From: an uncultured Solirubrobacteraceae bacterium | Lineage (GTDB): Bacteria; Actinomycetota; Thermoleophilia; Solirubrobacterales; Solirubrobacteraceae | Direction: 5' to 3' | Assembly (NCBI GenBank): GCA_963838405.1 | Contig: CAWIRA010000005.1 | Span: 83,071-147,070, forward strand | DNA length: 64,000 nucleotides | Shown here: positions 1 through 64,000 of the stretch, in pieces | How positions within the stretch are numbered: the first letter of the stretch is position 1 | Layout: the number at the start of each line of letters is the position of its first letter | Position numbers and translations under genes: made by a program | The notes under the pieces: generated by a model | Databases searched by the model: none | What the model saw: the letters and a program-made list of their open reading frames with translations, nothing else | What the model was told of the DNA's origin: nothing

Positions 1-1
1 C

Positions 2-838
2 TTTCGCCAGCTCGACCTTCACGGCGTCGACGTCCTGCTGGACTGCGCCAACGGCGCGACCTACCAGGTCGCGCCGGAGATCTTCCGCCGGCTCGGCGCA
101 CGCGTCTCGGTGATCGCAGACACGCCCGATGGGCGCAACATCAACGACGGCTGCGGCTCGACGCACATCGAGGAGCTGGCGCGCGCGGTGCTCGCCGGTG
201 GGCACGCGCTCGGGTTTGCGTTCGATGGAGACGGCGACCGCGTGCTGGCGGCGGATCGTCGCGGGGTGGTCGTCGACGGCGACGAGCTGCTGGCGCTGGC
301 GACGCTGCATCTGCGCGAGGCCGGGCGCCTGAACGGCGACGGCGTCGCCGTCACGGTCATGACCAACTATGGCTTTCACTCAGCGATGGAGCGCGCCGGT
401 GTGCTCGTCGCCACCACCCAGGTCGGCGACCGCTACGTGCTCGAGGAATTGCGTGCCCGGGACTGGACGCTCGGCGGTGAGCAATCCGGTCACATCATCG
501 AGATGGGCTTCAACCGCACCGGCGACGGCATCGCCAGCGCGCTGCTGACGCTCGAGGCGCTTGCCGGCAGGGATCTCAGCGAGCGCGACGCGATGTCAAA
601 GCTGCCTCAGCGTCTGGTCAACGTCCGCGTGCGCGACCGCGGCGCGCTCGCCAATGCGCACGAGCTCGAGGAGGCCGTGCGCGCAGCCGAGCTGGAGCTG
701 CGCGGACGCGGGCGCGTGCTCGTACGCGCCAGCGGCACCGAGCCGCTGGTGCGGGTGATGGTCGAGGCGCCGACCGACGACGAGGCCGACCAGGTGTGCG
801 GACGCCTGGTCGCGCTGGTCGAGCGCGACCTCGCATAG
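2..838 (+). CDS. glmM: Phosphoglucosamine mutase, 5'-truncated by window edge
   Basis: Frame open from base 2: LDCANGATY, NINDGCGSTH, AFDGDGDR metal loop, GGEQSGH, RASGTEPLVRVMVE; precedes glmS. Confidence 0.95.
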   Translation, partial: FRQLDLHGVDVLLDCANGATYQVAPEIFRRLGARVSVIADTPDGRNINDGCGSTHIEELARAVLAGGHALGFAFDGDGDRVLAADRRGVVVDGDELLALATLHLREAGRLNGDGVAVTVMTNYGFHSAMERAGVLVATTQVGDRYVLEELRARDWTLGGEQSGHIIEMGFNRTGDGIASALLTLEALAGRDLSERDAMSKLPQRLVNVRVRDRGALANAHELEEAVRAAELELRGRGRVLVRASGTEPLVRVMVEAPTDDEADQVCGRLVALVERDLA

Positions 839-889
839 AACGCCAGCCGCCTGCCGGCGCCCGCCAGTGCCGCTGGTATCTTCGAGCGC

Positions 890-2773
890 GTGTGCGGCAT
901 CGTTGGCTACGTCGGCTCCCGTCCTGCCCAGGCACTGCTGCTCGCGGGCCTCAGCAAGCTCGAGTACCGCGGTTATGACTCGGCTGGGATCTCGCTGATC
1001 GCCGACGAGCGGATCGAGGCCGTGCGCGCGGTCGGCAACCTCGACGCGCTGCGCGCCAAGCTCGAACATCGAGGACGGGCGACGCATGAGGGCGGGCTCG
1101 CCACAGCCGTGCTCGTCGAGCCGCGCGCACCGGCACACACCGGGATCGGCCACACGCGATGGGCGACGCACGGCCGCGTGAGCGAGGAGAACGCCCATCC
1201 GCACTACGACAGTGGCGACCGTGTCCACGTCGTCGTCAACGGGATCGTCGAGAACTACATCAAGCTCAAGCAGCGCCTGATCGCCACCGGCAGCGTGTTC
1301 ACGTCCGAGACCGACGCGGAGGTGATCGCGCACCTGATCGCCGAGTGCTACGCCGGCGACCTCGTCGAGGCGGTCCGCGCCGCGTACGCCCGGCTCGAGG
1401 GTCACTACGCCTTCGTCGCGATGAGCCTCGACGAGCCCGAGCTGCTCGTGGGCGCCCGCAAGGAGTGTCCGTTGGTGATCGGTCGCGGCGACGGCGAGCA
1501 GTTCGTGGCCTCGGCGGTGCCGGCGTTCCTGGCGCAGACGCGGCGCGCGCAGTACCTCGAGAACGGCGAGATCGTCGCGCTGCGCCCCGATGGCGTGCAG
1601 ATCACGACCGCCGCCGGCGAGCCGGTCGAGCGCGCGGTCGAAACGATCGACTGGGATCAGGAAACCGCCGAGAAGGGCGGCTACGAGACGTTCATGCTGA
1701 AGGAGATCCACGAACAGGCCGACGCCGTCGCGGAGACGATCGCCGACCGCACCGCCCGCGGCGACGGCGTCGACCTCGACGAGCCCGGCGCGCTGGACGA
1801 GGCGATCCTCGCGGGCGTGCAGCGGATCGTCGTCGTCGCCTGCGGCACTGCCTACCACGCCGGCTTGATCGGCCGCTACGCGATCGAAGAGTGGGCGCGG
1901 CTGCCGGTCGAGCTCGACATCGCCTCGGAGTACCGCTACCGCAACGCGGTAGTCGGGCCAGGCGATCTCGTGATCGGGATCTCGCAGTCCGGCGAGACCG
2001 CGGACACGCTCGAGGCGATGCGTCTCGCGCGTGCGCGCGGAGCAACGGTGCTTGCGATCACGAACACCGTCGGCTCACAGGCCACGCGCGAGGCCGACGG
2101 CGTCCTCTACACGCGGGCGGGTCTCGAGATCGGCGTCGCCGCGACCAAGACGTTCGTGTGTCAGGTCGCCGTCATGTATCTGCTCGGTCTGCGCCTGGGG
2201 GAGCTGCGTGGCACGCTCGCGCCGGCGCGCCTCGCCGAGCTCGTGTCCGAGCTCAAGCGGCTGCCGCACTGCATCGACGAGCTGATCGGCGGCTGCGAAG
2301 AGCACACGCGCGAGGTCGCCAAGACGTGCGGCGACGCCGAGTTCTTCCTGTACATCGGCCGCCACATCGGTCTCCCCGTCGCGCTCGAGGGTGCGCTCAA
2401 GCTCAAGGAGATCTCCTACATCTCGACCGACGCATACGCCGCCGGCGAGATGAAGCACGGGCCGATCGCGCTACTCGACGAGGCCACGCCGGTTGTCTGC
2501 GTCGCCACGCGCTCGCCGGTGCTCGAGAAGCTCATCTCCAACATCCAGGAGGCGCGCGCCCGCGGCGCGCGCGTGATCGCGATCACCACCGCCGGCGACG
2601 ACGCCGTCGAAGCTCATGCCGAGGCGACGATCGCGGTGCCGGTGACCGACTGGATGCTGCAGCCGATTCTCGCCGTGATCCCGCTGCAGCTGCTCGCCTA
2701 CGAGATCGCACGCGGCCGTGGTCTGAATGTCGACCAGCCGCGCAACCTCGCGAAGACGGTGACGGTCGAGTAG
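890..2773 (+). CDS. glmS: Glutamine--fructose-6-phosphate transaminase (isomerizing)
   Basis: N-terminal MCGIVG, GHTRWATHG, SQSGETADT, C-terminal PRNLAKTVTVE. Confidence 0.98.
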   Translation: MCGIVGYVGSRPAQALLLAGLSKLEYRGYDSAGISLIADERIEAVRAVGNLDALRAKLEHRGRATHEGGLATAVLVEPRAPAHTGIGHTRWATHGRVSEENAHPHYDSGDRVHVVVNGIVENYIKLKQRLIATGSVFTSETDAEVIAHLIAECYAGDLVEAVRAAYARLEGHYAFVAMSLDEPELLVGARKECPLVIGRGDGEQFVASAVPAFLAQTRRAQYLENGEIVALRPDGVQITTAAGEPVERAVETIDWDQETAEKGGYETFMLKEIHEQADAVAETIADRTARGDGVDLDEPGALDEAILAGVQRIVVVACGTAYHAGLIGRYAIEEWARLPVELDIASEYRYRNAVVGPGDLVIGISQSGETADTLEAMRLARARGATVLAITNTVGSQATREADGVLYTRAGLEIGVAATKTFVCQVAVMYLLGLRLGELRGTLAPARLAELVSELKRLPHCIDELIGGCEEHTREVAKTCGDAEFFLYIGRHIGLPVALEGALKLKEISYISTDAYAAGEMKHGPIALLDEATPVVCVATRSPVLEKLISNIQEARARGARVIAITTAGDDAVEAHAEATIAVPVTDWMLQPILAVIPLQLLAYEIARGRGLNVDQPRNLAKTVTVE

Positions 2774-2804
2774 CTCTCAGTCGGGGGACCATCTAGCATC
2801 GCCG

Positions 2805-4469
2805 GTGGTGAACTCGCTACCTGCCTGGCTCGTGCCGCTGCCCGACGCCGAGACGATGCGCGCGATCGACCGCTGGGCGATCGACGAGCAGGGGGTTGCG
2901 AGCCTCGAGCTGATGGAGCGCGCGGGCGCCGGCGTCGCACGCGCACTCGAGCGCCTCGCCCCGGACGGTCCCGTAACGGTCGTTTGCGGTAAGGGCAACA
3001 ACGGCGGCGATGGCCTCGTCGCGGCGCGCCTGCTGCGCGAGTCCTCGCGGCCGGTCACGGTGGTGTGCGTCGCGGCGCCGACAGAGCTGACGGGCGACGC
3101 CCGCGCGAACCTCGAACGTCTCCCCGGTCCGCCGCCGCTGCGCCTCGACGCCAGCCCGTGGACCGCTCCCGACGGCGAGCAGGAGCCGCCGCAGGCCGCG
3201 CCAGAGCTGTTCAACGCGGACGTCAGCCTCGTCGACGCGCTGCTCGGCACGGGCTTCCAGGGCGAGCCCCGCGGCGCCGTCGCGACCGCGATCGCCGCGA
3301 TCAACGCCGCCGCTGCGCTCGTCGTCAGCGTCGACGTGCCGAGCGGGGTCGACGCGACGACCGGCGTCGTCCGCGGCGACGCCGTGTCTGCGTCGGTGAC
3401 CGTCAGCTTCCACGCCGCCAAGCCGGGGCTCTGGATCAACCCCGGCAAGGCGCACGCCGGCGAGGTGCAGGTGCTCGACATCGGCATCCCTCGCGGCGCC
3501 CCCGGCGGGGCGACGATCGGGCTGATCGATCCGAGCGTGCTCGAGCAGCTGCCGCGCAGAGACGCGCGGGGGACGAAGTTCACGTCTGGCCACGTGCTCG
3601 TCGTGGGCGGCTCACGCGGCCTCACCGGCGCGCCGCAGATGGCGGCGAAGGCGAGCATGCGCGCCGGCGCCGGGTATGTGACGGCGTGCGTGCCGGCGGC
3701 TTTGCAGGAGCTGATCGCCGGTGCTGGAACTCCGGAGGTGATGACGCGGGGTCTGCCCGACGACGACGGCGCCCTGACCGCGCAGGCGGTCGCCGGCGTG
3801 CTCGAGGCGAGCGGCCGCGGCGGTTCGCTGGCATTGGGTCCGGGGCTTGGGCGCACCGACGGTGCGTTCGCGTGCGCACGCGCGCTCGCCCGCGAAGCCG
3901 ACGTCGCGATGGTGCTCGACGCGGACGGCCTGAACGCACATGCCGGACGGCTCGCAGACCTACGGGGAAGGACCGCGGCGACGGTGCTGACGCCGCACGC
4001 CGGCGAGCTCGGGCGGCTGCTCGAGCTCGACAGCTCCGAGATCGAGCGCGAACGTCTGCGTCACGTCACCGCGGCGGCCGAACAGGCCGACACGGTCGTC
4101 TTGCTGAAGGGCGACGACACGCTGGTCGCCGCGCCGGATGGGATCGTGGCCGTGAGCCCGGGCGCCAGCCCCGCGCTCGCGACAGCCGGCACCGGCGATG
4201 TCCTCACGGGCGTGATCGCGGCGCTGCTGGCCCAGGGCCTGGAAGCGTTCGCCGCGGCAGCCGCCGGAGTGTGGCTGCATGCCGAGGCCGGCAGGGAGGC
4301 AGCGCGCAGAGTCGGCGCGGCGGAGGGCGTGATCGCCTCCGACGTGATCGCGGCGCTGCCGGCGGCGCGCTCGCGCGCAAGCCGCGCACGAATGCGCGAC
4401 ACGCGCCAGGCGCGGCTGCGAAGCGGCGGCGCTCAGCAGCAGCGGGGCAGGGCGCGCGGCAATGGCTGA
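2805..4469 (+). CDS. nnr: Bifunctional NAD(P)H-hydrate epimerase/dehydratase (YjeF)
   Basis: GKGNNGGDG, VDALLGTG, DVPSG, GPGLG, LDADGL, LTPHAGE, ATAGTGDVL. Confidence 0.93.
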   Translation: MVNSLPAWLVPLPDAETMRAIDRWAIDEQGVASLELMERAGAGVARALERLAPDGPVTVVCGKGNNGGDGLVAARLLRESSRPVTVVCVAAPTELTGDARANLERLPGPPPLRLDASPWTAPDGEQEPPQAAPELFNADVSLVDALLGTGFQGEPRGAVATAIAAINAAAALVVSVDVPSGVDATTGVVRGDAVSASVTVSFHAAKPGLWINPGKAHAGEVQVLDIGIPRGAPGGATIGLIDPSVLEQLPRRDARGTKFTSGHVLVVGGSRGLTGAPQMAAKASMRAGAGYVTACVPAALQELIAGAGTPEVMTRGLPDDDGALTAQAVAGVLEASGRGGSLALGPGLGRTDGAFACARALAREADVAMVLDADGLNAHAGRLADLRGRTAATVLTPHAGELGRLLELDSSEIERERLRHVTAAAEQADTVVLLKGDDTLVAAPDGIVAVSPGASPALATAGTGDVLTGVIAALLAQGLEAFAAAAAGVWLHAEAGREAARRVGAAEGVIASDVIAALPAARSRASRARMRDTRQARLRSGGAQQQRGRARGNG

Positions 4470-5688
4470 GCAGTCATCACAACTCGGTCCGCGCGAGCGA
4501 CACGCCACTGGCCTGCGCAGAGCGCAGGCCAGCATCAACGTCGCCGCGATCGCGCGCAACTGCGCGCGCCTGCGCACACAGCTGCACGCCGGGACAGCGC
4601 TCTGCGCGGTCGTCAAGGCCGACGGCTACGGCCACGGCGCGGTGCAGAGCGCCCGCGCCGCGCTCGCCGGCGGCGCCGCCTGGCTTGGCGTTGCCGACGC
4701 TCGCGAGGCGCGCGAGCTGCGCGAGGCGGGCCTGCGCGACGTGCGGGTGCTCGTGATGGGCCCGCTCAGCCTGCCGGAGTTGAGCGAGGCGCTCGCCGCC
4801 GACGCAGATGTGGTCGTGTGGAGCGAGAGCTACCTGCGGGCCGTCGCGGCGGCCGGCGGCGGACGTGTGCACGTCAAGTTCGACTCGGGCATGGGCCGCC
4901 TCGGCACACGCGACCCGGCCGAGGCCTCACGTGTGGCCGCGGCGGCGGCGCAGATGCCCGACGTCACCCTCGCCGGCGTGATGACGCACTTCGCCACCGC
5001 CGACGAGCTCAAGGACGACGGCTTCTTCGCCGGCCAGCTGAGCGTGTTCACGCGCTGGGCGCGCACGGTGAAGGACGAGCATCCCGAGATCGTCGTCCAC
5101 GCAGCCAACAGCGCCGCGACGATGCGCGAGCCGGAGGCGCAGTTCGACATGGTTCGCTGCGGAATCGCGATCTACGGCATGGATCCGTTCGGTCGCGACC
5201 CCGCCGCGCGCGCGCTCGAGCCCGCGCTCGAGCTCAGCTCCTACGTCGCCGAGGTGAAGCTGTGCCCTGCCGGGGAGAGCGCCGGCTATGGACGTCAGTT
5301 CGTCGCCGAGGAGGACACCTACATCGGCGTGCTGCCGATCGGCTACGGCGACGGCTGGCGGCGCGGACTGTCGAACAACGCCGACGTGCTGATCGGCGGT
5401 CACCGCTATCCGCTGGTCGGCACGGTCAGCATGGACAGCATCACCGTCGATCTCGGTCCGGACGGGGATCCGGAGCAGCTTCGCGGTGAGCGCGCGGTCC
5501 TGATCGGCATCCAGGGCAGCGAGCGCATCACCGCAGAGGAGGTCGCGCGGCGGCTCGACACGATCAACTACGAGATCAGCTGTGCGCTCACGCCGCGCGT
5601 CACGCGCGTCTACCACCGTGACGGCACCGCGATCGAGGGTTCCAGCACGCAGGAGCGATCTCGGACGGCGGACGCCGAGCTGGGATGA
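4462..5688 (+). CDS. alr: Alanine racemase
   Basis: AVVKADGYGHG PLP-lysine motif, HVKFDSGMGRLG, SAGYG, GTVSMD, TINYE. Confidence 0.96.
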   Translation: MAEQSSQLGPRERHATGLRRAQASINVAAIARNCARLRTQLHAGTALCAVVKADGYGHGAVQSARAALAGGAAWLGVADAREARELREAGLRDVRVLVMGPLSLPELSEALAADADVVVWSESYLRAVAAAGGGRVHVKFDSGMGRLGTRDPAEASRVAAAAAQMPDVTLAGVMTHFATADELKDDGFFAGQLSVFTRWARTVKDEHPEIVVHAANSAATMREPEAQFDMVRCGIAIYGMDPFGRDPAARALEPALELSSYVAEVKLCPAGESAGYGRQFVAEEDTYIGVLPIGYGDGWRRGLSNNADVLIGGHRYPLVGTVSMDSITVDLGPDGDPEQLRGERAVLIGIQGSERITAEEVARRLDTINYEISCALTPRVTRVYHRDGTAIEGSSTQERSRTADAELG

Positions 5689-7115
5689 GCGCCGGCCTCG
5701 ACGTGGCTCGCGAGGCGCTGGCGGGCACGCGGAGCTGGCTGGTCGGCGGCGCCACGCGCGACCGCCTGCTGGGGAGGCCGACGGCGGACGTAGACGTGGT
5801 CGTGGACGGCGACCCCGCCGTAGCTGCGCGAGCGATCGCACGCGCAGCGCGCGGCGCTGCGTGCTTCGCGCTCTCACAGGAGTTCGGCTCGTGGCGGGTT
5901 GTCGCACGTGAGCACGCATGGCAGGTCGATGTCGAGCCGCTGCGCGGTGAGACGATCGAGACTGACCTGGAGCTGCGCGACTTCACCGTCAACGCGATCG
6001 CCGAGCCGATCGAGGGTGGAGCGCTGATCGACCCGCTCGGCGGCGCGGCCGATCTGCGCGCGCGCCGGCTGCGGGTCGCCGGTTCTAGCGCCTTCAGCGA
6101 CGACCCGCTGCGCGTGCTGCGGCTCGTGCGCCTGGCGGTAGAGCTCGACCTCGAGCCCGACCCGGAGACGATCCGCAACGCCGGCCTCCACGCGCCCGCG
6201 CTCGACGGCGTGTCGGCCGAGCGCGTGTTCGTGGAGCTGCGCCGGATCATCGCCGCACGTGCTGCGCGGCGCGGCCTGGATCTGATGGATCAGCTCGGTG
6301 CCACCGCGATCGTGCTGCCGGAGCTCGACGCGCTACGGGGCATCGAGCAGAACCGCTTTCACCACCTGGACGTATACGGCCACACGCTCGAGGTGTTCGA
6401 CCGAGCGGTCGAGCTGACGAGCGCTACGACCGACACGCCCGGCGCTGACGCGGAGCTCGACGCGTGCATCAGCCCGCACCGCGCCGAGATCGAACTGCTG
6501 CTGGCAGAGCCGCTCGCCGATGAGCTGACGCGGGGTGAGGCGCTGCGCTGGGGCGCGCTTCTTCACGACGCAGCCAAGCCGCTGACCCGTGAGGTCAGCC
6601 CGGCGGACGGGCGCGTGACGTTCATCGCGCACGACGTCCGCGGGGCACAGCTGGCCCGCGAAGTGCTCACGCGCCTGCGCGCCAGCGAGCGCCTGCGCGC
6701 TCACGTCGGTGCGCTCGTGCGCCACCACCTGCGCCTCGGCTTTCTCGTCCACGAGCGCCAGCCACTGGCGCGCAGAACCGTGTACGCGTACCTTCACGCA
6801 ACCGCGCCGGTCGAGGTCGACGTGACGCTGCTGTCGATCGCCGACAGGCTCGCGACGCGTGGCGAGCGCGCCGAGCAGGCCGTACGGGCTCACCTGAGGC
6901 TTGCCGGGGGAATGCTCGCAGAGACGCTGCGCTGGCGCCGGCTCGGGCCGCCGGCCCCGCTGCTCAGAGGCGATGAGCTGGCGCGCGAGCTCGGCATCGC
7001 CACCGGCCCGCGCGTCGGCGAGCTGCTCGAGGAGCTCGCCGCGGCGCAGTACGCCGGCGAGCTCGCCAACCGTGAAGATGCCCTCGACTACGCGCAGCGG
7101 CTGATGCAGGGCTGA
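5685..7115 (+). CDS. CCA tRNA nucleotidyltransferase / poly(A) polymerase family with HD domain
   Basis: GGATRD plus DVD catalytic motif, LRDFTVNA, DDPLRVLR, HLDVYGHT and LLHDAAKP; ATGA overlap with alr. Confidence 0.85.
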   Translation: MSAGLDVAREALAGTRSWLVGGATRDRLLGRPTADVDVVVDGDPAVAARAIARAARGAACFALSQEFGSWRVVAREHAWQVDVEPLRGETIETDLELRDFTVNAIAEPIEGGALIDPLGGAADLRARRLRVAGSSAFSDDPLRVLRLVRLAVELDLEPDPETIRNAGLHAPALDGVSAERVFVELRRIIAARAARRGLDLMDQLGATAIVLPELDALRGIEQNRFHHLDVYGHTLEVFDRAVELTSATTDTPGADAELDACISPHRAEIELLLAEPLADELTRGEALRWGALLHDAAKPLTREVSPADGRVTFIAHDVRGAQLAREVLTRLRASERLRAHVGALVRHHLRLGFLVHERQPLARRTVYAYLHATAPVEVDVTLLSIADRLATRGERAEQAVRAHLRLAGGMLAETLRWRRLGPPAPLLRGDELARELGIATGPRVGELLEELAAAQYAGELANREDALDYAQRLMQG

Positions 7116-7170
7116 TCGCACCGGCGTGTGCGCCGTTTCCCGGCGCGCTTGACATAGGATCGTGAGCGCG

Positions 7171-7584
7171 ATGAGCGACCCCGACTGCATCTTCTGCAAG
7201 ATCGTGGCGGGCGAGCTGCCCGCGACGATCGTCGACGAAGACGAGCGCACGCTCGCCTTCATGGACATCGCCCCAGCCACCCGAGGGCACGCGCTAGTGA
7301 TCCCCCGCGCGCACAGCGTCGATCTGCTGAGCGTCGATCCGAGCGACCTCAGCGCGGTGGCGCTCGCTGCGCAGCGCCTGGCGGGAAGGGCCAAGGAGCG
7401 CCTCGCTGCCGACGGCGTCAACCTCTTGAACTCCTGCGGCCGCGCCGCCTGGCAGACGGTCTTCCACTTCCACGTGCACGTCATCCCGCGCTACGAAGGC
7501 GACCCGCTGCGGCTGCCGTGGGTGCCGGGCGCGGGCGACCCCGAGCAGATCGCGGCGGCCGCGCAGGAACTCTCGGGGACGTAG
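7171..7584 (+). CDS. HIT family nucleotide hydrolase
   Basis: DCIFCKI, GHALVIP, HFHVHVI triad; alternative GTG start at 7162. Confidence 0.92.
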   Translation: MSDPDCIFCKIVAGELPATIVDEDERTLAFMDIAPATRGHALVIPRAHSVDLLSVDPSDLSAVALAAQRLAGRAKERLAADGVNLLNSCGRAAWQTVFHFHVHVIPRYEGDPLRLPWVPGAGDPEQIAAAAQELSGT

Positions 7585-7636
7585 CGAAAATATTCAAACC
7601 GCGACATCCAGCACTTACGTGTGTTCAATGCCCCAT

Positions 7637-8302
7637 ATGAAACGAATATCTCTTGCCCTGATCGTCACCGCCGCGTTCGCGCTGGCGCTGCCGGCCCTCG
7701 CGCCCGCGACGCTCACCGAAGTCGGCGTCATCGGTGAAACCACGCCCGCGACCGCGCCGAGTTGTCCTGGCACCCCGTGTCTGGCGGTCAGCCGCACAAC
7801 AGGCTTTCAGGTCAAGGTCGCCACCGCCAACAATCTCGTCAGCGCACCGCGCGAAGGCACGATCGTCGCCTGGACGATCACGCTCGGCAACCCGAACCCC
7901 ACCCAGATCAAGTACTTCAACGCCAACGAGGGCGGCCCCTCCGAAGCCGGGATCGCGATCCTCGCTCCTCAGAGGAAGCCAAACCTGACCTACAAGCTGA
8001 TCGCCCAGAGCCCGCTGGTCAAACTGCAGCCGTACTTCGGCAAGACCGCGCAGTTCCCGCTCGAAACAACGATCCCGGTCAAGAAGGGCTACATCGTCGC
8101 GCTGACCGTGCCCTCGTGGGCGCCGGCGCTAGCACTCGGATTCGGCGAAAACACGTCGTGGCGCGCCAGCCGCCCCAAGGCCGGCTGCAAGAGCACCAGC
8201 TCCCAAACGACACAGACCGCGATCGGCAGCGCCGTCCAGTACTACTGCCTCTACCAGACCGCCCGCCTCACCTACAGCGCAACGCTGATCTCCACGCCGT
8301 AG
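7637..8302 (+). CDS. Secreted hypothetical protein
   Basis: Signal peptide MKRISLALIVTAAFALALPALAPA; strongly GC3-biased codons; four Cys. Confidence 0.75.
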   Translation: MKRISLALIVTAAFALALPALAPATLTEVGVIGETTPATAPSCPGTPCLAVSRTTGFQVKVATANNLVSAPREGTIVAWTITLGNPNPTQIKYFNANEGGPSEAGIAILAPQRKPNLTYKLIAQSPLVKLQPYFGKTAQFPLETTIPVKKGYIVALTVPSWAPALALGFGENTSWRASRPKAGCKSTSSQTTQTAIGSAVQYYCLYQTARLTYSATLISTP

Positions 8303-8324
8303 CTGCCTAGCTGTTTGCAGATGC

Positions 8325-8429
8325 CCTAGGCGTTCGCTGGGCAAGCAAGGCAAGGACGCAGGGAGCGCCGCGTGCTGCGCACGCAAGCGACTGAGGACGC
8401 AGCATTGCGCCGCCCAGCGGGCGCCTAGG
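8325..8429 (+). repeat. Structured dispersed element, copy A (~105 nt, long terminal stem)
   Basis: CCTAGGCGTTCGCTGGGC...GCCCAGCGGGCGCCTAGG terminal stem; core homologous to the reverse complement of 16766-16870. Confidence 0.8.
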
Positions 8430-8823
8430 GGGCGCTGGCGCCGCCGGTGGGGCTGGCCGGCGCCGTAGGTTCGCTGGCTTTGGATTCGGCTTCGCTCGAG
8501 GCCGGTTTTTCTGCAGCGGCGGCGCCGCCGGAGCTGCCTTCGGTGCTGGGTGCGCTCCCACCGGAGGATGATTCGCTGTTTTCGCTCGCGGGCGTTTCTC
8601 CGGAGGAGGTCGTGCTTTCGGTCGTCTTGGTGCTCTTGGTCGAGGTCGTGCCGGTCGAGGTCGTCTGCGCGGCGGCCGCCGCTTCGGCGCTCGTGTCCGT
8701 CGGCGGCGTCAGTTCAGGGGTGCTTTTGGGCACCGCGTCGGAGACGCTGGTGCCGCCGCACGCGGCCAACGCCAACCCACAGAGCAGCGCTGCGCATGCG
8801 GCGAGCGCTACGCGGGTCCTCAC
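8425..8823 (-). CDS. Ser/Thr/Ala-rich low-complexity lipoprotein
   Basis: GTG start overlapping upstream TGA; lipobox LAAC-GG; disordered S/T/E-rich body. Confidence 0.7.
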   Translation of the reverse strand: MRTRVALAACAALLCGLALAACGGTSVSDAVPKSTPELTPPTDTSAEAAAAAQTTSTGTTSTKSTKTTESTTSSGETPASENSESSSGGSAPSTEGSSGGAAAAEKPASSEAESKASEPTAPASPTGGASAP

Positions 8824-9080
8824 AGCGGTCCCATACGCCTGCCGCAGGTGGGGCACTCGTTGAGGTCCTTCTGCGAGTGCTGGTCGCACCACGGGCAGAA
8901 GCGCATGTTCTCCACCGCCCACGGCAGCCGCGAGCGCGACGGCGCCAGCGGCAGCACCTTGCCCACGATCTCGAGCGGCTCGCCCGACTCGCGGTCCAGG
9001 TAGATCTCCTCCGGCTCGGCCTCGATCAGCACTTCGCGGCCTGCGGAGCTTCGTAGTCGATAACGCTGTCTAGTGCTCAC
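8820..9080 (-). CDS. Small zinc-ribbon protein
   Basis: CPWC...CPTC; -10 TAAAGT 7 nt before GTG. Confidence 0.7.
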   Translation of the reverse strand: MSTRQRYRLRSSAGREVLIEAEPEEIYLDRESGEPLEIVGKVLPLAPSRSRLPWAVENMRFCPWCDQHSQKDLNECPTCGRRMGPL

Positions 9081-9127
9081 GGCCGCAACTTTACCGGAGC
9101 GTGTGGGCGTGGATAGGCTGCGCGTGC

Positions 9128-10747
9128 GTGCGCGTGCTGATCTTCCACGGTTACCTGCTCGAGGGGACCGGCTCGAACGTCTACAACGCCCAGCTCGCGA
9201 CGGCGCTGGTGGGCCTCGGGCACGAGGTGCACCTGCTCAGTCAGGACCGCCACTCCGAGCGCCAGCCGTTCGTCGACGCGGTGGCCGACTGGGATGACGG
9301 GACGCTGCGCCTGCGTGAGCTCGAGCGTCCGCTGCGGGCGCACGATCAGCCCCGGCGCGGCCGCTGTGTCGTCTACCGTCCCGACATCGGCGACCTGCTG
9401 CCCGTGTACGTGGCCGACCGCTACGAGGGCGTCCAAGCGCGCATCTTCGCGCGCTGCAGCGACGCGGAGCTCGCGCGCTATCTCGACGCGAACGTCGCTG
9501 CGGTTACCGACGTAGTCGCGCTCGCCGCTCCGCAGCTGGCGCTCGCCAACCACCTGATCATGGGCCCGGCGATCCTCGCCCGGGCGCTGCCCCAGACGGT
9601 CCCGTATGCGGTCAAGGTTCACGGCAGCGCGCTCGAGTACACCGTCAAGCCGGAACCGGAGCGCTTCCTGAGGTTCGCCAGTGAGGGGCTGGCGCGCGCC
9701 CGCGCGGTGCTCGTCGGCTCGCGCCACACTGCGCTCAGCCTGTGGCGCACGCTCCCGGACCCGGAGCTGCCGCGCCGCACGCGGCTGGGACCCCCGGGCG
9801 TCGACGTCACGCGCTTTGCGCCGCGCGAGCCCGCGCGTGCCGCGGCTGGCGTACGCGAGCTCGCCGCGCGGCTGCGCACCGGCGCGGCGGAGGCGCTCGC
9901 GGGAGGCGAGGGCGAGGGCGAGCAGCCGGCCGACGCGGGAGCGTTCGGGCGTGATCTGCCCGGCGCCGCTCGCGCCGTCTCGCGGCTCGATCCCGAGCGC
10001 GATGCGCTGGTGGCGTTCGTGGGCAAGCTGATCGTCAGCAAGGGCATCGATCTGCTCGTCGCGGCGTGGCCACTGGTGCTTGAGGCGACGCCACAAGCGC
10101 GCTTGGTCGTCGTCGGCTTCGGCGCCTACCAGGACGGCATCGAACGCCTTTGCGCCGCCCTCGTCACGGGCGATCTCGAGCGGGCACGCGAGCTGGCGCA
10201 CGCGGGCCGGGCGCTCGAGGATGCCTCGCGGCCTGAGCAGCCGCTGCATCATCTGCTCGCGTTCCTCGACAGCCTGCAGGGCAGCGAGCGCGATCGCTAC
10301 CTGGGTGCCGCTCGTCAGCTCGAGCAGCGCCTGGTGCTGACGGGCAGACTCGAGCACGAGGAGCTCGCCGATCTGCTCCCCGCCTGCGCCGCGGTCGTCG
10401 TGCCGAGCACGTTCCCGGAGGCTTTCGGGATGGTCGCCGCCGAGGCGGCGGCGTGCGGCGCGATGCCGATCAGCGCGGCGCACTCCGGGCTGGCCGAGGT
10501 CAGCATGGTGCTGGCGCGCGCGATCCCCGAGGAGGCGGCCGCGTGGCTGTCGTTCACCATCGATGACGACGCCGTGCGGGCGCTTGCCGCGGCGATCAGC
10601 GGCTGGCTGTCGGCGGCCGCGGAGCTACGCGCATGGACACGCGCGGGGCTCGTCGCGACGGTGCGCAAGCGCTGGTCGTGGGAGGGCGTCGCACGCGGCG
10701 TGATCGCAGCCGCGAGCGGCGATCTGGACACACTCGCGGAGCCGTGA
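9128..10747 (+). CDS. Glycosyltransferase family 4 (GT-B)
   Basis: MRVLIFHGYLLEGTGSNVY, FVGKLIVSKG, PSTFPEAFGMVAAEAAACG; start refined by -10 TAGGCT. Confidence 0.88.
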   Translation: MRVLIFHGYLLEGTGSNVYNAQLATALVGLGHEVHLLSQDRHSERQPFVDAVADWDDGTLRLRELERPLRAHDQPRRGRCVVYRPDIGDLLPVYVADRYEGVQARIFARCSDAELARYLDANVAAVTDVVALAAPQLALANHLIMGPAILARALPQTVPYAVKVHGSALEYTVKPEPERFLRFASEGLARARAVLVGSRHTALSLWRTLPDPELPRRTRLGPPGVDVTRFAPREPARAAAGVRELAARLRTGAAEALAGGEGEGEQPADAGAFGRDLPGAARAVSRLDPERDALVAFVGKLIVSKGIDLLVAAWPLVLEATPQARLVVVGFGAYQDGIERLCAALVTGDLERARELAHAGRALEDASRPEQPLHHLLAFLDSLQGSERDRYLGAARQLEQRLVLTGRLEHEELADLLPACAAVVVPSTFPEAFGMVAAEAAACGAMPISAAHSGLAEVSMVLARAIPEEAAAWLSFTIDDDAVRALAAAISGWLSAAAELRAWTRAGLVATVRKRWSWEGVARGVIAAASGDLDTLAEP

Positions 10748-10811
10748 GCGCCGGCTTGGGGTGACGGCCAAAATGTTGCCCGCGCGCCGCCGGGTCGGAT
10801 AGGGTTTCGCC

Positions 10812-11600
10812 GTGCGCTTCCCGCGAGCAAGCAGCCGTGCACCAGGCGACGGACCGTATGCGCGGCGCGCGGTTAGCCGCACCGCTGGCGCGGCGCTGCT
10901 GGTAGTGCTCGCGCTCGGCACTACGGGCTGTGCAGTCAAGGGTGAGGACAACGCGAACCTGATCGTCGGCAAGCAGGCGTTCGTCGCCAAGTGCGGCTCG
11001 TGTCACGCGCTCGCCCACGCCGACACCAAGGGCATCGTCGGTCCCGATCTCGACGAAGTCTTCCGCACGAGCATCGCCGAAGGCCTGCAGCGAAACGCTG
11101 TGCGCACGGTCGTCGAAGGCCAGGTCCAGAACCCCAACCCCGACGGGGTGATGCCGAAAGACCTCGCCAGCGGCTCCACGCTGACGGACATCGCCGCCTA
11201 CGTCGCCCAGGTGGCCGCCAAGCCCGGCGCCGACACGGGCCTGCTGGCGAGCGCGGTCGAAGCGCCCGGGGCGGGCAAGCCCGCGGTCGAGAAGGCGGGC
11301 AAGCTGGACATCGACGCCAACCCCGCCGGCGAGCTGGCGTACACGACCACCAAGGCCGAAGCGCAGCCGGGCGCCGTCACGATCGAAATGGCGAACATGT
11401 CGGGCGTCTCGCACAACATCGCCGTGGAACCCGGCGAAAATGGCGCCACGCAGAAGACCGCGGCGATCGGCGCCAGCTCATTCATCACGAAGGGCACGAC
11501 GTCCGTGACCGTCAACCTGAAACCGGGCAAGTACACGTTCTTCTGCGAGGCTCCCGGCCACCGCGCCGCGGGGATGTACGGCACGCTCACCGTGAAGTAG
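10812..11600 (+). CDS. Cytochrome c - cupredoxin (type 1 copper) fusion lipoprotein
   Basis: Lipobox TTGC, CGSCH heme motif with distal GVMP, then HNI and CEAPGHRAAGM copper ligands. Confidence 0.88.
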   Translation: MRFPRASSRAPGDGPYARRAVSRTAGAALLVVLALGTTGCAVKGEDNANLIVGKQAFVAKCGSCHALAHADTKGIVGPDLDEVFRTSIAEGLQRNAVRTVVEGQVQNPNPDGVMPKDLASGSTLTDIAAYVAQVAAKPGADTGLLASAVEAPGAGKPAVEKAGKLDIDANPAGELAYTTTKAEAQPGAVTIEMANMSGVSHNIAVEPGENGATQKTAAIGASSFITKGTTSVTVNLKPGKYTFFCEAPGHRAAGMYGTLTVK

Positions 11601-11614
11601 CCGGCGTCGCGGCG

Positions 11615-11749
11615 CTAGAGGATCACGCGCACGATCACGGCGAGTACGGCGATCACCACGAACACCGCGATCGCGTACAGCAGCAGCCGGAACGCCTCGG
11701 CCTCAGAGCGCAACGGGTTCAGCTTCAGCGATCGAGGATCGAACCTCAC
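11615..11749 (-). CDS. 44-aa single-TM protein at end of oxidase operon
   Basis: MRFDPRSLKLNPLRSEAEAFRLLLYAIAVFVVIAVLAVIVRVIL; starts 16 nt after ctaE stop. Confidence 0.65.
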   Translation of the reverse strand: MRFDPRSLKLNPLRSEAEAFRLLLYAIAVFVVIAVLAVIVRVIL

Positions 11750-11765
11750 GCCGTGTCCACTGCGG

Positions 11766-12404
11766 TCAAAGAACGTAGACGGTCGTAAAGACGACGATCC
11801 ACATGATGTCGACGAAGTGCCAGTAGATGCCCGGCACCTCGACGCCACGGTGTGACTCGGGGCTGTAGTGGCCGCGGAAGGCGCGCACCGTCACGCTCAA
11901 CAGGATCAGCAGGCCGATGAACACGTGCGCGCCGTGTAGGCCTGTGAGCGAGTAGAAGACCGTCTGCTGCGCGTGGTCCTGCGGCGCGAAGCCAAGGTTC
12001 GCGTACTCGTTGATCTGGATGAACAGAAACGTGCAGCCGAGCAGGAACGTTGTCAGCATCCCGGCCTTGAAGCCGAAGCGGTTGCCGCGCTTGATCGATG
12101 CCTCAGCCCAATGCAGCGTAAACGATGAGGACACAAGGATCAGCGTGTTCACGAGCGCGACAGGTACCGGCAGGTGCATGCCGGGTGCGGGCCACGGTTC
12201 GCCTTCGGCGATGCGGATGAAGAAGTAGGCGGTGAAGAACGCCCCGAAGATCATCACCTCGGAGATGATGAAAAGCATCATTCCCAGCAGCGGCGCGTCG
12301 ACCCGCGAGCTGTGGTTCGCAGGGGGCGGCCCGTGGTGCTCGCCCGTGTCCCCGTGGGCGTGGCCGGCGCCGCCTGCCGGGTGGGAGATGCTGGCTGCCT
12401 CCAT
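11766..12404 (-). CDS. ctaE: Cytochrome c oxidase subunit III (short form)
   Basis: FIISEVMIFGAFF, NTLILVSSS, TGLHGAHV, YWHFVDIMW; ATG at 12404. Confidence 0.95.
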   Translation of the reverse strand: MEAASISHPAGGAGHAHGDTGEHHGPPPANHSSRVDAPLLGMMLFIISEVMIFGAFFTAYFFIRIAEGEPWPAPGMHLPVPVALVNTLILVSSSFTLHWAEASIKRGNRFGFKAGMLTTFLLGCTFLFIQINEYANLGFAPQDHAQQTVFYSLTGLHGAHVFIGLLILLSVTVRAFRGHYSPESHRGVEVPGIYWHFVDIMWIVVFTTVYVL

Positions 12405-12414
12405 GCTCGGCCTG

Positions 12415-13257
12415 CTATCCGGCCTGCGACGCGACGGTCGCGGCCTGTGTGTCGACGACGACGTGTTCAACCGGCACCGGCGTTGCGCCGCGCACGCGCT
12501 CGATCAGGTTGGAACGCATCCAGCCCGAGCGCTCTCCCGGCAGCGTCGAGATGACCACATCGTCGACGTGGAAAAGCTCGAGCGCGTTGATCGTCGCCGT
12601 GTACGGATCCGGGTCGCCGATCATGCCCGAGCTCAACAGCCCGGCGGCGTGCAGCCGGTCGAGCATGCTCGCCAGGCGTTCGCGCGCCTCGCGCGGCGCG
12701 CCGCCGCTGCCATCGAGCTGGGGCACGACGGCGATGAACAGCCGCGCGTCGGCTTCGCCCGCCTTCGCGAGCAGGTGCGCGATCAGCTCCTCGCCGCTGG
12801 AGGTCTTGTGCGCGACCACCAGCGTGACCTTCACCGACAGCCCTTCCTGGTCGATGTCGGCCACGATGTGCTCGACCGGCAGCGCCGTGGCGTTCCGGAC
12901 CCGCTCGATCAGATCCCGTCGCAGCCATCCCGAGTGCTGCATCGGATAGGTCGAGAGGATGATCTCGTCGGGCCGGTGCTGGGCGACGGCGTCCATCGTC
13001 GCCATGAACGCGTCGGAGTCGCCGACCTCGCCGCTCGCCTCGATGCCTTCCGCCGCGACCGCCGACAGCGCCAGATCGACGCGCACCTGCGCAGATTCAC
13101 GGACCGCCTCGTCGTAGATGACGAGACCCGCGGACGGGTTCGTCTGGGGCACGACCAGCCTGAAGCGGACGTCGCCCGACGCAGCACGCTCGCGCACGGC
13201 CTCGCGCAGCTTCTCGCCACCGAGCGTACGGTTGGCGATCACAAGAACTTCCTTCAT
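12415..13257 (-). CDS. Two-repeat USP-like (adenine nucleotide alpha-hydrolase fold) protein
   Basis: Internal duplication VLVIANRTLGG...FRLVVP...GDSD...EIILST.P..SGWLR vs TLVVAHKTSSG...FIAVVP...GDPD...DVVISTLP..SGWMR; the USP fold call is inference. Confidence 0.6.
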   Translation of the reverse strand: MKEVLVIANRTLGGEKLREAVRERAASGDVRFRLVVPQTNPSAGLVIYDEAVRESAQVRVDLALSAVAAEGIEASGEVGDSDAFMATMDAVAQHRPDEIILSTYPMQHSGWLRRDLIERVRNATALPVEHIVADIDQEGLSVKVTLVVAHKTSSGEELIAHLLAKAGEADARLFIAVVPQLDGSGGAPREARERLASMLDRLHAAGLLSSGMIGDPDPYTATINALELFHVDDVVISTLPGERSGWMRSNLIERVRGATPVPVEHVVVDTQAATVASQAG

Positions 13258-13273
13258 CGGGTTTGCCTCCTCG

Positions 13274-15178
13274 TCATTGGCTTGGTGCGTGCGCGACGCC
13301 GGTCCCCGCTCCCACCGGGGTTGGCGCCGGTCCGAGGATGCCGTGGACAGCGCCCGGAACGCCGTACTCGTACGGCCCGCCCACGACCGTCGGAACGCGG
13401 TCGAAGTTGAAGATCGGCGGTGGCGAGGAGACCTGCCACTCGAGCGTCATGCTGCGCCAGGGGTTGTCGCCCGCGATCGGGCCGCCGCGCCAGCTAGTGA
13501 CGATGTTGTAGAGGAAGATCAGCATGCTCAGGCCCAGGCCGAAGCTCGCGATCGAGATGAACAGGTTGAGGTCGGCGAACTTCGCTGCGTAGGTGGCAAC
13601 GCGCCGCGGCATGCCCTGCAGGCCGAGGACGTGCATCGGGCCGAAGGTCAGGTTCATGAGGATGAACGTCGTCCAGAAATGCCACTTGCCGAGACGCTCG
13701 TCATACATGCGTCCGGTCATCTTCGGGAACCAGTAATACACGCCAGCGAAGATCGTCATCAGCGAGCCGCCGAACAGCACATAGTGAATATGGGCGACGA
13801 TGAAATAGGTGGAGCTGACGTCGATGTCGAACGGCACCATCGCCAGCATGATCCCGCTGATCCCGCCAAGCGTGAAGGTGGTGATGAAACCAAGCGCGAA
13901 CAGCATCGGTGTGTCGAGGTGAAGCACCCCTCGCCACAGCGTCGCCAGCCACGAGAACACCTTGATGCCGGTTGGCACCGCGATGATCGCGGTCGTGATC
14001 GACATCGGGATGCGGATCCACGCAGCCATGCCGGAGGTGAACATGTGGTGCGCCCACACCGTGAAGCCGAGCCCGACGATCGCCAGCAGCGAGAAAGCCA
14101 TCATGCGGTAGCCAAAGATCGGCTTGCGGGCCTTCACGGCGATGACTTCGCTGATGATCCCGAAGCCGGGCAAGATCATGATGTACACCGCCGGGTGTGA
14201 GTAGAACCAGAAGATGTGTTGGTACATCAGCACGTTGCCGCCCGCCGCTGCGTTGAAGAAGTTAAAGCCGAGCGCCCGGTCGAGCAGCACCATGAACTGC
14301 GACGCGGCGATGAACGGCGTGGCGATCACAACCAGCAGCGATGTCGCGAAGTTCGCCCACACCAGCAGCGGCATCCGGAAGAAGCTCATGCCCGGTGCGC
14401 GCATCGTGATGATCGTGACCAGGAAGTTGAGCGCGGTCATGATCGAGGAGGCGCCTGCGAACTGCACGCCGATCGAGAAGAAGTCCTGCCCGATCGGCGA
14501 GTTGGTTGACAGCGGCGCGTACGCCGTCCAGCCGTCCGCGAACGCCCCGCCGGGCGCCAGGAAGCTGAGCAGCATGATCGTTCCGGCCACGGGCAGCAGC
14601 CAGAACGACAGCGCGTTCAGGCGCGGGAACGCCATGTCCGGGGCGCCGATCATCAGCGGGATCACGAAGTTGCCGAAGCCGGCGAACACCGGCACCATGA
14701 ACAGGAAGATCAAGATCGTCGCGTGGACCGAGAACAGGCCGTTGAACGTGTTGGCGCTGACGAAGTGCGACCCCGGCTGCGCCAGCTGCGCCCGCATCAG
14801 CATCGCCAGCAGCCCGCCGATCAGCAGGAAGATGAACGAGTTCACCAGGTACTGCACGCCGATCACCTTGTGGTCGGTGTTGATGCGGAAGTAGTCCTTC
14901 CACGTGCGCGCGCCGTGACCGGAGTGATCCTCGGGGCGGGTAGGACGGCCCGTGGCCCAGTAGAACCAGTAGTCGAAGCCGCCGATGCCGACGAGGAACG
15001 CCAGCGGCACCGCGAGCAGCGCCACCGTCAGGATCGCTTCGCCCTTGATGAAGTGCGTGAAGGTCGTGTGTCCGGTGGACATCCGCACGACCCACGTCAG
15101 CAGCACCGAAAAGCCGACGGCGGCGACCATCAGCCAGGCGGCGCGATAGAAGCCCGGGCCTCGGAGCTTCGCTGCCAT
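13274..15178 (-). CDS. ctaD: Cytochrome c oxidase subunit I, A2-type
   Basis: TDHKVIG, WFYSHPAVY (YS motif), WAHHMF, PTGIK, AHIHYV, GMPRR. Confidence 0.97.
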   Translation of the reverse strand: MAAKLRGPGFYRAAWLMVAAVGFSVLLTWVVRMSTGHTTFTHFIKGEAILTVALLAVPLAFLVGIGGFDYWFYWATGRPTRPEDHSGHGARTWKDYFRINTDHKVIGVQYLVNSFIFLLIGGLLAMLMRAQLAQPGSHFVSANTFNGLFSVHATILIFLFMVPVFAGFGNFVIPLMIGAPDMAFPRLNALSFWLLPVAGTIMLLSFLAPGGAFADGWTAYAPLSTNSPIGQDFFSIGVQFAGASSIMTALNFLVTIITMRAPGMSFFRMPLLVWANFATSLLVVIATPFIAASQFMVLLDRALGFNFFNAAAGGNVLMYQHIFWFYSHPAVYIMILPGFGIISEVIAVKARKPIFGYRMMAFSLLAIVGLGFTVWAHHMFTSGMAAWIRIPMSITTAIIAVPTGIKVFSWLATLWRGVLHLDTPMLFALGFITTFTLGGISGIMLAMVPFDIDVSSTYFIVAHIHYVLFGGSLMTIFAGVYYWFPKMTGRMYDERLGKWHFWTTFILMNLTFGPMHVLGLQGMPRRVATYAAKFADLNLFISIASFGLGLSMLIFLYNIVTSWRGGPIAGDNPWRSMTLEWQVSSPPPIFNFDRVPTVVGGPYEYGVPGAVHGILGPAPTPVGAGTGVAHAPSQ

Positions 15179-15279
15179 CAGCGTGCCTCCGGTGAAAGCA
15201 TCAGATCGAAGCCATCTAGCACGAGCCCATCTCCCACGAGCCGGTCTCCCATCAAGCGGTCGCCTTCTGCAAGCAACAC
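15178..15279 (-). CDS. Candidate 33-aa micro-ORF bridging ctaC and ctaD
   Basis: GTG overlaps ctaC TAG by 1 nt and TGA overlaps ctaD ATG by 1 nt; could instead be the ctaC tail if the G7 run is miscalled. Confidence 0.35.
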   Translation of the reverse strand: MLLAEGDRLMGDRLVGDGLVLDGFDLMLSPEAR

Positions 15280-16043
15280 TATCCGCTCGCCCCCCCGCCA
15301 GTCGAGCTGCTCGCGCCGGCGCGCAGCTGGCTCCTGATCCACGTCTGGAACGCCGCTGGCGTGACCACGTGCACGGTCGTGCGCATCAACGAATGGCCCA
15401 CCCCGCAGAGCAGGTTGCACACGGCGACGTAGTTGCCGAGGCGGTTCGGGGTGACCTGGATATGCGTGGTGATGCCGGGCACGACATCCTCCTGCACGCG
15501 GAACGCAGGGACGTAGAAGGCGTGGATGACGTCCTTGGAGCGCATGTTGAAGTACACGGGCCGATTGTCGGGGAGATAGAGGTCGTAGCTGTTGATCGTC
15601 GCGCCACCGGTCACCGACCGCGGATACTGGAAGGACCAGTAGAACTGCTGTCCGGTGATGCCGATCTGCAGCTCGTGCGCGGGTTTCTTTTCGTTATCGG
15701 CCAAGATCACGAACGAGTAGCCGACCATCCCGAGCATCAGGATCGCCGGGATCGCCGTCCAGAAGACCTCCAGGCGCGTGTTGCCGTGTATAGGCGCACC
15801 GTCCAGGAGCTCTTGGCCCGGGCGCAGGTGGAACTGCCACACGCAGAACAGGATCACCGCGACGACCAGCACGAAGATCGGGATCGACGCGATCATCAGC
15901 ACGTGGTAGAGGATGTCGGTGTTGTGGGCCTGGGTCGAAGCCTGGACCGGGAACCAATGGATTGCGTAGCTGAGCCAGATCCCGAGCGCCACGGCGATCA
16001 CCGCGAGAACGCCCGCAACGATCATCGAGCGTCGGCTAGGCAT
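15279..16043 (-). CDS. ctaC: Cytochrome c oxidase subunit II (CuA), partner of the A2-type subunit I
   Basis: IHGNTRLEVFWT, GQQFYWSF, DVIHAF, CNLLCGVGHSLM. Confidence 0.96.
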   Translation of the reverse strand: MPSRRSMIVAGVLAVIAVALGIWLSYAIHWFPVQASTQAHNTDILYHVLMIASIPIFVLVVAVILFCVWQFHLRPGQELLDGAPIHGNTRLEVFWTAIPAILMLGMVGYSFVILADNEKKPAHELQIGITGQQFYWSFQYPRSVTGGATINSYDLYLPDNRPVYFNMRSKDVIHAFYVPAFRVQEDVVPGITTHIQVTPNRLGNYVAVCNLLCGVGHSLMRTTVHVVTPAAFQTWIRSQLRAGASSSTGGGASG

Positions 16044-16161
16044 GCGCGCCCGCGTGTTCCCGCATCAAAAATCCCTGTGCGCCTGTCGGCTCCATCCCGC
16101 CGCTGATCCTAACCCGTCCGCCGACGGATAGCTAGACCTTTTCGGCGCCGCTGGCGAGCAC

Positions 16162-16190
16162 TTGACGGCGAGGCTCGCGAGCACTAGATT
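16162..16190 (+). promoter_or_regulatory. Sigma70-type promoter of the CBS gene
   Basis: TTGACG-N17-TAGATT. Confidence 0.7.
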
Positions 16191-16299
16191 GAGGCAATAG
16201 TTGCAAGTGCTCGGAGGGGCGTCCCTCCGGGCAGGTTGACCGCAGGAGCGTTGCCGTTGCGCCATCGATGGAGCATCTGAGCGGGAGGTGGGAGCGAGC

Positions 16300-16713
16300 A
16301 TGCAAGTCCAGCAAGGCATGAGCGAGATGGTCCTCACAGTCGGTCCCAGCCACACGCTGCGCGAGGTCGCGAAGCTGATGGCGCAGCGGCGCGTGGGCGC
16401 GGCCGTGGTCATGGACCCGGACGGCCCTGGCCCGGGCATCATCACCGAGCGCGACATCCTCGTGGCGCTCGGCGCCGGCGAGGATCCGGACCACGAGCAG
16501 GTCATCGACCATCTGACGCGCGACGTCGTCTTCGCTGCGCCCGACTGGTCGCTGGAGGAGGCCGCGGCGGCGATGGTTCGCGGCGGCTTCCGTCACCTGA
16601 TCGTCCTCCAGCGCGGCGAGACCATCGGTGTGCTGTCCGTGCGCGACATCGTGCGCTGCTGGACCGACGACGGTGCGATCTGCTCGGTGCCCGCCAGGGT
16701 AGCCGTGGGGTGA
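16300..16713 (+). CDS. Stand-alone tandem CBS-domain protein
   Basis: GPGIITERDI, FRHLIV, GVLSVRDIV; RBS GGAG before ATG 16300. Confidence 0.9.
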   Translation: MQVQQGMSEMVLTVGPSHTLREVAKLMAQRRVGAAVVMDPDGPGPGIITERDILVALGAGEDPDHEQVIDHLTRDVVFAAPDWSLEEAAAAMVRGGFRHLIVLQRGETIGVLSVRDIVRCWTDDGAICSVPARVAVG

Positions 16714-16721
16714 ACGGGGGA

Positions 16722-16756
16722 GGTGGCAGGCCTGCTTTGGGGAGCAGGCTGCCACC
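16722..16756 (+). terminator. GC-rich hairpin after the CBS gene
   Basis: GGTGGCAG-G-CCTGCT/TTGGGG/AGCAGG-CTGCCACC, no U tract. Confidence 0.55.
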
Positions 16757-16765
16757 ACCACGGCC

Positions 16766-16870
16766 CCAGCGGACCGTCGACGCGGCGCGGACCGGTGTCC
16801 TCGGTCGCTCGCGTGCCTTCGCACGCCACGCTTCCTGCGTCCTTGGTCCGCTTGGTCGACGGCCCGCTGG
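16766..16870 (-). repeat. Structured dispersed element, copy B
   Basis: CCAGCGGACCGTCGAC...GTCGACGGCCCGCTGG terminal stem; core matches copy A at 40 of 45 non-loop positions. Confidence 0.8.
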
Positions 16871-16909
16871 TCGATGATTCGGCGGCCGAGCGGGGCGCGC
16901 GACCTGCGT

Positions 16910-17137
16910 CTAGCGGTGGTCTAGCGGGAGTTCGTTGACTTCGCGGCGCGTGTCTTTGATCCAGAGTGCGATGCAGACGACCGTCAGGATCCCGCCGATG
17001 ACGGTGAACTCGATGAACGTGGTGACGCCGACCAGCGTGAGCGTAATACCCACGGCGGTCAGCAGCGGCAGGATGCTTGGCCCGGGAAGGTGGATCTCCT
17101 CGCCGACGGGCGGCACGTCAGGATCGACGGGGCTCAT
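16910..17137 (-). CDS. 75-aa two-TM protein, cytochrome c oxidase subunit IV (CtaF-like)
   Basis: GEEIHLPGPSILPLL...WIKD pattern; ATGA-coupled at the end of the ctaC-ctaD-ctaB operon. Confidence 0.7.
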   Translation of the reverse strand: MSPVDPDVPPVGEEIHLPGPSILPLLTAVGITLTLVGVTTFIEFTVIGGILTVVCIALWIKDTRREVNELPLDHR

Positions 17138-17247
17138 GAGATGTACGCGGCGGCGACGACGAACGTCAGGCCGAACATGAACATGCAGATCGCGGCCACG
17201 ATCAGCCCGGTGATGATGTTCTTGCGTGCGAGGCGGCGGGTCATCAT
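17134..17247 (-). CDS. 37-aa single-TM protein downstream of ctaB
   Basis: MMTRRLARKNIITGLIVAAICMFMFGLTFVVAAAYIS; ATGA overlap with next gene; below ORF-track cutoff. Confidence 0.65.
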   Translation of the reverse strand: MMTRRLARKNIITGLIVAAICMFMFGLTFVVAAAYIS

Positions 17248-17265
17248 GGGCGTGAAGATTACCGC

Positions 17266-18201
17266 CTAGAGGTGCCGGTCGGCGACCATCGCGCAGAACA
17301 GCAGCGCTAGGTACGCGAGTGAGTAGAGGTACAGGCGCAACGCCGAGCGCCGGTCGGCCCGTCGATACAGGCGCACGGCGCCGGCGATGAAGCCGACGCC
17401 CAGCACCAGCGACGCCACGAGGTAGATCGCGCCGAAGCCGCCCGCGCAGAACGGCAGCTGTGTGACCGCGTACAACAGCACGGAGTAGAGGAGGATCTGC
17501 CGCCGCGTCTCGGCCTCGCCGCGCACCACGGGTAGCATCGGCACGCCGACCTCGCCGTACTCGTCCTTCATCAGCAGCGACAGCGCCCAGAAGTGCGGCG
17601 GCGTCCAGAAGAAGACGATGAAGAACAGGATCACCGCGGTGCCGCTGACCGAGCCGGTGACCGCCGCCCAGCCGACCAGCGGCGGCACCGCACCGGCGGC
17701 GCCGCCGATGACGATGTTCTGCGGGGTACGCCGCTTCAGCCAGAAGGTGTACACGAACACGTAGCCGAGGAAGCCGGAGAACGAGAGCGCCGCTGCGAGC
17801 GGGTTGACGGTCAGCGACAGCTCGAGCAACGACAGCGCCGCGAGCGTGCAACCGAACACGAGCGCGGCGCGCGGTGAGATCCGCCCCGCCGGAATCGGCC
17901 TCGTGGCGGTGCGAGCCATGCGCGCGTCGATGTCGCGGTCGAACCAGTGGTTCACGGCGCCCGCGCCGCCCGCGGACAGGTAGCCGCCGAGGCAGGTGAG
18001 CGCGACCAACAGCACCGACGGATCGCCCGCGACGTACATCGTCGCGATCGTCGTCAGCAGCAGCAGCGATTGGACCTTCGGCTTGGTCAGCTCCAGGTAG
18101 TCGCTCAGCACCTGCAGCGCGCCGCCCGCGCGGCGATCGGCGATCGCGAGTGTCGGTGTCTCGATCGCCGGCGCTGCGCCTGGGTGTGGCGCGAGGCTCA
18201 T
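17266..18201 (-). CDS. ctaB: Protoheme IX farnesyltransferase (heme o synthase)
   Basis: YLELTKPKV, NHWFDRDIDARMARTATRP, LKRRTPQNIVIGG, WTPPHFWAL. Confidence 0.97.
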   Translation of the reverse strand: MSLAPHPGAAPAIETPTLAIADRRAGGALQVLSDYLELTKPKVQSLLLLTTIATMYVAGDPSVLLVALTCLGGYLSAGGAGAVNHWFDRDIDARMARTATRPIPAGRISPRAALVFGCTLAALSLLELSLTVNPLAAALSFSGFLGYVFVYTFWLKRRTPQNIVIGGAAGAVPPLVGWAAVTGSVSGTAVILFFIVFFWTPPHFWALSLLMKDEYGEVGVPMLPVVRGEAETRRQILLYSVLLYAVTQLPFCAGGFGAIYLVASLVLGVGFIAGAVRLYRRADRRSALRLYLYSLAYLALLFCAMVADRHL

Positions 18202-19905
18202 CTACAGGCCGACCTGCGTCGCTCCCGCCGGGACCGTGGCCGTCCCCGGCGCGCGTGCGCCGCCGCTCGCTCGCTCGATCTCGCGGCGGATGTCCTTCAT
18301 CGGCTCAAACGAGCGCACCAACGGCACTACGTCGAAGTTGTTGACCGGCGGCGGCGACGCCGTGAACCACTCGAGCGTGTTCGCCTTCCACGGGTCCGGG
18401 CCGGCGATCACGCCGACCTTGAGACTGCGCCAGACGTTGATGACGGTCACGCCGACCCCAGCGGCGAGGATGAACGAGCCGACCGTCGAGATCAGGTTGT
18501 ACAGGTGCAGGTGACCCACGTTCGGGTACTCGTACACGCGCCGCGGCATCCCGTCAAGTCCGATCACGTGCTGAATCAGGAACGTGACGATGATCCCGAT
18601 GAATATCAACCAGAAGCTCAGCTTGCCGAGGCCTTCTCCGAGCATGCGTCCGGTGATCTTCGGGAACCAGTAGTAGATCGCGGCGAAGATCGGCAGCACC
18701 GCGCCGCCGACCAGCACGAAGTGGATGTGCGCGACCACGAAGTACGTTTCGTTGAGCTGCCAGTCGACGGGGAAGATCGCGAGGAAGACCCCCGAGATGC
18801 CGCCGATCAGGAACACGGCGATGAACCCCGCGCAGAACAGCAGCGGCGTCTTGAATTCGATCGTGCCGCGCCACAGCGTCGCGATCCAGTTGAGCATCTT
18901 CACGCCCGTCGGCACCGCGATCAGGAACGAGCTGAGCATCACGAACACGAGGATCGCCTCCGGTATCGGCGCCGTGAACATGTGGTGCGCCCACGTCAGG
19001 AAGCCGAGGAAGGCGATCGCCACGGTCGACGCCGCGATCGCCTTGTAGCCGAAGATCGGCTTGCGCGCGAACACCGGCAGGATCTCCGAGACGATGCCGA
19101 AGCCCGGCAGCACCATGATGTAGACCTCCGGGTGCCCGAAGAACCAGAACAGGTTCTGCCACAAAAGCGGCGAGCCGCCGAGGGCGGGGTCGAACCAGTG
19201 GGTGCCGAAGTGGCGGTCGGTGAGCAGCATCGTCACCGCTGCCGCGATCACCGGCAGCGCGAAGATCAGCAGCACCGAGTACGTCAACATCGCCCACACG
19301 AACAGCGGCAGCCGGCCCCAGCTCATGCCGCGCGCGCGCATGTTGGCGACGGTCGCGTAGAAGTTGATCGCCCCGACCAGCGATGAGATGCCGGTGAGGT
19401 GGATCAGGTAGATCCAAGCGTCCTGCCCGCCGGACGGCGAGTACAGGGTGCTGGAGAGGGGGGGATAGCTCGTCCAGCCCGCTTCCGGCGGGTGCCAGAA
19501 GATCGACGCGTAGAAGACGATGCCGCCGGCGAGCAGCAGCCAGAAGGACAGCGCGTTCAGCCGCGGGAACGCCATGTCGCGCGCGCCAATCATCAGCGGC
19601 AGGAAGTAGTTGGCGATCCCCGCCATCATCGGCACGACGAACAGGAAGATCATCGTCGTGCCGTGCATCGTGAACAGCTGGTTGTAGATTTCCGGCGTCA
19701 CCAGCGTGTTGTTCGGGGCGCCCAGCTGCAGGCGGATCATCAGCGCCTCGACGCCGCCGAGGATGAAGAACACGAACGTCAGGACCATGTACATGATCCC
19801 GATGCGCTTGTGGTCGGTGGTCGTGATCCAGCTCGTCCAGCCGCTCGCCTCGCGCTCGGCGCGATGGGCGGTTATCTCTGGGATGGGGGCTACGTAGGTG
19901 GCCAT
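18202..19905 (-). CDS. ctaD: Cytochrome c oxidase subunit I, A1-type
   Basis: TDHKRIG, TMHGT, WFFGHPEVY, WAHHMF, PTGVK, AHIHFV, GMPRR. Confidence 0.97.
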   Translation of the reverse strand: MATYVAPIPEITAHRAEREASGWTSWITTTDHKRIGIMYMVLTFVFFILGGVEALMIRLQLGAPNNTLVTPEIYNQLFTMHGTTMIFLFVVPMMAGIANYFLPLMIGARDMAFPRLNALSFWLLLAGGIVFYASIFWHPPEAGWTSYPPLSSTLYSPSGGQDAWIYLIHLTGISSLVGAINFYATVANMRARGMSWGRLPLFVWAMLTYSVLLIFALPVIAAAVTMLLTDRHFGTHWFDPALGGSPLLWQNLFWFFGHPEVYIMVLPGFGIVSEILPVFARKPIFGYKAIAASTVAIAFLGFLTWAHHMFTAPIPEAILVFVMLSSFLIAVPTGVKMLNWIATLWRGTIEFKTPLLFCAGFIAVFLIGGISGVFLAIFPVDWQLNETYFVVAHIHFVLVGGAVLPIFAAIYYWFPKITGRMLGEGLGKLSFWLIFIGIIVTFLIQHVIGLDGMPRRVYEYPNVGHLHLYNLISTVGSFILAAGVGVTVINVWRSLKVGVIAGPDPWKANTLEWFTASPPPVNNFDVVPLVRSFEPMKDIRREIERASGGARAPGTATVPAGATQVGL

Positions 19906-19929
19906 TTCGTGCGCTGGTCTCCTGGTGTC

Positions 19930-20757
19930 CTAGGGGTTCTCGACCTTTTCGGCGCCTTCGTGTGCGTTAAGCAGGGTGCGCGCCTTCGCCGCTTCCCTGT
20001 TGGCTTCTGAGATCTCCTGCTTCTGGTTCGCAAGCCACGCTTCGAACTGCGCCGGCGGCACCGCCTTGACGGTCGCGATCATGCGCGCGTGCCCGCGACC
20101 GCACAGCAGCGCGCACTGGCCGCGGAACAGCCCCGGCTTGCTGACCTTGAACCACGTGTAGTTGTGGTAGCCGGGCACCGCCTGAAACTTTCCGCCCAGT
20201 TCCGGCACCCACCACGAGTGCACGACGTCCTGCGAGACGATGTTCAGCGTGACCGTCGTGTTGGTCGGCACGACGAGTTCCTCATAGCTGTAGGGCGCGC
20301 CCAGACCGTCGGGTTCGTTCGCTCCCGGGTACACGAACTGCCACACGTACTGACGGCCGATCACCGTGATTTCCAGCGATTTGCCATTCGGTGGCAAGCG
20401 GCGCTGGTTGCTCGCGTAGAGCAGGTTGTTCTGTTCGCCCAGGTCCGCCAGTGAGGACCCGCCCGGTCCCGAGTTCGGCGGATCCTGGATCGAGGACAGC
20501 TTCGAGAACGTCAGCACGGCAAGGCCGAGCAGGATCACGGCTGCCGCGACCGTCCAGCTCACCTCCAGGCGGGTGTTGCCGTGGATCTGCGCCGGCACCG
20601 CGCCCTTGCGCTTACGGAACCTGACCAGCGCGTACACCAGCGCCCCCTCGACCGCGAAGAAGATCACCAGCGCTATGTAGAGCGTGATGTCGTAGAGGTT
20701 GCTGATCTCGTGCGCGTTCGGCGAAGCACCGTGCGCAGGACCAAAGAACGCGAGCAT
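19930..20757 (-). CDS. ctaC: Cytochrome c oxidase subunit II (CuA), partner of the A1-type subunit I
   Basis: IHGNTRLEVSWT, GRQYVWQF, DVVHSWW, CALLCGRGHARM; start ATG 20757 or TTG 20778, not 21558. Confidence 0.95.
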   Translation of the reverse strand: MLAFFGPAHGASPNAHEISNLYDITLYIALVIFFAVEGALVYALVRFRKRKGAVPAQIHGNTRLEVSWTVAAAVILLGLAVLTFSKLSSIQDPPNSGPGGSSLADLGEQNNLLYASNQRRLPPNGKSLEITVIGRQYVWQFVYPGANEPDGLGAPYSYEELVVPTNTTVTLNIVSQDVVHSWWVPELGGKFQAVPGYHNYTWFKVSKPGLFRGQCALLCGRGHARMIATVKAVPPAQFEAWLANQKQEISEANREAAKARTLLNAHEGAEKVENP

Positions 20758-20840
20758 TGCGGGGAGCAGGTGGCCCAAGGCGGCGGGGATTCTATTCAGG
20801 CGCGGGCCGGACGCGCTTGATGACGTTTGCCACGAGGCCT

Positions 20841-21671
20841 CTAGCGCCCGGAAAAGCGCGCCGGGCGCTTCTCGACGAACGCGCTGACGCCCTCGATCAT
20901 GTCTGCGCTGCCGGTCATCTGCTGCTGGATGCGTGCCTCGAGCTCGAGCTGCTCGTCCATGCGGGAGTACAGCCAGTTGTTGAGCTGGCGCTTGGTGCCG
21001 GCGTAGGAGAGTGTCGGTCCTGCGGCCAGTCGTGCGGTGAGCGCGGCCGCCTCGTCTCGCAGCTCTGCGTCTGCGAACACGCGGTTGATCAGGCCCCAAT
21101 CGAGCGCCTGGGCGGCGCTCAAGCGCTCGCCGAGCATCGACATCTCGCTCGCGCGCGCCATGCCCACCCGGCTTGGCACGAACAGCGAGGAGCCGCCGTC
21201 GGGGACCAGGCCGATGTTGACGAACGCGAGCAGGAAGTACGCGCTCTCGGCCGCCACGATCAGGTCGCAGCAGAGCGCCAACGAGCAGCCGATCCCCACC
21301 GCGGGCCCGTTGACGGCGGCGACCACGGGCTTGGGCAGCTCGCGGATCGCCTCCATGATCGGGTGATAGCGCTCGGTCAGGGTCGTGTAGACGTCCGGAT
21401 GACCCTCGGCGGTGCTCGCGCCGCTGCTCATGTCCTTCAGATCCGCGCCCGAAGAGAAGGCGCGCCCGGCGCCGGTGATCAGCACCGCCCGTACACCGTC
21501 GTCCGCCGCGGCTGTGCGCAGGGCACTCAGCAGGTCCGCCCCGAGCTGCGCGTTCCACGCGTTCAGCGCCTGTGGCCGGTTCAGTTCGATCGTGGCGGCG
21601 CCGTCGACGACGCGCACGTTGACGCTCTCAAGCTCGGTGCTCGAATCGCCTGTGCCCTCTGGGGTGCTCAT
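20841..21671 (-). CDS. Enoyl-CoA hydratase/isomerase family
   Basis: AFSSGADL, VNGPAVGIG, FVNIGLVPDGG, EGVSAFVEKR. Confidence 0.93.
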   Translation of the reverse strand: MSTPEGTGDSSTELESVNVRVVDGAATIELNRPQALNAWNAQLGADLLSALRTAAADDGVRAVLITGAGRAFSSGADLKDMSSGASTAEGHPDVYTTLTERYHPIMEAIRELPKPVVAAVNGPAVGIGCSLALCCDLIVAAESAYFLLAFVNIGLVPDGGSSLFVPSRVGMARASEMSMLGERLSAAQALDWGLINRVFADAELRDEAAALTARLAAGPTLSYAGTKRQLNNWLYSRMDEQLELEARIQQQMTGSADMIEGVSAFVEKRPARFSGR

Positions 21672-21742
21672 CGGTCTCCTCTGCTCGACTCGATCGGCCT
21701 CACAGCCGCCATCGTGTGGGCGTTGATCCTATGGTGTGGAGC

Positions 21743-22486
21743 ATGGAACGGCCCGTGATCGGCATCTGCACCGCGATCGAGCGCGCCCGTTGGAGCGTGT
21801 GGGACCAGCAGGCGGCGCTGCTGCCGCGCAACTACGTCGACGCCGTGCAGCGCGCCGGTGGGCTCGTCGCGATGCTCCCGCCCGACCCCGAGCTGGCGAG
21901 CGACCCCCACCAGGTGCTCGAGCTGATCGACGGCCTGATCCTCGCCGGCGGCGCCGACATCGATCCTGGCTGCTACGGCCGGCAGCCGCATCCCGAGACG
22001 AGCGGGACCGTGCCGGAGCGCGACGCCTTCGAGGTGGCACTGACACGCGCTGCGATCGAGCGAGAGCTGCCGGTGCTCGGCATCTGTCGTGGCATGCAGT
22101 TGATCAACATCGCCTGCGGCGGCACGCTCGTGCAGCACCTGCCGGAGCGCTACGGTCATAACGAGCACCGGCGCGTCGCGGGCTCGTTCGACGGAGCCGA
22201 GCACGACGTCCTGTTGACCGAGGGCTCGCTCGCCGCGCGGGCCGCCGGCGAGCTCGTGCACACCACCAAGTCGCACCACCATCAGGGTGTCGAGCGGCTC
22301 GGCGACGGGCTGATCGTGAGCGGCATCTCCACCGTCGATGAGCTGCCCGAGGCGATCGAGCTGGGGGATGGAAGCCCACCCACCCGCTTTGTGCTCGGCG
22401 TCCAGTGGCACCCGGAGGCCGACGTCGCGAGCTCAGTCGTGGGCGCGCTCGTCGACGCGGCCGCGGCCACGCGCGTCGCCGAGTAG
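21743..22486 (+). CDS. Peptidase C26 / gamma-glutamyl-gamma-aminobutyrate hydrolase family
   Basis: GGADIDP, GICRGMQ nucleophile, VQWHPE; -10 TATGGT 7 nt before ATG 21743. Confidence 0.9.
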   Translation: MERPVIGICTAIERARWSVWDQQAALLPRNYVDAVQRAGGLVAMLPPDPELASDPHQVLELIDGLILAGGADIDPGCYGRQPHPETSGTVPERDAFEVALTRAAIERELPVLGICRGMQLINIACGGTLVQHLPERYGHNEHRRVAGSFDGAEHDVLLTEGSLAARAAGELVHTTKSHHHQGVERLGDGLIVSGISTVDELPEAIELGDGSPPTRFVLGVQWHPEADVASSVVGALVDAAAATRVAE

Positions 22487-22518
22487 CCGCCGCGGCACCG
22501 ACATATACTCCCCGCCCA

Positions 22519-23469
22519 GTGCGGCTGTCGAAGGCGATCAGAGCAACCGCCTGGGGGATGGTGCTCGCCGGTGTCGCCGCTCCACTCGTGCGCAAGCGCG
22601 TCAGCGCGCCGCCGCTGGTGGTGCAGAGCGTCGCGTTCGCGGCGCCGGTTGGCCTCTGCATCGCGGTGCGCCGCTCACGCGGGCGCGACGTCGCGACCTG
22701 TGCGCTGCAGATGTGGGCCTACCTGGCCGCGTACAAGCTCCCGCACGACGATCCCGACGCGCAGCGAGCGCGCGTGCACGTCGACTATCCGATCGCCGCC
22801 GACCGCGTGCTCGGCCTCGGCGAGCTGCCGAGCGTCCGTCTGCAGCGAGCGTTCGCCTCCGGCGGCCCGAACGCCGCGGACTGGCGCAAGCTCGACCGCG
22901 TGCTCGTGTGGGCTCACTGGAGTTGGTTCATGGTGCCGCACGGCTCGCTGCTGTACATCCTCGCGCGCGAGGACCAGCGCTTCACGCGCGCCGCCGTCAT
23001 GACCTACGCGGTGTTCGACATCGGCGCCAGCGTGTACTGGCTCGCACCGACCGCGCCGCCGTGGTACGCCGCCGCGACTGCCAGCGAGGGGCGCGAGCCC
23101 GCGCCTACCGTGCGGCGCATGATGGTCGAGTACGGGGAGGTGTTCTGGAAGGACGGCTGGGGCTCGCTCTACAGTGTGTTTGGAGGTAATCCCCTCGCCG
23201 CGATGCCCTCTTTGCACTTCGCCACATCCGTGATGGCCGCGCTTCTGCTAGCCGAGGTGGGACCGGTCGCGGGCACGCTCGGCTTCGCCTACGCGGGGAC
23301 TTTGGGATTCGCGCTCGTATATCTCGGCGAGCACTACGCGGTCGACCTGCTGGCGGGAGCCGCGCTGACGGTCGCAGTACGCCGGCTGGCGCCGCGCGCG
23401 GGGCCCGCCGTCGCACGTCTGGGGCGCGCGATCGCGACGCTGGAGGCACTGGCCCACGAGGGAGCCTGA
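22519..23469 (+). CDS. PAP2-superfamily membrane phosphotransferase (IPC-synthase-like)
   Basis: PTAPPW, AMPSLH, EHYAVD; multiple TM segments; -10 TATACT. Confidence 0.8.
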   Translation: MRLSKAIRATAWGMVLAGVAAPLVRKRVSAPPLVVQSVAFAAPVGLCIAVRRSRGRDVATCALQMWAYLAAYKLPHDDPDAQRARVHVDYPIAADRVLGLGELPSVRLQRAFASGGPNAADWRKLDRVLVWAHWSWFMVPHGSLLYILAREDQRFTRAAVMTYAVFDIGASVYWLAPTAPPWYAAATASEGREPAPTVRRMMVEYGEVFWKDGWGSLYSVFGGNPLAAMPSLHFATSVMAALLLAEVGPVAGTLGFAYAGTLGFALVYLGEHYAVDLLAGAALTVAVRRLAPRAGPAVARLGRAIATLEALAHEGA

Positions 23470-23478
23470 GGAGGGGGG

Positions 23479-24690
23479 GTGAGCACGAGCAAGATGGAGC
23501 GCGCCGGACCGCAGGCGGGTGAGGAAGGCCACGAGCAGGCCCTCGCCGCAGCGCCGGCGAGCGCCGGTGCCGGCGCCGGGCACGAGGAGGAGATGCCGCG
23601 TGTGATCCTCACGCGCAGCCAGATCGTCGCGTTCTCCGTGTTCATGCTCTCCGGCGTCGGCTTCCTGTACTTCGTGCTGCCGAACCTCGCCGGGGTCGGC
23701 AAGACGCTCGACAAGATCGAGGGCGGCGACGTCTGGTGGCTGGCGGCCGGCATGGTGCTCGAGGGCTTGTCCTTTGCGGGCTACATCGTCCTGTTCCGCT
23801 CTGTGTTCGTGCGCGACCCGCTGCCCGCGGAGCGCATCGGCTGGCTCGAGAGCTACGAGATCACGATGGCCGGCGTCGTGGCGACGCGGCTGTTTGCCGC
23901 GGGCGGCGCAGGCGGCATTGCGCTGACCGCCTGGGCGCTGCGTCGCGCCGGACTGGAATCGCGTCTGGTGGCGTCACGGTTGGTCGCGTTCATGGTGCTG
24001 CTGTACGTCGTCTACGCCGGTTCGTTGCTGATCGACGGCATCGGCCTCGGGATCGGCCTGTTCCCCGGCGGCGGCTCGTTCGCGATCACGATCGTCCCGG
24101 CGCTCGTGGCGGCGGTGCTATTCGCGCTGGTCGGCGCGATCGCGCTGATCCCCGGCGACCTCGAGCGCCGGCTCCAGCGCGGCGGCTCGGGTTCGGGTCG
24201 CGCTGCGCACTGGCTCGCCCGCGCCGCGACCGTGCCGGCGCTCTCTGCCAGCGGCGTGCGCACCGCGATCGCGCTGATCCGCAGCCGCGACCCCGGCCTG
24301 CTCGGGGCGCTCGCCTGGTGGGGGTTCGACATCTCAGTGCTGTGGGCGATGTTCCACGCGTTCGGCACGCCGCCGCCGTTCACCGTGATCTGGATGGCCT
24401 ACTTCGTCGGCACGCTCGGCAACCTGCTGCCACTGCCCGGCGGCCTCGGCGGCGTCGAGGGCGGCATGATCGGCGCGTTCGTCGCCTTCGGCGTGCAGCT
24501 CGACCTCGCGGTCGTCGCGGTGCTGTCCTACCGTGCGATCTCGTTCTGGCTGCCTACGCTGCCGGGCGTCGTGGCGTACTTCCAACTGCGTCGCACAGTC
24601 TCACGCTGGCGCCACGAAGCACCCGTCTCCGCCGCGAGCGCCGGGCGTGCGGGCGCGGCTGAGCCGGCGGGTGCCCTGCAGGGCTCATAA
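23479..24690 (+). CDS. Lysylphosphatidylglycerol synthase TM / flippase-domain membrane protein
   Basis: About 8 TM segments; PLPGGLGGVEGGM, YRAISFWLP. Confidence 0.8.
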   Translation: MSTSKMERAGPQAGEEGHEQALAAAPASAGAGAGHEEEMPRVILTRSQIVAFSVFMLSGVGFLYFVLPNLAGVGKTLDKIEGGDVWWLAAGMVLEGLSFAGYIVLFRSVFVRDPLPAERIGWLESYEITMAGVVATRLFAAGGAGGIALTAWALRRAGLESRLVASRLVAFMVLLYVVYAGSLLIDGIGLGIGLFPGGGSFAITIVPALVAAVLFALVGAIALIPGDLERRLQRGGSGSGRAAHWLARAATVPALSASGVRTAIALIRSRDPGLLGALAWWGFDISVLWAMFHAFGTPPPFTVIWMAYFVGTLGNLLPLPGGLGGVEGGMIGAFVAFGVQLDLAVVAVLSYRAISFWLPTLPGVVAYFQLRRTVSRWRHEAPVSAASAGRAGAAEPAGALQGS

Positions 24691-24717
24691 TGGGCACCGC
24701 ACGCAGCGGCGATGCTA

Positions 24718-24734
24718 TACTTTACAAAGTAAAG
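24718..24734 (+). promoter_or_regulatory. Overlapping palindromes at the trxB -10 element
   Basis: TACTTT-AC-AAAGTA and CTTTAC-AAA-GTAAAG overlap TATACT (24716-24721). Confidence 0.5.
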
Positions 24735-24774
24735 CGCCCTCGGTTGGGGCGCGCGGAGCAAGACGGGAGATCAG

Positions 24775-25812
24775 ATGAGCGACGTTGAGAACGTGATCAT
24801 CATCGGCAGTGGACCCGCCGGCTACACGGCCGCGCTCTACACCGCCCGCGCGAGTCTGAACCCATTGGTGATCGAGGGTTTCGCGTGGGGCGGGCTGCTG
24901 CAGCAGACGACCGAGGTCGAGAACTATCCCGGCTTCAGCGACGGCGTGATGGGCCCCGAGCTGATGCAGAAGCTCCGCGACCAGGCCGAGCGATTCGGCG
25001 CGCGGCTCGTCACCGACCAGGCCGATCGCGTCGAGCTCGCCACCGAGCCCGGCGGCATCCACAGCGTGTGGGTCGGCGACACCGAGCATCGTGCCCGGAC
25101 CGTCGTCCTGGCGATGGGCGCCGAGCACAAGAAGCTCGGCGTCGCCGGTGAGGACGAGCTGTCCGGCCGCGGCGTCAGCTACTGCGCGACGTGTGACGCC
25201 GCCTTCTTCCGCGACGCCCAGACGGTCATCGTGGGCGGCGGCGACTCCGCCATGGAGGAGGCGATCTTCCTGTCCAAGTTCGCCAAGAAGGTGTCGGTCG
25301 TGCACCGCCGCAACGACTTCCGCGCGTCGAAGATCATGCTCGAGCGCGCGCGCTCGGAGCCGAACATCGAGTTTGTCACCCCCTACACGGTCAAGGAGTT
25401 CGTCGCCGGCGAGACCGGCACCTTGGGCCACGCCACGCTGACGCAGGCGGAGACCGGCGAGGAGCGCGAGATCCCGATCACCGGCGTGTTCATCGCCGTC
25501 GGGCACGAGCCGCAGTCGGGCCTCGTACGCGGGCAGATCGAGCTCGACGAGAGCGGCTACGTGCTCACCGAGGACCGCTCCACGCGCACCAAGCGCCCAG
25601 GCGTGTTCGCCGCTGGAGATCTCGTCGACCACACGTACCGGCAGGCGATCACCGCCGCCGGCTCGGGCTGCCAGGCGGCGCTCGATGCCGAGTGGTACCT
25701 GCGCGACACGCCCGGTGTTCCGATCCCGTCGGGCATGCCGCTCGGCGACCCAGCCGAAACGCAGTGGGCGCCTGCCGCCGAGTCGGCGCCGGCGCCGGCG
25801 CGGACCGCATAG
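24775..25812 (+). CDS. trxB: Thioredoxin-disulfide reductase
   Basis: [42 protein letters not shown]. Confidence 0.97.
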
Positions 25813-25877
25813 CCGCGGAGCTCGCGGTGGCGCGCCGCTGAGAACGCTCGCACGCCGACCACGTTCGCCCTCGATCG

Positions 25878-25902
25878 GTCACAGAATCGCGCGCGGGGCG
25901 TT
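25878..25902 (+). promoter_or_regulatory. Candidate ECF-type promoter
   Basis: GTCACA-N15-CGTT, 8 nt before ATG of the sigma gene. Confidence 0.5.
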
Positions 25903-25910
25903 AACCGGGC

Positions 25911-26468
25911 ATGGATCGCGATGAACCCAGCGACGGTGAGCTGCTGGCGGCGACGGCTTTGCAGCCTGACGCGTTTGCCGCCTTCTACGACCGTTACGAG
26001 ACCGCCGTCGTCGGCTACTTCACGCGTCGCACCGGCGACCCCGAGGTCGCGGCTGATCTCGCAGCCGAGGTGTTCGCCGCGGCGCTGAGCGCGGCGCATC
26101 GCTACCGCGCCGAGAATCCAACCGCTGCCGGCTGGCTGTTCACGATCGCTCGCAACACGCTCACCAGCAGCCTGCGTCGCGGCAGGGTGGAGGCGCGGGC
26201 GCGACGCCGCGTCGGCATCCGCGACGCGGTCGCCTTCACGAGCGACGAACTCGAGCGCGTGGAGTCCGCCGCCGGCGCGAGCGGTTGGGTGCTCGAGCTA
26301 CTCGAGCGGCTGCCCGCCGACCAGCGCGAGGCGGTTCGCGCGCGCGTCCTCGACGAGCGCACCTATCCGGACATCGCCGGTGAGCTCGAGACATCTGAGC
26401 TGGTCGTCCGCAAGCGCGTCAGCCGAGGCCTTTCGAATCTGCGAGCTGAACTGGAGAACCCGTCATGA
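25911..26468 (+). CDS. ECF RNA polymerase sigma factor
   Basis: AFAAFYDRY, ADLAAEVF, WLFTIARN, region-4 YPDIAGEL...VRKRVSRGL. Confidence 0.92.
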   Translation: MDRDEPSDGELLAATALQPDAFAAFYDRYETAVVGYFTRRTGDPEVAADLAAEVFAAALSAAHRYRAENPTAAGWLFTIARNTLTSSLRRGRVEARARRRVGIRDAVAFTSDELERVESAAGASGWVLELLERLPADQREAVRARVLDERTYPDIAGELETSELVVRKRVSRGLSNLRAELENPS

Positions 26469-27820
26469 CGCTTCTGCCCGAAGTCCGTAGCCAGCTCTAC
26501 GACGCCGCGGGGCGCCGGGCGCGCAGCCCCGGCCGCGGCCTGCTCGGGTGGCTGTCCCGCGCGAACCTGAACGGCCACTGGCCGCGGACGCCGCTGATCG
26601 CGTTCGGTGTCGGGCTCGTGCTCGTCGGCGGTGCGTTCGGCGCCGGGCTGATCGAGCTCGGTGCGCCTGCGAAGCTGCCGTTCTCGCTGTACGGCAACGC
26701 TCAAGAAGGCTCCGGTGGGCTCGTCCCTGGCACGGTGCGGATGCTGCCGATCGCCGCACCCGACCCCGCCGGGGGTCCCAACTGGGGCATGCGCGTGCTC
26801 AGCACCACACGCGGCGAAGGCTGCCTGCAGCTCGGGCGCATCGTCGACGGCAAACTCGGCGCCCTCGGCCAGGACGGCGCCTTCGCCAACGACGGGCGCT
26901 TTCACGAACTGCCCGTCAGCGCCGCCTTCGGTGTCAACACCTGTGCGCTGCTCGACGGCAAGGGTCGCCTGTTCACGAACATCACCGCCGACGAGCGTGC
27001 CGCGAGCGCCTGGATCGGCGTCGGCGGGCGTCTCGGGGGCTGCGTGCCACCGAGCGCCGGGCCCTACGAAAAGGGCCTGCGTCTGACCCGCCAAGAACGC
27101 GAACACGGAGCCAAGCCCGCGGCGATCTGCGCGCAGGCCGACCTGCGCAACATCTACTACGGGCTGCTCGGCCCGCAGGCACAGAGCATCACCTACGTGC
27201 TCGACGGCCAGCGCCACACTCTGCCCACCGTTGGCGCCGACGGCGCCTACATGTTCGTGACGCTCGCGTCGGCCCATCAGCTGCTGAACTTCGCCAACGC
27301 CGGCACTGCCGACATCGTCCCCGTCGACGGGCCGATCAAGGAAATCCACTACCGCGACGGCTCCACCTGCCATCTCACCAGCAAGAGCTGGATCGGCGGC
27401 GTCGACGCCTGCACACCGGCGCTGTCCGAGCCTGTCGGCTACGTCCCCGTCGGCAAAGCGCCGAGCGCCGCCGCGCTCGCCACCCCGATCCACGCACGCG
27501 TGAGCCGCGGGCATCACGGCCGCTACGTGATCACGATCAGCTTCATCGCGCGCGCGCCGGTCACCGACGCCGGTCGCGCCTACAGCATCAAGTGGCGCGA
27601 ACCAGGCATGGCCCCGGGCGCCTACGGCGCCATTAGCACCAACGCCAACATCGCCGCGGGGCAGACCATCACGCGCACGGTCGGCGAATACGGCCCTCGC
27701 GTCCGCGCCGGCGTCGTGCGCGGCGGCGTGACGCTGCGTCAAGCGGGCGGCCCGGGCGGCATCGAAGGCCCCGGCAGCGTCGCCGTGCCGGTGGGCAGCT
27801 TTGCCGTCAGCGTGCCCTGA
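26465..27820 (+). CDS. Membrane-anchored extracytoplasmic protein, probable anti-sigma factor
   Basis: ATGA overlap with sigma; short N-terminus, one TM, ~390-aa external region with six Cys. Confidence 0.65.
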   Translation: MTLLPEVRSQLYDAAGRRARSPGRGLLGWLSRANLNGHWPRTPLIAFGVGLVLVGGAFGAGLIELGAPAKLPFSLYGNAQEGSGGLVPGTVRMLPIAAPDPAGGPNWGMRVLSTTRGEGCLQLGRIVDGKLGALGQDGAFANDGRFHELPVSAAFGVNTCALLDGKGRLFTNITADERAASAWIGVGGRLGGCVPPSAGPYEKGLRLTRQEREHGAKPAAICAQADLRNIYYGLLGPQAQSITYVLDGQRHTLPTVGADGAYMFVTLASAHQLLNFANAGTADIVPVDGPIKEIHYRDGSTCHLTSKSWIGGVDACTPALSEPVGYVPVGKAPSAAALATPIHARVSRGHHGRYVITISFIARAPVTDAGRAYSIKWREPGMAPGAYGAISTNANIAAGQTITRTVGEYGPRVRAGVVRGGVTLRQAGGPGGIEGPGSVAVPVGSFAVSVP

Positions 27821-27846
27821 GCCCTCAACAGCGTCCCCTGAGGCCC

Positions 27847-28491
27847 TCAGCCCCAGCTCGCGCCCTCGAGCTCCAGCAGGAAGCGCTTGCGGTCCAGGCC
27901 ACCGCCGTAGCCGCCGAGGTTGCCGCCGCTGCGCAGCACGCGGTGACAGGGCACGACGATCGGGATCGGGTTGGAACCGAGCGCGTTGCCCGCCGCGCGC
28001 GACCCGCGCGGGCTGCCGGCCTCGGCGGCGACCTCCCCATAGGAGAGCACGCCCCCGTAGGGGATCTCATACGTCGCGCCGAGCACCTTGCGCCCGAACG
28101 CGCTCATCAGCGACCAGTCCTGGGGGAGCGCGAAGGCACGGAGGCTGCCGTCGAAGTATTGGTCGAGCTCGCGGCGCACGCCGTCGAACGCCGCCGGCGA
28201 CTGGATGATCCGTGGCGAGATCCGCCGCGCGAGACCGTCGAGCACCGCGTCGACGTCCTCCTCCGGGAAGGCGATCCGCACGAGGCCCTTGCTAGTCGCC
28301 GCCGCCAGCAGCGTCCCGAACGGCGAGTCGACCGGTGCGTAGGTGATGTCGGCGAGGCCTTGGCTCGCGATCCGCGAGCTCACGCGCTCGACGGCGCCGG
28401 CGGCCGACTCGCGCTCACCCGGTCGCGTGCGTCCGCCGCGACGCAGCGCCCGCTCGAGCTTGTCAACGCCTCTGTCTTTCGTGACCGTCAT
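27847..28491 (-). CDS. ogt: Methylated-DNA--protein-cysteine methyltransferase with N-terminal extension
   Basis: VDSPFG, IPYGGVLSYG, RAAGNALGSNP, VPCHRV; ATGA overlap with upstream sigma. Confidence 0.92.
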   Translation of the reverse strand: MTVTKDRGVDKLERALRRGGRTRPGERESAAGAVERVSSRIASQGLADITYAPVDSPFGTLLAAATSKGLVRIAFPEEDVDAVLDGLARRISPRIIQSPAAFDGVRRELDQYFDGSLRAFALPQDWSLMSAFGRKVLGATYEIPYGGVLSYGEVAAEAGSPRGSRAAGNALGSNPIPIVVPCHRVLRSGGNLGGYGGGLDRKRFLLELEGASWG

Positions 28492-29018
28492 GCGCTTACC
28501 ACCTTTCTCAGCTTCGTTAGTCCCTCGTAGAGCGAACGGCGCGCCGCCTCCTCCGAGCAGCCGATCGCGGCCGCGATCTCGCGGTGGGGTAGATCGGCCA
28601 TGTACCTGAGCGCCACCGCTGAGCGCTGGCGCTCGGGGAGCTCGCGCACGGCGCTCCACAACGTCTCCTCAAGCGCTTGCGCGGGGGCGCTGCTGCGACC
28701 GTCCACGGCCGCGACATCCGCCACCGGCAGCGCCCGCCGCGCCCGCGTGCGGTGCGTGTCGATCGCCTTGTTGTGCGCGATCGTCATCACCCACGCGCGC
28801 AGGTTCGATCCTGCTCGCAGCCGCGGATATCCGTCCAGGGCCGCGATGAACGTCTCCTGAAAGCAGTCGTCCGCGTCTGTCGGGCCGACGGAGGACGCCA
28901 GGAAGCGCCACACGCACTCGCTGTAGGTCTCGAGGAAGCGCTGGAAGGGGGGTAGGCCGCCGGCCGTGCTCCTGGTGCGCGGGCCGCTGCGGATCGGACG
29001 GGAAACACCGTAGTTCAC
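28488..29018 (-). CDS. ECF RNA polymerase sigma factor
   Basis: PPFQRFL, ADDCFQETF, AWVMTIAHNK, LPERQRSAV...EIAAAIGCS; start GTG 29018 or ATG 29024. Confidence 0.9.
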   Translation of the reverse strand: MNYGVSRPIRSGPRTRSTAGGLPPFQRFLETYSECVWRFLASSVGPTDADDCFQETFIAALDGYPRLRAGSNLRAWVMTIAHNKAIDTHRTRARRALPVADVAAVDGRSSAPAQALEETLWSAVRELPERQRSAVALRYMADLPHREIAAAIGCSEEAARRSLYEGLTKLRKVVSA

Positions 29019-29026
29019 GCTCATAG

Positions 29027-29051
29027 AACGTGACACAGCCAGCAAACGTGA
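29027..29051 (-). promoter_or_regulatory. Candidate ECF-type promoter of the sigma-ogt operon
   Basis: TCACG-N16-CGTT, 8 nt before GTG 29018. Confidence 0.5.
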
Positions 29052-29081
29052 GATCTGCTCGGGCCGGCCGCCGCTGCCGGC

Positions 29082-30833
29082 TCAATCCTCGTAGTCGAAG
29101 AAGCCCGCACCGGTGGCGCGCCCGAGCCGGCCGGCGCCAACCAGCCGTCGCAGCTGCGGCGCCGGGCGGTAGCGCTCCTCGCGGTACTCCTCGCACAGCG
29201 CTAGCAGCACGCTTAGCACGTGGTCCAAGCCGATCATGTCCGCCCACTCGAGCGGACCGCGCGGGTGGCTGAGACCGAGCACCATGCCCGTGTCGATGTC
29301 GCGCGCGCTGCCGACGCCTTCACCGAGCGCGAACGCCGACTCGTTGATCACCTGGCTGACGATCCTGCCGAGCACGAGCCCGGGCGCGTCGCCCACCCAC
29401 GCAACGTGCTTGCCGAGCGCTTCGAAGAAGCGCTCCGCTCGCGCGGCCGCTAACGGCGAGGAGGAGTCGTTGCGCGTCAGCTCCACCAGCCGCGAGCGCG
29501 ACAGCGGCGGCAGCGCGTGAAAGCCGACGGCGCTGCCGCCGGGATCGAGCGCGCCGAGCGACCCCGTCGCGCACAGCAGCGCACAAGCTCCCCCGTGGGG
29601 CTGGGGTGCGCTGCGGCGGTCCGGTCGCGCGCCTGGGAGCGCATCGGCGCTCGGGTCTCGAGCGGGCGCCGGGTCGCAGTCGAGCACCAGCCCCGGCAGC
29701 ACACCGCCGGTCGGCGCGTGCGGCGAGCGCACCTCGTACCCGGCCTGGCTCGCCGCCTCGCGTAGTTCGTCCGCCAGCGCGCTCGCGCCCGCGATCACGA
29801 CAACGCCCTCGCCGCCGGCCGCGGCGCGCTCGTGCGCCGGCGTGGCGTTCTCGGGCGGCGCGGGGTCCTCGGGTCGGTGCCTGGGTGGGTGGGGACCTGA
29901 TCCATAGTCGTAGTAGCCGCGCCCGCTCTTGCGACCGTAGAGCCCCGCGGCCACGTAGCGCGCGGCGATCATCGACGGACGCCAGCGAGGCTCGCCGAAG
30001 CTCTGCGCGTAGAAGCTCTTCGAGATCTCGAAGCCCGTGTCGACGCCGACGAGGTCCATCAGCTCGAACGGCCCCATGCGAAAGCCGCCCTCCATGCGGC
30101 AGACGCGGTCGATCGTCTCGACGTCGGCGAGCTGCTCCTGCAGCAGGCGCAGAGCCTCGAGGCCGAACGGGCGGTTGCAGCGGTTGACGATGAAGCCCGG
30201 CCCATCCTTCGCGACGATCACCGTCTTGCCCATCGCCTCGCCCGTAGCGTGTGCAAGCGCCAGCGCCCGCGGCGAGGACTCGACGCCCGCGACCACCTCG
30301 AGCAGACGCATCAGCGGCGCCGGGTTGAAGAAGTGCATGCCGACGACGCGCTCCGGATGGCTGGCGCCGGTCGCGATCGCCGTCACCAGCAGCGACGAGG
30401 TGTTCGTCGCGAGCACGCACTCCTCGCTGACGATCTCCGACAGCCTCGCGTACATCTCGTGCTTGAGCTCCAAGCGCTCGGGGGCGGCCTCGATCACCAG
30501 CTCGCAGTCCGCGAACGCGGCCATGTCCTCGATCGGCTCCAGGCGCTCGGAGGCCGCGGCCGCGTCCTCCTCCTTGAGCTTGCCCTTCACCATTTCTTTG
30601 CGCAGTCCGTCCTCGGCGCTCGCGATGCCGCGCGCGAGCGCCTCCGGGAAGGGGTCGTGCAGCAGCGTGCGCGCCCCGGAGCGAGCCGCGAGCTGGGCGA
30701 TGCCGGCACCCATCGTGCCGGCTCCCAGCACGCCAATCACAGACGCCGGCCGGCCCGCCCCGCCGGCGGAGCCGGCCTTCTCATCCTGCTGTGTCTGCGC
30801 CTGGTTGCCCATGCGATCGTTCGCTGCCGGCAC
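29082..30833 (-). CDS. 3-hydroxyacyl-CoA dehydrogenase (PaaH-like, duplicated C-terminal domain)
   Basis: GAGTMGAG, VIEAAPERLELK, TNTSS, GMHFFNP, PGFIVNR, two GP(F/L)E..D.(V/I)G repeats; start may be ATG 30812. Confidence 0.92.
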   Translation of the reverse strand: MPAANDRMGNQAQTQQDEKAGSAGGAGRPASVIGVLGAGTMGAGIAQLAARSGARTLLHDPFPEALARGIASAEDGLRKEMVKGKLKEEDAAAASERLEPIEDMAAFADCELVIEAAPERLELKHEMYARLSEIVSEECVLATNTSSLLVTAIATGASHPERVVGMHFFNPAPLMRLLEVVAGVESSPRALALAHATGEAMGKTVIVAKDGPGFIVNRCNRPFGLEALRLLQEQLADVETIDRVCRMEGGFRMGPFELMDLVGVDTGFEISKSFYAQSFGEPRWRPSMIAARYVAAGLYGRKSGRGYYDYGSGPHPPRHRPEDPAPPENATPAHERAAAGGEGVVVIAGASALADELREAASQAGYEVRSPHAPTGGVLPGLVLDCDPAPARDPSADALPGARPDRRSAPQPHGGACALLCATGSLGALDPGGSAVGFHALPPLSRSRLVELTRNDSSSPLAAARAERFFEALGKHVAWVGDAPGLVLGRIVSQVINESAFALGEGVGSARDIDTGMVLGLSHPRGPLEWADMIGLDHVLSVLLALCEEYREERYRPAPQLRRLVGAGRLGRATGAGFFDYED

Positions 30834-30836
30834 GCC

Positions 30837-31997
30837 TCAGACGGGCACCAGCGCGTTGACGCCGGTCATCGCGCGCCCGATCAGCATCTGCTGGATCTGG
30901 GAGGTGCCCTCGTAGATCGTGGTCACGCGCGCGTCGCGGAAGTAGCGCTCGACCGGATGGTCATCGACGTAGCCCGCGCCGCCGTGCACCTGGATCGCGA
31001 GGTTCGCGCATTCGAGCGACGCCTCGGTCGCGTGGAGCTTGGCGATCGAGGTCTCGAGACTGTTGGGGCGGCCCTGGTCCTTGAGGAAGCCCGCGCGCCA
31101 GGCCAGCATCCGCGAGGCGTCCGTTTTCAGCACCATTTCCGCGATCATCGCCTGCACCAGCTGGAAGCTCGCGATCGGTTTGCCGAACTGCTCGCGCTCC
31201 TTCGCGTATTTCACCGACTCCTCCACGCAGCCCTGGCAGATGCCCACCGCGCCGCACGCCACCGAATAGCGTCCCGACTCGAGGTTCGACAGCGCGACTT
31301 TGAAGCCGTCGCCGACGTTGCCGAGCATCTGCTCGTCGGAGACCTCCACGTCTTCGAGCGAGATCGAGGCCGTGTCGGAGGCGTGCAGGCCCATCTTGTG
31401 CTCGATCGTCTGCGTCGTGAAGCCCGGCTGCTCGGTATCCACGAGGAAGCACGCGATGCCCTTGTAGCCGAGCTCCGGGTCGGTCTGCGCGAAGATCAGC
31501 GCGACCTTCGCGTAGCTCGCCATCGAGATCCACATCTTCGCGCCGTTGATCACCCAGCCCGAGTCCGTCCTGCGGGCGCGCGTCTTTTGGTTGGCCGCGT
31601 CCGAGCCCGTGTCCGGCTCCGTCAGCCCGAAGCACCCGAGCCAGTCGCCCGAGCACAGCTTCGGCAGGTACTTGTGCTTCTGCTCCTCGGTGCCGAACTT
31701 CAGGATCCCCGAGCACACCAGCGACGTCTGGACGGATATGACGGTGCGGATGGAGGAGTCCGCGCGGCCGATCTCCTCGACGACCAGGCCATAACTGAGG
31801 TAGTCGAGCCCCGCGCCGCCGTACTCCGGCGGCACGATCGCCCCGAGGTAGCCCTGGTCGGCGATCTTCTTCACCATGTCGAGGTCGAAGTGGTGGTTGC
31901 GCGCGTTTTCACGCGACTGCACCACGATCTCTTTGTCGGCGAATTCACGCGCAGTGTCCTTGATCAGGCGCTGCTCGTTGGTCAGGTCGAAGTCCAT
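30837..31997 (-). CDS. Acyl-CoA dehydrogenase
   Basis: FGLTEPDTGSD, INGAKMWIS, REQFGKPI, GGAGY, IYEGTSQIQ. Confidence 0.95.
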   Translation of the reverse strand: MDFDLTNEQRLIKDTAREFADKEIVVQSRENARNHHFDLDMVKKIADQGYLGAIVPPEYGGAGLDYLSYGLVVEEIGRADSSIRTVISVQTSLVCSGILKFGTEEQKHKYLPKLCSGDWLGCFGLTEPDTGSDAANQKTRARRTDSGWVINGAKMWISMASYAKVALIFAQTDPELGYKGIACFLVDTEQPGFTTQTIEHKMGLHASDTASISLEDVEVSDEQMLGNVGDGFKVALSNLESGRYSVACGAVGICQGCVEESVKYAKEREQFGKPIASFQLVQAMIAEMVLKTDASRMLAWRAGFLKDQGRPNSLETSIAKLHATEASLECANLAIQVHGGAGYVDDHPVERYFRDARVTTIYEGTSQIQQMLIGRAMTGVNALVPV

Positions 31998-32091
31998 CCC
32001 TCTCCTATCGGTCAGTGCTGGTGCTGGTGCGTGTCGGGCGGTCAGGTCGGGCGGGTGTGGATGTGATTTTGCGAACGCTGTATAACCATCG

Positions 32092-33513
32092 CTATACGCG
32101 CTGCAGCTTGGGCGTGGTCCATGGCGCGTGCACGCGCCGCTCGATCTCCTCTGCGATGCCCTCGATCGGCAATCGCTCCTGCGCGAGCGAGTCGCGATCG
32201 CGCAACGTCAGCGTGCCGTCTTCGACACTCTGGTGGTCAATAGTAAGACAGAACGGGGTCCCGATCTCATCCTGGCGGCGGTAGCGCCGGCCGATCGCTC
32301 CACCGCCGTCGTACTCGGACTGGACGCGCGCGCGCAGCGCCCGATGCACCTCGTGCGCGAGCTCCGGCTGGCCGTCCTTGCCCACCAGCGGCAGCACCGC
32401 CGCCTTCACCGGTGCCAGCCGCGGGTGCAGTCGCAGCACCGTGCGCATCTCGCCCTCGCCCGTGCCCTCGCGCTCGACCAGTTCCTCGTCGTAGGCATCC
32501 ACCAGGAACGCAAGCGTCGCACGGTCGGCGCCGGCGGCAGGCTCGATCACATACGGCACATAGCGTTCACCCGTGGCCTGGTCGAAGTACTCGAGCTTCT
32601 CGCCCGAAGCGTTCGCGTGTTGGGTGAGGTCGAAGTCGCCGCGGTTGGCGATCCCCTCGAGCTCCGACCAGCGGGCTCCGCCACCAGGGGTGGTGGACGG
32701 GAACAGGTATTCGACGTCGCTCGTTCCCGAGGAGTAGTGCGACAGCTCGTCCTGGTCGTGCGCGCGCAGACGCAGGTGGTCCGGACGCAGGCCCAGCTCG
32801 ACATACCAACGCTCGCGCTCTGAGAGCCAGTGCTCGAACCACTTCTGCGCGTCGGCCGGCGGCACGAAGAACTCCATCTCCATCTGCTCGAACTCGCGCG
32901 TGCGGAAGATGAAGTTGCCGGGGGTGATCTCGTTGCGGAAGGACTTTCCCACCTGCGCGATCCCGAACGGCGGTTTCTTGCGCGAGAACTGCAGCACGTT
33001 CTTGAAGTTGATGAAGATCCCCTGCGCCGTCTCCGGTCGCAGGTACGCGGTCGCGCCGGACTCCTTCACGGGGCCGATCGTCGTTTCGAACATCAGGTTG
33101 AAGTCGCGCGCCTGCGTCAGGTCGCACTCGTCGGTTTCGCCGGGGTGCTTGGACGGTTTGCGACCGCACGCGAGCTCCTGCAGGTGATCGGCGCGGAAGC
33201 GCTGGCCGCACGTCTTGCAGTCCACGAGCGGATCTGTGAAGCCCGCGAGGTGGCCCGAGGCCTCCCACACCTTCGGGTGCTGGAGGATCGCCGAGTCGAT
33301 CGCGACGATGTCATCGCGTTCCTGGAGCATCGCGCGCCACCACTCGTTCTTGACGTTCGTCTTCAGCAGCACGCCGTAGTGGCCGAAGTCATACGTGGAG
33401 CCGACGCCGCCGTAGATCTCGGAGGAGGGGAACACGAAGCCGCGGCGCTTGGAAAGCGCCACGATCTTCTCCATCGTCACGACGTCTGGTTCGGTTGGCG
33501 ATCGCTCGGTCAT
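32092..33513 (-). CDS. glyQS: Glycine--tRNA ligase (alpha2 type)
   Basis: KRRGFVFPSSEIYGG, LRPETAQGIF, SFRNEITPGNFIFRTREFEQME, IGRRYRRQDEIGTP; ATG 33513. Confidence 0.97.
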   Translation of the reverse strand: MTERSPTEPDVVTMEKIVALSKRRGFVFPSSEIYGGVGSTYDFGHYGVLLKTNVKNEWWRAMLQERDDIVAIDSAILQHPKVWEASGHLAGFTDPLVDCKTCGQRFRADHLQELACGRKPSKHPGETDECDLTQARDFNLMFETTIGPVKESGATAYLRPETAQGIFINFKNVLQFSRKKPPFGIAQVGKSFRNEITPGNFIFRTREFEQMEMEFFVPPADAQKWFEHWLSERERWYVELGLRPDHLRLRAHDQDELSHYSSGTSDVEYLFPSTTPGGGARWSELEGIANRGDFDLTQHANASGEKLEYFDQATGERYVPYVIEPAAGADRATLAFLVDAYDEELVEREGTGEGEMRTVLRLHPRLAPVKAAVLPLVGKDGQPELAHEVHRALRARVQSEYDGGGAIGRRYRRQDEIGTPFCLTIDHQSVEDGTLTLRDRDSLAQERLPIEGIAEEIERRVHAPWTTPKLQRV

Positions 33514-33595
33514 GGGGGGCAGGTGATGGTAGTCGAGCATCACCCGCTCCGCGCCTCGGGCGACGCGCGCGTCGCGCCACGTAAGATGGCGCGCC

Positions 33596-34093
33596 GTGGC
33601 GCGGATACTGCTCGTGGCGGGGGGCTGCAGGGGCCGGCGCCTGGCTGAGGTGATGGTGGACGAAGGCCACGCAGTGCGCATCACGACGCGCAGCGACGCC
33701 GCACGCGCGGCGATTGAGGCCGCCGGCGCGGAGTGCTGGGTCGGCACCCCGGACCGGCTTGCGACGCTGCGTGGGGCGCTCGACAGCGTCACGATCGTCT
33801 GCTGGCTGCTCGGCACGGCCGTCGGCGGCGAGCAGGAGCTACAAGCGCTGCACAGCTCGCGGCTCGAGTTCTTCCTGACACAGATGATCGACACGACGGT
33901 GCGCGGCCTCGTCTACGAGGCCCGCGGCAGCGCGCCCGCGAACGCGCTGCTGGCCGAGGGCGAGGCGCTCACCCGCGCGCTGACCCAGCGCAACGAGATT
34001 CCGGCGGCATTCCTCACCGTCGACCCGCAAGAACAGGACGCGTGGCTGGCGGCGGCGCGCGCGGCGGTGAGCTCGCTGCTCGTCGGTGCATGA
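33596..34093 (+). CDS. Short Rossmann-like hypothetical protein
   Basis: ILLVAGGCRG N-terminus; -10 TAAGAT 8 nt before GTG. Confidence 0.65.
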   Translation: MARILLVAGGCRGRRLAEVMVDEGHAVRITTRSDAARAAIEAAGAECWVGTPDRLATLRGALDSVTIVCWLLGTAVGGEQELQALHSSRLEFFLTQMIDTTVRGLVYEARGSAPANALLAEGEALTRALTQRNEIPAAFLTVDPQEQDAWLAAARAAVSSLLVGA

Positions 34094-34144
34094 TCGTCCA
34101 CCCGGGTCAAGCTCGCGGAGTTTGTGACCGATGTTGCGTGCAAG

Positions 34145-34648
34145 ATGGCCGGAGAGCGCTCCCGATATGGCCTGTCGATGTCCGCAGTCGGCGCGAGCGT
34201 GCTCGTGGCGAGCGTATTCCTACCGTGGTATCGCGTCAGCTCGATCGCGAGCGCTGGTGTTGCCCAGTCCGGCGCGCTGACGCACATCACAGAGCACCAG
34301 GCGCTGCCCTACATGAAGGGCTTCCTGCTGGTGGTCGCCGGCCTCGCGATGCTCGACGCGCTGGTGCCGTTGGTGCGCGCAGCCGCACCCGTTCCAGGCG
34401 GCGCCGGCGGCTCGGTGGCGCTGCTTGGCATCGCGGCGGCCGCCTGCGCGCTGTACCGCCTCCTCGATCCCCCCGCACTGGGCGCCGGTGCGGTCTCGCT
34501 GACGCCGCTCGAGGGGCCGTGGCTGACGCTGCTGGCCGCGCTGACAATGATGCTGGGCGGCATGTGGCCGCGGAGCATCATCGGCGCGCCCGCGGCAGCC
34601 GAGATACGCGTGCACCGCATCTGGCCCGGCGTCCCGGGCGGGAGCTGA
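34145..34648 (+). CDS. Membrane hypothetical protein (paralog 1)
   Basis: VFLPWY, ALYRL, EGPWL.LL; four TM segments; alternative GTG 34124. Confidence 0.65.
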   Translation: MAGERSRYGLSMSAVGASVLVASVFLPWYRVSSIASAGVAQSGALTHITEHQALPYMKGFLLVVAGLAMLDALVPLVRAAAPVPGGAGGSVALLGIAAAACALYRLLDPPALGAGAVSLTPLEGPWLTLLAALTMMLGGMWPRSIIGAPAAAEIRVHRIWPGVPGGS

Positions 34649-34676
34649 CGCTCGTAGCGCGCGAGCGCTCGCAGGC

Positions 34677-35288
34677 ATGCAGACGATGGCGCGCGGTCGC
34701 TCTCCATATGGCTTTCTCGCGTCGGCGCTCGGCGCGATCGTGCTTGGGCTCGGAGTGTTCCTGCCGTGGTACGGCGTCGGCATAACCGCTCAGGGGGTGG
34801 CAGCGCTGGAGAGCCGCGATGACCAGGTCGTCGCGCAGTTCGGAAACGCCGCTCTGCAGCAACAAGTCAACGGCTTGCACGCGGAGCTGAGCTCCGTCGC
34901 CGGCAGCCAGATCGGATCGATCAGCGCGCACCAGGCCTTCACCAGGATCGGTCCGCTGCTGCTGATCCTCGCCGGACTCGGGATCCTGATCGCGCTGAAC
35001 TCACTGGCTCGCGAGCGCCCCTCCGAGCTCGATGCGAGCGGCCGCTGGGTGGCCCTGCTGGGCACCGTCGCGCTCGCCTGTGTGCTCTACCGGATGTTCG
35101 CCCGGCCGGTCGGTGAAGAGCCGTTTTTGACGCTGTCGCTGCGCGAGGGCGCATGGCTGGCGCTGCTCGGCTCGGTGGCGATGATCGCCGGCGGGCTGTG
35201 GCCGCCGCGCGCGGCCGGCGTGGAGGCTGCATCGGAGCAGCTCGACGACGTCTGGTCGAGGCTCTCGGGCTGGACGCCGGAAGCCTGA
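34677..35288 (+). CDS. Membrane hypothetical protein (paralog 2)
   Basis: VFLPWY, VLYRM, EGAWL.LL, GG.WP shared with the previous gene. Confidence 0.7.
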   Translation: MQTMARGRSPYGFLASALGAIVLGLGVFLPWYGVGITAQGVAALESRDDQVVAQFGNAALQQQVNGLHAELSSVAGSQIGSISAHQAFTRIGPLLLILAGLGILIALNSLARERPSELDASGRWVALLGTVALACVLYRMFARPVGEEPFLTLSLREGAWLALLGSVAMIAGGLWPPRAAGVEAASEQLDDVWSRLSGWTPEA

Positions 35289-35403
35289 ACGCGGCGCCTG
35301 CGCGCTATCCTCAGAGGTAATCCCCGTAAAGCCGATCAGGATTTCTCTGGAACGGCGTTCTCTCTCAGCACTCGACGGTCGCCGTCGAGAAAGGAGCAAG
35401 CAC

Positions 35404-36063
35404 ATGGCGCTGCAACTTGGCGACATCGCCCCGGACTTCGAGGCCGACACCACCGAGGGCCGCATCAAATTCCACGACTGGATCGGCGATTCCTGGGCGG
35501 TGTTGTTCTCCCACCCCAAGGACTTCACACCCGTTTGCACGACCGAGCTCGGGTACATGGCCAAAATCAAGCCCGACTTCGACGCGCGCAACACCAAGAT
35601 CATCGGCCTGTCCGTCGACGCGCTCGACAACCACGAGGCGTGGGCCAAGGACATCGAGGAGACCCAGGGCACCGCTCCCAACTACCCGATCATCAGCGAC
35701 AGCGACTTCAACGTGTCAAAGCTCTACGGCATGCTCCCCGCCGACACTGCCGGTGATGTCACAGGGCGTACGCCCGCCGACAACCAGACGGTCCGCAACG
35801 TGTTCGTGATTGGACCCGACAAGAAGGTCAAGCTGATCCTCGTCTACCCGATGACGACTGGACGTAACTTCGACGAGGTGCTGCGCGTGATCGACTCGCT
35901 GCAGCTGACCGCTGGCCACAAGGTTGCCACGCCGGTCAACTGGCAGCCGGGTGAGAAGGTGATCATCGCCGGCTCCGTCTCCAACGACGAGGCGAAAGAC
36001 ACCTACCCGGATGGGTGGGAGGAGCCGCGGCCGTACATCAGGCTGGTGCCGCAGCCGAGCTAA
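35404..36063 (+). CDS. 1-Cys peroxiredoxin (Prx6 family)
   Basis: FSHPKDFTPVCTTE, GRNFDEVLRV, ATPVNW; RBS AAGGAG. Confidence 0.95.
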   Translation: MALQLGDIAPDFEADTTEGRIKFHDWIGDSWAVLFSHPKDFTPVCTTELGYMAKIKPDFDARNTKIIGLSVDALDNHEAWAKDIEETQGTAPNYPIISDSDFNVSKLYGMLPADTAGDVTGRTPADNQTVRNVFVIGPDKKVKLILVYPMTTGRNFDEVLRVIDSLQLTAGHKVATPVNWQPGEKVIIAGSVSNDEAKDTYPDGWEEPRPYIRLVPQPS

Positions 36064-36659
36064 CCGAGCTCAGGCAGCGACAGGCTGCCGTCCGGGCCGT
36101 CCGTCCGCAACCGTTCGAGCAGCGTCTCGAGGATGCGGGCGGTCGCGCCCCAGATGAGATGCTCGTCGACGACGTAGGTGTCGGTTTCGAAGGTGATGCC
36201 GCGCCGTTCCATGCGCGTCCTCGTCCGGCCCGCGCGCACCGCGTCCAGTGGCAGCTCGAGCACCGCGTCGACCTCGCGCGCCGACAGCTGCCACGCGACC
36301 CCCGCCGGGACCGTCCCCACGAACGGGTGGATCACGTAGTTGGTGGCGAACGTCGAAGTTGGCTCCAGCGCGCCAAGCAGCCGGACCCGTGAACGTTCCA
36401 GGCCGATCTCCTCTTCGGCCTCGCGCAGCGCCGTCGTTGTCAGGTCGCGATCCTCTGCGTCCTGGCGCCCGCCCGGGAACGAGATCTCGCCCGCGTGGCG
36501 GCGCAGGTCGGCGCGACGCCGGGTGAGCACCACATGCGGGTCACGCGCCTCGCCTCCAAGAAACAGCGGCACGAGAACCGCCGCCGGAATCTGCTCGCTG
36601 CCGGCAGGCCGGACGAAGCTGGAGTCGGAGGAGTCAGGCGGCCAGGTGAACGCGCTCAA
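36060..36659 (-). CDS. CoA pyrophosphatase (Nudix)
   Basis: LTRR...HAGEISFPGG, ALREAEEEIG, IWGATA. Confidence 0.9.
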   Translation of the reverse strand: MSAFTWPPDSSDSSFVRPAGSEQIPAAVLVPLFLGGEARDPHVVLTRRRADLRRHAGEISFPGGRQDAEDRDLTTTALREAEEEIGLERSRVRLLGALEPTSTFATNYVIHPFVGTVPAGVAWQLSAREVDAVLELPLDAVRAGRTRTRMERRGITFETDTYVVDEHLIWGATARILETLLERLRTDGPDGSLSLPELG

Positions 36660-37041
36660 TGCGCTCCTGGAACATGACCTCGCCGTCGAGTGCGCGGTGT
36701 ACCGGGCACTTCGCCGCGATCACGCGCAGCCGTTCCACCTGCTCCTCTGGGAGGTTGTCCGGCAGTCGCATCACGAGCTGGAACTTGGTCGGAGCGCCAC
36801 GCTCCGCCGGGCTGTACTCGACGTCGACCTCAACATGGCCGATGTCCCAGCCCTTGCGCGCTGCATACATCTCGATCGTGATCGCCGTGCACGAGGCGAG
36901 GCTCGCGGCGAGCAGCTCCTGAGGATCCGGTGCGCTGTCGTCTCCGCCCGCATCCAGCGGCTCGTCCACCGTCACCTGGTGGTCGCGGACCTGCACCGTG
37001 TGTCTGAGTGTTCCACCATCGCGTCGTGCGGAGGCCTTCAT
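36634..37041 (-). CDS. OsmC/Ohr family protein
   Basis: DEP..AGGDD..PDPQELL..SLASC, KCPVHRAL; ATG 37041. Confidence 0.9.
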   Translation of the reverse strand: MKASARRDGGTLRHTVQVRDHQVTVDEPLDAGGDDSAPDPQELLAASLASCTAITIEMYAARKGWDIGHVEVDVEYSPAERGAPTKFQLVMRLPDNLPEEQVERLRVIAAKCPVHRALDGEVMFQERIERVHLAA

Positions 37042-37114
37042 CCTTGTGAGCCCTGGCGTGTGTGTCAATTCGATCCCCTCGATCGGCTGCTACTTATGCT
37101 TTTTTTCATGATAC

Positions 37115-38422
37115 TCATCGGCCGGACGCGCCAAGCGGGTTGAACAGCAGGCCCGTCAAGAGCTTCGGATAGAAGAACGTCGACTTCGGCGGCATGTTCT
37201 CGCCGGCAGCCGCGACGTCGCGCACCTGGCCCACCGGCGTGGGCCGCATCAGGAACGCGGCGTCGTACTCGCCGGAGCGCACCATCGCGAGTGCCTCGGC
37301 TGTGTCGCGCGCGTAGAACAGGCCGTTGAAGTGAGCGATGTCCTCATCGCTGTAGCCGAGCGCGTTCTTCAGTAGCAGCGTCTCCAACACGCCGGTGTCG
37401 AGGTGCCGGTAGGCCGCGGAGTAACCCGGCAGCGCCGCGTCGGCGATCGCCTGATCCTTGAGCGTCAGGCGCAGCGCGCGCCCGTCACGACCGTCGAAGT
37501 AGCCGAGCTGCAGCGGCCCTGCGCCCGGCGGCGGCGTGATCTCCTCGAGCGGCACCTCGGTGATCTCGAAGTCGCGCGCCAGCGCCTGCTCCAGCGCCGC
37601 CCGGCGCTCGTCGTCGAGGCCGCCGATCAGGCGATGCGTGGGGAACACCGTCAGCCCTGGGTCCTCCAGTGCGACCAGGCACATCAGGATGTAGCGCTGG
37701 TCGCCGTCGCCGGGGATCTCGTGCGCGTACGCCTGCATCGTCTCGTAGCGGTGGTGCCCGTCGGCGATCAACAGCTCCGCATCGCCGGTCGCAGTCTGTA
37801 CGGCGGCGATCGCCTCCGGATCCGACACGCGCCACAGACGATGCACGGTGCCGTCGGCGTCCGTGATGTCGGCCCACGGCGTCTGCTCGGTCGCCGCTGC
37901 GATCGCCCGCCAGGCGGCGTCGGTCGGGTCTGAGTACAGCGAGAAGATCGGTGAGATGTTCGCCTGCGTCGCGCGCGTGAGCCGCAGCCGGTCCTCCTTC
38001 GGCCCCGGATGCGTCCGCTCGTGCGGTCGCACGCGGCCGGGGCCATAGTCCTCGATGCGCACTCGGCAGAAGAAGCCGCGGCGTGTGCGCCGCTGGCCGT
38101 CGGGTCCCGTGTAGTCCTGCGTATGCGCCCACAGTGCCGGCTCCTCGTCGCGGACCACCGCGCCCTGCGCCTGCCAGTGCTCGAACAGTTCGCCCGCCGC
38201 GGCATACGGATCCTGGGCGCCGGCTGCGCCCGTGCCGCCCATGTCCTCGCCGTGGGCGCCCAGCGGCAGGTCAACCGCGACCACGTTGAACGGCGAGCGC
38301 GCTATGAGCTCCGCGCGTTGTGCCGCGTCGATCACGTCGTAGGGCGGTGCCACCACGTTCGCCAGCTCGCCCACCACGGCGGGGTCGTAGCGGAGCGCGC
38401 GCAGGGGTTGGACGTCGACCAT
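37115..38422 (-). CDS. DUF1015 family protein
   Basis: PPYDVI, PHERT, IADGHHRYET, MPPKSTFFYPK. Confidence 0.9.
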   Translation of the reverse strand: MVDVQPLRALRYDPAVVGELANVVAPPYDVIDAAQRAELIARSPFNVVAVDLPLGAHGEDMGGTGAAGAQDPYAAAGELFEHWQAQGAVVRDEEPALWAHTQDYTGPDGQRRTRRGFFCRVRIEDYGPGRVRPHERTHPGPKEDRLRLTRATQANISPIFSLYSDPTDAAWRAIAAATEQTPWADITDADGTVHRLWRVSDPEAIAAVQTATGDAELLIADGHHRYETMQAYAHEIPGDGDQRYILMCLVALEDPGLTVFPTHRLIGGLDDERRAALEQALARDFEITEVPLEEITPPPGAGPLQLGYFDGRDGRALRLTLKDQAIADAALPGYSAAYRHLDTGVLETLLLKNALGYSDEDIAHFNGLFYARDTAEALAMVRSGEYDAAFLMRPTPVGQVRDVAAAGENMPPKSTFFYPKLLTGLLFNPLGASGR

Positions 38423-38475
38423 GGCGGCGGAGGCTAGCAGCGCCGCTCTGACTGGCGGTTAGACTGAGGACACTT

Positions 38476-38549
38476 CGGGGCGTAGCGAAGCCTGGTATCG
38501 CACCACATTTGGGGTGTGGGGATCGCCGGTTCAAATCCGGCCGCCCCGA
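38476..38549 (+). tRNA. tRNA-Pro (anticodon TGG), CCA not encoded
   Basis: CGGGGCG/CGCCCCG acceptor stem, CCACA-TTTGGGG-TGTGG anticodon arm, GGTTCAAATCC T arm. Confidence 0.96.
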
Positions 38550-38636
38550 TTAACTGGACACGAGTTCTCGCAACCTGCAGGAGCGGCATTTGGCGGCCGC
38601 GGGTGCTCGCGAGAGGCACTGCGCCGCGGCTCGCGC

Positions 38637-39670
38637 TCACGCGCTGGTTGCGGCACCGGCGTCGCTCGGGCTCGATGGCGGGATCTCGTCGGCAGGTCGC
38701 CGTTTGGCCACGACTGCCAGGGGAATCCTCTGCGGCGGTGCCGGAGCCTGTAGGCGAGCGCGCCGTGGGCGTTCATCGCGTGCCACGCGGCGTGCGTGGT
38801 GAGCGTGAACCTCGGGATCCAGAAGCGCTCCTCGATCGGGTCGAGCGGTGTCGGTGCTGGCGCGAGGTCGACGTCGGCGGCGACGTGGCTCTCGCCGTCC
38901 TCGAGCGTCAAGCACGCGAGGATCGTGCCGTCGCGGTCGCAGATCTGTGACTCGCCCAGCATCTGGGTCTTCCAGGGAATGCCGGGGCCGAGCGGCGTTT
39001 CGCCTTCAATCGCGCCGACGTGGCAGGCGATCGCGACCGGTGCGCCCGTCAGCCTCGCGACCTGGCTGGGGAGCGCACGTGCCTGTGCCCGCCAGATCGT
39101 GTGCTCGCGCTCGGCCCACGCATGCAGCGGGCCGGGCCAGTTAAGCGGCATTGAAGGCCAGCACATGCCCCCCAGCACGACGTGCGCGTCCCGCGCGCGC
39201 ACGCGGGCGGAGGTCCGAAAGCGCGCCCACTCCGAGCCCGACATCATCCCGACCTCGCAGCCGAGCGCCACGCTGCGTGTCACTCCCTCATCGTCGCCGC
39301 CGACGTAGAAATGCTGCTCCCACGCTGTCGGGATGTCCTTGTCGTGTAGGTGTACGGCGCCGTCGGGCTCGGCGAGCACGAACGTGCCGTAGGTGTGTTT
39401 GCCGCGCACGGCGACGAACCCGCCGCCGATCACGCAGTCCAGCTCGCGCGCGAGCCGCGTCAGCAGCTGAAACGGCTGACCGTCGACCGGCCGCGGCGTA
39501 CCCCTGAGCATCTTGGCGAAGACATTCGGCGTCGTGCACGCCTCCGGGAGGAGGATCACCTCCGGCGAGTGCTCACCGTGGGCGTCGCGGATCAGGTCCT
39601 CGATCCGCTCGAGGTTGCGCGCGACCTCGCCCAACGCGAGGGCCGGCTGCACGACCGCGATGCGCGTCAT
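38637..39670 (-). CDS. Carbon-nitrogen hydrolase (nitrilase superfamily) lacking the canonical Cys; apparent 1-nt deletion near the 3' end
   Basis: RIAVVQ, LPEA, HDKD; as read the frame runs to 38531, but adding one C at 38691-38692 gives DLPDEIPP...SA-stop at 38637. Confidence 0.8.
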
Positions 39671-41139
39671 CCGAGCACCTCCTCGCCGACGGCGTCGTTT
39701 GACGTCGCGACGTTCGGCGCGGCCATCGGCGTGGCCAGGGCGGATGCCCGCGCCGGCGTTGGCGCCGCGGGCCATTCGGCTCCGGGATGCTCGGAGCCCA
39801 CGATCGTGCGGGTCGATCGGAAGCGCCCTGCGCGCCGCTCGAGGTCGATCGCCAGCTGCGTGCGGAGGTCCGGGAGCAGACGGCGCAGTATCTGTCGGCG
39901 CGGCTGTTCGCCGTGCCACATGGCAGCTGCGAGCGCACGTGCCAGTCGTGGTGCAGTCGCGATCTGCTGCGGCGTGCGCGCGCGGCCGAACAGGTCCGTG
40001 ATGTCCGGGTCGGTCGTGCGTCCAGCGTCGCGAACCAGCTCGCACACCAGCGCCGACTGGCGTTCGACGCGCGTGTCCGAGTTTGCGAAGTGGTAGGCGG
40101 GCAGGCACTCGCGATCGCGCGCCGCCTCCCACTCGCGGGTCGCGCGGTCGACGGCCTCGGCATCGTCCAGCACCGGCAGCACCTGCTCTGCGAGCGTCCG
40201 CCCCGCGAACATCGCGTCGCGCATGCCCTGTCCGGTGACCGGGTCCTTGAAGTGCCCGGCGTCTCCTGCAAGTGCCCAGCCGGGACCGGATGACGCGCGG
40301 AAGAATGCCGGCGTCTCGCCCGTCGAGCGCAGCTTCGTCCCCGCAGGCGCGCCCGCCACGCGCGCTGCCAGGCCCGGGTGCTCCACAAGCTTGCGCTGCC
40401 AGTAGCCCTCCGGGTCCGCGCGCGCGTCGCTGATCTCTCGGCGATCCCCCATCAGCAAGACCAGCAGGCGCCCCATGGGCGTGCTCGGGAACGCGAACGC
40501 GAACGAGTCACCCTCGCGCCACTGGGAGTAGGTCTCGGCCTCGATGCCTCCCGCCAGCGGGTCCTCGAGGTAGCGGAAGACCAGACCGCGGCCGTTACGC
40601 GAGACCCGGTAGGGCGTCCACGCGCCCACCAGCGCGGCGATCGTCGAGCGCCGGCCGTCGGCGCCCACCAGTAGCGTCGAAGCGAGGTCGTGCTCGATGC
40701 CGTCCCCGTCGCGGTAGCGCACGCCGACCACGCGCCCGCCGCGCCAGCGCAGCGACTGCACCGTGCAGTGCTCGCGCACCACAGCGCCTTGGTCGCGTGC
40801 CGCGCGCACCAGCTGTACGTCCTGGAGGTCGCGCGGGACGCACACGCCGTAGTCGATTCCGTCGGTTGCCGGTCGCAGTCGCTCCAGCGCGCTCGCGCCC
40901 TCGACGACGATCTGTACCCAGCGCACCCGCGAGGGCTTGCACTCGAGGATCCGCGGCAGCGCCCCAAGCTTGGCCAGCTCGCTCGTACCCGCGGGCATCA
41001 GCACGTGGGTCGAGAGCTGGTCGGACGGGAACCCCATCCTGTCGAGCACCACCACGCGGCGTCCCGCCCGCGCCAACGGTGCCGCGACCGCGCAGCCCGC
41101 CAAGCGCGCCCCCACTACCACCACGTCGACCTCCTCCAC
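39667..41139 (-). CDS. FAD-dependent oxidoreductase (geranylgeranyl-reductase/hydroxylase-like)
   Basis: DVVVVGARLAG, VGADGRRS, GDAGHFKDPVTGQG; GAGG RBS before GTG 41139. Confidence 0.88.
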   Translation of the reverse strand: MEEVDVVVVGARLAGCAVAAPLARAGRRVVVLDRMGFPSDQLSTHVLMPAGTSELAKLGALPRILECKPSRVRWVQIVVEGASALERLRPATDGIDYGVCVPRDLQDVQLVRAARDQGAVVREHCTVQSLRWRGGRVVGVRYRDGDGIEHDLASTLLVGADGRRSTIAALVGAWTPYRVSRNGRGLVFRYLEDPLAGGIEAETYSQWREGDSFAFAFPSTPMGRLLVLLMGDRREISDARADPEGYWQRKLVEHPGLAARVAGAPAGTKLRSTGETPAFFRASSGPGWALAGDAGHFKDPVTGQGMRDAMFAGRTLAEQVLPVLDDAEAVDRATREWEAARDRECLPAYHFANSDTRVERQSALVCELVRDAGRTTDPDITDLFGRARTPQQIATAPRLARALAAAMWHGEQPRRQILRRLLPDLRTQLAIDLERRAGRFRSTRTIVGSEHPGAEWPAAPTPARASALATPMAAPNVATSNDAVGEEVLG

Positions 41140-41194
41140 GAGCGCGCCTCGTCGTCTGACGGCATCCCGGACAGCGCCGCCGCCGTCCGCGCTG

Positions 41195-41788
41195 TCAGGC
41201 GCGCGACTCACGGTCGGGCCGTTCGCGCCAGCGCCGATCCATCGTGCGGAGCATCTGTGGATAGACAATCAGGTATCGGAATGGCTTTATCGCCGCCATG
41301 TACGCACGCCCTAGGAGTCCGTTGGGCTTCACGTAGATCGCCATCTGGCCGCGGTAGCCGTCGCTTCCCTCGGCGACCCAGCCAAAGTGCAGAATGCCAT
41401 GCATCGTATGGTTCGCGATCTCGGCGGCGAACTCGTCGTCGGTCAGGTAGAGCGAGGTGAAGGGGAGCGCCTCGAAGCTCGGCCCGCTGGCGGCGCGGAG
41501 GTCATCGGGCAGCCGTTCGCGAAGCGTTGTGACCCTCGACCCAAGTCCCTCATCCGGGTCGTCGAGGCCGAACAGCTCGCCGAGCTTCCACCGCAGCGAC
41601 AACAGCGTCCGCGTTGCGCACGATGCGCTCTTCGCCGGATCGGCTGCGGCGAACCCCTCGACGAAGATCGGAAACTCATCGGCCTGACCGCGCGTCGGCA
41701 GCGCCCACACATCCTCGAGCCGAAAGTCGCCGGCGATCTCGTGGATCCGCCAGGGTCTGGATGTATGCGCCGAGTTCGAGAGCCTCAT
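41195..41788 (-). CDS. DUF2867 family protein
   Basis: FRLEDVWALP, YLTDDE.AAEIANHTMHG, VKPNG..G..YM..IKPFR. Confidence 0.75.
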   Translation of the reverse strand: MRLSNSAHTSRPWRIHEIAGDFRLEDVWALPTRGQADEFPIFVEGFAAADPAKSASCATRTLLSLRWKLGELFGLDDPDEGLGSRVTTLRERLPDDLRAASGPSFEALPFTSLYLTDDEFAAEIANHTMHGILHFGWVAEGSDGYRGQMAIYVKPNGLLGRAYMAAIKPFRYLIVYPQMLRTMDRRWRERPDRESRA

Positions 41789-41815
41789 CGCCAGTCGCTC
41801 ATCGTATTTTGATCC

Positions 41816-41829
41816 ATACGCGAGCGTAT
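41816..41829. promoter_or_regulatory. Palindromic operator between DUF2867 and tetR
   Basis: ATACGC-GA-GCGTAT in the divergent intergenic region. Confidence 0.6.
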
Positions 41830-41891
41830 AGTTGGATGCTAGCATCGTCGTCTGGCATGTCAACAGCGAGCCGAACCCGCTAGGCAGGGCA

Positions 41892-42452
41892 GTGGCGCCG
41901 TCGGTCCGAACGCCTCGCAACAGGTGGATCGAAGCCGGGCTGAACGCGCTCGCCGCGGGCGGCCCGGACGCCGTCAGGATCGAGTCCTTGGCGCAGGGGT
42001 TGGGCGTCAGCAAGGGCGGCTTCTACTGGCACTTCAGCGACCGCCGCGCGCTGCTCGAGGAGATGCTGGACGCGTGGGAGCGTACGTGGGTCGACGAGGT
42101 GATCGAGGCTGTCGACGCCGAGGGCGGGGACGCGAGGTCAAGACTGAGGGGGCTGTTCGCACTGGCCGCCGCCTCAGGCGGTGAGCTCTTGAAGACGGAG
42201 CTGGCGATCCGCAGCTGGGCCCGGCGCGAGGAGGCGGTCGCTGAGCGACTGCGGCACGTCGACAACAGGCGCATGGACTACATGCGCTCCCTGTTCGGGG
42301 CCATCTGCGAGGACGACGACGAGGTCGAGGCTCGCTGTCTGCTCACCTTCTCGCTGTTCGTCGGCGGTCACTTCGTCAGCGTCGATCACGGCGGGCGCAG
42401 CCGGGCTGAGGCGCTGGAGCTGGCTCTGGAGTGGCTCGCACGGGAGGGGTGA
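41892..42452 (+). CDS. TetR family regulator
   Basis: WIEAG...GGPDAVRIE.LA..LGVSKGGFYWHF. Confidence 0.93.
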   Translation: MAPSVRTPRNRWIEAGLNALAAGGPDAVRIESLAQGLGVSKGGFYWHFSDRRALLEEMLDAWERTWVDEVIEAVDAEGGDARSRLRGLFALAAASGGELLKTELAIRSWARREEAVAERLRHVDNRRMDYMRSLFGAICEDDDEVEARCLLTFSLFVGGHFVSVDHGGRSRAEALELALEWLAREG

Positions 42453-42523
42453 GCTGACGAGCCTCTCCACCAAGCAGGATCCGGGTTTGGGCATGAGCCG
42501 CGACGACCGCGGCCGGTGTTCGC

Positions 42524-43333
42524 CTACGCCGCGCGTGCGCTCGGCACGAGCCGCAGCCGGCCCGGCAGGAACGGGATCACCGCACGCTTGAGATAATCCG
42601 CGCCCCCCGCCACGAGCGCCTTGCGCACGAGCGTCGGCGGCAGCGCCGAGAAGCCGTACTGCTCGCGGATTGAGTCGGGCAGCAGCGCGACGGTTACGAA
42701 GTTCACGGTCTCGAGCAGCGGCCGTGCGAGCAGCGGCACTGGCGGTTCGAGCACGATCTGACGGGCCCGCCTCCGCGCCCAGTCGGTGACGACGAGCTCG
42801 TCGCCCTCGAGCATCCGCGTCCGGTAGTCGTTGAGGTCCTCGAGTGTCGCCGGCATCGCGCTGTCCTCGAGACCGAACAGCGCGCCGACGACCCTGTAGT
42901 CCTGCCACAGTGCTGCCTTCTCAGCGTCGGAGAGTGAGTGGACGTAGCGGCTGTAGACGACCATCGCCGAGTCGGCGAGCGTGAACAGCACCCACAGCAA
43001 CAGCCCGGGGTCGTCCGCGCGGTAGGGGGTGCCCGCCGCATAGGCGCCGATCGGCTCGGGCAGGCTGCCGCTGACGCGGCGGTGCATCGCGCGCACGCGG
43101 CGGGTGACCCGGTTCGCCTCGGCGCGCGAGCCGAACGCGATCGTGTTCATCGTCTTCGCCGTGCGCACAAGTCGCTCGTAGGGCTCGTCGAGCGCCGTCG
43201 AGTGGGCGAGCAAGCCGAACACGGCGAGGGGATGGGCGGCCTGCATCAGCAGCGCTCGCGGGCCCGAAAGCGCGACGGCACGCTCGCGGTTCACCCTACG
43301 GAACATCGACCGCTCGTCGAAGTAGCCCGGCAT
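42524..43333 (-). CDS. DUF2236 / MpaB-like oxygenase family protein
   Basis: RALLMQAAHP, RAMHRRVSG, YRADDPGLLLWV. Confidence 0.85.
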   Translation of the reverse strand: MPGYFDERSMFRRVNRERAVALSGPRALLMQAAHPLAVFGLLAHSTALDEPYERLVRTAKTMNTIAFGSRAEANRVTRRVRAMHRRVSGSLPEPIGAYAAGTPYRADDPGLLLWVLFTLADSAMVVYSRYVHSLSDAEKAALWQDYRVVGALFGLEDSAMPATLEDLNDYRTRMLEGDELVVTDWARRRARQIVLEPPVPLLARPLLETVNFVTVALLPDSIREQYGFSALPPTLVRKALVAGGADYLKRAVIPFLPGRLRLVPSARAA

Positions 43334-43336
43334 CCG

Positions 43337-44509
43337 CTACACGGTCCTAGGCGAAGACGCGGTGACCGGCTGGGGAGCGCCCTGAGCGGCTGCCGATCCG
43401 CGGACCGCCACGAGCGTGGCCACGCAGACAGCTGTCGCGAGGACGTACACGAGCCAGTCGCCGGACAGTCCCGCGATCGCGCCCGCGGCGACGGGTCCGA
43501 GCATTGCGCCCAGCGCCCAGACGGCGTTCATCACGCCGAAGGCATGTCCCTGCGCGAGGCCGGCGCGTTCGGCGCCTTCGGCGATCAGCGCGAACGCCGG
43601 CGTGAACAGGAGTCCGTACGCCGTCGAAGCGAGCAGCACCAGCGCTGCGTACACCAGCGGACGGCCGGCGAGCGCCAGCGTCAGCGACAGCAGCGCCGCC
43701 GCGAGCAGTGCGAAGCGAACCGGCACGAACGCGCCGCGCCGGTCGCTTGCGCGCCCGATGAACGGCGAAGCGGCCGCCTCGAGGGCGGCGCCGAGCAGCC
43801 ACACAGCTCCGATTGCGGTTGCGCTCCAGCCGGCCGACGCGAGATGCAGCGGACCGAGCACCGAGAGCATCCCGGCGAGCAGCGAGGCGATCGACAGGAG
43901 GGCGAGCCCACTGGCAAGACGCGGATGCGCAAAGGCGCGGATGACCGGCCCTGCCGGTGACTCCCGCACGGACGGCGACGGGGTCAGCAGCGTGCGCGCC
44001 GCCAGCAGCGCCGCGAGGCCCGCGAGCGCAATGAAGATCACCGTGCGTCCGACGAGCGCCGCGGCGGCGCCCACGACCGGACCGAAGAGCGCGCCGACCA
44101 CCGCTGCGCCCATCGCCACGCCTATCAACTCGCCGCGGCGCCGTCGCGGCGCCGCCGCGAGCAGCCATGAGAAGGAACCCGCCCACGTGAAGGCGCTACC
44201 GCATCCCTGCAGCACGCGCGCCGCGAGCAACGTCGGGAACGTGTCCGCGAGCGCGAAGCCGATGCTCGCGAAGCCCATCAGCGCGAGACCCACCAGCACC
44301 GCTCGCTTCGGGCCGATGCGAACGGCTGCGAACCCACCTGGAAGGCCGCCGAGCAGCGCGCCGACGGCGTAGGACGCGGTCAGCACGCCGGCCGCGAGCT
44401 TCGAGAGCCCGAACTCGTGCGTGAAGTGCGGCAGCAACGGCGTCAGCGCGGCGAACAGCATTGTGTCGACGAAGACCACCGCTGCGACGAGTGGGAGCAG
44501 ACGGCGCAT
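43337..44509 (-). CDS. MFS transporter
   Basis: About 12 TM segments, ARVLQG motif; -10 TAGCGT 7 nt before ATG. Confidence 0.9.
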   Translation of the reverse strand: MRRLLPLVAAVVFVDTMLFAALTPLLPHFTHEFGLSKLAAGVLTASYAVGALLGGLPGGFAAVRIGPKRAVLVGLALMGFASIGFALADTFPTLLAARVLQGCGSAFTWAGSFSWLLAAAPRRRRGELIGVAMGAAVVGALFGPVVGAAAALVGRTVIFIALAGLAALLAARTLLTPSPSVRESPAGPVIRAFAHPRLASGLALLSIASLLAGMLSVLGPLHLASAGWSATAIGAVWLLGAALEAAASPFIGRASDRRGAFVPVRFALLAAALLSLTLALAGRPLVYAALVLLASTAYGLLFTPAFALIAEGAERAGLAQGHAFGVMNAVWALGAMLGPVAAGAIAGLSGDWLVYVLATAVCVATLVAVRGSAAAQGAPQPVTASSPRTV

Positions 44510-44533
44510 GTGAGCCACGCTAGCAACGCTGCG

Positions 44534-45868
44534 TCAGGCGCCCAGCGCGAACAGCGGCCAACGACCGGGTACGCCCTTCAGGTCATGAAAGCCGCGGTCG
44601 GCGAACACGAACGGGCCACCCACGACCGTGCCGAACACGGTGCCGGACACCAGCACTTCGCCGGGGGCGGCGAGCGCGCTGATGCGCGAGGCGATGTGCA
44701 CCGCCATGCCGCCGACGTCGTCGCCGATCAGCTCGCACTCGCCCGTGTGCATGCCGACGCGCACCTCGATGTCGAGAGCGCGGGCGCTGCGCGTGATCGC
44801 TAGCGCGCACCGCAGCGCGCGCGACGGCGGCCCGTCGAAGGTCGCGATGAAGCCGTCCCCGACCGTCTTGACCTCACGGCCGCCGAAGCGTGCGAGCTCC
44901 GCCCGTACACGCTCGTCGTGGTGCGCGAGCAGGTCGCGCCAGCGACCGTCGCCGAGCGCTGCCGCACGCGCCGTCGCCGCGACGATGTCGGTGAACAGCA
45001 CCGTCAGCAGCGCGCGCGCGAATTCTCCGCCGCTGCGCACGCCGGTCAGGAACTCCTCGACCTCCTCGACGATCGCGTCGCTGTCGCCGACGAACGGGAA
45101 CGAGTCTTCTCCCTCGAGCTCGACGTAGCGGGCACCCGGGATGTGCTCAGCCAGGTAGTGGGAGTGGCGCACGTCCCACACCCGCTCGCGCGGGCGGTGC
45201 ATGACGAGCGTGGGCACGCGGATGTTCGGCAGCACGTGGCGTACGTCGAGGTCGACCATCGCGTTGGCGATGATCCGCGCCTCGTTCGGACTCGCGGCCA
45301 GCCGTTGCATCCGTGCGAACCAGTCGACGAGCGCCGGATCCTCGGCCATCGACGGCGCCCACGCGGCCATGGCTTCGCTGTTCGGTTCACCCCAGGTGGC
45401 GATGTTGCGCTCGCTGAGCGCCTCGCGTTCCTCGAGCGTCATCGCCCACTCGTAGTCGGGCGCCCACGAGGTGCGGGCGGTGGACGCGTACATGATCAGT
45501 GCGCCGATGCGCTCAGGGTGCTCGGCGGCGAGCAGCGCACCGACGAGACCGCCCTGTGCGTAGGTGATCAGCGCGGCGCGTTCACTGCCGGCGGCGTCGA
45601 GCACGGTCAGCGCGTCGCTCACCTCCTGCTCGACGGTGTAGCTCTCGATGACGCGTTCGGACAGCCCGGTCCCGCGGCTGTCGTAAAGGATCAGACGGCC
45701 AAACGTGGTGAGTCGTTCCAGGAAGCGACGGTTGGCGGGCGCCTCCCAGAGCTGCTCGAGCTGGGTCAGCCAGCCGGTCAGGAACAGCAGGTCCAACGGC
45801 CCGTCGCCGACGACCTGGTAGGCGATGCTCGCCTCGCCGCTGCGCGCGTAACGGGTGACGGGTCCCAT
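44534..45868 (-). CDS. Alpha/beta-hydrolase-fold plus class III adenylate/guanylate cyclase (Rv1900c/LipJ-like)
   Basis: IAYQVVGDGP, YDSRGTGLS, then LFTDIV, KTVGDG, GMHTGE, AVHIASRI; ATG 45868. Confidence 0.92.
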   Translation of the reverse strand: MGPVTRYARSGEASIAYQVVGDGPLDLLFLTGWLTQLEQLWEAPANRRFLERLTTFGRLILYDSRGTGLSERVIESYTVEQEVSDALTVLDAAGSERAALITYAQGGLVGALLAAEHPERIGALIMYASTARTSWAPDYEWAMTLEEREALSERNIATWGEPNSEAMAAWAPSMAEDPALVDWFARMQRLAASPNEARIIANAMVDLDVRHVLPNIRVPTLVMHRPRERVWDVRHSHYLAEHIPGARYVELEGEDSFPFVGDSDAIVEEVEEFLTGVRSGGEFARALLTVLFTDIVAATARAAALGDGRWRDLLAHHDERVRAELARFGGREVKTVGDGFIATFDGPPSRALRCALAITRSARALDIEVRVGMHTGECELIGDDVGGMAVHIASRISALAAPGEVLVSGTVFGTVVGGPFVFADRGFHDLKGVPGRWPLFALGA

Positions 45869-46242
45869 CACAGCTCTTCGATCAGTGCGCGAAACGCCGC
45901 TGAGGCCTCGACGCTGGCGCCGGCGGCGTGCACGCGGTCGGACAGCCACAGATCCGAGGTGACTACCCGGATCGCACCCGGCTCTACGGCTGCGGCGAGC
46001 AGCCGCACGATCTCGTCATCGGCTGAGTCGCGTCGGGGACGCGGCGCGAACGCGACCTCGACGACCGTCGAGCGGATCGGTGGAGACGGCGGCTGCTCGA
46101 ACACGACCGTGACGTCGGCGCCGCTGCTCGCGGCCCAGCGCTCGAGCATGTCGACGAGGCGGACCATCGCCGCGTGCCTGTCCCGCCACCACGCGTCCGG
46201 CCGCGTCCCGATCACGTTCATTCCGTCGACGAGCCAGCGCAC
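45868..46242 (-). CDS. NYN-domain (YacP-like) putative ribonuclease
   Basis: LVDGMNV, VVFE, SADDEI, VVTSD; -10 TACGCT 8 nt before GTG; TGATG overlap with the cyclase. Confidence 0.8.
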   Translation of the reverse strand: MRWLVDGMNVIGTRPDAWWRDRHAAMVRLVDMLERWAASSGADVTVVFEQPPSPPIRSTVVEVAFAPRPRRDSADDEIVRLLAAAVEPGAIRVVTSDLWLSDRVHAAGASVEASAAFRALIEEL

Positions 46243-46349
46243 GTGGGCCAAGCGTACGGGCTCGACGTTGACGCCGTCGGCGCGCCCACGGCAGCGAGCT
46301 TGGCGAGCGGCTCGCCTCGCGCCGGCGTTCCTGCTGGAGTTCTGCATCG

Positions 46350-46622
46350 ATGCGGCTCGAGGGCATCCAGACCGGCGACATCGTCGAGGTCGATCTCCGC
46401 GGACGGCGCTTCCACGCGCTCGTCACGGGAACCGCCCCCGGCGGCCTGGCGATCCAGCCGACGGACCGGCGCGTCAACCACTACTCGTGCAGAAGCCGAG
46501 AGGTGGTCGGGCACTGGTCCAAGCGCGGGCGGCCGCGGTCGACGAGCGAGCCGCTGCGCCCGTCGCCGCGCCAGCTTCAGATCGATCTCGCGCCGGACGA
46601 GCACGGCCCGTGCCAGCAGTGA
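46350..46622 (+). CDS. Hypothetical protein (SH3-like beta N-terminus)
   Basis: GDIVEVDLRGRRFHALV; GC3 bias. Confidence 0.6.
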   Translation: MRLEGIQTGDIVEVDLRGRRFHALVTGTAPGGLAIQPTDRRVNHYSCRSREVVGHWSKRGRPRSTSEPLRPSPRQLQIDLAPDEHGPCQQ

Positions 46623-46653
46623 CACGTCGCAGCGCACGTGCGAGAAGAAACGT

Positions 46654-46665
46654 AGACAATTGTCT
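46654..46665. promoter_or_regulatory. Perfect 12-bp palindrome over the -10 region
   Basis: AGACAATTGTCT ending 2 nt before ATG 46668. Confidence 0.55.
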
Positions 46666-46667
46666 GC

Positions 46668-46925
46668 ATGGAGACATCGTTCGCGCAGGTGGACGAGGGC
46701 GACCGGCGGCTCGAACGCGCGATCGTGCTGCTCCTGCTCGCCGACGGACAGCCGCAGACGCTGTCGCGGGGACAGCTCGCGACCGAGCTCGAAGCGGACT
46801 CTGCCGCGCTCGAGCGCGCACTCGACAGGCTCTCGCGGGCCGGTGTGGTCGAACTCGTGGGCATCGACGCGCGCGCGTCGCGCGCCGCGCGGCGCATCGA
46901 TGAGCTGGGTCTGATCGGCGTTTGA
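46668..46925 (+). CDS. Small winged-helix-like protein
   Basis: LSRGQLATEL...LERALDRLSRAGVVE. Confidence 0.6.
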   Translation: METSFAQVDEGDRRLERAIVLLLLADGQPQTLSRGQLATELEADSAALERALDRLSRAGVVELVGIDARASRAARRIDELGLIGV

Positions 46926-46983
46926 GAACGCTGCGGACACGGCGGCGGCAGATGTTCTGCCGCTGGGAGATAGGGTCTCGGGA

Positions 46984-48219
46984 ATGAGCACCCGTGCGCT
47001 CATCCTCTCGTGGGAGTACCCGCCCGTGATCGAGGGCGGCCTCGCCCGCCACGTGCGCAAGCTCGCGGAGGCGCTGGTGCGCCAGGGAGTGGCGGTCGAC
47101 GTGCTCACGCGCGGCGTGCCGCGCGAACCGGAGCTGGAGCGGACGCGCGTCGGCGACGGCGGCGGCGTCAACGTCCATCGCGTGCCGGAGCCCGGCTGGC
47201 CGCGCGACCTCGATCGCTTCGTGGCGTGGGTCGAGCAGATGAACCGCGACATGCTCGCCGCCGGTGCGGCGCTCGCGCAGGAGCACTCCTACGAGCTCGT
47301 ACACGGCCATGACTGGCTCGTCGGCCAGGCCGCGGCGGCGCTGGCCGATCGCTTGCGGGTGCCGTACGTGACGACGATCCACGCCACCGAGCACGGACGT
47401 CACCAGGGCTGGGTGGACAAGCCGCCGCAATCGCACATCCACTCGCTCGAGCGACGGATGGCCCGCCGCGCAGATCGGGTGATCGTCTGCTCCTACTACA
47501 TGCGCGGGCACGTCGCAGACATCTTCGACATCGACGAGCGACGGGTGGCGGTGATCCCCAACGGCGTGGATCCGAGCGAACTCCAGCCGCGGGGGGACCT
47601 CGCCGCGCTGAGGAGCGAGTTCGCGGCCCCGCACGAGAAGCTCGTTCTGCTGGTCGGGAGGCTGGTCTATGAGAAGGGCTTCCAACTGGCGCTCGACGCG
47701 CTCCCCGCGGTGATCGAGCAGCTCGGCGACGTACGCTTCCTGGTTGCCGGCAGCGGCACGCATGAGGCAGAGCTGAAGGCGCAGGCGCAGCGACTCGGCC
47801 TTTCCGAGCAAGGCACCTTCCTCGGCTGGATCGGCGATGACGTGCTGCATTCGCTCTACCGGATCGCGGATCTGTGCGTCGTCCCTTCGATCTATGAGCC
47901 GTTCGGGCTGGTTGCACTGGAGGCGATGGCCTCGGGGTGCCCGTGCATCGTCGCCGACACCGGCGGCCTGCGTGAGGTGGTGCCGCTCGGCGAGCACGTC
48001 GGCCTGCGCTTCAACGGCGGCGACGCCGAGCACCTCGGCGTCATGATCGAACGGCTGTTGGTCGACGAGGGGCTGCGCGACCGGCTGGTGACGCAGGCGT
48101 CCGAGCATGTGCTGCGCTTCGACTGGGATGACATCGCCGAGCGCACACGCGGTATCTACGATGGGCTGCGCCAACTGGCGCCACGGCAGGAGCCACGAGA
48201 GGGAGTGGGGAGAGGATGA
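46984..48219 (+). CDS. Glycosyltransferase family 4
   Basis: LSWEYPP, HGHDWL, GRLVYEKG, PSIYEPFGLVALEAMASG. Confidence 0.93.
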   Translation: MSTRALILSWEYPPVIEGGLARHVRKLAEALVRQGVAVDVLTRGVPREPELERTRVGDGGGVNVHRVPEPGWPRDLDRFVAWVEQMNRDMLAAGAALAQEHSYELVHGHDWLVGQAAAALADRLRVPYVTTIHATEHGRHQGWVDKPPQSHIHSLERRMARRADRVIVCSYYMRGHVADIFDIDERRVAVIPNGVDPSELQPRGDLAALRSEFAAPHEKLVLLVGRLVYEKGFQLALDALPAVIEQLGDVRFLVAGSGTHEAELKAQAQRLGLSEQGTFLGWIGDDVLHSLYRIADLCVVPSIYEPFGLVALEAMASGCPCIVADTGGLREVVPLGEHVGLRFNGGDAEHLGVMIERLLVDEGLRDRLVTQASEHVLRFDWDDIAERTRGIYDGLRQLAPRQEPREGVGRG

Positions 48220-49862
48220 CGCAGATGCTCGAAGGCCTGATGCAGAACGACTTTGAGCTCACGCTCAACCACATCCGCGGTCGGTTGGGTTCGTGTAACG
48301 CGGGCAGCGAGGTCGTCGCGCTGAAGACCGTCGAAGGCGAGGTCGCGCGTGCCAGCCATGCCGAGCTGAGCGATCGGATCGACACGCTGGCCCGCGTGCT
48401 GCGGCGGCTGGGTGTCGAGCAGGGCGACCGCGTCGGCACATTCGCGTGGAACAACCTCCGCCACCTCGAGCTGTACTTCGCGGTCCCATGCATCGGCGCG
48501 GTGCTGCACACGCTGAACATCCGCCTGTTCGAGGAGCAGCTGACGTACATCGTCAACCACGCAGAGGACCGCGTGATCTTTGTCGACGACTCGCTCGTCC
48601 CGATCCTCGAGAAACTCGCGCCTAGCTTCAACTGCGTCGAGCACTACGTGCTGATGGGCGACGGCGATGCCGGCTCGCTGCCGAACGTGCTGCGCTACGA
48701 GGAGCTGATGGCGGAGGCCGGGGGCGGGGGGTTCGACTACCCCGATCTCGACGAGCGCCAGGCGGCGGCGCTCTGCTACACGAGTGGCACGACCGGCAAT
48801 CCGAAGGGCGTGCTCTACTCGCACCGCTCGATCAGCCTGCACTCATCGGCGACACTGATGACGGACGCGAACGGGCTCTCGCGCGCCGACCGCGTGCTCG
48901 CGATCGTGCCGATGTTCCACGCGAACGCCTGGGGGCTGCCCTACGGCGCGGCGCTCGCGAGCGCCGACCTGATCCTGCCCGATCGCTTTCTCGCCGCCGA
49001 GCCGCTGGCGAAGCTGATCGCCGCCGAGCGTCCGACGTTTGTGGGTTGCGTGCCGACGATCTTCTCCGATCTGCTCCGCTATGCCGACGAGCACCCCGAG
49101 GTCGACCTCAGCTCGGTCACGAACGCCGGCTGCGGAGGCTCGGCGGTGCCGCGCCAGCTGATGCAGGCCTTCGAAGAGCGCCACGCGGTGCGCATCTTCC
49201 AGGCCTGGGGGATGACCGAGACAAGCCCGGTCGCGACCTACTCGCGGCCGCGTGAGCGCGACCACGATGACGCTTACTGGCAGGAGCGCGCCAAGCAGGG
49301 CAGGCCGTTGCCGTGGGTCGAGCTGCGCCTGATCGACGACGACGGCGCAGAGGTGCCGTGGGACGGAGAGTCAACCGGCGAGATCGAGGTGCGCGGACCG
49401 TGGATCGCCTCGGGCTACTTCCGCGATGACTCGAGCTCGGACAAGTTCGACTCCGGCTGGCTGCGCACCGGCGACATCGCGGCCGTCGACGAGACGGCCT
49501 TCGTGCAGATCACCGACCGCTCCAAGGACGTGATCAAGTCGGGCGGCGAGTGGATCTCCTCGGTCGAGCTCGAGAACGAGCTGATGGCGCATCCGGATGT
49601 CGTCGAGGCCGCGGTGATCGCCAAGCCGGATGCGCGCTGGGCGGAGCGGCCACTGTGCTGTGTCGTGCTGAGCGACTCGACCCAGACGAGTGCCGACGAC
49701 CTCCTCGAGCACCTGCGCGGCCGCGTCGCGAAGTGGTGGCTGCCGGACGAGTTCGCGTTCATCGCGGAGATCCCGAAGACGAGCGTCGGCAAGTTCGACA
49801 AGAAGGTGCTGCGGGCGCGCTTGGCGGAGGGTACGCTCGCGGGTCGAGTGCACGTGTCCTGA
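48216..49862 (+). CDS. Acyl-CoA ligase (AlkK-type fatty-acid--CoA ligase)
   Basis: YTSGTTGNPKG, QAWGMTET, LRTGD, DRSKDVIKSGGEWISS, KTSVGKFDK. Confidence 0.95.
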   Translation: MTQMLEGLMQNDFELTLNHIRGRLGSCNAGSEVVALKTVEGEVARASHAELSDRIDTLARVLRRLGVEQGDRVGTFAWNNLRHLELYFAVPCIGAVLHTLNIRLFEEQLTYIVNHAEDRVIFVDDSLVPILEKLAPSFNCVEHYVLMGDGDAGSLPNVLRYEELMAEAGGGGFDYPDLDERQAAALCYTSGTTGNPKGVLYSHRSISLHSSATLMTDANGLSRADRVLAIVPMFHANAWGLPYGAALASADLILPDRFLAAEPLAKLIAAERPTFVGCVPTIFSDLLRYADEHPEVDLSSVTNAGCGGSAVPRQLMQAFEERHAVRIFQAWGMTETSPVATYSRPRERDHDDAYWQERAKQGRPLPWVELRLIDDDGAEVPWDGESTGEIEVRGPWIASGYFRDDSSSDKFDSGWLRTGDIAAVDETAFVQITDRSKDVIKSGGEWISSVELENELMAHPDVVEAAVIAKPDARWAERPLCCVVLSDSTQTSADDLLEHLRGRVAKWWLPDEFAFIAEIPKTSVGKFDKKVLRARLAEGTLAGRVHVS

Positions 49863-50097
49863 GCGCCCGCGCCGCCAGATCGGGGTAAACACCGGGTCTA
49901 CGCAGGCGCAAAGAGCGGCTACGGACAGCGGTTGGCGCCGCCATAGCTGATAGACCTTGCTCGATCAAGGCAGGCGAGAGCTTGCAAACGGCGAACCAGA
50001 GATCGATATCTTGCGAGAAACAACCGACGGGACAAGTACGGAGACAGCCCCCGATGCGGGGTTGCTGCGTTCACCACACCATCAACAGGAGGTTGGC

Positions 50098-50610
50098 ATG
50101 ACTCGGACCGATGTCATGGCCTCGAGCAGGCCACGTAGTGCACGAGCAGCTTCGACGAGGGGGAGGTCATCCACCGTCCTGCGTGGGTTGTCGATCACTT
50201 CCTTGCTACTGATGCTGGCCTTCGCGCTTGCGCCTGGTGCGGCGCTGGCGGCGGAACCCACCAGCGGTTACACGACCCCGTCGACTACCACGACCGGCAC
50301 GACGACGACGCCGACCACGCCCACCACGCCGACGACGGCGACGACGACGCCGACAACTGCGACGACGGCGCCGAGCACGGGCACGCTGCCGTCGAAAGAA
50401 TCAGAAAAGCCGACGGGCACGACACCGACGACTGAACCGTCGCCGGAAAAAGTAAGCAGCACCCCCACGACGACCACCGCGAAATCGAGCACGCTGCCGT
50501 TCACCGGATTCGATCTGCGTTGGGACATCGGCCTTGGCCTTCTGCTGTTGGCCGCGGGCTTCTCGATCGTTGCGATGCAGCGCCGGCAGCGACGCGACAG
50601 CGGCAGCTGA
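50098..50610 (+). CDS. Thr/Pro-rich secreted protein with LPFTG sorting signal
   Basis: RBS AGGAGG; signal peptide ending ALA; TTPTT repeats; LPFTG plus TM plus RRQRR. Confidence 0.8.
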   Translation: MTRTDVMASSRPRSARAASTRGRSSTVLRGLSITSLLLMLAFALAPGAALAAEPTSGYTTPSTTTTGTTTTPTTPTTPTTATTTPTTATTAPSTGTLPSKESEKPTGTTPTTEPSPEKVSSTPTTTTAKSSTLPFTGFDLRWDIGLGLLLLAAGFSIVAMQRRQRRDSGS

Positions 50611-50632
50611 GCGCAGCTCCAAACGCTTCTCG

Positions 50633-50670
50633 ACGGCCGTCGGCGCGAACGCCGGCGGCCGTTTGTTGTT
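50633..50670 (+). terminator. Intrinsic terminator
   Basis: ACGGCCGTCGGCG-CGAA-CGCCGGCGGCCGT followed by TTGTTGTT. Confidence 0.75.
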
Positions 50671-50674
50671 CTGC

Positions 50675-52798
50675 TCAGCTGGAGAGCATGCGTTCGCGCC
50701 CCGCACAGTCGAACAGCACGAGCGTGTAGACGGTGGCGGGGGGAGGGCCGTGCCAGATCGGCGCCGGCACGATCTGGCAGGCCCGCAACACCGCCTTCGT
50801 CGCGAGGTTGCCTCCACGCGAGGCGTATTCGCCGCCGAGCAGGATGTATCGCGCTTCGTGTCGGGCAACAAGGCGTGCGAGCGCGGGGCCGTTGAGCACG
50901 GGATCGGTGCCGCCATAGCCGCCGAGCGCGCCCGCCTGTGCGCCGAGCAGGATCAGCGGGGCAGCCGTCGGTGCCGCGTCGGTCAACACTGCCCAGCGGC
51001 GTCCTGTGTTCTGCGTGGCGAGATAGCGGATCAGGTTGTGGTCGATACGCAGTTCGCCCGGATCGCTGTTGAGCGGCCCCTTGGCGCTCGCTTCGTGTGG
51101 CCCCGCCGCCGGGAAGGTGCCTTCCACAGGCGCGAGCGACGCCGTCGTCGAGTACACGCTGGGCGCGATCAGCAAGACGCCCAACGCGAGCGCCATCCCG
51201 GCTGCGGCGAGTCGTGACAGCGCCATCAAGCAGATGCCGAGGACGGCGACGCCGATCAGCACCGGGATGAACCAGCGCATGTAGTGCTGTTCGTGCAGGA
51301 TCACGATCTGCGCGACCACGGTCGCGACGACCGCGCATGCAGCCAGCGCCAGCCCCCAACTACGTCGCTGTCGCGTCAGCCACGTGAGCGCCGCGGCGCC
51401 CGCACCGACGGCCACCGCGGCGCCGGGTCCCATCGCCGAGACGTAGTACGGGTGCACGATGCCCTTGGAAAAGCTGAGGATCGCCGCCTCTGGGAGGAGC
51501 CATCCGCCGAACACGATCGTCGTCGCCAGCCGCGGGTTGCGTGACGAGCGCTCGTCGAGGAACGCCCGCAGTACGAGCGCGACCAGGCCGAGGAGGGCGA
51601 ACGGCACCAGCCACCCGCCCTGATCGGCAAGCCCCCACTTGAAGAGCCGCAGGAGTCCGGTCGGGGCCGCGAAGAACTGGGGGCTGGCGAGGCGCCCGTC
51701 GGGAAGAAAGGTGGGCGGTGGCTTCGCCACGACGGGCACCGTGCTCGCAGTCACGGGTCTCCCGTGGCGGACCGAGCGCGCGGGGCGCGTCTGGGAGACG
51801 ACGTGTAGCCCCCCACCTTCAGCTTCCTGGATCTGACCCGGTCCGCCGACCTCGCCTTCGACGCGGCCGAACCCGTTGTAATCGAAGGTCAGGCCGAGCT
51901 CGGTGTTGTTGGTCGAGCTGCCGACGTACGGGCGCTGTGACGCCGGGGTCAGTTCCACGAACGCGATCCACGAGAACGACACGATCACGAGGACCACGCC
52001 CGCTGCAAGCAGCCGCGTGATTCGCCGCAGCGCGCTACCGGGTGCGCACAGGATGTACGCGAGCGCGATCCCGGGGACGATCAGGTAGGCAGCGAGCGTC
52101 TTCGTGTTGAACGCCAAGCCGATCAGCACCGCGCAGCCCAGGAGCGAACGCCACCGCCCGCTTTCGATCGCCGCAAGCGCGGCGCCGCACGCGAGGATCA
52201 TCAGCAGGATCAGCAGCGGATCGACGCCGTTGTCGCGCGAGACGGCCACGAACGACGGGAACACAGCCAGTGCGAGCGCGCTGCAGAGGCCTGCCGTCGG
52301 TCCCAGCCGCCGAGCGACGACGCGATAGAGCACCGCCACGGAGATGACCGACACGATCGCCTGCGGCAGCAGCAGACTGAGCGGGGAGAAGCCGAACAGC
52401 TTGGCGCTCGTCGCCTGGAGCCACAACGCCAGCGGCGGCTTGTCGATCGTCACGAGTCCGCCCGGGTCGAAGGACACGAACACGAAGTTGTGCAGCGAAT
52501 GCAGCATCGACTTCACCGCGGCCGAGTAGAAGGTATTGGCGTAACCGTTCTGGCTGAGATTGCGCGTGTTCAGCACCGCGGACAGCGCGAGGACGCAGCC
52601 GAGTGCCGCATGGCGCGGCCGGGCACGCGCGAACAGCGACCGCCGCGGCGTTCGCCGCTCGCCGGCAACGGTGCCGCCGAGCGCAGTCGCGGAGTCGGCC
52701 GCCTCGACGGCCACCGTTTCGCCCGTTGCGCTCACGCGGAGGAGTTCGCGCCGTCTGCTCCGCCGCGCTCGCAAAGCGCGGATGCCGACTGCGGCCAC
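50675..52798 (-). CDS. GT-C membrane glycosyltransferase (ArnT/PMT-2, YkcB-like)
   Basis: ANTFYSAAVKSM, IDKPP, SRDNGVD, GLAFNTK, GGYGGTD; exact start uncertain. Confidence 0.88.
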   Translation of the reverse strand: MAAVGIRALRARRSRRRELLRVSATGETVAVEAADSATALGGTVAGERRTPRRSLFARARPRHAALGCVLALSAVLNTRNLSQNGYANTFYSAAVKSMLHSLHNFVFVSFDPGGLVTIDKPPLALWLQATSAKLFGFSPLSLLLPQAIVSVISVAVLYRVVARRLGPTAGLCSALALAVFPSFVAVSRDNGVDPLLILLMILACGAALAAIESGRWRSLLGCAVLIGLAFNTKTLAAYLIVPGIALAYILCAPGSALRRITRLLAAGVVLVIVSFSWIAFVELTPASQRPYVGSSTNNTELGLTFDYNGFGRVEGEVGGPGQIQEAEGGGLHVVSQTRPARSVRHGRPVTASTVPVVAKPPPTFLPDGRLASPQFFAAPTGLLRLFKWGLADQGGWLVPFALLGLVALVLRAFLDERSSRNPRLATTIVFGGWLLPEAAILSFSKGIVHPYYVSAMGPGAAVAVGAGAAALTWLTRQRRSWGLALAACAVVATVVAQIVILHEQHYMRWFIPVLIGVAVLGICLMALSRLAAAGMALALGVLLIAPSVYSTTASLAPVEGTFPAAGPHEASAKGPLNSDPGELRIDHNLIRYLATQNTGRRWAVLTDAAPTAAPLILLGAQAGALGGYGGTDPVLNGPALARLVARHEARYILLGGEYASRGGNLATKAVLRACQIVPAPIWHGPPPATVYTLVLFDCAGRERMLSS

Positions 52799-53100
52799 GA
52801 CGGTCTTGCCTGTGCTCTCGCGGGTGACCGCGACGGCCGTCTGGTCACGGTTGCGCGCAGGCTAACGCCGAACTGGATGGGACCAGACATACGATGTGGT
52901 TAATACCGCAGGCGCTAAGTTCGTGCTAAAGAGCTCACGGGGAGCCGTCGCGCTCGGTCCTGCCCAGAGGCCGACGGGCTCCACCGGAAAGCGCAACTGA
53001 AGCCCGCGGTTGATTGGCAACCGGAGGCGCTGCGTCGCTCGTCGTCGCGTAGCTTGCGACCGCGGCTATGCAGCCCGGAAGGCAGTGGCCCCGCTCGCCG

Positions 53101-53796
53101 TCACAGGGCGATGATCAGGTCGCGGACGGCGGCGGGCTGGGAGAGGAAGGGGTGATGGCCGGCGTCGAGTTCCACGACGCTGTCCGCCCGACCAGCGAAC
53201 TCGCGCTGCGACTTCGCGGGGGTGCCCCGGTCGTCTGAGCAGAGGAGGTACGTCGAGGGGGTGTACTGCCAGGCCGCTGCCTGAGCGGGCTGTTGGAGAA
53301 CCGCCAGGCTCTGGCGGGCGGTCTTGCGTGTGGCCCGTTGCTGGATCCCGGGGTCGCAGTCCTGCAGGAACGTTTCAGCCAAGGCGTCGAGTCGGACGGT
53401 GAACGTGCCGCCGTCAGGGTCGATATCGAGGAACGGCGCGGGCTCCTCCGCGCCGAACGAAGAGAGGCTCTGGCCGACCTCGGGCAGGTAGCTGGAGATG
53501 AGCAGCAGGTGGTGCACGGCCTCGACGCCCGCCGCTGCCTCGGCGATGACGATCCCCCCGTAGCTGTGGGCGACCACCACCGTTGGCTCGTCCGTGGCGG
53601 TCAGGACGTCCCGGACCGCGGTGACGTCCTCGATCAGCCCGGGCCCTGCCGCGTTCGTCGGCTGGCCCGTCTCGCCGCAACTCGGTAGGCCTGGCGCTTG
53701 GCTGGTGAGGCCCTGCTCGGCCAACAGCTCGGCGGTTCGGTGCCACCACCACGAGCCGTCCTTCACGCAAGCTCCGTGCACGAAAACGACCCTCAT
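53101..53796 (-). CDS. Alpha/beta hydrolase
   Basis: FVHGAC, AHSYGG, AGHHPF; RBS AAGGAGG before ATG 53796. Confidence 0.92.
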   Translation of the reverse strand: MRVVFVHGACVKDGSWWWHRTAELLAEQGLTSQAPGLPSCGETGQPTNAAGPGLIEDVTAVRDVLTATDEPTVVVAHSYGGIVIAEAAAGVEAVHHLLLISSYLPEVGQSLSSFGAEEPAPFLDIDPDGGTFTVRLDALAETFLQDCDPGIQQRATRKTARQSLAVLQQPAQAAAWQYTPSTYLLCSDDRGTPAKSQREFAGRADSVVELDAGHHPFLSQPAAVRDLIIAL

Positions 53797-53898
53797 CGTG
53801 ACCTCCTTGGTGCGTATCGATCTGCTGTCGCGCAACGATAGACGTAGCGATCGCGACCGTGAGAACATTCGGCGACCCGAACGGAGGAGCATTTCACG

Positions 53899-54582
53899 AT
53901 GACCATCGTCATCACCGCGTTTGAGCGATCGCCGGATGGTGGCAGGGGCCTGGCGCGCGATACGCGCGTCCGCTGGGCGCTCGAGGAGGTGGGCCAACCG
54001 TACGAGGTCCGCCTCGTTTCGTTCCGTGCAAAGAAGGAAGCCGCGCATCTGCGCCTTCATCCGTTCGGCATGATTCCGACCTATGAGGAAGGCGATCTTG
54101 TCCTGTTCGAGACAGGCGCGATCGTCTTGCACATCGCCGAGCACCATGCGGGCCTGTTCCCGCACGATGCCAATGCGCGGGCCCGGGCCATCGGCTGGAT
54201 GTTTGCCGCGCTCAACACCGTGGAGCCGCCGATCCTCGAACTCGTCACCGCAAGGTTCGCGGAGGGCGAGAAGCCGTGGGCCGAAGAGCGCCTGCCTCTG
54301 GTCAAGGACCGCATTCGCGATCGACTGGACCAGCTTGCCGCCCGCTTGGCCGAAGCCGACTGGCTCGATGGGGACTTCAGCGCTGGCGACCTGATGATGG
54401 TGTCGGTGCTGCTCAGGCTGAGAGCTTCGGGCCTTCTGGATGAGTTCCCGAAACTGGCTGCCTACGTTGCCCGCGGCGAGGCGCGGCCAGCATACCGGCG
54501 GGCTTTCGCCGCTCAACTGGCGATTAACGCCGGTACCTCGCGAACTCCGCCGCCGATCCTCGAAACACGAAAATGCGGATGA
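53899..54582 (+). CDS. Glutathione S-transferase
   Basis: RVRWALEE, HPFGMIP, LFETGAI, FSAGDL; RBS GGAGG. Confidence 0.93.
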   Translation: MTIVITAFERSPDGGRGLARDTRVRWALEEVGQPYEVRLVSFRAKKEAAHLRLHPFGMIPTYEEGDLVLFETGAIVLHIAEHHAGLFPHDANARARAIGWMFAALNTVEPPILELVTARFAEGEKPWAEERLPLVKDRIRDRLDQLAARLAEADWLDGDFSAGDLMMVSVLLRLRASGLLDEFPKLAAYVARGEARPAYRRAFAAQLAINAGTSRTPPPILETRKCG

Positions 54583-54632
54583 GAGGACTCGAACCTCCAC
54601 CGGGTTGCCCCGACACGGACCTGAACCGTGCG
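54574..54632 (-). pseudogene. 3' fragment of tRNA-Leu(CAG), att junction
   Basis: CACGG-TTCAGGT-CCGTG anticodon arm, CGGG-GCAA-CCCG variable arm, GGAGG-TTCGAGT-CCTCT T arm, CATCCGCA end; D arm and 5' acceptor strand absent. Confidence 0.88.
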
Positions 54633-54717
54633 GGCCCGGAAAACATGCGTCCTGCCGTGTCCAGAACGCCCATTTCATGGGGCCCCGTGGCCGTCCCGCA
54701 CGCATCTTCCCCGGCGA

Positions 54718-54737
54718 CTGTTGCCAAACTGTTGCCA
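54718..54737 (+). repeat. Tandem 9-bp direct repeat, candidate integrase arm-type sites
   Basis: CTGTTGCCA at 54718 and 54729, 86 bp inside att. Confidence 0.6.
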
Positions 54738-54831
54738 CGCATCGGCGAGCTCCGCCCGAAGAACACCACGGGAATGAGCGCCTTCGCGGCCGCGACGTTT
54801 TCCTCGCTGACGGCTCACTGTCGACTGCATG

Positions 54832-54872
54832 GGCTCGGCCGTCACGACGGCCGAGCCTACCCGGCCCCGGGT
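54832..54872. other. Two adjacent perfect inverted repeats
   Basis: GGCTCGGCCGTC-AC-GACGGCCGAGCC and ACCCGG-CC-CCGGGT. Confidence 0.65.
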
Positions 54873-54943
54873 CGGCTGCGAGGGGGGCGAGGTGAGCACG
54901 CACGGTGGCCGCGCGTCCGTCAGCGGGGGTAGCGTGCGGTTCC

Positions 54944-55657
54944 GTGGAGCCCTTCCCTACCGGAGCGGAGGCAGCGGAGCTGCCACTGGAAGCCCTCGCT
55001 CTGAGGCTGCTCGCCCACATCGCTTCGGACGGCCGTACAGCCCAGCGACCGCTGTACGTCAACCGGGACATGCTGCAGAAGTACGTGGGCGACGCCGACA
55101 TGTTCGGGTACGAGCGTGCAATGCAGGAAGCATGGGATTGGCTCCGCGTGAACGCGCTGCTGAGTCTCGCCGACCCAAAACAGCAGGGCAGCGACTTCGC
55201 GTTCGTCACCCGCCTCGGCGTAGCCGCCCTCGCCGACGGCGGCATGGCCCGGATGGCCGCGCAGCGCCGTCTCGATGTCGACCTGCATCCGTCGATCGCG
55301 GGGCGTGTGCGTCAGCAGTTCGTGGTCGGCGAGTTCGAGCTCGCGGCCATCGCCGCGCTGCGCGAGGTCGAAATCCGCGTGCGCGAGCTGGCCGGTGCGT
55401 CAGAGTCCGACATCGGAGTGAGGTTGATCGGCGAGGCGTTCAAGGCCGGTGGAGCGCTCCATGACACGAGCTTGGACAAGGGCGAGAGCGAGGCGATTAT
55501 GGCGCTGTTTCGCGGCGCTATCGGCGTGTTCAAGAACCCGAGCAGCCACCGCCAAGTCGAGTTTGACGACCCCACAGAAGCAAGCGAGGTCATCCTTCTC
55601 GCCGACCTCCTGCTCCGAATGCTGGACCGCATAGAACGTCGGAAATCAGGCGCGTAG
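54944..55657 (+). CDS. TIGR02391 (Ymh-like, HEPN-related) family protein
   Basis: LHPSI...EFELAA..A.REVE.RVR, LFRGAIG.FKNPSSH, EVILLADLLLR; -10 TAGCGT 8 nt before GTG. Confidence 0.82.
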   Translation: MEPFPTGAEAAELPLEALALRLLAHIASDGRTAQRPLYVNRDMLQKYVGDADMFGYERAMQEAWDWLRVNALLSLADPKQQGSDFAFVTRLGVAALADGGMARMAAQRRLDVDLHPSIAGRVRQQFVVGEFELAAIAALREVEIRVRELAGASESDIGVRLIGEAFKAGGALHDTSLDKGESEAIMALFRGAIGVFKNPSSHRQVEFDDPTEASEVILLADLLLRMLDRIERRKSGA

Positions 55658-55856
55658 CGCCAGCCCGCTCGCGGTCCGCTGGGTGCGTCTCGTCGTGGTG
55701 TGTCGGCCGATACCGCGGCGACTCGCCACCGCGATCCGGTGCGCCAACTCGAGGACGCTATCCACGACGTCCACCTAACGGGCGTCAGGCGGCACCGAGT
55801 GTTCGAGTTCAGTCTCCTTGCGTTTGCCCGGTGCCGGGCGTGTCTTGTCTCATGTT

Positions 55857-55944
55857 CGCCGCTGCCGGTCTGGCGCTTCAACCCCCGCGAGGGGGGTTCC
55901 CCTCGTCCCTTCGGTCCTTCGGTTCCGCTCGCCGGTCAGCGGCG
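55857..55944 (+). promoter_or_regulatory. Structured leader upstream of ssb
   Basis: CGCCGCTG-CCGG/CCGG-T-CAGCGGCG outer stem enclosing an AACCCCC-GCGA-GGGGGGTT hairpin. Confidence 0.5.
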
Positions 55945-55990
55945 TTCTTCGACTGCGTCACTAGCACCAACCAATCGAAGGAGAACGACG

Positions 55991-56359
55991 ATGAACATCA
56001 ACAAGGTCATCTGCACGGGCCGTCTGACGAAGGACCCGGGGCTGCGGAGCGTCTCGGAGGAGATGAAGGTCTGCCAGCTGCGTCTGGCGGTCGACGGGAT
56101 GGGCCGCGGCCGTGAGGTCGGCTACATCAACGTGGCGGTCTTTGGCAAGGCCGGAGAGGCCGCGAACCAGTACCTCTCGAAGGGCTGGCTGGTCGCGGTG
56201 GACGGCCGGCTGGAGTACGGCGAGTGGGACAGCGAGGGAACCAAACGCCACGACTACAGCGTCGTGGGGAACGTCGAGTTCCTGACCGCCCCTAAACCGG
56301 CGGAGGAGCCGGAGTCGGCGAAGGCGGGCCGTAACGGCAGGAAGGCGGTCGCGGCGTAG
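55991..56359 (+). CDS. ssb: Single-stranded DNA-binding protein (mobile-element type)
   Basis: NKVICTGRLTKDP, INVAVFG, YLSKGWLVAVDGRL; RBS AAGGAG; lacks the acidic DDDIPF tail. Confidence 0.92.
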   Translation: MNINKVICTGRLTKDPGLRSVSEEMKVCQLRLAVDGMGRGREVGYINVAVFGKAGEAANQYLSKGWLVAVDGRLEYGEWDSEGTKRHDYSVVGNVEFLTAPKPAEEPESAKAGRNGRKAVAA

Positions 56360-56367
56360 CGGTTTTG

Positions 56368-56397
56368 GGCCCGCGCCCGGGAGGCCGGGTGCGGGCC
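56368..56397 (+). terminator. Hairpin after ssb
   Basis: GGCCCGCGCCCGG-GAGG-CCGGGTGCGGGCC. Confidence 0.6.
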
Positions 56398-56481
56398 GTC
56401 ACGGTCTGAATACCGTGACCTCCCGCCGCGCAGTCTCGACCTTACTATCATGCTAATACTGGATTCGCTATAATCATGCCT

Positions 56482-57237
56482 ATGCGAAGTGCCGATTTGT
56501 TGGTTGCCGGCCGTCGTCGTGCGGGGCTCTCCCAGGAGCAACTCGCGGAGCGCCTCGGCCGCGCTCAGTCCACGATCGCCAGGTGGGAGACCGGTGCTCA
56601 GCATCCGCCGCTTGAAAGCGTGCTCGATGCCCTCCATGCGTGCGGGTTGGATCTGTCGGTCGGGATGCCCCGCTACGACGATTCCTACGACTCGCTCATC
56701 GCCCAGCAGCTACACCGTGACCCCGCCGAGCGGGTGAGACATCTCACGCCCACGGGTTTTGACCCGATCGGAATGCTGGGCCATCTGGCGGAGCACGCGC
56801 GGTTCGTGGTGATCGGCGGTGTCGCGGGCGCTCTGAATGGCTGGCCGGTCGTGCTCGGCGCCCGAACCCTCGAGGTGGTGCCGGCGGACCTGTCGATGCG
56901 ACGCATCGACGCTGCAATGCGCCGTCTTGGTGGCGAACCCGGGCAGGATGCGCCGGATGGCTCGCGGCGCTGGGTGCTGGCGAGCGGCGCCGAGCTTCAC
57001 GCCACGCCCGTCCCGCCCGGCACACGCGGCTACAACGACCTTCGGAGGGACGCGCAGCGCGTTCAGATCGCGTCGGCCGCGTCGGTCAGGGTGTGCTCGC
57101 TGCTCGATCTGATCCGAATCGCGGAGGCCTCGCCGGACCCCGACGCGCGGATGTTCGTCTCGGCGTTGTGGGCCACGCTCGAGCGTAGCCGGCGCTATGA
57201 CACGGAAACTCCGGAGGGCGAGCATGCCCAGCGGTGA
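56482..57237 (+). CDS. XRE-HTH fused to a degenerate nucleotidyltransferase-like domain
   Basis: RRRAGLSQEQLAERLGRAQSTIARWETG; FVVIGGVAG without the following DxD; PPGTRGYNDL; -10 TATAAT 7 nt before ATG. Confidence 0.8.
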   Translation: MRSADLLVAGRRRAGLSQEQLAERLGRAQSTIARWETGAQHPPLESVLDALHACGLDLSVGMPRYDDSYDSLIAQQLHRDPAERVRHLTPTGFDPIGMLGHLAEHARFVVIGGVAGALNGWPVVLGARTLEVVPADLSMRRIDAAMRRLGGEPGQDAPDGSRRWVLASGAELHATPVPPGTRGYNDLRRDAQRVQIASAASVRVCSLLDLIRIAEASPDPDARMFVSALWATLERSRRYDTETPEGEHAQR

Positions 57238-57824
57238 GCGCTCCGAGCCGGGCCGTGAAGCGATCCTTCGCGCGCTCGAGTCCCACGATGTGCTCTATGT
57301 CGTTATCGGCGGAGCGGCGGCGCAGTCCCGCGGCTGGCCCGAGCGCACGGACGACCTGGACGTGACCCCCGAGCCCTCGCCGGGAAACCTCTCGCGCCTT
57401 GCGGCAGCGGTCGAAGAAGCTCGATGGCGGCTTCCGCGTGGATGAGCGACGCTACCCGGACGGGTTCCGCCCGCCGGGCGGGATCGACGCGCGCACGTTT
57501 CGCGGCCAGATCTGTGTGGCGTTCACGACCCGCCACGGCAACTTCGACGTGGTCCTACTCCCGGATGGCACCCGAGGGTATGAGGAGATCGTTCAGAGCG
57601 CGACCCCCGAGCGGATGGCGGGCACCCACATCGTGGTGCCCGTGGCATCGGCTGAGACGATCCTTCACTCCAAGGCCACCGCCAACCGCCAGAAGGACCG
57701 GGACACCCTTCACCGGATGCGCGAGATGCTCAACCCGCTCTCGCCACAAGCGGCACAGGAACCCTGGTCTCCGCGCGACGGTCGTGAGCGCCCCGGTGGT
57801 GGACAAGAGCCACCCGAGCGTTAG
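57224..57824 (+). pseudogene. Nucleotidyltransferase-fold protein split by one extra base near 57413-57419
   Basis: YVVIGGAAA..G..ERTDDLD in frame 1; LDGG...DVV..PDGTRGYEE...SK..ANRQKD in the +1 frame; genuine pseudogene or assembly error. Confidence 0.75.
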
Positions 57825-57889
57825 CAAAACGCACGGCGGCTCGCGCCCGGTGCGCTATGCGGCCCGCATATGCATGCGCTGCTTCTTGA

Positions 57890-58513
57890 TTACCGCACCC
57901 TCGTGAGCGGGTTCTGACCAGTTCCGGGAGACTGGATCATCGCCAGGACGATTCGTTCGGCCTCGTCGCGGGCGAGGTGCATGTCGTGACGTAGGAGTTT
58001 CCAGACGAGCAGGTCGGTTGCGATGACGATCGCGGTGAGGCGCTGCTTCCTGGAGGGTGCGCGCTGACCGGCGAGCAGCGGCTTGAACGTCCTCGCTGCC
58101 CAGTCGTGGTGGTAGAGGCGACCGGCATCGGTCATCTGGCGGATCGCGGGGATTCGCTCCTCCTGGGCGAGCATCCGAAGGATCGCGCTTCCGTGGGCCT
58201 CGTAGGCGTCATAGAGGATCCTGACCGCGCCAGCCGCATCTCCGACCGGTGCGCTCTCGCGTTGGGTGATCGTCTGCTCGCCCCACCACAGGAACGCGGC
58301 GCTGAGCAGCTGCTCCTTGGAGCCGAAGGAGGTGTGGAGTGTCGCGGGCGTGACCGACGCCGCGGCGGCGATGTCCGTTAGCCGAACGTCCTCGTAGGGA
58401 CGGGTCGCGAAGTGCTGCCATGCGGCGGCGAGCAGCCGCTCTCGTGTCGCTGCCGCGGCTTCCGCGCGCGTCGACATCCGGTAGGTCCGCTTCTTCGTTG
58501 AGCTATCCGACAT
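57890..58513 (-). CDS. TetR family regulator
   Basis: TRERLL.AA..HF...DVRLTDIAAAASVTPATL..FGSKEQL; ATG 58513. Confidence 0.92.
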   Translation of the reverse strand: MSDSSTKKRTYRMSTRAEAAAATRERLLAAAWQHFATRPYEDVRLTDIAAAASVTPATLHTSFGSKEQLLSAAFLWWGEQTITQRESAPVGDAAGAVRILYDAYEAHGSAILRMLAQEERIPAIRQMTDAGRLYHHDWAARTFKPLLAGQRAPSRKQRLTAIVIATDLLVWKLLRHDMHLARDEAERIVLAMIQSPGTGQNPLTRVR

Positions 58514-58527
58514 ATTGATTGGAGAAC

Positions 58528-58537
58528 GACTATAGTC
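58528..58537. promoter_or_regulatory. Palindromic operator between tetR and the glycosyltransferase
   Basis: GACTATAGTC containing -10-like TATAGT. Confidence 0.55.
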
Positions 58538-58539
58538 AA

Positions 58540-59848
58540 ATGATCTTGCGTGTCTTCCAGACACTCCTGGCGTTCTCGGGTAACGCGCCGCCACAGCTTG
58601 CAGTCACGCGCCGCCTGGTCGAGCACGGTCACGAGGTGCGGGTTCTCGCGCACCGTGCTGCCCGACCGCGGATCGAACGCACGGGCGCCGAGTTCGTTGA
58701 GTTCAAGCGCACCGTTCCCGACATGGACATCACGCGACGCGAAAGCGACACGATCCGTGATTGGGAGGCCGGTACGCGTGTCGGCGCCGGCATCCGCTTG
58801 CTGAAGCATGGCCTGTTCGCGTTCGTGCTCCCCACGGCCCGCGACTGCGCCGAGGCGCTGGAGGCGTGGCCTGCCGACGTAGTCCTGTTTGACTGGATGT
58901 TCAGCGGCGCCGGGGTTGCCGCCGAGGCAGCTGGCTTGCCTTCCGTCGCGCTCGTGCACTGCCCGTATCCGCTGCCTGTCGATGGAGCGCCGCCTCTCTT
59001 CACGGGCCAGCGGCCGATCGGGAACCGGTTCGGCGGCGCTCGCGACAGGGCGCTGAACGGCACCGCCAGACGTTTCCTCGCGGCCGGCCTGCCCATCCTG
59101 AACAAGGCACGGGCCGAGCAGGACCTCGGACCTCTCGAGGAGTGGTCCGCGCAGCTGCTCCGCTCGGATGCGCTCTGCGTGATGACCGCACCAGAGGCTC
59201 GACTTCTCAAGCCGCGCCAGGCTCCCGGCGAACGTGTACTACGTCGGGCCCGCGTTTGAGCCTCATACAGCGGAGTGGAGCTCGCCGTGGTCTGAGGGAA
59301 ACACCGACCCGCTCGTCTTGGTCAGCTTCAGCACCAGCTACATGAACCAGCGAGCGCTCGCGCAGCGCGTCCTCGACGCCATCGGGCCGCTGCCAGTCCG
59401 GGCTCTACTGACAGCCGGGCCCGCGCTCGATACGGGGGGCCTGCGCGTGCCCGAGAACACCCGGGCCGTCGAATTCGTGGCGCACCGTACGGTCCTTCCG
59501 TATGCCTCGCTGGTCATCACGCACGCTGGGTGGCAGACGGTCAACGCGGCGCTCGCCGACGCGGTGCCGCTGCTCTGCATTCCCGACGGTCGCGACCAGC
59601 CAGACAACGCCGCGCGTGTCCTCGCGTGCGGCGCTGGCATCCGCCTCAGCAAGCGCGCATCCCTCCGCAAGCTGCGCGAGGCGATAACGAAAGCGCTCGA
59701 AGATCCGGGACTGAAGCACGCCGCGAGCGCAGCGGCAGCTGCTCTCGCCCGCAGCGATGGTGCCGTTACCGTCGTTGGGATGCTCGAGCGACTCTCGCAA
59801 CATCCTGCCCGTGTCCAGCCGCCGCGGCTCTCACCGGGAACCGGATGA
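58540..59848 (+). pseudogene. Family 1 (MGT/UGT-like) glycosyltransferase split by one extra G at 59196-59197
   Basis: GNAPPQ N-terminus; removing one G gives PELDFSSRARLPANVYYVGP; ITHAGWQT, IPDGRDQPDNA; probably intact if the indel is an artefact. Confidence 0.82.
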
Positions 59849-59888
59849 CGTCCGGCGCCAAGCGCGACCGCCATCGAGGGAAGATCGG

Positions 59889-61022
59889 CTATTGGCCCAT
59901 CGCGAGCGCCGCCGCCCTCGTGGCGCTGTTGTAGCTGACCTCGGAGAGCAGGCCCGGGGCGGCAACGGCATCTCCTGTCAGGTAGACGCCGTCGCCCTGA
60001 TCGATCGCTGGCCTGTCTTGCCATGTCTCGCCCGGGAGGTCGATCGCGCCGCTTGCGCTCTCGGCGAGGCTCCTGCGTCGCCAGGTCTCGCGTGTTCGCC
60101 AGCCCGGGAAGCCGGCATCGATGACCGCCTCTATCCGGTGGGTCGCCTGCTCGACGGTCTCGTCCGGTCGCAGGCCGGCGCTGCTCTGGATTAGATCCTC
60201 GCCGGTGGGAGCGACGGTGGGGTCAGGGCCACTCGTCCGCGTGACGTAGAGGCGCTCGGTGAGGTCGATGAGCGCGCGCGGCGAGCGCCCGTCCTTGCTT
60301 ACAGCGACGTCGAGCAGGACGACGCGAGACCCCTCGCCGTCAAGTCGTCGATCGGGGAGCAGTTTGCGAGCGGCGCCGAGCGGAACCGCGAGGATCACGG
60401 GCCGCTCGGGAAGCTCGGTGACGCGAGAGCTCGTCTCGATCTGCACACCAAGCTCGCCTCCGCGCACCGCCAGGCTGTCGATCAGAGCGTTCCAGCCGCC
60501 GATCACATAGCGGACCTTGCTGCCTTGATAGATGAGCCGTTTGAAGCGCTCCTGGCAGAACGCGGCCGATAGCTGCCCGGGGTCATGGTGGAAGGTGGGG
60601 AGCGAGAGCAACCCGATTGCGGCCTCGACGGCCTGTGTCCCAGCTCGTTCGCCCGCCCAGGTGCGGTAGTCGAGATCCGCGGGTGCGGTGGCCCGTAGCC
60701 GAAGCGCGGCGGTGATGAGCGAACGTGGCACGCGCCGCATCTCGCCGTCGACACGCACCCGGATAGTCGTGACGTTCGGGCGCGCGAGCGGGGGAAGGAG
60801 CTTCTCTTTGCGCAGCCACGCGTAGAAAGGGCCATCTCCGTAGAGGGCGTGCGGTCCAAAGTTTGCGAGGTACGGACCGTCGGCGCTGCGCGCGCGTCCG
60901 CCGAGCTTACCGGTCGCCTCGTGCAGTTGGACCTGTTCGCCGTCCTGGACGCATCGGATCGCCGCGACGAGCCCCGCGATACCGCCGCCGACGATCGTCA
61001 CCTGACGCCCTGAGCTACCCAC
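59889..61022 (-). CDS. FAD-dependent oxidoreductase (phytoene-desaturase/amine-oxidase-like)
   Basis: IVGGGIAGL, EATGKLGGRARS, NFGPHALY, VYLTGD. Confidence 0.85.
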   Translation of the reverse strand: MGSSGRQVTIVGGGIAGLVAAIRCVQDGEQVQLHEATGKLGGRARSADGPYLANFGPHALYGDGPFYAWLRKEKLLPPLARPNVTTIRVRVDGEMRRVPRSLITAALRLRATAPADLDYRTWAGERAGTQAVEAAIGLLSLPTFHHDPGQLSAAFCQERFKRLIYQGSKVRYVIGGWNALIDSLAVRGGELGVQIETSSRVTELPERPVILAVPLGAARKLLPDRRLDGEGSRVVLLDVAVSKDGRSPRALIDLTERLYVTRTSGPDPTVAPTGEDLIQSSAGLRPDETVEQATHRIEAVIDAGFPGWRTRETWRRRSLAESASGAIDLPGETWQDRPAIDQGDGVYLTGDAVAAPGLLSEVSYNSATRAAALAMGQ

Positions 61023-61049
61023 GTGTCGTCTCCTATCCGCTAGCTATAC

Positions 61050-61063
61050 TTACCGGTAGGTAA
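61050..61063. promoter_or_regulatory. TetR-type operator
   Basis: TTACC-GGTA-GGTAA between divergent genes. Confidence 0.65.
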
Positions 61064-61069
61064 ATTAGC

Positions 61070-61717
61070 ATGATGCCGCAAACACCGGCAGCCGCGCTAG
61101 CGCGGCGGCCTCGTCTCAGCAGTGGGCAGCGCCGCGAGGTCATTCTCGAGAGCGCTGCGCGGGTGTTCGCCGAGCGTGGCTACCACGCCGCCTCGATCTC
61201 CCAGATCGCGCGGGCCGCCGGGATCACCAAGCCCGTGATCTACCATCACTTCGCCTCGAAGCAGGAGCTCCACGGCGCCGTCTTTGAGCACTACGCAACC
61301 GAGTTGCTCTCCGTCGCAGCAGTCCACGGACAGGAAGGCTCCCCGCGGGAGCGCTTTCATGACCTCGTGAGCGGCATGTTCGCCTTCGCTCACTCAAAGC
61401 CGCATATCTGGCAGCTCCTGCTCGGGGACTCCACAGACCCAGAGACCGCCGTTCTCCAGCAGCGGCTGCGTGATCTCGGCACCAGCGCGTCCGCGCAGCG
61501 TCTGCTCGCCGAGCCGACCTTCCGACCCGGACCGAGCCTAAGCCGGCGTAGGGCCGCGGAAGTCATCGCCGAGCTGACGCGCTCAGCCGTCGATGGTCTC
61601 GTCACGTGGTCGTTGCGGCATCCGAACGTCTCGCGTGCGGCGCTCGTTGACTCAGCAGTCGATCTGCTGTGGCCCGGACTGCTCGTTACCACGGCCGACG
61701 GGCCGGCCGCGTCCTAG
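61070..61717 (+). CDS. TetR family regulator
   Basis: ILESAARVFAERGY..ASISQIARAAGITKPVIYHHF.SK. Confidence 0.94.
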   Translation: MMPQTPAAALARRPRLSSGQRREVILESAARVFAERGYHAASISQIARAAGITKPVIYHHFASKQELHGAVFEHYATELLSVAAVHGQEGSPRERFHDLVSGMFAFAHSKPHIWQLLLGDSTDPETAVLQQRLRDLGTSASAQRLLAEPTFRPGPSLSRRRAAEVIAELTRSAVDGLVTWSLRHPNVSRAALVDSAVDLLWPGLLVTTADGPAAS

Positions 61718-61736
61718 CCGTCCGTCGGCCTCGGGT

Positions 61737-62855
61737 TCAGGTCCTCGCTGGCACTAGGCGGGGCGGGGCGTGGCGGCGCATCAGGTGCTCCATGACCGGC
61801 CGCTGGAGCGTCTCCGGGCTGAGGAGCATCATCAGGTCCCGCGGCACGGTGAGCGTTGAGAGCGCCAGGCGTGCGAAACGCGATGACTCTCGCTGGAACA
61901 TCAGTGCCCGCCGTCGGCGCGCCCTCGCGTATCCGGCGAGCGCGGCGGACATCTCATCGCCCGTGCGCAACGCGCCCAGCAGCGCTTCCGCGTCCTCGAT
62001 GGCCTGGGCTGCGCCCTGTCCGAGGTTGGGCTCCATTGCGTGGGCGGCATCGCCGAGCAGCCCGGTCGTCCCGCGCGTCCATGTCGAGAGGGCTTCGAGA
62101 CGCAGGATGCGGTTCACGAGCAGGGTCTCAGGTGGCGTGGCGGCGAGCTGGGCGGGGAACGGTTCGGGCCAGCGCTCCGCGGTGACGGCGGCGAGCGGGT
62201 CCTCGGCGTCCACATGCTGGCTGCGGGTCTCATAGAACCAGTAGGAGCGTCCGGCGGGCAGGGCCGCTCCACCGATGATCTCTCCGTGGCCCCAGGTCTC
62301 AAACGCCTCGCCCGCTCCGATGTCATGGTCGGCGATTCCACGCACGACCGTGTAGCCGCTGTCGAGTGGACTGGCGCCGGGGCAGACGTAGTCACGGACG
62401 ACCGAGCCGATGCCGTCTGCGCCGATCACCGCGTCGCCGTCGACCCGCTCGCCGTCGGTGAGCGTCACGCCACGCGAGTCCACGTCACTCACCGCAGCAT
62501 CGCAGTGCACCGTCAGCCCCTCTGCCAGAACCTCGTGAAGGGCGGGGCGCTCGATGAGCAGCATCGGAGCGCCCGCGCGGCGGCCGAGCGACTCGACATC
62601 GACGTGCGACAGGGTGCGCCCGTTGGCGTTACGGAAGGTGGTGTGTCGGGCGGACATGGCGAGGTCACGAACAGACTGCCCGAGACCGAGCGCGTCGAGC
62701 GCGTGCACCGCGTTGGGCCAGAGCAGCAGCCCCGCGCCGACTGTAGCGCCGCCCGACGAGCGCTCGAGCACAACCGGCTCGTGGCCGGCCAGAGCGACCG
62801 CGCGCGCCGCACAGAGGCCGCCGATACCAGCGCCGACGATGATGACGCGCCTCAC
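61737..62855 (-). CDS. FAD-dependent monooxygenase (salicylate-hydroxylase-like)
   Basis: IIVGAGIGG, IGADGIGS, GDAAHAMEPNLGQGAAQAIED; GTG 62855. Confidence 0.92.
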   Translation of the reverse strand: MRRVIIVGAGIGGLCAARAVALAGHEPVVLERSSGGATVGAGLLLWPNAVHALDALGLGQSVRDLAMSARHTTFRNANGRTLSHVDVESLGRRAGAPMLLIERPALHEVLAEGLTVHCDAAVSDVDSRGVTLTDGERVDGDAVIGADGIGSVVRDYVCPGASPLDSGYTVVRGIADHDIGAGEAFETWGHGEIIGGAALPAGRSYWFYETRSQHVDAEDPLAAVTAERWPEPFPAQLAATPPETLLVNRILRLEALSTWTRGTTGLLGDAAHAMEPNLGQGAAQAIEDAEALLGALRTGDEMSAALAGYARARRRRALMFQRESSRFARLALSTLTVPRDLMMLLSPETLQRPVMEHLMRRHAPPRLVPART

Positions 62856-62956
62856 AACAGGGCAACCCGCCGGCAAACACACCGAGCCTCAGACACCACG
62901 TTGCGGCGCGAGCTCGAGGTGACGATCGCTCCCTCGTAGTCGTGGTCATCGCTCAT
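62852..62956 (-). CDS. Candidate 34-aa bridging micro-ORF
   Basis: ATGA overlap with the methyltransferase stop and GTGA overlap with the monooxygenase start. Confidence 0.3.
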   Translation of the reverse strand: MSDDHDYEGAIVTSSSRRNVVSEARCVCRRVALL

Positions 62957-63600
62957 GTCTTCTGCACCGTGCAGATGAAATACAGCCCGAGTTGAAACCG
63001 CTCGGTTCTCACCGTCGCGGTGAGGCGTCGGAGGTCTTGCCACGGCCGCGAATAGGGGTCACCTGGAAAGACTGTCGCGACCAGCTCGGCGGGGCGGCGC
63101 AGGATTCGCATCGAGCCTGCGTCGGGAATGCCCGCGTCCATGATCACGAGGCGCCCACCCGGCCGCACTGCTTCCCACGCGCGGTCAAGCGCGCCTTCAC
63201 GGTCCGGGATGACCGAGTAGCTGAGCGAGAAATACGCCACGTCAACGGGCTCACTGAGCGCGAGCTGGGCGGCATCAGCCCGTAGGAGCGTGATATTCGA
63301 CCATCCGTGACGGTGGATGAGACGCTGGGCCTCCTCCAGCATCGCTGGCGTCGCGTCGACCCCGATCACCCGCCCGCGGTCTCCCACGGCGTCTCGAAGT
63401 AGCTTGAGGTTTCGGCCCGTCCCGCATCCGACCTCGAGGACGCGCTGGCCCGCCTGGAGGCCAAGCCGGCGCACCGCGCGGCGGCGAAAACCCGGGGCGA
63501 GCAGGATCGTCCACTCGAGGTAGCGGTACCACCGCGCGAAGCGGCTGTAACGCGCGATGACCCTCTCCAGGGGCTGACGCTCGAAGGTCGCTGACGTCAC
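62953..63600 (-). CDS. Class I SAM-dependent methyltransferase
   Basis: VLEVGCGTG, IGVDAT, ADAA, RPGGRLVIMD; start GTG 63600 or 63612, or ATG 63662 if frameshifted. Confidence 0.9.
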   Translation of the reverse strand: MTSATFERQPLERVIARYSRFARWYRYLEWTILLAPGFRRRAVRRLGLQAGQRVLEVGCGTGRNLKLLRDAVGDRGRVIGVDATPAMLEEAQRLIHRHGWSNITLLRADAAQLALSEPVDVAYFSLSYSVIPDREGALDRAWEAVRPGGRLVIMDAGIPDAGSMRILRRPAELVATVFPGDPYSRPWQDLRRLTATVRTERFQLGLYFICTVQKT

Positions 63601-63707
63601 GGATGCAACCACGTCGCCGATATCTGCCTGGTCTGCCGAGGCCTGGGCGGAGGCTTGCTCATGCGCCCAGAATAAACGCTGACGGTGCGGTTTAAGGTCC
63701 GGCTTGC

Positions 63708-64000
63708 TAGTGGTCGTGTCCGGAAGTGATGCGGCTCATGCGGCGAGGGTGAGTGGTTGAGGTTCGTGTCGGGTGATCTTCTCGATCACGTTGTCGAGCT
63801 TGGTGCGGGTGAGGGTCCATTGGAATGCTCGCGCGAGCGTGCGGTAGTGCTGTCCGAAATCCATCAGGTGCCCGGCGAGCTCGGGTAGCGTCGCGTAGTC
63901 GTTCGGTGTCAGGGCCTTGCGCTGCACGATCGAGAAGTAGATCTCGATCTGGTTCAGCCAGGAGGCGTGGACGGGGAGGTGAATCAGCCTCGCGTTTGGG
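63708..64000 (-). mobile_element. IS630-family insertion sequence, 3' end
   Basis: Transposase C-terminus then ...CACTTCCGGACACGACCACTAG ending in a TA-containing CTAG. Confidence 0.8.
63736..63999 (-). CDS. IS630-family transposase, C-terminal part
   Basis: HLPVHASWLNQIEIYFSIVQRK motif, FQWTLTR. Confidence 0.88.
   Translation of the reverse strand, partial: PNARLIHLPVHASWLNQIEIYFSIVQRKALTPNDYATLPELAGHLMDFGQHYRTLARAFQWTLTRTKLDNVIEKITRHEPQPLTLAA

Follow-up and report, generated by a model that had tools for sequence, protein, structure and literature searches.

In A-type haem-copper oxidases a Mg2+/Mn2+ centre links subunit I to subunit II over the haem propionates. It lies in the region through which water and protons leave, and its necessity has been probed mainly by point mutants. 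Mycobacterial CtaC keeps the CuA-loop Glu of this centre. The A-family quinol oxidases, such as E. coli bo3 and Bacillus aa3-600, lack the Mg centre; members of this group have His-Asn at the subunit I position, as in representatives reading HNSLFLVAHFH. Reviews describe the Mn/Mg site as common to A-type oxidases in general (PMC8361435, section 3.5; PMC9145763), and one school holds that the water cluster at the Mg site stores four pumped protons per cycle (PMC12901375). Precedent for a Mg-free inter-subunit water cluster is found in Thermus thermophilus ba3, which has His376-Asn377 and a CuA loop of Cys-Asn150-Gln151-Tyr-Cys (PMC12901375, Table 1). Full-text searches of a literature collection short of the classical mutagenesis papers gave no description of Mg-free A-type oxidases or of oxidases of the lineage described here.

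We investigated two oxygen-reducing oxidase operons, one A1-type and one A2-type, in the window, the whole stretch of 64,000 nucleotides that was analysed. The host is an uncultured soil actinobacterium of the Solirubrobacteraceae, and both operons lie on the minus strand. The genes considered here are:

19930-20757, minus strand: A1-type oxidase subunit II (CtaC/CoxB), 275 aa, ATG at 20757; Pfam COX2 and COX2_TM
18202-19905, minus strand: A1-type oxidase subunit I (CtaD), 567 aa, GHPEVY motif; Pfam COX1, 548 bits
17266-18201, minus strand: haem O synthase (CtaB/CyoE), final gene of the A1 operon; Pfam UbiA, E 8e-68
15279-16043, minus strand: A2-type oxidase subunit II, 254 aa; Pfam COX2 and COX2_TM
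13274-15178, minus strand: A2-type oxidase subunit I, 634 aa, YSHPAVY motif; Pfam COX1, 521 bits
11766-12470, minus strand: subunit III (COX3), downstream in the A2 operon; Pfam COX3, E 3e-40
10812-11600, plus strand: cytochrome c-cupredoxin fusion protein, candidate electron donor, convergent with the A2 operon

The A2 subunit I has an N-terminal extension of ~70-90 aa. The COX3 gene is the only one of the locus and is given as context, since it lies outside the metal site. As the genome has no other haem-copper oxidases, the A1 and A2 enzymes must carry aerobic respiration.

In fold and subunit set, both enzymes resemble the bovine, Paracoccus denitrificans, Rhodobacter sphaeroides aa3 and Thermus caa3 oxidases (subunit I E 1e-118 to 1e-146). 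Their closest solved relatives are the CtaD/CtaC of the actinobacterial aa3 oxidase in the CIII2CIV2 supercomplex of Mycobacterium smegmatis, M. tuberculosis and Corynebacterium glutamicum, with E values of 6e-164 for A1 and 2e-158 for A2. The subunit I anchors (the haem a His, the D-channel Asp, GHPEVY or YSHPAVY, WAHHMF, the K-channel Lys, AHxH and MPRR) followed bovine numbering at a constant offset from His290 through Arg438. A1 carries the motifs of its subfamily, MHG, GHPEVY, WAHHMF and AHIH, which include the six His ligands, the cross-link Tyr and the D-channel Glu, and also has the D-channel entrance Asp110 in RDMAFPRLN and the K-channel Lys336 in PTGVK. A2 likewise carries those of its own, namely WFYSHPAVY, in which Tyr-Ser replaces the D-channel Glu, together with VHAT, WAHHMF, AHIHY, PTGIK and PDMAFPRLN. 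Matches to the ba3 subunit I were far weaker (E 1e-8 to 1e-11, against 1e-158 or better for A-type) and the D-channel residues are present, which places neither enzyme in the B-type.

The CuA ligands are complete in both subunits II, as DVVHSW...CALLCGRGHARM in A1, with the electron-entry Trp in YVWQF, and as DVIHAF...CNLLCGVGHSLM in A2, with this Trp in FYWSF. The retained His, Cys-x3-Cys, His and Met identify both as subunits of cytochrome c oxidases, in contrast to the quinol oxidases, whose subunit II lacks the CuA ligands. With canonical A-type enzymes the two oxidases thus have in common the six His ligands, the cross-link Tyr, the D-channel Asp, the K-channel Lys, the Arg pair and the CuA ligands. 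The translations and the bovine-offset anchors bear out the initial annotation on this point, as it had listed the CuA, CuB and haem ligands, the K-channel Lys, the D-channel Asp and the arginines as kept.

The Mg/Mn positions differ. In place of the canonical His-Asp and CxExC Glu, A1 has Asn-Glu and Leu, and A2 has Ser-Ser and Leu. The A1 subunit I reads ...PVDWQLNETYFVVAHIHFV..., with Asn385-Glu386 (18748-18753) at the position of bovine His368-Asp369, while the A1 CuA loop CALLCGRGHARM (20080-20115), which contains CALLC, has Leu217 (20107-20109) in place of bovine Glu198. A1 subunit II also differs from that of R. sphaeroides in having Gln192 (20182-20184) instead of Asp229 (bovine Asp173). 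In A2, subunit I reads ...PFDIDVSSTYFIVAHIHYV..., with Ser455-Ser456 (13811-13816) at the His368-Asp369 position, and the CuA loop CNLLCGVGHSLM (15384-15419), which contains CNLLC, has Leu211 (15411-15413) for Glu198 and Asn210 for bovine Ser197. Gln184 of A2 subunit II (15492-15494) stands in place of R. sphaeroides Lys227, and Thr529 of A2 subunit I (13592-13594) in place of bovine Asp442, the Ca/Na-site Asp. Fixed differences were seen in both subunits II, in A1 against orthologues from outgroups.

As the initial annotation had anticipated, alignment to solved structures confirmed these assignments. In ungapped HMMER alignments, both Leu face the Glu of CAELCG (Thermus caa3) and of CSELCG (Paracoccus and R. 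sphaeroides), and the Asn-Glu of A1 and the Ser-Ser of A2 face the Thr-Asp of M. smegmatis CtaD (HVTDSYFVIAHFH), which is itself already without the His ligand. Most relatives of the actinobacterial aa3 enzyme also lack this His (Thr-Asp with Glu in 30 of the 80 named loci). The actinobacterial aa3 keeps the Asp, whereas the enzymes in the window have lost the Glu and A2 also the Asp. Electron entry should be unaffected, since CuA is ligated at the Glu198 position by a backbone carbonyl and the other CuA ligands are kept.

The claim that both oxidases had lost the Mg/Mn ligands on both subunits therefore needs to be divided. For A2 it stands at all positions, and no carboxylate ligand remains among the aligned residues. 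For A1, 'lost' is strictly true of the subunit II Glu only; subunit I retains a carboxylate (Asp to Glu), its Asn-Glu may still ligate, and a remodelled cation site is possible. The A2 of the window has, in addition, an Asp two residues upstream of Ser-Ser (FDIDVSS), which is a possible extra ligand; relatives have His at this position, and it is not conserved within the genus.

Next, we asked how reproducible these states are. None of the best 120 close homologues fell below 85% identity, and breadth was instead obtained from 50%-cluster representatives and whole-genome pattern scans. Among the best matches listed for A1 (at least 85% identity), 119 of 121 homologue clusters have Asn-Glu and all 121 have the Glu. 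The same residue states were found in all same-genus genomes examined and, given this agreement and the 119 clusters, chance or sequencing error can be dismissed. All members of the genus that we found are uncultured, metagenome-assembled genomes. Within the genus, some A1 enzymes have Lys-Glu instead of Asn-Glu, and the subunit II Glu position is occupied by six residues (L, N, F, A, I and V); across genera, the A2 Asp position holds A, S, G, K or Q. At the level of residues, this variation after the loss resembles a site that has gone out of use under relaxed constraint, more than a route built anew; the altered water/proton exit route proposed in the initial annotation would be only one reading. 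The genes themselves are under purifying selection in both enzymes: within the genus, subunit I had a dN/dS of 0.15-0.22 and subunit II one of 0.24-0.37, values not exceeding those of a sister genus whose sites are canonical.

We then placed the substitutions in the history of the family. Most Solirubrobacteraceae genera keep Asp and Glu, as do the orthologues in other genera and families, which upholds the proposal that the changes in the four genes belong together. The view of a single lineage trait did not hold, as the change is stepwise and lineage-specific within Solirubrobacteraceae, with both enzymes altered in about three lineages. For A1, the family series runs from Asn-Asp with Glu, through Asn-Asp with Gln, Phe or Leu, to Asn-Glu with Asn, Leu and others; early-branching members of the genus have Asn at the subunit II position (CANMC, CANLC). 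For A2, it comprises Ser-Gln with Glu, Ser-Lys with Glu (the Ser-Lys in another genus), Ser-Ala with Gln and then Ser-Ala with Leu. Changing alongside the ligands are the residues at R. sphaeroides Lys227 and Asp229 in subunit II, at bovine Ser197 and immediately before the Met ligand.

In the A1 tree, the genus clade (Asn-Glu with non-Glu) is nested among relatives with His/Thr-Asp and Glu, and in the A2 tree the genus clade (Ser-Ala/Ser with Leu) is nested among relatives with Ser-Asp and Glu (clade supports 99-100). A single origin of the A1 Glu loss was rejected (p-AU 3e-10), and a single clade of altered genera was rejected on A1 subunit I (p 1e-4) and, marginally, on RpoB (p 0.035). On the A2 subunit I tree, a single origin for all altered A2 genes was not rejected (p 0.53), so that three independent concerted losses rest on A1 and the marginal RpoB test. 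Every altered lineage showed changes in both enzymes, seven canonical genera showed none, and no genus had A1 alone altered. Correlated loss of Asp and Glu on the gene tree did not reach significance, with only 2-3 independent contrast pairs.

Taken from sequence, the reading we consider probable is that these are working A-type oxidases that both lack the canonical Mg2+/Mn2+ centre, which has been lost or remodelled. The metal would be absent and proton pumping retained. In A2, Ser-Ser (or Ser-Ala) in subunit I, Asn-Leu in the CuA loop and the change of the neighbouring subunit II Lys to Gln would leave a site that almost certainly holds no metal and is filled by hydrophobic and amide side chains, going further in the direction of Thermus ba3. 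The Asn-Gln pattern of Thermus ba3 is shared by the intermediate A2 loops of Solirubrobacteraceae, which read CNQLC; unlike ba3, which is B-type, has no D-channel and retains the His, the present enzymes are A-type with both channels, and the position has moved on to Leu. In A1, Leu has taken the place of the inter-subunit Glu and Gln that of the subunit II Asp close by, leaving the conserved Asn-Glu pair in subunit I, which may either form a hydrogen-bond or salt-bridge network replacing the metal or bind a cation with a reduced ligand set.

The latter possibility leads to an alternative that we regard as unlikely, though it deserves weight, in which only A2 is metal-free and A1 binds a divalent cation through the O-delta of Asn385, a possibly bidentate Glu386 and extra waters. 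The change from Asp to Glu would then be compensatory, the longer Glu386 reaching into the space left by the subunit II Glu. The Asn-Glu pair is indeed conserved like a catalytic residue among the best matches, the Asp to Glu change occurs only in the genus without the subunit II Glu and after that loss, and the early branches retain a polar Asn at the subunit II position. However, Leu, Phe, Ile, Val or Ala later took over this position, Gln has replaced the second nearby subunit II carboxylate (R. sphaeroides Asp229) as well, and two protein ligands would make a weak Mg site. Lys moreover replaces Asn in some members and would repel a cation; that Lys is tolerated at ligand positions in both enzymes (Lys-Glu in A1, Ser-Lys in A2) argues against a bound cation.

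It is very improbable that CuA was the primary target of selection, with the Glu removed and Arg added to retune CuA potential or docking for the cytochrome c-cupredoxin protein, and Mg loss as collateral. The A1 CuA loop has gained two Arg (CGRGHARM, as against CGSGHADM in other families) and the fusion gene does adjoin the A2 operon, but one genus with the Glu in place already has GRGHARM (CAEICGRGHARM), the fusion gene adjoins the operon throughout the order whether the lineage is canonical or altered, and the loss of the A2 subunit I Asp is left unexplained. Degeneration or a switch of function, to non-pumping oxidases, quinol oxidases or pseudogenes, is hardly credible, even though other families of the order have degenerate oxidase-like operons without CuA cysteines and haem histidines and A2 is also missing, besides the Ca/Na-site Asp, three prolines from the proline cluster that lies close to the water cluster (PMC12901375, Table 1), because the frames are intact, all haem, CuB, CuA, D- and K-channel residues are present, purifying selection equals that of canonical relatives (dN/dS 0.15-0.37, in line with the initial annotation, which had argued against decay), the complete CuA site speaks against a quinol oxidase, and the genome has no further haem-copper oxidase.

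Returning to loss or remodelling of the centre in both enzymes, the fact that the two paralogues changed together, genome by genome, suggests that a cell-level factor takes part in metallating the Mg/Mn site; it could supply the metal or insert it on the outer side of the membrane. We know of no such factor for this site. Cox11 is reportedly needed for both the CuB centre and the Mg centre (Hiser et al. 2000, cited in PMC9145763), and as the missing factor it can be set aside, since none of the 16 genomes tested, whether canonical or altered, has its profile (PF04442). A new electron donor as driver can also be set aside, as the cytochrome c-cupredoxin fusion adjoins the A2 operon in both kinds of lineage; an orthologue lies beside this operon in nearly all of 26 genomes, one genus having only a weak, unlinked match. 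The search for a cell-level cause thus gave no candidate with the Cox11 profile in 16 genomes or with the donor gene in 26. A compensating acid four residues before the A1 Arg pair (Ser to Asp, GLDGMPRR) was likewise discarded, because it is also present in canonical genera of the same family. We tentatively suggest, while considering it rather doubtful, that Mg/Mn occupancy depends on an external factor, either an insertion step or the supply of divalent cations on the outer side of the membrane in these soil bacteria, whose loss, approximately three times, let the sites of both paralogues decay in enzymes that still pump. If this were true, pumping would not require the Mg-containing water cluster, and its proposed role as a store of pumped protons would become directly testable.

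These genes would represent natural versions of a textbook enzyme under purifying selection, metal-free in A2 and with the site lost or remodelled in A1. Together with their relatives, they form a graded natural series in two A-type enzymes, from Asp and Glu by way of Gln, Lys and Asn to entirely apolar sites, and so offer sets of variants that mutagenesis in Paracoccus or Rhodobacter can take over as they are.

Two haem-copper oxidase operons, A1 and A2, occupy 11.6-20.8 kb of the window on the minus strand, with the following gene content:

19930-20757, minus strand: A1 subunit II
18202-19905, minus strand: A1 subunit I (P0003, 567 aa)
17266-18201, minus strand: haem O synthase of the A1 operon
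between the A1 and A2 operons, plus strand: CBS-domain gene
15279-16043, minus strand: A2 subunit II (P0002)
13274-15178, minus strand: A2 subunit I (P0001, 634 aa)
12415-13257, minus strand: 280-aa ORF of the A2 operon between subunit I and COX3, no Pfam match at E 1e-3
11766-12470, minus strand: COX3 of the A2 operon
minus strand: small ORF of the A2 operon, listed after COX3
10812-11600, plus strand: cytochrome c-cupredoxin fusion gene, convergent with the A2 operon

The source assembly (3.79 Mb, 93% complete) contains two COX1 and two COX2 genes, exactly these. Judged by the names given to near-identical proteins and loci, the organism belongs to uncultured Solirubrobacteraceae (Thermoleophilia). 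Judged by eye, the 280-aa ORF carries an internal tandem duplication. At its N-terminus (14894-15178), A2 subunit I is extended by ~70-90 residues, including two additional hydrophobic segments, ahead of the first residue alignable to solved structures.

The canonical Mg/Mn site combines a subunit I pair (bovine His368-Asp369) with the Glu of the subunit II CuA loop (CxExC; bovine Glu198), and the initial annotation held that both oxidases had lost these ligands on both subunits. In translation, the subunit I region reads PVDWQLNETYFVVAHIHFV in A1 and PFDIDVSSTYFIVAHIHYV in A2, and the CuA loops read CALLCGRGHARM and CNLLCGVGHSLM, respectively. HMMER alignments to solved structures, ungapped across the Mg-site and CuA motifs, placed the loop Leu at the Glu of CAELCG (Thermus caa3) and CSELCG (Paracoccus, R. 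sphaeroides), and both subunit I pairs at the Thr-Asp of M. smegmatis CtaD (HVTDSYFVIAHFH). Flanking anchors keep a constant offset, by which the pair position corresponds to bovine His368-Asp369. Ligand replacement was thus borne out by translation, alignment and anchor offset. Loss of every Mg ligand held for the loop Glu, now Leu in both enzymes, and for the A2 pair, but not for the A1 pair, where the substitutes (His to Asn, Asp to Glu) are still potential ligands. The haem a and a3 histidines, CuB histidines, D-channel Asp, K-channel Lys, Arg pair and every CuA ligand are present in both enzymes, as had been claimed, and so is the cross-link Tyr; A1 has GHPEVY and A2 YSHPAVY.

Further differences were seen in subunit I. 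Between the two haem His ligands, both enzymes have AHIH (18733-18735 and 13796-13798) where mitochondrial and proteobacterial enzymes have AHFH (bovine Phe377); Ile, Leu or Met is common here across the order Solirubrobacterales. In A2, Thr529 (13592-13594) replaces the Asp of PRRxxDY, the Ca/Na-site ligand (bovine Asp442, R. sphaeroides Asp485); Thr also occurs in A2 of this genus and of three other altered genera, and canonical relatives have Asp. At three positions of the bovine 'proline cluster' (Pro130, Pro222, Pro228; positions per PMC12901375, Table 1), A2 carries Ala, Ala and Val instead of Pro.

We then extracted paired subunit II and subunit I sequences from the whole genomes of related organisms. 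All 24 same-genus A1 pairs in the final table have a non-Glu loop residue with Asn-Glu (Lys-Glu in one), and same-genus A2 has CNLLC with Ser-Ala or Ser-Ser. Orthologues in other families of the order have CAELC with His-Asp or Thr-Asp (A1) and C[AT]ELC with Ser-Asp (A2). In a maximum-likelihood tree, the clades of the genus (support 100 each) were nested in the A1 and A2 clades, and because A1 and A2 are only ~50% identical, we conclude that the site changes arose separately in the two enzymes. A DNA-pattern search found the CuA loop in 150 of 151 genomes of the order. Loops whose third codon does not start in G, most of them real variants, occurred in 37 of 201 genomes and 15 of 51 genera of Solirubrobacteraceae.

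The loci fetched from these matches form a stepwise series within the family. The A1 series runs from His/Thr/Gln-Asp plus Glu (eight genera) through Asn-Asp plus Glu (two), Asn/Thr-Asp plus Gln (one), Ser/Asn-Asp plus Phe (one) and Asn-Asp plus Leu (two) to Asn-Glu, rarely Lys-Glu, plus L, N, F, A, I or V in the window's genus. For A2, the steps are Ser-Asp plus Glu (canonical genera), Ser-Gln plus Glu, Ser-Lys plus Glu or Gln, Ser-Ala plus Gln (loop CNQLC, the ba3 pattern), Ser-Gly plus Val, and Ser-Ala/Ser plus Leu. In A1 subunit II, R. sphaeroides Asp229 became Gln and two loop residues became Arg, and both changes preceded the Glu loss; the bovine equivalent of Asp229, Asp173, is a water-cluster residue (PMC12901375, Table 1). 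Accompanying changes in A2 subunit II were R. sphaeroides Lys227 to Gln, bovine Ser197 to Asn, and Leu at the residue preceding the Met ligand.

Among genera in which both enzymes were seen, both were canonical in seven and both altered in five; A2 alone was altered in two, and A1 alone in none. The hypothesis that A1 lost its Glu only once was rejected (p-AU 3e-10), and altered genera did not form one clade in the A1 subunit I tree (p 1e-4). The RpoB tree placed them in three groups, one sister to five canonical genera, with monophyly marginally rejected (p 0.035). The A2 tree was compatible with a single origin of altered A2 genes (p 0.53), and an altered A2 operon may have spread laterally. 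In either case the A1 Glu was lost repeatedly, only in genomes with A2 already altered, which suggests that the concerted loss has its cause at the level of the cell. Cox11 was dismissed as this cause, being absent from 16/16 genomes tested, as was the neighbouring cytochrome c-cupredoxin gene, found in canonical and altered lineages alike. Of 26 genomes drawn from across the order, nearly all have its orthologue beside the A2 operon; in one genus the gene is apparently split into two ORFs.

The initial annotation had also argued against decay, and pairwise dN/dS agrees: values within the genus (subunit I, 0.15-0.22; subunit II, 0.24-0.37) did not exceed those of a canonical sister genus (subunit I, 0.14-0.28; subunit II, 0.37-0.67). 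The vacated positions themselves drift: that of A1 subunit II holds six different residues inside one genus, and the A2 Asp position holds A, S, G, K or Q across genera. The site appears relaxed in enzymes that probably keep their function. Only the A1 Asn-Glu pair departs from this (Asn in 119/121 and Glu in 121/121 close homologue clusters), and it therefore still has some role. Lys can stand in for a ligand, as Lys-Glu (A1) and Ser-Lys (A2) show, which speaks against a cation remaining bound there.

Subunit I cluster representatives nearest A1 (n = 134) had His-Asp in 84, another residue with Asp in 27, and no Asp in 23 (HG, RG, HQ, HN, NG and others). A set of 80 named loci spanned many phyla; outside the family, nearly all had Asp plus Glu, with His-Asp rarer than Thr-Asp; the exceptions were Paraburkholderia, Candidatus Limnocylindrus and two Chloroflexota (Asp lost, Glu kept). 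Few real non-Glu loops, mostly CxQxC, occurred outside the family in 401 Actinomycetota genomes. Single-ligand variation is therefore scattered, and His is frequently substituted. CuA-containing A-type enzymes rarely lack both carboxylates, and within the samples taken only Solirubrobacteraceae showed this in both oxidases of one genome.

Reviews regard the Mn/Mg site as common to A-type oxidases in general (PMC8361435, section 3.5; PMC9145763). The mature enzyme is described as binding this ion tightly (PMC9145763), and the ion as joining subunits I and II (PMC3769247). Thermus ba3 is the known Mg-free case, with Asn377 and Asn150-Gln151 (PMC12901375; PMC3141039); it belongs to a different oxidase family than the A-type enzymes of the window. 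Its Asn-Gln loop pattern is shared by the intermediate A2 loop CNQLC. The literature searched described neither Mg-free A-type oxidases nor the oxidases of this lineage. Most likely, both enzymes are functional A-type oxidases in which the Mg/Mn centre has been lost (A2), or lost or reduced to a subunit I-only remnant (A1). The change was stepwise and affected the two paralogues in concert, in a small number of Solirubrobacteraceae lineages. The metal would probably be absent and pumping retained. The oxidases offer a useful natural test of what the Mg-water cluster does.

Several other variant oxidases were observed. In cultured Paraburkholderia strains (loci L174, L185), an A-type oxidase combines Thr-Asp with a Gln loop (C[TS]QFCGAQHAHM). 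The A2-type enzyme of a Candidatus Limnocylindrus metagenome-assembled genome (L172) combines His-Ala with Ala (CSAFC), which makes it a separate, independent double loss within Chloroflexota. Many same-genus genomes (L035-L043, L069-L074) carry a third, very divergent oxidase with His-Gly (HGSFFVMAHFH) and loop CAELCGIWHGxM, in which Asp is lost and Glu kept; the whole assembly of the window's genome (93% complete) has no copy. Family members L044, L091, L092 and L094 have another type, with GHP[VI]VY replacing GHPEVY, Asn-Asn or Asn-Met in subunit I, and CuA loops in which Trp, Met or Val replaces the Glu (CAWFCG, CSMFCG, CSVLCG). Lastly, oxidase-like operons in other families of the order (L053, L057-L059, L064, L065, L068) encode a subunit II homologue without CuA cysteines (e.g. 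RSAQFSGPGYATM) and a subunit I homologue without the AHxH haem-ligand motif, and are apparently degenerate or repurposed haem-copper oxidase paralogues.

Follow-up and report, generated by a model that had tools for sequence, protein, structure and literature searches.

The element at positions 16,766 to 16,870 of the window (the whole 64,000-nucleotide stretch of an uncultured Solirubrobacteraceae genome that was analysed here) belongs to a dispersed family of palindromic repeats which behaves as a small mobile or formerly mobile element and not as a dedicated regulatory RNA. Pairing in its stems is kept on the purine-rich strand only, with G.U and G.A there and C.A and C.U in the complement. 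The element, copy B hereafter, may thus be read as a member of a non-coding, mobile-type palindromic repeat whose purine strand folds in single-stranded form during the propagation of the element. We consider this reading evenly balanced when it is taken as a whole, and the single-stranded DNA step by itself is held with less confidence.

The preliminary description of this DNA had reported copy B as the second copy of an element (copy A being the first), and the sequence was found there on the minus strand, 105 nt long (Table 1). Read on this strand, which is its purine-rich and better-folding strand, copy B is CCAGCGGGCCGTCGACC AA GCGGACC AAGGACGCAGGAAGCGTG GCGTGC-GAAG-GCACGC GAGCGACCGAGGACACC GGTCCGC GCC GCGTCGACGGTCCGCTGG. 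From base to tip it folds into an outer stem of 17-18 bp, an AA/GCC internal loop, a 7-bp middle stem, a large, purine-rich and conserved internal loop and a 6-bp apical hairpin, the last being the site where nested modules insert in other copies. The purine-rich consensus quoted in that description fits both A and B. Both copies had also been placed at convergent junctions, which is borne out on both flanks of each by gene calls made with our own GC3-based caller. Copy A lies between a plus-strand gene (7619-8302) and a minus-strand gene (8425-8922) whose stop, at 8425-8427, falls within the outermost base pairs of the 3' arm of the repeat. Copy B is flanked by a plus-strand gene encoding a CBS-domain protein, with orthologues in 39 of 41 relatives, and by a conserved small minus-strand gene that lies upstream on the purine strand. 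The same-strand gene upstream of the hairpin ends 23 nt ahead of it in A and 40 nt ahead of it in B. A separate hairpin at 16722-16756 has no T-run and is kept in L139 and L147, two relatives without the repeat; it is probably the CBS gene's own 3' hairpin because it is conserved in relatives that lack the repeat.

Table 1. Coordinates in the window of the two copies of the repeat, the parts of copy B and its neighbours
Feature	Position	Strand	Remarks
Copy A, 103 nt	8326..8428	+ (purine strand)	Covariance model match C5:91396-91498, plus strand, 108.4 bits
CBS-domain gene, converging on copy B from the 3' side of its purine strand	16288..16713	+	Pfam CBS, E = 2e-22
Separate bulged 14-bp hairpin, outside the repeat	16722..16756	+	Directly after the CBS stop (TGA at 16711-16713)
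Copy B, entire element	16766..16870	-	Covariance model match C5:99836-99940, 89.8 bits, E = 1.6e-15
Copy B middle stem 3' arm GGTCCGC, GCC bulge and outer stem 3' arm GCGTCGACGGTCCGCTGG	16766..16793	-	
Copy B 3' core GAGCGACCGAGGACACC	16794..16810	-	AGCGA..GAGGAC invariant
Copy B apical hairpin GCGTGC-GAAG-GCACGC	16811..16826	-	6-bp stem, 99% paired in the family, C-G to U-A covariation
Copy B 5' core AAGGACGCAGGAAGCGTG, purine-rich side of the internal loop	16827..16844	-	Columns invariant in the 49 aligned copies
Copy B middle stem 5' arm GCGGACC	16845..16851	-	7 bp with 16787-16793; conserved AA bulge beside it
Copy B outer stem 5' arm CCAGCGGGCCGTCGACC	16854..16870	-	Partner is 16766-16783; holds the G.T wobble
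Small conserved gene (start approximate)	16910..17230	-	C-terminal coding sequence kept across same-genus loci
UbiA-family gene, upstream of the small gene	17266-18201		Pfam UbiA, E = 8e-68

The hairpin is real and its stems are kept paired through compensatory change. In a gapless alignment of 103 columns and 49 copies, standard pairs fill 93% of the cells, against 70% after shuffling and 27-44% with slid partners; these copies were picked for mostly paired stems, which raises the 93% figure and leaves the covariation unaffected. Changes on both sides occur at 26 of the 36 pairs. Throughout the family all 17 pairs of the outer-stem helix show covariation, which in 16 involves both sides of the pair, and double changes are found at five of the seven pairs of the middle stem. 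The outer stems are specific to the copy and fall into subfamilies shared between species; their consensus is degenerate and their length constant at 17 bp. The ends of the element are variable, reading YYT(A/G)(A/G). The G-C pairs between the 5' core AAGGACGCAGGAAGCGTG and the 3' core GAGCGACCGAGGACACC are broken by tandem G.A. That tandem G-A pairs can form here had been proposed beforehand, and their helical position is backed by variants with Watson-Crick pairs in both places, namely CCUU/AGG and AGUC/GACU in copies from two other genomes. Column 37 reads against column 66 as G-C, C-G, A-U or U.U, and the core pair of columns 36-67 is G.U in copy A (AGCGACTGAGG) and G-C in copy B, the very change that had been pointed out. 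A coding role for the core was rejected on reading, because the apical loops of 3-6 nt shift the frame.

The genome of the window (3.79 Mb) holds 24 copies of 103-105 nt, that is A, B and 22 more recovered with a covariance model, and they are dispersed at spacings from 5 kb to hundreds of kb. The model comprises 49 copies, copy A included, all but five of them from other genomes. The element sets considered below were drawn by an exact-core pattern which found at least 120 loci, and all the matches listed were in Solirubrobacterales, Thermoleophilia or unclassified actinomycete assemblies. The same pattern had no match in viral contigs and a phage origin was rejected on this ground. In a sample of the phylum 14 of 201 genomes were positive, and among the 31 genomes of the window's genus the number of copies goes from 0 to 48, with none in G206 and G216 and 47-48 in G209 and G211. 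Conexibacter sp. CPCC 206217 also carries a copy (L007). The repeat is confined to Solirubrobacterales/Thermoleophilia and one further family of the phylum. A search of the window against Rfam 15 returned one tRNA only at the gathering threshold; around copy B nothing meaningful appeared at E up to 10, and four loci with a longer form gave nothing at E up to 1. Searches of the literature for repeats of Solirubrobacterales or Conexibacter turned up nothing relevant, and the family is apparently undescribed so far.

The longer form, of about 165-170 nt, occurs in another family of the phylum and, within the family to which the window belongs, in a single genome. These copies (L121-L128 and L133, about 50 nt on either side of the model match) have an extra outer stem of about 28 bp, very rich in G.U, and an opposite-strand stop is again found at the outermost pairs, 30-35 nt past the boundary of the short form. 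Other variants are mosaics. Some copies of the main element contain a nested palindrome of about 47 nt (TGGCCGAAACGGGGATGCGAGC...GTCTCCCGGCTTCGGT), in either orientation and at varying positions (C1:401161-401305, C1:357649-357742, C6:1751605-1751750 and C6:99350-99494 in the genome of the window, and L191, L201 and L216); a third module, ACCGATCGAAGATCGATGGGATC...GGCCAGC, and a 20-nt module, ACCCCTTCGGGGCACAGGC, nest likewise. Solo 3' halves, made of GCGACCGAGGAC with the middle and outer arm, stand beside gene ends in the genome of the window (C6:1980820, C6:1149895, C6:555545 and C6:1180615), where no solo 5' halves were found. In further copies the 5' core is swapped for a ..AAAGCCCGCCCACCCCGCG.. 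block, the 3' core and the arms being retained (C5:266879-267043 and C6:364211-364323 in the same genome, L199 and L213), and at C5:266879-267043 two such variants lie in tandem.

The position of the repeat relative to genes follows a general rule: an end of the hairpin lies on a stop codon, and mostly it is the 3' end of the purine strand that meets a gene of the opposite strand. At least one gene 3' end adjoins about 92% of the copies. Among 103 elements of other genomes an opposite-strand gene ends on the 3' side of the purine strand in 81, and in 68 a distance of 15-31 nt separates its stop codon from the core. These distances peak sharply at 25-27 nt, a spacing that puts the stop in the last 3-5 base pairs at the foot of the outer stem. 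Of the same 103 elements, 58 have a same-strand gene whose end is at most 150 nt away on the 5' side, and here the distances are far more scattered. The stop codon is the only part of the host gene that lies within the element; the C-termini are native and diverse, and the genes concerned include those for FtsZ, AtpG, NusG and GatC in this genome. When the 87 elements with both neighbours at most 400 nt away are classed by neighbour type, 35 (40%) are convergent, against a baseline of 21% (1.9-fold), and 6 (7%) are divergent, which is a depletion from 14%; tandem genes, for which the overall baseline is 65%, are antisense to the purine strand in 33 cases and sense to it in 13, atpG|atpD and nusG|rplK being examples of such operon sites. 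The supposed preference for convergent genes therefore holds as an enrichment of about two-fold, but not as the rule (35 of 87). The orientation tracks the adjacent gene. With respect to GC skew the purine strand is leading in 9 and lagging in 15 of the copies of the window's genome, and no replication-strand bias of the kind known for IS200/IS605 was seen. The region after the hairpin holds on average about 2 T in 12 nt on either strand, with runs of at least four T in 1-2% of the copies, and before the hairpin there is no TANNNT enrichment on either strand; a promoter of its own and a U-tract terminator were rejected on these two results.

The wobbles that had been said to fall on a single strand of each copy do so. 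Copy A has two T.G on the plus strand, which are C.A on the minus strand, and copy B has a G.T on the minus strand, which is A.C on the plus strand. When both strands are folded as RNA, the predicted energy of copy A is -64.6 kcal/mol on the purine strand and -61.3 kcal/mol on its complement, and that of copy B is -69.4 and -64.7 kcal/mol, so that the purine strand is the lower in both. The other copies uphold what had been drawn from these two, since the bias is present family-wide. In the stems of 161 elements, read on the purine strand, G.T occurs 158 times and A.C 46 times (binomial p = 1e-15), a sign test by element gives 88 against 21 in favour of G.T, and purine.purine mismatches number 277 against 46 pyrimidine.pyrimidine ones. 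Of 134 elements, 105 have the more stable fold on the purine strand when RNA parameters are used and 118 when DNA parameters are used, and in the long forms this strand exceeds its complement by 10 to 38 kcal/mol in all eight cases examined. The pyrimidine strand also folds, at about -53 kcal/mol.

This asymmetry is equal across convergent, tandem-antisense and tandem-sense copies. The mean energy difference is -3.6 kcal/mol in the tandem antisense context (purine strand more stable in 29 of 33; G.T to A.C 13 : 3), -3.1 kcal/mol in the convergent context (25 of 35; 21 : 9) and -4.5 kcal/mol in the tandem sense context (9 of 13; 3 : 0). As it is the same in every gene context, a role as 3'-UTR RNA cannot explain the choice of strand, and we infer that this choice is a property of the element and not of the host 3' UTR. 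A mutational origin was also considered: on general grounds, transcription-linked deamination of the non-template strand would be expected to bias the pairs in the opposite sense, and such an origin was set aside for that reason.

The preliminary description had left two options for the function, a 3'-UTR role or a targeting preference, and the second is the better one. A positional preference is evident in the hairpin ends that lie on stop codons and in orthologous sites that are filled in some congeners and empty in others. As a general explanation, a 3'-UTR function of the purine-strand RNA finds no support: the gene that bears the stop is on the opposite strand in 68 of 103, the tandem copies are antisense in 33 cases against 13 sense, the antisense copies show the same asymmetry and no T-run follows. 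For copies A and B themselves, with gene ends 23 and 40 nt upstream, the 3'-UTR reading is locally self-consistent, but it does not generalise.

The evidence for mobility comes from empty sites and from paralogues. The spacer between the CBS gene and the small gene, which belongs to an oxidase locus, carries copy B in this genome only; it holds a copy of a different subfamily in one congener and, in one genome of another genus, a copy directly on the CBS stop, and most relatives have it empty. In L147 and L139, which are the nearest relatives, the flanks are the same and exactly the 105-nt hairpin is missing, both arms included; the inserted unit is the whole hairpin with its outer stem. Among 29 genomes the nusG|rplK site is filled in 8 and the atpG|atpD site in 11. 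At empty nusG|rplK sites the nusG stop and the rplK ATG are between overlapping and 3 nt apart in most genomes and 17-24 nt apart in a few. In genome G209 two copies are 97% identical across the whole 103 nt, arms included, and have unrelated flanks; no clean orthologous empty site was found for the young copy of this genome, whose flank belongs to a multi-copy gene family. As to a target-site duplication, copies ended by TGA...TCA are without one, their ends being inverted and not direct, and copies ended by CTAG could hide TA or CTAG. Among the model matches in the genome of the window no split copy flanking a gene was found.

Some further observations were made at these loci. The filled nusG|rplK sites (L166, L172, L173, L175, L184, L191 and L193) have an additional 30-70 nt of AT-richer spacer before rplK, which is missing from most of the empty sites (those compared were L168, L169, L171, L174 and L176); the insertion must therefore bring, or precede, new start signals for rplK. 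At L245-L256 there are multi-copy membrane-protein genes ending in ...ARYYG*, and the repeat lies on the stop in some of the paralogues (L245, G209:C7:2094857) and not in others. The CBS spacer and nusG|rplK are also hot spots that house other palindrome families in genomes of the same genus. These include a GGGCGCGGnTGAGGGnCCGCGCCC hairpin, arrays of perfect palindromes centred on GCATGC or ACATGT and G5/C5 repeats, and they were seen at L137, L140, L142, L146, L150 and L153 (about 60-110 nt past the CBS stop), at L157, L181, L186 and L193, and at L152 and L154.

In this mobile-type element, folding in single-stranded form is probably required of the purine strand. Our leading guess is that single-stranded DNA would be recognised by a structure-specific recombinase or transposase, with the conserved purine-rich internal loop as the recognition site, and that the cut sites would be placed by measuring over the 7-bp and 17-bp helices as far as the hairpin base, much as for integron attC sites or REP hairpins. 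The excess of copies with the pyrimidine strand in the mRNA may result from oriented insertion or from better tolerance of that orientation, in which the mRNA hairpin would be weaker and the message would be free of the Shine-Dalgarno-like AAGGA/GAGGA. Anything that the element does to the transcripts of its host, for instance by forming a 3' hairpin where the stop codon lies, would then be secondary.

Against the leading reading stand the missing RAYT transposase of this genome, an autonomous element with the same ends that was likewise not found, and the lack of a general target-site duplication. Two further sets of observations count against the DNA step. The first comes from orthologous copies. 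Those at nusG, read by hand, have G.T at differing positions, no A.C and one G.A mismatch kept in all of them, and a block of 4-5 nt in their outer stem shows compensated differences; among the atpG copies there is one group whose stem reaches into the coding sequence, and there a Leu codon CTG, CTA or TTG covaries with CAG, TAG or CAA in the far arm. From the alignments, the compensatory changes in place and the position-variable G.T at these operon-internal sites look like selection in place, and this counts against the leading reading because a purely selfish single-stranded DNA step does not predict such changes. They fit a site-by-site function of the purine strand, or hot spots into which the element was inserted repeatedly. 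The second is the G.U density of the long forms, which is more typical of RNA than of DNA hairpins.

Both sets lead to a reading in which the purine-strand hairpin acts as RNA, on transcripts antisense to the abutting gene, where it would serve as a terminator or insulator working in one direction only, or else as a 3' structure to which a protein binds. Such transcripts would arise by convergent read-through or by divergent transcription from the next promoter and would be stopped before entering the gene, which would explain why the 3' base of the hairpin sits on a stop codon. This has a modest chance of being right, well short of even. G.U-rich stems are a hallmark of RNA, and they are extreme in the long forms, where the strands differ by up to 38 kcal/mol. 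Compensatory change in place, with G.T and without A.C, at orthologous operon-internal copies points the same way, and so do the 3' end of the purine strand on an opposite-strand stop (68 of 103), the 1.9-fold enrichment of convergent sites and the upstream same-strand gene ends at 23 nt for A and 40 nt for B. However, the hairpin has neither a T-run after it nor a promoter-like signal before it, and 38% of the copies lie between tandem genes, the atp operon included, where a transcript of the purine strand is unexpected. Moreover, the range of 0 to 48 copies among congeners and the housekeeping sites that are mostly empty argue against a needed host function.

It is less probable, and in our opinion unlikely, that the host mRNA, carrying the pyrimidine strand, is the working molecule, as a 3' or intercistronic hairpin at the stop codon of the REP, ERIC or TRIT type. 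It would stabilise the upstream message, offer a site to RNase III or act on terminating ribosomes, and the wobble asymmetry would be a by-product, for instance if true C.A mismatches were selected because they weaken the hairpin in the mRNA. The sign of the wobbles is left unexplained by this, as the compensatory intermediates are G.U on the other strand; the outermost 28-bp stem of the long forms would largely fail to pair in the mRNA strand, the asymmetry is unchanged where the purine strand is itself the mRNA strand, and there is no U-tract. On the other hand, the pyrimidine strand is in the mRNA in 33 of the 46 tandem cases, so that the orientation bias would be accounted for, a stop codon is at the base of the hairpin, a narrow placement on stop codons is shared by the TRIT motifs of Mycobacterium (PMC3152330), and the pyrimidine strand retains a fold of about -53 kcal/mol. 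As a secondary effect, a function in the sense mRNA like that of REP or TRIT is possible. Finally, it is highly improbable that the elements were inserted into existing terminator hairpins or had their far arm copied from the target, with outer stems that are host sequence and a covariation that is an artefact: outer stems that vary among copies yet pair inside each, and the Leu codon that covaries with the far arm in one atpG group, would suit it, but it is largely refuted by orthologous empty sites that lack both arms and by 97%-identical young paralogues at unrelated loci that have both arms in common, and the arms follow a degenerate family consensus with a fixed 17 bp.

A mobile-type element has several known counterparts. 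REP, BIME and REPIN sequences are mobilised by RAYT (TnpA_REP) transposases in Enterobacteria, Pseudomonas and Stenotrophomonas. Like the present repeat they are dispersed extragenic palindromes at gene 3' ends and in operons, with tens of copies per genome, a hairpin thought to be recognised in single-stranded form, mosaics with other small modules and long persistence in a lineage. However, the present repeat is three to five times longer (103-170 nt against 20-40 nt for REP), is without a GTAG or CGTC tag and has its conserved part in the internal loop near the apex, with variable ends that lie on stop codons. The genome of the window, 93% complete, gave no match to the Y1 RAYT transposase (PF01797), for which control genomes were positive, and mobilisation of the RAYT or IS200 type was rejected since the transposase is missing from the genome.

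The ERIC/IRU, YPAL and Correia MITEs are also imperfect palindromes of 100-170 nt which form long hairpins in transcribed intergenic regions, and orientation-dependent effects have been reported for elements of this type. Presence or absence at orthologous sites and near-identical paralogues are features of these elements that were found here as well. These MITEs have conserved terminal inverted repeats and a TA duplication, whereas here the inverted-repeat arms are specific to the subfamily and no general duplication was seen; the strong one-strand wobble bias and the stop-codon register are proper to this repeat. Integron attC sites resemble it in that structure is conserved over sequence, in single-strand folding antisense to the upstream ORF, in a start at or on the stop of that ORF and in a strand fixed by unpaired or mismatched features. 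However, the repeat has no RYYYAAC/GTTRRRY core sites and no conserved AAC/GTT at its ends; its copies are dispersed and not in cassette arrays, its conserved part is central and not terminal, and it stands behind core housekeeping genes, where the element alone is gained or lost and not a gene with its site.

A parallel in an actinobacterium is an intergenic palindrome at gene termini. The 'Tuberculosis Rho-independent terminator' (TRIT), reported from Mycobacterium only, is a sequence-conserved palindrome of about 150 copies, mostly bidirectional (Gardner et al. 2011, PMC3152330), which is bound to the ends of genes within a very narrow range of distances from the stop codon and for which that paper reports neither strand asymmetry nor insertion polymorphism (PMC3152330). 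Both are actinobacterial palindromes placed on stop codons. They differ in size and in host, Mycobacterium against Solirubrobacterales/Thermoleophilia, a distinction that was drawn from description and distribution. An intrinsic (Rho-independent) terminator differs from the repeat in that its G+C-rich hairpin needs a U-tract, which the repeat does not have. We therefore read it as an intergenic palindromic repeat of the REP/ERIC/TRIT-like kind, unusual in its one-strand structure antisense to host genes and in its ends in stop-codon register.

Intergenic palindromic repeats have been well studied in Proteobacteria and, with TRIT, in Mycobacterium; little is known of them in the Thermoleophilia. 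This is an abundant and mostly uncultured soil group, and its annotation needs this repeat and its relatives to be recognised at gene ends. A clean one-strand wobble signal is usually read as marking an RNA strand, and the present case indicates that it is no proof of a sense-strand 3'-UTR RNA. The favoured strand is mostly antisense to the genes it touches, even in the atp and nusG-rplK operons, and this paradox of the strand implies either a single-stranded DNA step or a role of RNA from the antisense strand. We tentatively suggest, as a possibility that falls clearly short of probable, that the hairpin is a strand-specific substrate defined by its structure: a putative enzyme would recognise the conserved purine-rich loop once the purine strand has folded, whether this strand is single-stranded DNA, like attC, or an RNA intermediate. 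It would act at a measured distance, at the base of the hairpin, and deposit the element on stop codons with its orientation fixed relative to the gene. If true, recognition of such a strand-specific hairpin would represent a novel means by which non-autonomous elements target gene ends.

Follow-up and report, generated by a model that had tools for sequence, protein, structure and literature searches.

A sigma factor gene overlapping an alkyltransferase gene

In the window (the whole stretch of 64,000 nucleotides analysed here, from a contig of an uncultured Solirubrobacteraceae bacterium), a gene coding for an ECF sigma factor overlaps the start of a gene coding for a predicted O6-alkylguanine-DNA alkyltransferase. 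The promoter elements, the two genes, their junction and the parts of the enzyme are located as follows:

29047-29053, minus strand: -35 element TCTCACG of an ECF-type promoter, at fixed spacing in related loci and the top match of the position weight matrix (PWM)
29027-29030, minus strand: -10 element CGTT, separated by 16 nt from the preceding -35 heptamer and by 8 nt from the GTG start that follows
28488-29018, minus strand: ECF sigma factor gene coding for 176 aa when read from GTG 29018, with Sigma70_r2 and Sigma70_r4_2 (TIGR02937)
28499-28506, minus strand: ribosome-binding site AAAGGTGG of the alkyltransferase, within the last sigma codons, 7 nt upstream
28488-28491, minus strand: ATGA in which the sigma stop overlaps the alkyltransferase start, pointing to translational coupling (4-nt overlap in 72/80 loci)
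27847-28491, minus strand: O6-alkylguanine alkyltransferase gene, complete, 214 aa, with the Pfam domains Methyltransf_1N and DNA_binding_1
28351-28491, minus strand: N-terminal extension of the alkyltransferase, aa 1-47, two predicted helices and a variable-length linker
28117-28350, minus strand: N-terminal (ribonuclease-like) domain of the alkyltransferase (PF02870, aa 50-123; pLDDT about 90)
27847-28116, minus strand: C-terminal DNA-binding/catalytic domain (PF01035, aa 132-211, E 9e-31) and stop codon

The only Pfam domains found in the sigma protein (176-178 aa) are Sigma70_r2 (PF04542) and Sigma70_r4_2 (PF08281); domains 2 and 4 are thus present and domain 3 and region 1 absent, as in other ECF (group 4) factors. 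Among NCBIfam models, TIGR02937 (sigma70-ECF) matches at 90 bits for a cut-off of 42.9, and region 2 shows a weak similarity to the long sigma families TIGR02960 and PRK08241. The protein stops right after region 4, with no regulatory extension. Two signatures mark the group, PPFQxFLDxHR close to the N-terminus and, within region 2, DADDCFQETF. An alternative in-frame start (ATG 29024) is unlikely to be transcribed because it lies only 2 nt past the -10 element, and the orthologues start at a GTG or ATG equivalent to GTG 29018.

The putative promoter TCTCACG-N16-CGTT was found at fixed spacing in 50/50 distinct related loci and in 55 of the 63 loci retrieved phylum-wide. It is predicted to be autoregulatory and has the CGT-type -10 element expected upstream of an ECF gene; since the distance from this element to the start codon is conserved, the mRNA of the operon would be leaderless or nearly so. 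When the genome itself was scanned with the PWM, the operon promoter came first (26.8 bits, next best 21.3), and no other match was both high-scoring and in front of a gene. A scan of five genomes for the exact pattern returned counts not clearly above those of the reversed control, with no convincing further target. The regulon is therefore predicted to be very small. A PWM site of 20.9 bits, outside the window, precedes a tRNA-like sequence (contig C5, position 155704).

At the junction, the sigma stop TGA (28488-28490) and the alkyltransferase ATG (28489-28491) together form ATGA, and the arrangement AAGCTGAGAAAGGTGGT...ATGA is conserved in relatives. The 214-aa protein has the attributes of the Ogt/MGMT/AGT family, namely a predicted two-domain fold and a PCHR cysteine. 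This cysteine, Cys182 (codon at 27946-27948), lies in a PCHRV motif whose five residues (P181, C182, H183, R184 and V185) are invariant. The structures closest to its model are those of M. tuberculosis OGT (Z 9.9, 131 residues, rmsd 3.3) and of the C-terminal part of E. coli Ada. Neither the Ada zinc domain (PF02805) nor an AraC-type HTH was detected by Pfam in the 214 residues. No PF01035 gene other than that of the enzyme was found in the genome. The original prediction, which had noted the missing zinc domain, had also raised a possible Ada-independent response; this is overstated and no more than partly correct, since an AdaA-AraC-AlkA fusion, with both the zinc domain and the AraC-type HTH, is encoded elsewhere in the same genome, on contig C4.

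The next gene past the alkyltransferase is convergent (26465-27820, plus strand) and codes for a 451-aa membrane protein. It is an implausible anti-sigma, being coupled to a sigma gene of its own and absent from this position in a related genome (G023). The earlier observation that no membrane anti-sigma follows the sigma gene is thus upheld.

Conservation of the pair and its link to alkylation repair

Sigma and alkyltransferase genes are adjacent in 19/20 relatives and at 75 of the 80 loci from named genomes, including MAGs of Dormibacterota and Chloroflexota; at 72 of these the overlap is 4 nt. A wider search with a sigma profile (E <= 1e-30) in 301 evenly sampled Actinomycetota genomes matched one gene in each of 73 genomes. 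The alkyltransferase lies directly downstream, usually with a 4-nt overlap, in all 65 published genomes among the positives (63 loci that were fetched, most of them showing the 4-nt overlap, plus G040 and G027, judged by coordinates). Sigma factor and alkyltransferase form an obligate module in this sample. Counts of 19/20 among relatives, 75/80 named loci and 63/63 phylum-wide loci put the adjacency far beyond chance, and the translational coupling proposed from the single sequence is confirmed as a strongly conserved trait. Cultured carriers include Mycolicibacterium, Conexibacter, Tsukamurella and Rhodococcus; Mycolicibacterium rutilum, M. crocinum, Conexibacter sp. SYSU D00693 and Miltoncostaea marina are cultivable examples. 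No other neighbour is conserved, the next commonest being present at 34/80 loci.

Such an association might still be fortuitous or produced by gene calling, and several long database entries do present sigma and alkyltransferase as natural fusion proteins. All of these proved to be frameshift artefacts, with sigma region 4 or the C-terminal domain of the enzyme out of frame, or with a low-quality single contig as their source. The idea that the two genes have no functional link is refuted by the 4-nt overlap and the shared promoter, conserved over several phyla at about 150 loci, and retains practically no probability.

The content of related operons bears on function. Some Mycobacteriales have extra genes in the operon that code for AlkB, a 2OG oxygenase, an Ada-zinc protein or an additional, plain alkyltransferase. 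Downstream of the pair, Tsukamurella tyrosinosolvens and Rhodococcus antarcticus carry genes for AlkB, for a 2OG-Fe(II) oxygenase and for an Ada metal-binding protein. These additions identify the operon as an alkylation-repair unit, which supports the link to alkylation made in the original prediction. At least five loci carry a second alkyltransferase, devoid of the extension, immediately in front of the sigma gene. At four of these loci (L153, L160, L168 and L195) the plain copy has a promoter of the operon's type before it, the extended enzyme staying coupled to sigma. The retention of an extended copy beside a plain one in the same regulon argues that the former does more than repair. Altogether, an autoregulated sigma-alkyltransferase repair operon is very probable.

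The N-terminal extension of the coupled enzymes

The about 45 extra helical residues originally pointed out at the N-terminus of the enzyme amount to 47 residues, modelled by AlphaFold2 as two helices (aa 7-17 and 26-43). Helix 2 has a pLDDT of 72-88 and the motif A-x-R-L-x-x-R-A-x-x-E-G-L; helix 1, with the motif h-E-x-A-L-R, is predicted with moderate confidence only. Solved alkyltransferase structures align only from model residue 46-48 onwards (residue 1 of M. tuberculosis OGT falls on model residue 48), leaving the extension outside all of them. Among the coupled enzymes the extension is conserved, but not uniform in sequence and composition: about 18% of the sigma-enzyme pairs lack helix 1, and in a few lineages a short helix and a proline-rich stretch take the place of helix 2.

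As a control, 20 uncoupled alkyltransferases of the same order were inspected; all 20 lack both a nearby sigma gene and the extension, and begin within about 10 residues of the first strand. In these comparisons the extension is specific to sigma-coupled enzymes. In G023 (locus L013), promoter, sigma gene and extension have all been lost, and the enzyme core stands behind the upstream gene. This loss was one event affecting contiguous DNA, which limits its weight as evidence.

Searched alone, residues 1-47 matched nothing relevant in Pfam even at E <= 10, and a search of the ESM Atlas for similar extensions returned alkyltransferase clusters only. The 47 residues contain no Cys, His or zinc motif, and no HxxxCxxC was seen in the N-terminal sequences from 63 actinobacterial loci. 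Fusions of a zinc anti-sigma (ZAS) domain to an alkyltransferase were likewise absent from these loci and from the best 150 of 3,360 profile hits. In the AlphaFold2 model the extension has the size and shape of a class II anti-sigma (about 40-50 aa, two helices) and lacks the features of class I (ZAS) domains, which are four-helix, about 80-100 aa long and often carry HxxxCxxC (PF13490). It resembles no known anti-sigma family, a point against the enzyme being an inhibitor. Covariation was analysed by mutual information with APC correction in 144 sigma-enzyme pairs, clade-wise shuffles serving as the null; extension columns were in surplus among the top pairs, equally so in the shuffles, and the only pair above the null (sigma 35 with enzyme 34) tracks a single clade.

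These data leave room for the alkyltransferase being only cargo. The sigma factor would then be dedicated to ogt (and, in some lineages, to alkB and further genes), with an activity set by its own amount, by proteolysis, by read-through from upstream or by direct chemistry on Cys54, and the role of the extension would lie in the enzyme itself, for instance in its stability, DNA binding or oligomerisation. To account for the operon and its promoter, just a sigma factor and a target are required; beside the N-terminal domain, helix 2 is modelled with fair confidence and may pack there as a structural element of the enzyme; the extension has no similarity to anti-sigma domains; Cys54, conserved in 92% of the sigma proteins, could provide another input; and sigma factors serving a single operon are known, such as ECF41 (PMC3426412). 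However, a positively autoregulated sigma factor with no antagonist would lock on or off; sigma has no regulatory extension and no other conserved regulator stands beside the pair; the extension is confined to sigma-bearing loci and disappeared together with sigma in G023; and the extended enzyme remains coupled to sigma even in lineages whose regulon includes an additional plain alkyltransferase. We regard the cargo explanation as rather unlikely.

Proposed regulation and known systems

The alkyltransferase is the sole conserved candidate for a regulator of the sigma factor, and the chances are about even that it acts as both its inhibitor and its sensor. In the scheme that we propose, sigma would transcribe its own leaderless gene and the coupled alkyltransferase gene from the private promoter TCTCACG-N16-CGTT, the two proteins being produced about one to one. 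The unalkylated enzyme would use its two extra N-terminal helices, perhaps with a contribution from its N-terminal domain, to keep sigma inactive, the extension acting like a short two-helix (class II-like) cytoplasmic anti-sigma. Repair of O6-alkylguanine would alkylate Cys182, inactivating and destabilising the enzyme, and the freed sigma would direct the synthesis of more sigma and more enzyme until unalkylated enzyme is again in excess. In effect, the loop would replenish an enzyme that can be used only once. The steps that we infer are that the enzyme binds sigma and lets it go once alkylated. Alkyltransferases are reported to be destabilised on alkylation through their inter-domain interface and then degraded, and in SsOGT the bulky substitutions C119L/F imitate the alkylated form (PMC4605297).

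The comparative data that tie the enzyme functionally to sigma would suit a co-activator just as well, the alkylated form binding sigma or the holoenzyme and being needed for transcription, in the manner of Ada, which in E. coli activates its promoters when methylated. The partner domain of ECF41, a sigma factor with a similar promoter, is both required for activity and inhibitory (PMC3426412). On the other hand, the instability of alkylated alkyltransferases fits a vanishing inhibitor better than an activator (PMC4605297), and coupled one-to-one synthesis is the usual design of sigma/anti-sigma pairs. A co-activator role is accordingly judged improbable.

The pairing itself is not new, having been catalogued as ECF122 (Casas-Pastor et al. 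2021, summarised in PMC8999054), a group of unknown mechanism represented by a protein from the actinobacterium Cellulomonas sp. Root930. Its description matches the present case, a sigma factor with no recognisable anti-sigma and a conserved 6-O-methylguanine DNA methyltransferase alongside, but the review goes no further than naming this neighbour, with nothing on overlap, extension, promoter, tiny regulon or mechanism (PMC8999054). ECF41 is similar in its promoter (a TCAC-containing -35, a 16-nt spacer and a CGT(C/T) -10), in having a single neighbouring operon as its regulon and in the lack of a separate anti-sigma gene (Wecke et al. 2012, PMC3426412). It differs by a large fused C-terminal SnoaL/NTF2-like domain, whereas the sigma factor studied here consists of domains 2 and 4 only and its candidate regulator is a separate protein.

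For the extension, the nearest structural parallels are CnrY-CnrH and NepR, class II systems based on a short element of about two helices and 40-50 residues, as are the predicted helices and variable linker here. CnrY binds domain 4 of its sigma factor with helix 1 and domain 2 with helix 2 (PMC7406223). The extension shares no sequence similarity with these proteins, and is fused to a soluble enzyme instead of belonging to a membrane-anchored or partner-switching system. Like the proposed inhibitor, RsrA is a soluble cytoplasmic anti-sigma, in which cysteine chemistry releases the autoregulated ECF sigma factor SigR. Unlike RsrA and other ZAS proteins, the extension has no HxxxCxxC, and the reactive cysteine would be that of the active site, at a distance of about 140 residues.

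Textbook accounts of the adaptive response to alkylation centre on Ada, whose N-terminal Zn(Cys)4 senses methylphosphotriesters and which is an AraC-type activator working with sigma-70. If the scheme is right, the present system would share with E. coli Ada, and with mycobacterial AdaA-AlkA plus Ogt, the use of a suicide methyl acceptor to turn alkylation damage into transcription of repair genes of the ogt, alkB and alkA types. The enzyme lacks the zinc and HTH modules, though, the transcription factor is an ECF sigma, and the signal would be the consumption of the O6-alkylguanine acceptor itself.

We put forward, tentatively and at slightly under an even chance, that a single-use repair enzyme serves as a consumable anti-sigma: it would sequester sigma via its two-helix extension, each repair event would destroy one inhibitor, and transcription of sigma and enzyme would rise in proportion to the enzyme spent, providing a second, Ada-unrelated form of alkylation sensing that is widespread in Actinomycetota and in some other soil phyla. 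Direct tests are now possible with the promoter, the probable true start codon, the boundaries of the extension, the natural variants that serve as controls and the cultivable carriers identified here. If true, it would explain the catalogued but unexplained ECF122 group, add a new type of soluble anti-sigma, and offer synthetic biology a compact orthogonal damage-responsive switch built from the two proteins and a promoter of about 30 nt. Roughly one in four of the Actinomycetota genomes sampled has the module, and a large part of this phylum would then follow a different logic in its response to alkylation, with the amount of unspent suicide enzyme as the signal.

A two-gene operon behind a conserved promoter

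As originally predicted, an ECF sigma gene is coupled to ogt in the window: the two minus-strand genes are joined by an ATGA overlap at 28488-28491, and the last sigma codons contain a AAAGGTGG ribosome-binding site for the alkyltransferase.

Features of the sigma-alkyltransferase operon in the window
29047-29053 (-): -35 element, conserved motif
29027-29030 (-): -10 element, conserved motif
up to 29018 (-): ECF sigma gene, upstream member; 176-178 aa, Sigma70_r2 and Sigma70_r4_2 domains only, NCBIfam sigma70-ECF match
27847-28491 (-): O6-alkylguanine-DNA alkyltransferase gene, downstream member; 214 aa

The alkyltransferase harbors a Methyltransf_1N domain (aa 50-123) and a DNA_binding_1 domain (aa 132-211), with Cys182 within a PCHRV motif, and is encoded by the sole PF01035 gene found in this genome, which is 93% complete. 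The names of the closest relatives point to an uncultured Solirubrobacteraceae member (Thermoleophilia) as the source. The operon consists of two genes, because the gene 3' of the alkyltransferase is convergent. Upstream, a 3-hydroxyacyl-CoA dehydrogenase gene on the same strand ends 57-63 nt from the sigma start.

The motif YCTCAC(G/A)-16 nt-CGTT-~8 nt-GTG/ATG start precedes the sigma gene in all 50 distinct loci with enough flanking DNA. With either CGTT or CGTC, it is present in 55 of 63 loci across the phylum, and in some of the remaining eight it precedes a further gene upstream. The GTG at 29018, where the original prediction had placed the end of the pair, lies at the conserved distance from the -10 element, and the ATG at 29024 leaves too little room after this element. 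The operon mRNA is therefore probably leaderless, with GTG 29018 as the true start, as judged from promoter spacing.

With a weight matrix built from the promoter sites, the window's own promoter reaches 26.8 bits; the runner-up in the 3.8-Mb genome (21.3 bits) is inside a gene, and no other well-scoring site in this genome lies before a gene. The third-best match (20.9 bits, contig C5 ~155704, outside the window) has a spacing one nt longer and is intergenic, immediately followed by a tRNA-like sequence with GGTTCGAATCC at its end; this match probably arose by chance. Five genomes each contain between 3 and 11 exact matches to the pattern. Against a reversed-pattern control, the counts are 11 vs 7 in the window's genome and comparable in two others, but exceed the control in G335 (4 vs 0) and G323 (11 vs 0). 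The regulon is therefore probably scarcely larger than the operon itself. Both this single-operon regulon and the promoter type (TCAC core, CGT -10 element) resemble those of ECF41 (PMC3426412).

Two side observations concern sigma factors in this region. First, another ECF sigma gene (25911-26468, +) is joined by an ATGA overlap to a gene coding for a 451-aa protein (26465-27820, +), and the two are convergent with the alkyltransferase gene. The 451-aa protein has one predicted membrane helix near its N-terminus and no Pfam match, and is probably the anti-sigma of its own coupled sigma. In the relative G023, a thioredoxin reductase gene directly adjoins the alkyltransferase gene, so this sigma/membrane-protein pair is absent from that position. 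Moreover, Cys54 of the alkyltransferase-coupled sigma (numbered from ATG 29024; codon 28863-28865, -; region 2 motif DADDCFQETF) is kept in 92% of 144 orthologues, where most ECF sigmas have a hydrophobic residue, and Cys156 in region 4 (GCSEE) is kept in 67%. A role of these cysteines in redox or alkylation sensing is speculation.

Conservation of the pair

The sigma and the alkyltransferase form an obligate module. Among the best loci from 40 related genomes, 19 of 20 have the sigma directly upstream, with the enzyme gene start overlapping the sigma stop. An enzyme alignment retrieved 80 named genome loci, from Thermoleophilaceae, Conexibacteraceae, Miltoncostaeaceae, Acidimicrobiia and MAGs labelled Dormibacterota and Chloroflexota/Limnocylindria; 75 are coupled (72 by 4 nt), the sigma is nearby in four, and the upstream DNA is missing in one. 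A sigma profile search (E <= 1e-30) of 301 Actinomycetota genomes, drawn evenly, gave a single matching gene in each of 73, a tally that takes in seven unpublished genomes (G262, G211, G041, G088, G128, G058 and G273) excluded from locus-level statements. The alkyltransferase is directly downstream of the sigma in all 63 fetched published loci, mostly with a 4-nt overlap, and also, from coordinates, in G040 and G027. Other alkyltransferases from genomes of the same order served as controls: none of the 20 has a sigma-like gene nearby (within ~1.5 kb), and they begin no more than about ten residues from the first strand. No other neighbour of the pair is conserved, the commonest being found in 34 of the 80 loci.

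A natural deletion in G023 (locus L013, G023:C1:1479381-1482884, about 1960-2110) removed the promoter and sigma gene along with the first ~47 alkyltransferase codons, leaving an enzyme core that begins 13 nt behind the 3-hydroxyacyl-CoA dehydrogenase stop.

The alkyltransferase frame (27847-28659, -) is open for ~55 codons 5' of its own ATG, through sigma region 4, which accounts for the "sigma-MGMT fusions" of 270-420 aa in databases (P0123, P0124, P0142, P0176, P0128 and P0308); we regard these as spurious products of gene callers and frameshifted assemblies.

The N-terminal extension and a possible refill loop

The original prediction of about 45 extra helical residues is borne out by aa 1-47, for which a Pfam search up to E = 10 gave no match. 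In an AlphaFold2 model from 19 orthologues, helices are predicted at aa 7-17 (helix 1) and aa 26-43 (helix 2), helix 2 with fair confidence (pLDDT 72-88) and the following N-terminal domain with high confidence. Solved alkyltransferases all begin to align at model residue 46-48; the best match, M. tuberculosis OGT (Z 9.9), aligns its residue 1 to model residue 48. Among 144 non-identical sigma-enzyme pairs, helix 1 (h-E-x-A-L-R) is found in ~82%, the linker varies in length, and helix 2 (A-x-R-L-x-x-R-A-x-x-E-G-L) is almost universal, being replaced in a few lineages by a short helix and a proline-rich stretch.

It had been proposed that the extension sequesters the sigma until methylation of the active-site cysteine releases it. 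Two precedents make this plausible. In CnrY, a two-helix element of ~45 residues is enough as anti-sigma, with helix 1 on sigma domain 4 and helix 2 on domain 2 (PMC7406223). In addition, once the active-site cysteine of an alkyltransferase is alkylated, the contact between the two domains is disturbed, which makes the protein less stable and leads to its degradation in vivo (PMC4605297). Unspent enzyme would sequester the sigma and spent enzyme would release it, with transcription continuing until unspent enzyme again exceeds sigma. We favour this refill loop, with the enzyme as inhibitor and sensor of the sigma, at about an even chance, because of these precedents and because a self-activating sigma requires an antagonist, the coupled enzyme is the sole conserved candidate, and its extra helices occur only where the sigma occurs. 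However, the extension is unlike any known anti-sigma domain, its make-up differs between lineages, and helix 2 may belong to the enzyme's own fold. In 144 sigma-enzyme pairs, moreover, clade-wise shuffles reproduced the covariation of the extension with the sigma, save for one residue pair that tracks a single clade. That the alkyltransferase is only the cargo of the sigma is a less likely reading, and that the alkylated enzyme acts as a co-activator is improbable.

Alkylation-repair context and known relatives

The suggestion of an Ada-independent response holds only in part. The genome encodes a 659-aa protein (contig C4 ~119858-121837, -; locus L102, 205-2184) with Ada_Zn_binding, AraC-type HTH, AlkA_N and HhH-GPD domains, a combination like that of mycobacterial AdaA-AlkA; AlkB was not found in this genome. 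The fusion gene is unlinked to ogt, and the unusual point is that ogt stands apart from it, with a sigma of its own.

Longer operons, each behind a TCAC-N-CGTC promoter, are present in two cultured Mycobacteriales.

Extended operons with alkylation-repair genes
Tsukamurella tyrosinosolvens replicon NZ_LR134464.1 (locus L195), 1395-4408: plain alkyltransferase (lacking the extension), sigma, extended alkyltransferase, 2OG-Fe(II) oxygenase, AlkB
Rhodococcus antarcticus NZ_CP110616.1 (locus L196), 1850-4082: sigma, extended alkyltransferase, 2OG oxygenase, Ada metal-binding protein

In six loci, among them those of the two Mycolicibacterium species named below, the enzyme gene and the oxygenase gene behind it overlap by 4 nt. 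A plain alkyltransferase gene sits immediately 5' of the sigma gene in at least five loci, preceded in four of them by the same promoter type; in every one of these loci it is still the extended copy that is coupled to the sigma. Together with the G023 deletion and the lack of another conserved neighbour, these arrangements are taken as evidence connecting the module with alkylation and the enzyme with regulation. Cultured organisms with the module, identified by exact look-ups, are Mycolicibacterium rutilum, M. crocinum, Conexibacter sp. SYSU D00693, Miltoncostaea marina and Phycicoccus spp. The Tomitella cavernea enzyme falls into the same clade as theirs.

A review lists ECF122, which has a Cellulomonas representative, under unknown mechanism and gives "6-O-methylguanine DNA methyltransferases" as its conserved neighbours (PMC8999054). 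The review cites the 2021 reclassification, in whose main text we found no mention of ECF122, and our literature search found no paper that studies the pair. By its gene neighbourhood, the window locus is thus of a catalogued, hitherto unexplained kind. To what is known of this kind, the present analysis adds a conserved promoter with a likely start codon and a very small regulon. It also delimits the extension, shows it to be specific to coupled enzymes, and contributes naturally occurring control variants, longer operons that include alkylation-repair genes, and cultivable carriers.
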